IMG/VR virus record: IMGVR_UViG_3300020050_013219
Source of the DNA: a virus
Lineage: Duplodnaviria > Heunggongvirae > Uroviricota > Caudoviricetes
Length of the DNA stretch: 12,856 bases
Strand: one strand, 5' to 3'
Part shown: in pieces, positions 1 to 12,856 of the stretch
Numbering within the stretch: the first letter of the stretch is position 1
Layout: each line of letters starts with the position of its first letter
Made by a program: the position numbers and the translations under genes
Notes under the pieces: generated by a model
Database searches by the model: none
What the model saw: only the letters and a program-made list of their open reading frames with translations
Told to the model about the DNA's origin: nothing

Positions 1-3000
1 CTGTAATGTGAGAACTGTTACCTTCAATATCTTTATAGTTGTTAGCTAAAAATCTTCTATAAGTATCTTTTTGTTCTTCATTATTAGCTTTTTCAGACCA
101 TATTACTCTGTTAGGAAATAAGTTTGTATCGCACCTATATTCTTGTAAAGGTAAAAGTCTATAATTTGGAGCTTTTATATTGTAAACAGGATTAAGTTTA
201 TAAAAGTTTTTGAAAAGTTCATAATATTTCCATTCTCCATTATTTGTAAGTCTGCTTATTGAATTTCCGTTTAATTCCAACATTAATAACTCTTTACCTT
301 TATCTCCGTAATATTTTGGAAAGAATAAATTTGTTTTAACAACAGCATTGGCAGCATCATAAGATTCATTTTTCTTTGCAGAATCATCATCTTTAAAATA
401 TGTATTATTCCAAACATCATCATTATGCTCACGCCATTCCATATTTATTTCACTTTCATAATAAGTATCAATGATTTTAGATTCAAATACAGAATTTGTT
501 TCCAAATTTACATTGTTTGAAGATTGAAAAAGTAAATCTTTTGTATCACCTGTTACATTATTATCTTTTGTGAATAAATTCAAATAATCTGGGTCAGTTG
601 CTCCATCAGCATGTGGAACATATCCATAAAAACTTTGTCTAAAAGAAAATCTACAAATGAAAATGTCTCCTGACGTTACAATTGCATAATGACTTTGAAT
701 TTCTCCATCATATTGCCAAATAGTATTACTATAATCTATATATTTAATTTTCGTAAGGTCTTTGTAGCAATCTGTTTTATAGCGTTTTATGGCTACATAA
801 TTATGGCTCATCCAACCACCTGCATCAAAAATATTAGAAATACCTTCTTCTGTTTGAAAATTAAAAGCTGCTGTATAAGTTCCTGGAACAGCCCATTGAT
901 TTACATCTTTTTTTATACCCGAACCTGTTGGAAGTACTCCTGAATTAAATATTGCGGAAGTACACTCACTGTCTTTTCGTCTATAAGAAACTAAATAAGG
1001 GTTAGTATCTTGTCTTCCTTCCACTTGAAATATATTAACTTCTTGTTGAGTTTTATTGTTAAAACTTGCATTAGGAGGTGTTACAATATTTGTTTTAATT
1101 TGAGATTCTCCATTAAATGTACTATCTGCATTTATAAAAACTGAATTTTTGATTACTCTATTTGTAAGTAATTCAAATGGAATATAATTCTTTTCAAATC
1201 TATAATAGCAGTTTGTTGTTAAGATATTTGTAGTTTGTCTGTTTTTAAATCTTTTTCTATTGTTTAATACAAAGAAATGGTCATTACTTAATGTAGGGTA
1301 AGATGCTGCATTTGGTGTTAAGGAAGTATATAATTCTCTTTCCCACTTAATGTGAGTTCCGTTTAATTCACTACCTTTTAGCTTACTTAAAGGGGAATGA
1401 TAACCAATCATATTTATAGCAGTTTCTACTGGTAAATCAAGTTCTTCATTATTTTCATTTTGATAAGCAATACTATCACTACAAGCAGGTAAACATACAA
1501 ATGCTTGGTCTCCACCTGTTACTGGAATTGAAACTTGCATACTTGTTTGTAAAGTATAGCTTTTAGGATATTGATTATCGTGGGAAAATTGCATACTTTG
1601 AATGTAATGATTTCTAATATCTTTATTACTACTACTAATACTGTCCACTAAGTTTTGTTGATAAGTTTGTTGCAATATTGTACCTAAAATTCCTTTATCT
1701 ACAATTGTTTTATCATTTGCTCTATCACCTATTACTAATTTATAAGCTACAACATCATCTACATATTCTTCAGGAACAGCTATGTTATCAAATAGAAAGT
1801 GCAAAGAATTTATGTAATAATTAGTACCATCAAAGCCATAATGAGGTAATAAAGTTGTATCAGGAGTTTTACAATGTCTAATAGCATCCATTACACCTTC
1901 TACATTTGGATAAATTAAATTACCATCACAATCTCTTGTATCAGGGTATCTAATAGGTTCATCATTAAGGTCTCTACATTCATAATAAGAACCTTCTAAA
2001 GTTTGACTATTATCAAAACCTGTATTGTAAGCTTGCCATCTTTCAAATGTAGAACGTCCTACACTATTTGCAAATATATCAGCATCACTGTAATCTGCCG
2101 TAGTATAAGTACTACTATCCCAACCATCATTTTGAGCTATTCTATTATGTAAATTAGGTTCTACACTTGGAGCAGGAGTTCCATCAGCACATAAGTCTTT
2201 TTTTCTTCCCGAAATATGAAATACAGGACTTTCACTTCCATCTGCCATTATCCAAACAATTCCTGGAGCATAAACCTCATCTCTCATTAAAGATTTATTT
2301 GTATAATATTGACCACTTTTATTACCTGCTTTAAAGTTCATACTTTTAGAACTATCATAAATATCAGTGTAAAACGGAGTATTTCCATCAATAAGTTGTC
2401 TTATTGTATAGGTAACTTGAATATCATTAGCTTTAATTTGAAACTTTCCCCAATCATAGTTTTTGCTTGTTAAATTAGCTCTGATTAATCTATTATCATT
2501 TTGAATCATAGTTTTACTGTTTTCATACTTTGCTGTGGGAATTGTAGTAGTTTTATAATCAATTAAAGACAAATTGTTTATGGAAGTAATACTTAAAATT
2601 AATTCATTTTCAGTTTTAAACTTTCCGTAAGAAAAACTTTGCACTGTGTATTCATCAGTGTATTTATTTACAGCAATTTCTACATAAGGATAATTTAAGT
2701 CCAATCCCCAAATCTTGTAAATCAAAGCTTTTGTTGTTGGAACATTAACATCTTGCCCTTCAACTGTTGTAGGATTATTAAAACTACCAAGTGAAGAAAT
2801 TGGGTATGGTAAAGTCTCTGAAAACCAATCAGTTACATTTCCTATTTTATCAACATATCGGGCTTTAATTGTGTAAGCTCCACTTGGTAAATCTCCTCCT
2901 GTTTCAGCTAAGTCAATCATTCTTATTTGAGCTGTGTAATAATTTGGTTTTAATAGGAAACTTTCACAGTTTATATGATATTCAGGATGCGATAAGTTAA

Positions 3001-3361
3001 AATATCTATCAGGTTCTATACCATCATAAAAATATAGAAGTTCTTGATTCTCATTAATAATTTTATATTCACCTTTTATAGGATTTTGATAAGTAAAACA
3101 ATCTACATCAAGTTTTTCAACTCCTTTACAGCCTTTCATTTCAATAATTTTAAAAGAAGTTCCTTGCAACAACAAGAATGTTTTTTTCTTAGGAGTTTCA
3201 ATAGTTCCCATGAGATTGTAACCACTTGGAATTTCATAACAAAGTTCATTACCTGTTTCATCTTGTAACTCACCAACAGTTCCTTCATTTTTATTAACCA
3301 TATTTAACGCATAAATATAAGTATTTTCAGGACTTATTTGAGTTTGGTTATACATTTTCAT
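1..3361 (-). CDS. Muzzle / tail tubular protein (crAss001 gp44-like, P22 gp10-related), 3'-partial, >=1120 aa
   Basis: Not in the ORF track because it has no stop in the window. Hand translation from ATG 3361 (ATGA overlap with the upstream stop; alternative ATG 3355) to position 2 is open: MKMYNQTQISPENTYIYALNMVNKNEG...ETGNELCYEIPSGY...YFYDGIEPDRYFNL...GGDLPSGAY...KTMIQNDNRLIRANL...KSLMRDEVYAPGIVWIMADGSESPVFHISGR...GDIFICRFSF...YESEINMEWR...FPNRVIWSEKANNEEQKDTYRRFLANNYKDIEG. These blocks match recalled crAss-like muzzle motifs. Confidence 0.88.
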   Translation of the reverse strand, partial: MKMYNQTQISPENTYIYALNMVNKNEGTVGELQDETGNELCYEIPSGYNLMGTIETPKKKTFLLLQGTSFKIIEMKGCKGVEKLDVDCFTYQNPIKGEYKIINENQELLYFYDGIEPDRYFNLSHPEYHINCESFLLKPNYYTAQIRMIDLAETGGDLPSGAYTIKARYVDKIGNVTDWFSETLPYPISSLGSFNNPTTVEGQDVNVPTTKALIYKIWGLDLNYPYVEIAVNKYTDEYTVQSFSYGKFKTENELILSITSINNLSLIDYKTTTIPTAKYENSKTMIQNDNRLIRANLTSKNYDWGKFQIKANDIQVTYTIRQLIDGNTPFYTDIYDSSKSMNFKAGNKSGQYYTNKSLMRDEVYAPGIVWIMADGSESPVFHISGRKKDLCADGTPAPSVEPNLHNRIAQNDGWDSSTYTTADYSDADIFANSVGRSTFERWQAYNTGFDNSQTLEGSYYECRDLNDEPIRYPDTRDCDGNLIYPNVEGVMDAIRHCKTPDTTLLPHYGFDGTNYYINSLHFLFDNIAVPEEYVDDVVAYKLVIGDRANDKTIVDKGILGTILQQTYQQNLVDSISSSNKDIRNHYIQSMQFSHDNQYPKSYTLQTSMQVSIPVTGGDQAFVCLPACSDSIAYQNENNEELDLPVETAINMIGYHSPLSKLKGSELNGTHIKWERELYTSLTPNAASYPTLSNDHFFVLNNRKRFKNRQTTNILTTNCYYRFEKNYIPFELLTNRVIKNSVFINADSTFNGESQIKTNIVTPPNASFNNKTQQEVNIFQVEGRQDTNPYLVSYRRKDSECTSAIFNSGVLPTGSGIKKDVNQWAVPGTYTAAFNFQTEEGISNIFDAGGWMSHNYVAIKRYKTDCYKDLTKIKYIDYSNTIWQYDGEIQSHYAIVTSGDIFICRFSFRQSFYGYVPHADGATDPDYLNLFTKDNNVTGDTKDLLFQSSNNVNLETNSVFESKIIDTYYESEINMEWREHNDDVWNNTYFKDDDSAKKNESYDAANAVVKTNLFFPKYYGDKGKELLMLELNGNSISRLTNNGEWKYYELFKNFYKLNPVYNIKAPNYRLLPLQEYRCDTNLFPNRVIWSEKANNEEQKDTYRRFLANNYKDIEGNSSHIT

Positions 3362-4155
3362 CGTTTTATAGTTCTAAGCATTTTATACATTTTATCATTC
3401 ATAATATTAGAAACTTTATTTATGTCAAGACTTTTCACCATGTCAAAGTTTTGGGCAGCACGTTTAAATCCAATCCATTTTTGATTAAATTCTTGATGCA
3501 AATCTTTATTTTGTTGAGTGTAATCCATTTGTCTTTTAACATCATAAAAATTCATCATTACATAATTAGCCAAAGCATCTATTAAAGGTTGATTCTTATC
3601 ATCAATCATAAATTCCTCCAGTTTGGGAAAAGTAAGATAATTAATACAAGCTAAACCTTTTTCTATTTGTGGAAAGTAAAGACAACCGTCAAGTTTCATA
3701 TCATAAACATATTCACAATCATTACAATAAGTAGGACAATCTTTACATTGTTTTTCAAAAATTACTTTTCTTGGTTTAGCCCAACTCCAAGTTATGTCTA
3801 TTACTTTACTATTGTTATTTGGAAACCAAACTGGTAAAAGCGGATAAATTGCATAAATTTGGTCATTAACAGTTTGTTGAACAATTGGGTAATCTGTGGC
3901 AATTATATTTCCATCTACAACTTCATAATCTTTTATAGCAGCTTCATCTGTTCTAACTGAAACAGCTTGGATAGCTTCATAATCTTCACACATACAAGCC
4001 TCATAATCCTCTATTTTAACGAGTTTAGTGTTCTGTTGCTTCAATCCTATCTGTAAAGATTTGAGTGCATTGTAGAGCCATATATCCACATCTACATCAT
4101 TCCATTCATTCTTTGGTAAGTTTATGTAGCTATAAACATAGCTGATTGGTTTCAT
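3358..4155 (-). CDS. Tail ring protein (crAss001 gp43-like / tail stabilisation protein), 265 aa
   Basis: Lies between the IHF-like and muzzle genes with ATGA overlaps at both ends. The blocks KIEDYEACMCEDYEAIQAV and GLACINYLTFP...QPLIDALANYV resemble this ring family. Confidence 0.7.
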   Translation of the reverse strand: MKPISYVYSYINLPKNEWNDVDVDIWLYNALKSLQIGLKQQNTKLVKIEDYEACMCEDYEAIQAVSVRTDEAAIKDYEVVDGNIIATDYPIVQQTVNDQIYAIYPLLPVWFPNNNSKVIDITWSWAKPRKVIFEKQCKDCPTYCNDCEYVYDMKLDGCLYFPQIEKGLACINYLTFPKLEEFMIDDKNQPLIDALANYVMMNFYDVKRQMDYTQQNKDLHQEFNQKWIGFKRAAQNFDMVKSLDINKVSNIMNDKMYKMLRTIKR

Positions 4156-4661
4156 AATCTCATATAGTTATTTATTAAATATTTATCCTTATCTAAGGCT
4201 TCTTTAATTCTTTTCAAACATTTGTCTGACCAATAGAATCTTAAAAATCCTCCCATTGTAGTAATGTTCTTTCTTTTCCACCTAATAGTAGTTTTGTAGC
4301 CATCTGTCCAAGAATAATCTTCCCACCATCTAAGATGTTTTGGTTTCCATCTTACCATGTAAAGAGTTCCCCAACCATAAGGTAATATTAAATTTTTTCC
4401 TTGAATTAATTGCTCTAAACCTGCTTCAAAACAAGCTGAAAGTATTTCTTTATATTGAGCCAAAGTTAAAGAATATTTATGTCCTGAAACTATTTCACTT
4501 TTCGGAACATTATTTCTACCTTGTACTTTTGTAGTATCAACATCTTTATGAGTATAATGTCTAAACATATCTACAAATGTATAATTTGGCTTATTAATAT
4601 GTCCCATTTGTTTACTCTTTATTTCTTTCATTGCTATTTTCGTCTTCTTTAGTTTTAACAT
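4152..4661 (-). CDS. IHF/HU-like DNA-binding protein of the crAss-like tail module, 169 aa (alternative starts at 4631 or 4607)
   Basis: YKEILSACFEAGLEQLIQGKNLILPYGWGTLYMVRWK resembles the HU/IHF helix plus beta-strand core; the protein is basic; it sits in the conserved position between two ring genes. Start is uncertain: ATG 4661 has a one-mismatch upstream motif (AATTA) but overlaps the upstream gene by 50 nt. Confidence 0.7.
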   Translation of the reverse strand: MLKLKKTKIAMKEIKSKQMGHINKPNYTFVDMFRHYTHKDVDTTKVQGRNNVPKSEIVSGHKYSLTLAQYKEILSACFEAGLEQLIQGKNLILPYGWGTLYMVRWKPKHLRWWEDYSWTDGYKTTIRWKRKNITTMGGFLRFYWSDKCLKRIKEALDKDKYLINNYMRL

Positions 4662-5256
4662 AATAATTTAATTCTTTATCAAGCATCATGTAAACTACGG
4701 GAATATATTGTTCATCTAATGGAAAATCTTCTTCTAATGGACTGTAACAAGGTTGATTATTACTACCAATTATATCTTCAAGTTTAGTAACATCTTCCCA
4801 AGCAGCTTGTATTGCAATACATTCAAGTTCAAGATTTTTAAAGATGTAAAGATAATTATCAATTATATCATAATAATTTTGAATAGCAGGATGTTTAGAT
4901 AATCTCTTTCCATGTATAAAATTTAATTGACTAATTAATTTTTGTCCATTATAAACATACATTTCAAACCTATCAGAATTTACCAAAGTTGGTGGAATTG
5001 GACTTACTGTTTTCATTACTTTGCAACCCATAAAAGTCGGCTGACATTCGTTTTTAAAAATTACTTCTTCTAAATCTAAAGAAATTGTTTTATAATTTTT
5101 AAAGCCAAGTTTGTGTTTCTTATCAAGTATTTCTTGTTTTATTTTATTTGCTGTTGTATTCATCAACAAATAAAGCTCTCTATTGTTTAGTGAGCAAGTT
5201 TGTTGTCTTTCTCTCAACATGGTTCTATATGTTGAAATTATTTCTCCTATTGTCAT
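4612..5256 (-). CDS. Tail ring protein (crAss001 gp40-like), 214 aa
   Basis: N-terminus MTIGEIISTYRTML...NRELYLLMN, YKTISLDLEEV...C...CKVMKT..PIP and C-terminal C..PLEEDFPLDEQYIPVV..ML.KEL..KED..SN match the recalled ring-protein pattern. Confidence 0.75.
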   Translation of the reverse strand: MTIGEIISTYRTMLRERQQTCSLNNRELYLLMNTTANKIKQEILDKKHKLGFKNYKTISLDLEEVIFKNECQPTFMGCKVMKTVSPIPPTLVNSDRFEMYVYNGQKLISQLNFIHGKRLSKHPAIQNYYDIIDNYLYIFKNLELECIAIQAAWEDVTKLEDIIGSNNQPCYSPLEEDFPLDEQYIPVVYMMLDKELNYYVKTKEDENSNERNKE

Positions 5257-5286
5257 TTGTATTTAGTTTATTTTTTGTAAGAACAC

Positions 5287-5314
5287 AAAAAAAAGGAAGT
5301 CTTTCAACTTCCTT
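5287..5314 (-). terminator. Intrinsic (Rho-independent) terminator
   Basis: Minus strand reads AAGGAAGT-TGAAAG-ACTTCCTT-TTTTTT: a perfect 8-bp stem, 6-nt loop and U-tract, starting 8 nt after the stop of the 120-aa gene. Confidence 0.85.
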
Positions 5315-5322
5315 AACGATTT

Positions 5323-5685
5323 TTAAATTGTATCATTCAAAACATACATTTTGTTAGGAACGGCTTTTTCAAGTTTAACCTTTTCATATCTAATTGTTTT
5401 TTCGTAAAGAAGTTCTTGCAACCTTCTTACATCTTCTGCACATTTAGCAGCTTCATCAGTTGCTCTTCTATTTTCAAATAAACAAGCTTCATTTCTGCGT
5501 CGCAAAGTATCTATTTTAGCTTCCATTAAAATCATTCTATCTTCTAATTTTTCATCTCTTTTTATCTTATCGTAAACAAGATAACCAGAAGTAAGAAATA
5601 AAAGAACTACTAATAGACCTTGTTCAATAATGAGACTCCCTACCTTTTTTAACAATGATTCAACTATCTTAGTGTTTATTAACAT
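5323..5685 (-). CDS. Single-transmembrane plus coiled-coil protein, putative holin (BhlA/UviB-like) or i-spanin-like, 120 aa
   Basis: One hydrophobic helix (GLLVVLLFLTSGYLVY) followed by a charged heptad region. EQG...GYLVYDKIKRDEKLEDR resembles the BhlA/UviB pattern. Function is inferred. Confidence 0.5.
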   Translation of the reverse strand: MLINTKIVESLLKKVGSLIIEQGLLVVLLFLTSGYLVYDKIKRDEKLEDRMILMEAKIDTLRRRNEACLFENRRATDEAAKCAEDVRRLQELLYEKTIRYEKVKLEKAVPNKMYVLNDTI

Positions 5686-5780
5686 TCTATTAAACTTAGT
5701 TCTTCATTAATTAACAGAAAATATATGTAGTGTATGTCAGGACAATTTCCTGATAAAAGTTTTTGGATTTCTTCGCACAT
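5679..5780 (-). CDS. Small Cys-containing hypothetical protein, 33 aa (MCEEIQKLLSGNCPDIHYIYFLLINEELSLIEC)
   Basis: ATG 5780 to TAA 5679. It fills the only sizeable gap, has AACTA 7 nt upstream and an A-rich leader, and overlaps the next start by 7 nt. Below the ORF-track length cut-off. Confidence 0.6.
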   Translation of the reverse strand: MCEEIQKLLSGNCPDIHYIYFLLINEELSLIEC

Positions 5781-5796
5781 TTTTTAATAGTTTTGC

Positions 5797-6615
5797 CTAA
5801 CAAGTCTGGCAAGAATTTAATTCAGCATATATTTTTCTATATAAAGCATTTTTAGTACAACAATCCGTACAATTTTGTAAAGATAAATACCAAGTAAAAA
5901 TATCTAAATTATTTGTTTCACAATCTTTGCAATCAAAATTCAAAGTGTTGTATATTTTACAATCTAATGGTTCACACTCAACTATAAAACATTCATATTG
6001 CCCATTAACTGATGCTGTATAAAAACCATCTTCTAATGCTATATCAATAATACTGTAACGTTCTGTATTAACATAGGAATTTAAACAATCATAATTAAAT
6101 TCATTAGTAGTTCCAACTGATTCTAAATCACAACTTTGACCATTTGAGAAAATTCTACTTACAATATTAAAAGTAATTCCATTGGTACAAGTAAAAGTTA
6201 ATTCATATTTTATTAGAAAATAATAGTATGTTTGAAAAGAATGAGTATTTGTAAAGTAAGATAAATTATTGATATTTGTAGTACTTACAACAGAACCATC
6301 TTCTTCAATAGTAACTGTCCCACTTACAGCAGTAACTTGACTTAAATCTAAGTTAAAACCGTAGCTAAATTCTGCAAATTGAGGACAAGTATTACACCCA
6401 GTTCCAGGAGGGTCATCACAATTTAGGTCATAACCTAATGTATAATTATTATAATAACATTGTGCTTCTAAAAAATTAGAATAAATATTTTCTTGACAAT
6501 AAACTTCTGTTGTAATATTTTCACTACAACCTTTTTTAACCCCAAAACTTATTAAACCTTTAATTGGCGGATTTATAAGAATGTTATTTTCTTCACAATT
6601 ATAATTAACAGTCAT
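5797..6615 (-). CDS. Cys-rich structural protein, paralogue B (candidate tail hub / fibre-docking protein), 272 aa
   Basis: 20 Cys including CNTC, CKDC, CTDCC and terminal CQTC; aligns end to end with 6605..7450; occupies the slot where crAss001 has its two tail-hub genes (function inferred from position). Confidence 0.55.
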   Translation of the reverse strand: MTVNYNCEENNILINPPIKGLISFGVKKGCSENITTEVYCQENIYSNFLEAQCYYNNYTLGYDLNCDDPPGTGCNTCPQFAEFSYGFNLDLSQVTAVSGTVTIEEDGSVVSTTNINNLSYFTNTHSFQTYYYFLIKYELTFTCTNGITFNIVSRIFSNGQSCDLESVGTTNEFNYDCLNSYVNTERYSIIDIALEDGFYTASVNGQYECFIVECEPLDCKIYNTLNFDCKDCETNNLDIFTWYLSLQNCTDCCTKNALYRKIYAELNSCQTC

Positions 6616-6915
6616 AGCAACCCTTAGTGATGTTAATTATTTTTTCATAAGCATTGCATCTTGCACAACAATCTAAACAATTTGAATTTAATGCTCTATA
6701 ATACATTAATATTTTCATGTAAGTTTCTAAATCTTTTTTCTTATTGCAATTGTAGCAATTTTTATTAAATTTTTCTTCAATAAAATTCTTTACTTTGCAA
6801 GCCAAAGATTCATCACATTCTACAATAAAACAACCATTAATATCTTGAAAAGTTGCAGAATAAAACCCATCTACTAAATCTAATGGAAAATGTACACCAT
6901 CTTCTTCAATAGTAA
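6295..6915. repeat. Exact 20-bp direct repeat ACCATCTTCTTCAATAGTAA at 6295-6314 and 6896-6915
   Basis: Read directly from the sequence; encodes TIEEDG in both Cys-rich paralogues. Confidence 0.9.
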
Positions 6916-7450
6916 TGCTTCTTAAACAATCATACTGATAATATAGATTAGTATTAAAATCTCCTATTGTAAAACATGGTGGATAAAAATTATAAACATT
7001 GGTATTATAACCTATTTGATAATTAATTGCAATATCAGATAATTGAAAGTGTAATATAAATTTATAGCTTTTGTATAAATTATTTGCTGTGGTAAGAATT
7101 GTTCGAGTTGTGTTAAAATAACTTAAATCTATATCTTCCGTTGTTTGTAATACCCCATTATCGTATGTTTTTTTAACACCAGTAAAACTTACAACATTAG
7201 AAACATCTAAATTAATAAATTCATCCCATGTTGTTTCTGAAAAACAAGCATCTTGAGGTTCTTCTTTTATTCCAGTAATATTATCTAAAGTAAAAAAAAT
7301 ATTTAATAAATTTTTTTTATTTTTAGGATTACAATAAATGTATTTTTCAGGTATTCCACAGCAAGTTTTGGTGACATATAATTCAACAATACTTTCTGGT
7401 TCTGTCATTACAGGAACAACTATTTCTTTTGTTTCACAATTATATGTCAT
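6605..7450 (-). CDS. Cys-rich structural protein, paralogue A (candidate tail hub / fibre-docking protein), 281 aa
   Basis: 18 Cys including CYNC, CLDCCARC and terminal CYDC; shares YNCE, K.C, YC, YDCL, L.DGFY.A, CFIVEC and L.CK with 5797..6615. Confidence 0.55.
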   Translation of the reverse strand: MTYNCETKEIVVPVMTEPESIVELYVTKTCCGIPEKYIYCNPKNKKNLLNIFFTLDNITGIKEEPQDACFSETTWDEFINLDVSNVVSFTGVKKTYDNGVLQTTEDIDLSYFNTTRTILTTANNLYKSYKFILHFQLSDIAINYQIGYNTNVYNFYPPCFTIGDFNTNLYYQYDCLRSITIEEDGVHFPLDLVDGFYSATFQDINGCFIVECDESLACKVKNFIEEKFNKNCYNCNKKKDLETYMKILMYYRALNSNCLDCCARCNAYEKIINITKGCYDC

Positions 7451-7456
7451 GGTAAG

Positions 7457-7918
7457 TTAGTTTATAATCAATCTTGCATCTGCAACAGAAGCTGTTAAAA
7501 TTGTAACAGTAATATTGCCAGAAGATGCTACAAAAGACCAAGTATAAGTTAAAGTATTTTCATAACTTGTTCCATTTTTCTTTAAAAGTGTTACAACAGG
7601 ATTGTAGCCTTTTAAGTGAGTTGTTCTTGGTAATGTGTAGGTAGAATTTGTTCCACCATTTACCCAACTTGCGGAAGGAATATCTACAATATATTTAGAC
7701 AATCCAGCAGGTGTAACAACTTTTGTATCAGTAGAACCCAATGAAGTTTCATCTCTTGTAGCAAAAGCAGAAATTCCACTTACAGTTGTTGTAGCAGTTG
7801 GTAAAACTGTTGAATCTGTTGAAAAAATACTTGTTAATATATCTGAAAAGCTTGTCCAATTATTTATTCCTGGGAATAATTTATTTGCAATTATTGAACG
7901 GTCAATAAAATATTTCAT
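7457..7918 (-). CDS. Short fibre-like virion protein (candidate head fibre), 153 aa
   Basis: Contains ATTTVSGISAFATRDETSLGSTDTKVVTPAGL, the common phage fibre repeat (A.TT..G...AT..E...G....VTP..L), followed by a small beta-rich domain (YTLPRTTHLKGYNPVV...GNITVT...RLII). Confidence 0.6.
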   Translation of the reverse strand: MKYFIDRSIIANKLFPGINNWTSFSDILTSIFSTDSTVLPTATTTVSGISAFATRDETSLGSTDTKVVTPAGLSKYIVDIPSASWVNGGTNSTYTLPRTTHLKGYNPVVTLLKKNGTSYENTLTYTWSFVASSGNITVTILTASVADARLIIN

Positions 7919-7929
7919 TGTTTATTTAG

Positions 7930-9021
7930 TTAAGTTGTGTATTCTATAAGTACCCCATTAACAAATTTTAATGTTGCCCCAAGCATGGATATAGTAGTAG
8001 TTACTCCTGTATTATAAGATTGTATTTTGCCATCTTCATTTGTACACAGTAAATTTACAGGAGGGTCTGCTGGAAAATCATTTCGAGTATTTGGGTAGGC
8101 TGATATTAAAGTGTTAGTTGAGGTGAAAGATAATGTATTTCCATAAGTACCATCTGCTGTCGATAATGTAATTTGGTCAATAGCAACTTCAAGGAAAGTC
8201 TCTCCAACAGATACGCCATCTTCATATTTTGATACTAAATATGAAAAGTCGGTAGGTTTTATTCTCATAATAGAACGGTTAAGAGTTTTTTCATTAGTTT
8301 TATCTACTAAATTATATAAAAATTTATCACCTTCTTCCACTGATAATAATCTATCTGCCATTCCTTTATAAATTACTCCATCTATATCAGTAGATAAAGT
8401 TGTAATAAGATGTTTTTCATTAGTAATTTTTCCTCCTGAAAAACTAACAACTCCCTCTTCTATGTTCATCCAATCTCCTGCTGTAAATTCAACAGGTGGT
8501 TCTGGTGGAATAATAGGTTCTCCTGTTGTAAAAGTAGTAGTAATTTCAGAAAGAACTGCTTTATTTGTTCCACTTGTAATATTAAAGCATATTGACAAAT
8601 ATTCAGGATTTTCAAAATCCCCTGTAACACTAAAATCACCTGTTTCTCCAGAAGGCACTGTGATACTTCCAATTATATCTTCTCCTGAAAGTAACCAAAC
8701 AATAATATCTTCATCCGCACTATTAGAAGTTACTGTAAAAGCCATTGTTCCAAATTTACAAGGTGGAATATCTTTTGCAACATCTTCTAAAGTAGCAGTA
8801 GTTGAAAATACTCCTAAATCAAGTGCTGTAAAATATTGACCGTTTAATTCAGAAATATCTAAAGTTCCAATTTCTTGCGTACTAAATGAAATATCTTCAC
8901 TTGGTGTTGGAAAAACTTGTGGGTCAATTATATCTTGTATTACTTGATTTAAGTTTACATAAGGAATTAGACTTAATTCAGATTCTCCATTTTGCAAAGC
9001 TCTTTTATCTATGTAAGTCAT
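7930..9021 (-). CDS. Modular beta-rich fibre/decoration protein, 363 aa
   Basis: Acidic and Thr/Ser-rich, with a Pro linker (GEPIIPPEPP), a shaft-like repeat (FTAGDWMNIEEGVVS) and a C-terminal TISMLGATLKFVNGVL motif typical of phage fibre ends. Its N-terminus resembles that of the 153-aa protein. Confidence 0.5.
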   Translation of the reverse strand: MTYIDKRALQNGESELSLIPYVNLNQVIQDIIDPQVFPTPSEDISFSTQEIGTLDISELNGQYFTALDLGVFSTTATLEDVAKDIPPCKFGTMAFTVTSNSADEDIIVWLLSGEDIIGSITVPSGETGDFSVTGDFENPEYLSICFNITSGTNKAVLSEITTTFTTGEPIIPPEPPVEFTAGDWMNIEEGVVSFSGGKITNEKHLITTLSTDIDGVIYKGMADRLLSVEEGDKFLYNLVDKTNEKTLNRSIMRIKPTDFSYLVSKYEDGVSVGETFLEVAIDQITLSTADGTYGNTLSFTSTNTLISAYPNTRNDFPADPPVNLLCTNEDGKIQSYNTGVTTTISMLGATLKFVNGVLIEYTT

Positions 9022-9033
9022 TGATTTATAGTT

Positions 9034-9068
9034 AAAAAAAGGAGGAAGTAATTATTACAACCTCCTTT
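9034..9068 (-). terminator. Intrinsic terminator after the auxiliary capsid gene
   Basis: Minus strand reads AAAGGAGG-TT-GTAA-TAA-TTAC-TT-CCTCCTTT-TTTT: a GC-containing stem with an internal U-U loop and a 7-U tract, 6 nt after the stop at 9075. Confidence 0.8.
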
Positions 9069-9074
9069 AATTTT

Positions 9075-10550
9075 TTAGTTAAAAGTGTAGCTTGAATACC
9101 CCAACTTTTGAACCACAGTATCAAGAATAGGTTTAACATAACTTGTCAAATCACCTTGACTTGTAGAACCTGTAACACCTGGAGTTGCAGCAGTAGCCAC
9201 AGGAGCAGCACTTTCAACAAGCAATATTGTTCTTACAGTAATAACTTCCCCCACAGAATAAGTATGTCCATTGAACTCTGTTTCATGTAATTCAGATTCA
9301 AAGATATAACTTGTGTACCATTTATCTGCATCAATAGGAACATATTTTTGAATTAAATCAAAATTACTGCCCCAAACTTGACGAGAATAAACATCAAAAG
9401 CAGCATCTTCTTTATATCTTACCAACCAATTAGCAGATTTTCCATTACTAATAGCTCTACGTGAAGCAATAGCTAATGTAGCAGAAGGAGAATTAAGTTC
9501 ATTTGTTTTATCAGCATTTAAAAGAACAGTTGTTAATATTGTGTCCATTTGCTCATCTTGAACCAAAGCAGTAGATTGTTTCATACCTGTTACTAACAAA
9601 CCTTTAAGAGCATTTGCAGAAGTAGAAGCACCTGCTTGTGTTACATCAATCACACCAATTTTATCATTGTTTGCCAACTGACCATTGGCAACAGATTCAA
9701 TAAGCATTTGTCTAAAACCTTCATCAGTTGTAAATCTAATAGGATAACCTGTACCAGTTGTAGGATTAACAATTACTGCTACTGTAAAAGTAGTTGTAGC
9801 ACCTGAAATAAGAGCTGATACTAAAGGAAGTGTATAAGTTGTACCTGCAATAGTAGGATTTGTTTGAGCATTAGCACAAACTCCAAATACAATGTAAGGA
9901 GAATATCCACCTGTTCCTGTCAAAGGATTACGGAAAATTGCAGAACTTTGAGACATTTTATATCCAAGATTTTTATAAATATAATCAGTTGGAGAAACTG
10001 TTGCCAAAGCTGTAAAATCTGGAGTTGCTATCCTAAAAGACATATTATCAATGTTTTGCGCTCCATTAACTTTGGAAAGTGCAATACCATCAACTTTCAA
10101 ATGAATTTTATAATTACTATTTGATACAGCAGTTAAACCACTCAATCTTGCAGAACTATATCTTTCCCAATTTGATAATTGACCTGTTCCCATGGTTCTT
10201 ACTGGTTTAGATACATCTATAATACCAGAACGAAGAACTCTTGTGTTATATTGGTCATTTGCACCAATGGCATTTTGTAAAGTTGCAGCAGTTGTAGAAT
10301 AAGGTGTTCCTTGAACAAACTGAATTTTCTTTGTTTTTAATTCAGAAATATCTGTTACTACATCTACTAATTCATCAATAGTTGTAATATCTTCTTTATC
10401 TTGATATACAAGACCTATTTGACCATCTGCTAAAATATAAGCTGAAGCACCTTTATCCCAAATGTTTTGCCCTGCATCAGAGACATTAATCATGTTTTGG
10501 TCATTTTTAAATACAAGAATCCTTTCTTGCACTTGTTTTCTATTTGCCAT
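9075..10550 (-). CDS. Auxiliary capsid protein (crAss001 gp36-like), 491 aa
   Basis: QVQERILVF, RSGIIDV, VSNSNYKIHLKV, DYIYKNL, ID..KWYTSY and the C-terminal ILLVE resemble recalled auxiliary-capsid blocks; Ala/Thr-rich; conserved position after the first ring gene; followed by a terminator. Confidence 0.7.
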   Translation of the reverse strand: MANRKQVQERILVFKNDQNMINVSDAGQNIWDKGASAYILADGQIGLVYQDKEDITTIDELVDVVTDISELKTKKIQFVQGTPYSTTAATLQNAIGANDQYNTRVLRSGIIDVSKPVRTMGTGQLSNWERYSSARLSGLTAVSNSNYKIHLKVDGIALSKVNGAQNIDNMSFRIATPDFTALATVSPTDYIYKNLGYKMSQSSAIFRNPLTGTGGYSPYIVFGVCANAQTNPTIAGTTYTLPLVSALISGATTTFTVAVIVNPTTGTGYPIRFTTDEGFRQMLIESVANGQLANNDKIGVIDVTQAGASTSANALKGLLVTGMKQSTALVQDEQMDTILTTVLLNADKTNELNSPSATLAIASRRAISNGKSANWLVRYKEDAAFDVYSRQVWGSNFDLIQKYVPIDADKWYTSYIFESELHETEFNGHTYSVGEVITVRTILLVESAAPVATAATPGVTGSTSQGDLTSYVKPILDTVVQKLGYSSYTFN

Positions 10551-10567
10551 TTTTAAAAATTAGTTTA

Positions 10568-11251
10568 CTAATTCAACATTGAATCAGTGAGTGCTTTAGT
10601 TTCAATAGTGGGCTGAATACTTTCTAAAGCAAGTAAAGCAGCTTTTTTAATAATCTCTATTACCGTATTATCGTCAGTCCAAGTCCATTCAGTTGTAGTA
10701 GTCATATTTTCATTTCTATCATAATAACCGCCAAGTGAAACCACTCTTGGATATTTATAATAAGAAACATAAGCTGTTGGAATTGTGAAACCATTAGGTT
10801 CAAGAATTATAGTTTTTTGGTTATCATAAGAAGCAATATAAGCATTGCAAATTCCCCAAGTCCAATTAGATTCTTGTGTTTCATTAACAATTATTTGATG
10901 CTTAAAAAATTTACATTCTTTAAATCTTTTTGTACAATTGTTTTTTGTACCATCTATTTCAAAAGCTATAAATTCATAAACAGGATAAGATAAATCATCT
11001 CCTATAATTTTATTACCTATTGGAGAATAAGATTCTTTATGTACGAGAATTGGGGCAAGTTGATTCATTATTACATTATCATACTCTACCCCATTTCCTT
11101 GTTTATTATTAAGTTTCTCTGCGAGAAAACTTAGCTGTGCTTGATTCAATATAATGTCAATCTCATACGATGTAAATGCTTTCCCAAAGCTTGAATTAAG
11201 CTTGTTTACTTCAATATTAAACCTTAAATGAGATTCTACAATTGTAATCAT
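10568..11251 (-). CDS. Head-proximal ring / head-tail connector protein (crAss001 gp34/gp35-like, P22 gp4-related), 227 aa
   Basis: N-terminal HLRFNIEVNKLNS...FTSYEIDIILNQAQLSFL and C-terminal YVSYYKYPRVV...EIIKKAALLALE match the recalled ring-protein signature. Confidence 0.8.
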   Translation of the reverse strand: MITIVESHLRFNIEVNKLNSSFGKAFTSYEIDIILNQAQLSFLAEKLNNKQGNGVEYDNVIMNQLAPILVHKESYSPIGNKIIGDDLSYPVYEFIAFEIDGTKNNCTKRFKECKFFKHQIIVNETQESNWTWGICNAYIASYDNQKTIILEPNGFTIPTAYVSYYKYPRVVSLGGYYDRNENMTTTTEWTWTDDNTVIEIIKKAALLALESIQPTIETKALTDSMLN

Positions 11252-12333
11252 GCGTTAATTAGTTTTGCTTTTAGTTGCCCATCAAGTACTTCTAAAATAG
11301 CTTTATCAGTAAGTTTGTAAAGAATATCCATGCTACCAATTTCATATCTGTTTCCATCTACATAGTAACCATAGTCAGGTGAAGCTGTGTTTTTAATCAA
11401 AACTCTTTCCTTAATACATTCATTAATGAAAAATTCATGTTCAAAAGCTTTTGCTTTGGTTTTATCATTCATACGGTCATAAACTTCTACAAATAATCTC
11501 CATCTTTCCAATTGTTCGGTTTCTGAAGTTTTTTCTTCTGTGAAACTAACTAACCAATTTTTTAATTTTGTTTCAGTAAGTTTTCTATCAGGTTTAGCTA
11601 CTTTTGTATATTTTGCAGAAATCATAGATGATAATTTATAGCATTGTTCTTGATTATAATCTTCTGTAACTTTGTAAAGATAAGAAGAAACTTTGAGTTT
11701 AGGTTTAACTTTAACAAATCCTTCTGCATTTTCTTTCTTTTCGTCATAGATGAAATATTTGCAATTAGGTTTCTTTGCAATTTCATTTCTACTTGGTGCA
11801 AAATCACTTTGCACAAACTCTTTTGAACTTCTAAGAATTGCTCTAATCCAAATATAATCATTCATTGGAGAAGTGCCATTTTCATCATCAAATGTATTTG
11901 TATCTGCAAAATGTTTCCATAATGTTTCTAAATAAGTTTTCTTTACATCTCTTCCATTTGGTTTATCGCCCCAACTTGATTTTTCAGTTAAATAACCTTT
12001 TGGTACATCAAACCTAATTTCAGCTATAGTTTGTTCGGGAAGAACTTTTTGCTTCAATATCCAATCCTTTGCAGAAATCCAGTTATCCCCAATTTTAGCA
12101 TTTTCATCATTGAAATAAGGGTTTTCTTGTGGTTCTTTTGACCAAACTACAAATTCATTTGTTTTATGGGATTTAGGAATGGTAAGTCTATCAAATACAC
12201 TTGTACCTTTAAGTTTGGTTGAGAGTACCTTATCAGCACTCTCATAACCATTATACCATTCTACTTTATCTGAACTTTTGGTAGTTACACCAAGTGGATG
12301 TGTTCCTTCCACTCTTTTTATATATAATTTCAT
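11248..12333 (-). CDS. Conserved crAss-like protein encoded immediately after the MCP (crAssphage gene 75 / crAss001 gp33-like), 361 aa, function unknown
   Basis: Position after the MCP, plus motifs LWKHF...SPMNDYIWIRAIL and APSRNEI...KYFIYDE and a helical, charged C-terminal half. Confidence 0.65.
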   Translation of the reverse strand: MKLYIKRVEGTHPLGVTTKSSDKVEWYNGYESADKVLSTKLKGTSVFDRLTIPKSHKTNEFVVWSKEPQENPYFNDENAKIGDNWISAKDWILKQKVLPEQTIAEIRFDVPKGYLTEKSSWGDKPNGRDVKKTYLETLWKHFADTNTFDDENGTSPMNDYIWIRAILRSSKEFVQSDFAPSRNEIAKKPNCKYFIYDEKKENAEGFVKVKPKLKVSSYLYKVTEDYNQEQCYKLSSMISAKYTKVAKPDRKLTETKLKNWLVSFTEEKTSETEQLERWRLFVEVYDRMNDKTKAKAFEHEFFINECIKERVLIKNTASPDYGYYVDGNRYEIGSMDILYKLTDKAILEVLDGQLKAKLINA

Positions 12334-12358
12334 ATTTTAGATAGTTAATTTATTTGTT

Positions 12359-12856
12359 TTATACAGACATTGGGTCATAAACCAATACACCTAATCTGGT
12401 TGTGTCCCAAATTACAGGAGAACCACTCAATTTACGGTGATAAGTAGCAGTTGTATCATCAGTTGTAGATACAGATTGAATACCACTATAAGGGTGAATA
12501 CAACCAATTCTCCATCTACGTTGTTCTACTTCATCTTCAACAATCATAGAACAGTTTGATGTTCCACCATAAGAATTTTGAGATAATGCTCCACTGCCTG
12601 TACCTGCATTGGTATTACCAAAGTCAAATATTTCCAAACGTGCAGAATCTATTGTATAAGTACTATTTGGTGTGTACATTGTACGGCAATAGTATCTATC
12701 ATCTTTCATCATATCATAAGCCATTGTTACAACAACACCATTAATACCAATCCATTCAGTAAACTGATAACCAAATTTCAAAGGATTAGCAAGTGTGCTA
12801 CCTTGAGCTTGAGAAATAAACTGGTCTCCTTTTGCACCGTTAAAATAACCTTGTGC
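12359..12856 (-). CDS. Major capsid protein, 5'-partial (last 165 aa)
   Basis: The frame stays open to the window edge (AQGYFNGAKGDQFISQAQGSTLANPLKFGYQF...), so the track's start at 12781 is an internal TTG. LKFGYQFTEWIGINGVVVTMAYDMMKDD and YHRKLSGSPVIWDTTRLGVL match the crAss-like MCP C-terminus. Confidence 0.9.
   Translation of the reverse strand, partial: AQGYFNGAKGDQFISQAQGSTLANPLKFGYQFTEWIGINGVVVTMAYDMMKDDRYYCRTMYTPNSTYTIDSARLEIFDFGNTNAGTGSGALSQNSYGGTSNCSMIVEDEVEQRRWRIGCIHPYSGIQSVSTTDDTTATYHRKLSGSPVIWDTTRLGVLVYDPMSV

Follow-up and report, generated by a model that had tools for sequence, protein, structure and literature searches.

A Shine-Dalgarno site is a short, purine-rich word at a narrow distance before almost every cistron, which pairs through the CCUCC core of the 16S rRNA 3' tail, marks GTG and TTG starts as well as ATG, and serves the host and all classes of phage genes. 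Phage late promoters are likewise low-information, strand-specific words that precede many late genes and are absent from early ones. The T4 late promoter is TATAAATA. The AR9 late promoter reads AACA-N6-T-A/G and that of phiKZ TATG; in AR9, roughly half of the genes expressed late or continuously have the promoter, with untranslated regions of 26-491 nt (PMC5312081). In phage phi14:2 and other crAss-like phages, middle and late promoters are tripartite, -35/-10-like, mostly intergenic and used by the host RNA polymerase (Drobysheva et al., bioRxiv 10.1101/2020.03.07.982082). Finally, translation in the Bacteroidota relies on composition: in F. johnsoniae, adenines at -14 to -11, chiefly A-12 and A-13, stimulate translation alongside a Kozak-like A-3/A-6 context, and depletion of upstream AUG is a hallmark of the process (Baez et al. 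2019, PMC6847099).

The element described here, (A)ACTA(A), stands before nearly every late (virion) gene of an uncultured crAss-like clade, and not before early genes. Like a Shine-Dalgarno site it lies at a narrow distance (7-10 nt) before almost every cistron and marks GTG and TTG starts. Unlike it, AACTA is not purine-rich, serves a single class of phage genes and none in sampled genomes of the host phylum, and has no complement in the 16S 3' tails of 89 Bacteroidota. It shares its position, an A-rich, G-poor spacer and AUG depletion with the Bacteroidota A-rich element, but has an invariant C-T core within the A-run. The AR9, phiKZ and T4 promoters lie at variable distance from the start before about half of late genes, whereas AACTA is locked to the start of 75-90% of cistrons, TTG and GTG starts included. 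The phi14:2 and crAss promoters occur in the same virus order, in the same gene order and before middle or late genes; AACTA, however, has no second box, and phi14:2 late starts lack it.

A pentamer at gene starts in the window

The window is a stretch of 12,856 nucleotides from a Caudoviricetes virus. A sequence-only reading had listed 13 gene starts in it, each with an AACTA-like pentamer and its spacer, and all coordinates were correct on recheck. At 11 of the 13 starts an exact AACTA, followed by A or T, ends 7-11 nt upstream of the ATG. Based on the 19 AACTA copies found away from starts on the coding strand (0.0015 per nt), a five-position window has a 0.76% chance per gene of containing the word, and the probability of at least 11 exact matches in 13 starts is 4e-22. 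The window as a whole shows no excess of AACTA (46 copies, with 57 expected), so that the signal is positional. No SD-like sequence is present at any of the 13 starts, in agreement with the earlier reading. Some motif-less genes of relatives do have an SD-like site, AAGGAG in the 82-kb relative G001 and GAGGTG in record L013.

All sites lie on the minus strand. Following the direction of the genes, AACTA at 12342..12346 (spacer 8) precedes ATG 12333 of a 361-aa protein gene located directly downstream of the major capsid gene. Two copies within 11260..11276, at 11260-11264 (spacer 8) and 11272-11276 (spacer 20), precede ATG 11251 of a 227-aa protein, and both are coded as CTA-Leu by the upstream gene. 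Next come 10561..10565 (spacer 10 to ATG 10550; 491-aa protein) and 9029..9033 (spacer 7 to ATG 9021; 363-aa protein), the latter with a hairpin and a run of seven T directly upstream, followed by 7927..7931 (spacer 8 to ATG 7918; 153-aa, tail-fibre collar-like protein) and 7458..7462 (spacer 7 to ATG 7450; 281-aa protein). A CACTA variant at 6625..6629 (spacer 9) precedes ATG 6615 of a 272-aa protein. The site at 5788..5792 (spacer 7) precedes ATG 5780 of a 32-codon ORF, whose conservation in relatives indicates a real small gene; inside this mini-ORF, and read there as GAA-CTA, lies the site at 5697..5701 (spacer 11 to ATG 5685; 120-aa protein). The tail ring protein 2 gene (PF25702; ATG 5256) has its AACTA at 5264..5268 (spacer 7), after a terminator-like hairpin at 5293-5314. 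The motif of a 265-aa protein (4165..4169, spacer 9 to ATG 4155) lies within the upstream gene, and the muzzle protein gene (2..3361) has its own at 3369..3373 (spacer 7 to ATG 3361).

The remaining start had been placed at 4661, with AATTA at spacer 7. The position is correct, but the codon reads ACG in the 99%-identical record L011. All relatives share another start, ATG 4631; its exact AACTA, at 4650..4654, lies 18 nt upstream and makes this gene an outlier in spacing.

Conservation in the clade and restriction to late genes

Throughout the clade, from 99% down to 34% identity of the major capsid protein (MCP), no k-mer at late-gene starts is more enriched than this motif. It is found at 10 of 15 starts in L011, 13 of 14 in L014 and 12 of 13 in L015, and is also the top k-mer in L019, L013, L020 and L022. 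In G001, AACTA is the top 5-mer in the -20..-1 region and precedes 23 of 37 late starts, where 0.9 would be expected (p ~1e-28), compared with 1.09% of non-start ATGs; the ACTA core is present at 28 of the 37. The earlier proposal of a sequence-specific, non-SD initiation signal is supported in part. With the same method, phi14:2 and the Bacteroidota yield only TAAAA-type words.

With temporal classes assigned from gene content and strand, AACTA precedes 23 of 37 late-block genes against 4 of 29 other genes in G001, and none of 10 early-type genes in L187, a second, distant genome. Restriction to one gene class, as expected of a phage late promoter, is seen as a module bias in two genomes.

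Use by individual cistrons and shape of the element

AACTA is a feature of individual cistrons, including those whose start is buried in the preceding gene. It is present at 15 of 15 starts with an intergenic gap of 6-15 nt, at 16 of 17 with a gap of 16-60 nt, and at 27 of 38 starts for which the motif site lies wholly inside upstream coding sequence. CTA had been thought to supply the embedded copies in spite of its rarity as a leucine codon. The codon is indeed rare (13/309), but it accounts for only 7 of the 27 embedded motifs, ACT-Thr being commoner (17/27).

The element is a short (A/T)N-A-ACTA-A with spacers of 7, 8, 9 and 10 nt; it has no second upstream box, and no position between -45 and -5, counted from the motif, is conserved. 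Over 89 distinct starts in the near clade, we counted 67 occurrences at spacers 6-11, and the four spacings of 7-10 nt are used about equally, forming a plateau rather than a single register. In the distant subclades (L013 and L020/L022/G307) the preferred spacing is 11-20 nt. In both spacing classes the motif borders an A-rich leader on its 5' side, and it is frequently found right after terminator-like hairpins, and also right after tRNA clusters, ahead of the next ORF.

Internal copies are common: 57 kb of late coding sequence contain 64 in sense, or about one per kb, and 52 in antisense orientation, and are no more avoided than control words. The word is thus not sufficient by itself, and has meaning only close to a start codon.

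Two G001 genes start at codons other than ATG. The orthologue of tail ring protein 2 starts at TTG and a 225-aa orthologue of the 227-aa protein starts at GTG. Both have AACTA at spacer 8, and in both alignments the first residue is matched with the first residue of the ATG-start orthologue in the window (ATG 5256 and ATG 11251).

The sequence around the motif has the traits of A-rich initiation in the Bacteroidota, with A at -11..-14 and -3, a G/C-poor spacer and AUG depletion. Positions -6..-1 are 57% A and G/C-poor, resembling phi14:2 start contexts, and 60% of sites have A at -1. Only 7 upstream ATGs were counted where 33.8 would be expected. The AA of the motif, at about -12 to -15, overlaps the adenine-stimulated region.

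Hosts, other phages and 16S rRNA

None of 301 sampled species genomes of the Bacteroidota, a single phylum, shows an excess of AACTA over control, and the four with the highest ratios merely have A/T-rich start contexts. In the ribosomal-protein operons of 30 Bacteroidota, AACTA occurs at 3-4 of 224 starts, which is chance level, and the start words of phi14:2 late genes are TAAAA only. Since no sampled Bacteroidota genome has the motif, it looks phage-specific. The usual Bacteroidota 16S 3' tail cannot be the pairing partner: the 89 Bacteroidota ends (...GGAACACCUCCUUUCU-3') contain no complement to AACUA, and the sole conserved UUAGUU of their 16S is some 416 nt away from the 3' terminus.

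A candidate translation-initiation element

On balance, we consider that AACTA is probably a sequence-specific element for initiating translation of late cistrons. It seems to take the place of a ribosome-binding site in a way that is specific to these phages; our literature search found no published description of the motif. Its location 7-10 nt before the start codons of most cistrons, operon-internal ones included, is that of a Shine-Dalgarno-type signal. Its position, its use by single cistrons, its conservation in the clade, its module bias and its link with ATG, GTG and TTG starts alike are observed; action at the RNA level, to which the A-rich spacer and the AUG depletion point, is inferred, as is the nature of the reader. 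Under this model, (A)ACTA(A) would be a cis-acting stand-in for Shine-Dalgarno sites in the late and virion cistrons of the clade. Located on the message 7-10 nt ahead of the start codon, where Bacteroidota mRNAs normally show no more than general A-richness (-11 to -14), it would aid the small ribosomal subunit in choosing start codons and in loading on long polycistronic late transcripts, and the same element would serve starts located inside the preceding gene.

The reader may be an RNA-binding or ribosome-associated factor that the phage encodes, or some trait of a host lineage outside the sample; as AACUA finds no complement in the 16S tail and is missing from early-type phage genes and sampled Bacteroidota, the reader would be something particular to infected cells. 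The clade records, which are 7-40% complete, yielded no phage gene for bS21, an S1-domain protein or a sigma-like factor. Sigma70_r2 and r4_2 gave no hits in four such records, and no sigma-like factor or RNA polymerase domain was detected among about 48 ORFs from these partial genomes scanned against Pfam. This lack of a candidate reader in incomplete records, like that of a 16S complement, counts against the translational reading, and so does the absence of any depletion of internal AACTA-N-ATG combinations. Two further observations also count against it: class specificity is a classic property of promoters, not of ribosome-binding sites, and the 11-20 nt spacing of the distant subclades is difficult to reconcile with a single, fixed geometry of the ribosome.

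Competing explanations

Those last two observations are what keeps a compact late promoter a serious rival. AACTA(A) would then be a single-element or TSS-proximal promoter, read by a polymerase of the phage or by the host RNA polymerase together with a late factor from the phage, with transcription starting a few bases downstream on very short leaders, and nearly each late gene would head its own transcript. The class and module bias seen in G001 and L187 fits this model, spacing may drift between subclades (7-10 against 11-20 nt) as leader lengths can, the motif often directly follows terminator-like hairpins, and AR9, phiKZ and T4 offer precedents for short, low-information promoters before many late genes. 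We nevertheless think this, the main rival, rather unlikely. A density of 75-90% of cistrons, embedded ones included, exceeds that of any mapped promoter set; a plateau of four equally used spacings is seen instead of one register; position -1 is mostly A; the internal copies on both strands are avoided no more than control words; published crAss-like middle and late promoters are tripartite; and no sigma-like gene was found, in genomes that are incomplete. The sequence-only reading had ranked a promoter for leaderless messages as less likely. This stands for the leaderless version, because a 5'-terminal AUG is excluded for the two genes whose TTG or GTG start follows the motif at spacer 8; it does not extend to a short-leader promoter, given the single temporal class and the shift in spacing. 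A leaderless -10-type box was rejected on the same codons, the four spacings and the A at -1.

Alternatively, a sequence-specific endoribonuclease of host or phage might cut late polycistronic RNA at or next to ACUA, leaving short, unstructured A-rich leaders. Sequence-specific RNases with sites of 3-7 nt exist, as in the MazF family, and the placement of the motif at the 5' edge of the leader in both spacing classes, and right after tRNA clusters, would agree with processing. We judge this improbable: one unavoided internal sense copy per kb would fragment late coding regions, we identified no candidate RNase for cleavage at the motif, and we know of no precedent for activating cleavage ahead of every cistron.

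An ordinary host signal, in which AACUA serves the host's own genes, read for instance by bS1 or by a modified 3' end of the 16S rRNA, and is simply matched by the phage, had also been suggested. It would suit both the clade-wide conservation down to 34% MCP identity, as expected from a stable host lineage, and a screen that covered 301 species genomes of one phylum, but it is improbable given the motif-less early-type genes of two phage genomes, phi14:2, the 301 Bacteroidota genomes, the 224 ribosomal-operon starts and the 16S tail.

Implications

The motif has immediate uses in annotation: it recovers a TTG and a GTG start that are cut off in public gene calls, draws attention to small genes (the 32-codon ORF at 5780 is one), and provides a simple sequence signature for recognizing the clade in metagenomes. 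More generally, a sequence-specific element confined to phage late genes would give a tractable handle on how the Bacteroidota and their phages choose start codons without Shine-Dalgarno pairing. If AACTA is a promoter instead, with one per cistron a few bases from the start, an abundant virus order would have an unusual way of organizing its transcription. If it is a translation element, it may represent a new layer of temporal control. A more far-reaching and rather less likely possibility is a private code for late translation initiation, in which an RNA-binding or ribosome-associated phage factor or a phage-remodelled ribosome would read AACUA ahead of late start codons in a host that ignores Shine-Dalgarno sites; the switch from early to late genes would then also be translational.

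The AACTA motif at start codons of the window

The window, with a GC content of ~29%, carries the structural module of a divergent crAss-like phage. Its genes lie on the minus strand throughout and comprise the C-terminal end of the major capsid gene, several function-unassigned proteins, tail ring protein 2 (PF25702) and the muzzle protein (PF25731). An annotated phage collection contained no nucleotide match to the window and no match to its 491-aa protein.

An exact AACTA ends 7-11 nt 5' of the ATG at 11 of 13 starts, and every site listed in the sequence-only reading, which had proposed this word as a non-Shine-Dalgarno initiation signal, is present with its spacer. The background rate gives a chance of 0.76% per gene, and hence P ~4e-22 for 11/13 starts; over the whole window the word is not over-represented (46 copies versus 57 expected). 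One start called in that reading, at 4661, has to be moved: its ATG is not conserved, being ACG in the 99%-identical contig L011, and the gene's conserved start is ATG 4631, 18 nt downstream of an exact AACTA. The motif had also been described as built with rare CTA leucine codons; CTA is rare (13 of 309 leucine codons) and is used before 11251 and 5685, but the embedded motif more often contains an ACT threonine codon.

A 32-codon, Cys-containing ORF beginning MCEEIQ (5682-5780, minus strand) lies between two structural genes with its own AACTA, and is kept in four relatives (L011, L003, G001 and L014). At 9034-9075 and 5293-5314 (minus strand), a terminator-like hairpin with a T-run adjoins the next gene's motif, so that T-run and following start codon are only ~15-40 nt apart.

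Aligned sites yield the consensus (A/T)N-A-ACTA-A; from -45 to +30 around them, no further position is conserved except the start codon. Within the subclade of the window, 67 occurrences of ACTA for 89 distinct starts end 6-11 nt 5' of the start codon, with a plateau of spacers at 7, 8, 9 and 10 nt, and most apparent misses correspond to a motif slightly beyond the counting window or to mis-called starts. The motif is a per-cistron feature: it is found at 15/15 starts following a gap of 6-15 nt, at 16/17 following a gap of 16-60 nt, and, where it lies entirely inside the preceding gene, at 27/38 starts, usually encoded as Lys-Thr-Lys/Asn.

Conservation in related phages

Relatives were recovered by exact-protein look-ups and major capsid protein (MCP) searches. 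Two longer contigs, L001 and L011, belong to the window's own phage and L003 is a variant at 87% identity; the MCP of G001, an 82-kb viral contig, is 80% identical, and those of other relatives 59, 55, 49, 42 and 34-35%. Unbiased k-mer discovery on the 20 nt 5' of ORF starts bore out the motif in related phages: ACTA/AACTA-type words are the top or near-top k-mer in every relative whose called starts are numerous enough (the five-gene fragment L021 is too small to judge), and outright top in all those judged except L020 at the 5-mer level. Enrichment persists in distant subclades (L013; L020/L022/G307), where the motif lies 11-20 nt upstream. When phi14:2, a crAss-like phage in culture whose gene order matches, was put through this k-mer discovery, only TAAAA-type words emerged, so that the motif is a property of the window's clade and not of the order. 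Literature searches found no description of it. The observation is real, highly non-random and conserved.

Among the relatives, intein-type insertions occur in the terminase-position gene and in the class II ribonucleotide reductase (L004:2971-6393; L013:2930-6235; L018:3309-6689). The former lies 5' of the portal-position gene and showed no domains other than Hint and LAGLIDADG intein domains; its terminase identity is therefore inferred from synteny with phi14:2; the reductase appears to be split from a further fragment at L018:2006-2485. A single ORF of 5321 codons (G001 48342-64307, L008/L009) probably corresponds to the region of the RNA polymerase packaged in the virion. With a CheckV completeness of only 40%, the 82-kb G001 contig hints at a genome unusually large among crAss-like phages.

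Bias toward the late block

The long plus-strand block of G001 encodes the chaperonin, terminase, portal, MCP, ring, muzzle and giant virion proteins. AACTA precedes 23 of its 37 starts, versus 0.9 expected, and 1.09% of non-start ATGs in this genome. Two minus-strand blocks, mostly of small genes, carry the motif before only 4/29 genes (Fisher p = 1e-4), one of the four being the class II ribonucleotide reductase. In a 112-kb relative, ACTA occurs within 6-20 nt at 0/10 early-type minus-strand genes.

The first gene of the late block encodes a GroEL-like chaperonin (L007:14300-16009 and L187:8352-10004), as with g105 in phi14:2, and tRNA clusters lie just 3' of it (Gln-His-Phe in G001; Asn-Thr-Gln-Tyr and Met-His in L013). 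Some motif-less genes have canonical Shine-Dalgarno-like words instead, AAGGAG or GAGGTG (G001 36004, L004:18174; G001 67252, L009:7724; L013:2930). One of them encodes a GIY-YIG homing endonuclease, which may have originated elsewhere and brought a foreign start signal.

A proposed translation-linked role and its alternatives

With little better than even confidence, we interpret the motif as a sequence-specific translation-initiation element for late cistrons, whose reader, the factor recognizing AACTA, would probably be infection-specific. The spacer between motif and start is A-rich and G/C-poor, with the same profile as phi14:2 start regions, and ATG triplets upstream of starts are depleted five-fold; both are described as features of Bacteroidota translation (PMC6847099). 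In Flavobacterium johnsoniae, adenines at -14 to -11, chiefly A-12/A-13, stimulate translation (PMC6847099), a region overlapped by the motif's AA, which falls at about -12 to -15. The word alone is insufficient: late coding regions hold 64 sense and 52 antisense copies, no more avoided than control words. Against a synonymous-codon shuffle the motif does show depletion (0.68-0.85 for either strand), but the deviation of control 5-mers is as large, so that this comparison does not discriminate. In G001, ring-2 (L004:18681-19325) starts at TTG and a 225-aa protein (L004:12811-13488) at GTG; AACTA lies 8 nt upstream in both cases, and the alignment of each protein with its ATG-start orthologue in the window is free of gaps from residue 1. 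The motif thus tracks the translation start whatever the start codon. Together, the spacer profile and ATG depletion, the insufficiency of the word and the TTG/GTG starts favor an RNA-level, translation-linked role.

The main rival, which we consider credible but rather unlikely, is a compact late promoter whose transcripts would have very short leaders. The restriction of the motif by gene class, its shifted spacing between subclades and its frequent position immediately after terminator-like hairpins would all fit a promoter, and AR9 and phiKZ show that very short late promoters exist. However, the motif follows the translation start even at TTG and GTG in G001, which is unexpected for messages beginning at a 5'-terminal AUG. 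AR9 late promoters leave leaders of 26-491 nt and stand before about half of the genes in question (PMC5312081), and published crAss-like middle and late promoters are tripartite (bioRxiv 10.1101/2020.03.07.982082). The Bacteroidota -7 box TAHHTTTG is uninformative, being no more frequent than chance predicts for DNA this AT-rich, and one apparent promoter before G001 ring-2 proved to be AACTA plus the TTG start.

We regard an RNA processing site at the motif as improbable, and about equally so the signal of an unsampled host lineage, with the phage matching its host's own initiation word. The host-lineage possibility raised in the sequence-only reading found no support in 301 evenly sampled Bacteroidota genomes: AACTA-N(6-10)-ATG never exceeded its reversed control (ratio typically ~0.5, maximum 0.97), versus 39 forward and 14 control matches in G001. 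Start contexts in the four highest-ratio genomes are merely A/T-rich, and in ribosomal-protein operons of 30 genomes AACTA occurs at 3-4/224 starts, the chance level. With these tests negative and early genes motif-free, a generic host ribosome-binding word is unlikely. Pairing with 16S rRNA was rejected, the 3' tail of 89 Bacteroidota containing no complement to AACUA. As leads to the host, the GroEL-like gene gave only a 24% match, in a Puniceicoccales MAG, and the C5-methylase gene no match.

Candidate readers and start annotation

The available records yielded no gene for bS21, an S1-domain protein or a sigma-like factor, and a Pfam scan of the ORFs gave no other evident RNA-binding domain; because every record is a fragment (CheckV completeness 7-40%), these negatives carry little weight. 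A trans-acting RNA was also considered and rejected: non-coding gaps contain no cluster of anti-motif copies, and Rfam returned no anti-motif-rich RNA, only tRNAs and one DUF805b motif. The latter (RF02914) scores above threshold at L007:3416-3454 (minus strand), in an early-type block of the 82-kb relative.

The public ring-2 gene call in L003 (4681-5289) begins at a downstream ATG and so lacks the first 12 residues. In the window's clade, start annotation of this kind can be corrected with the help of the motif.
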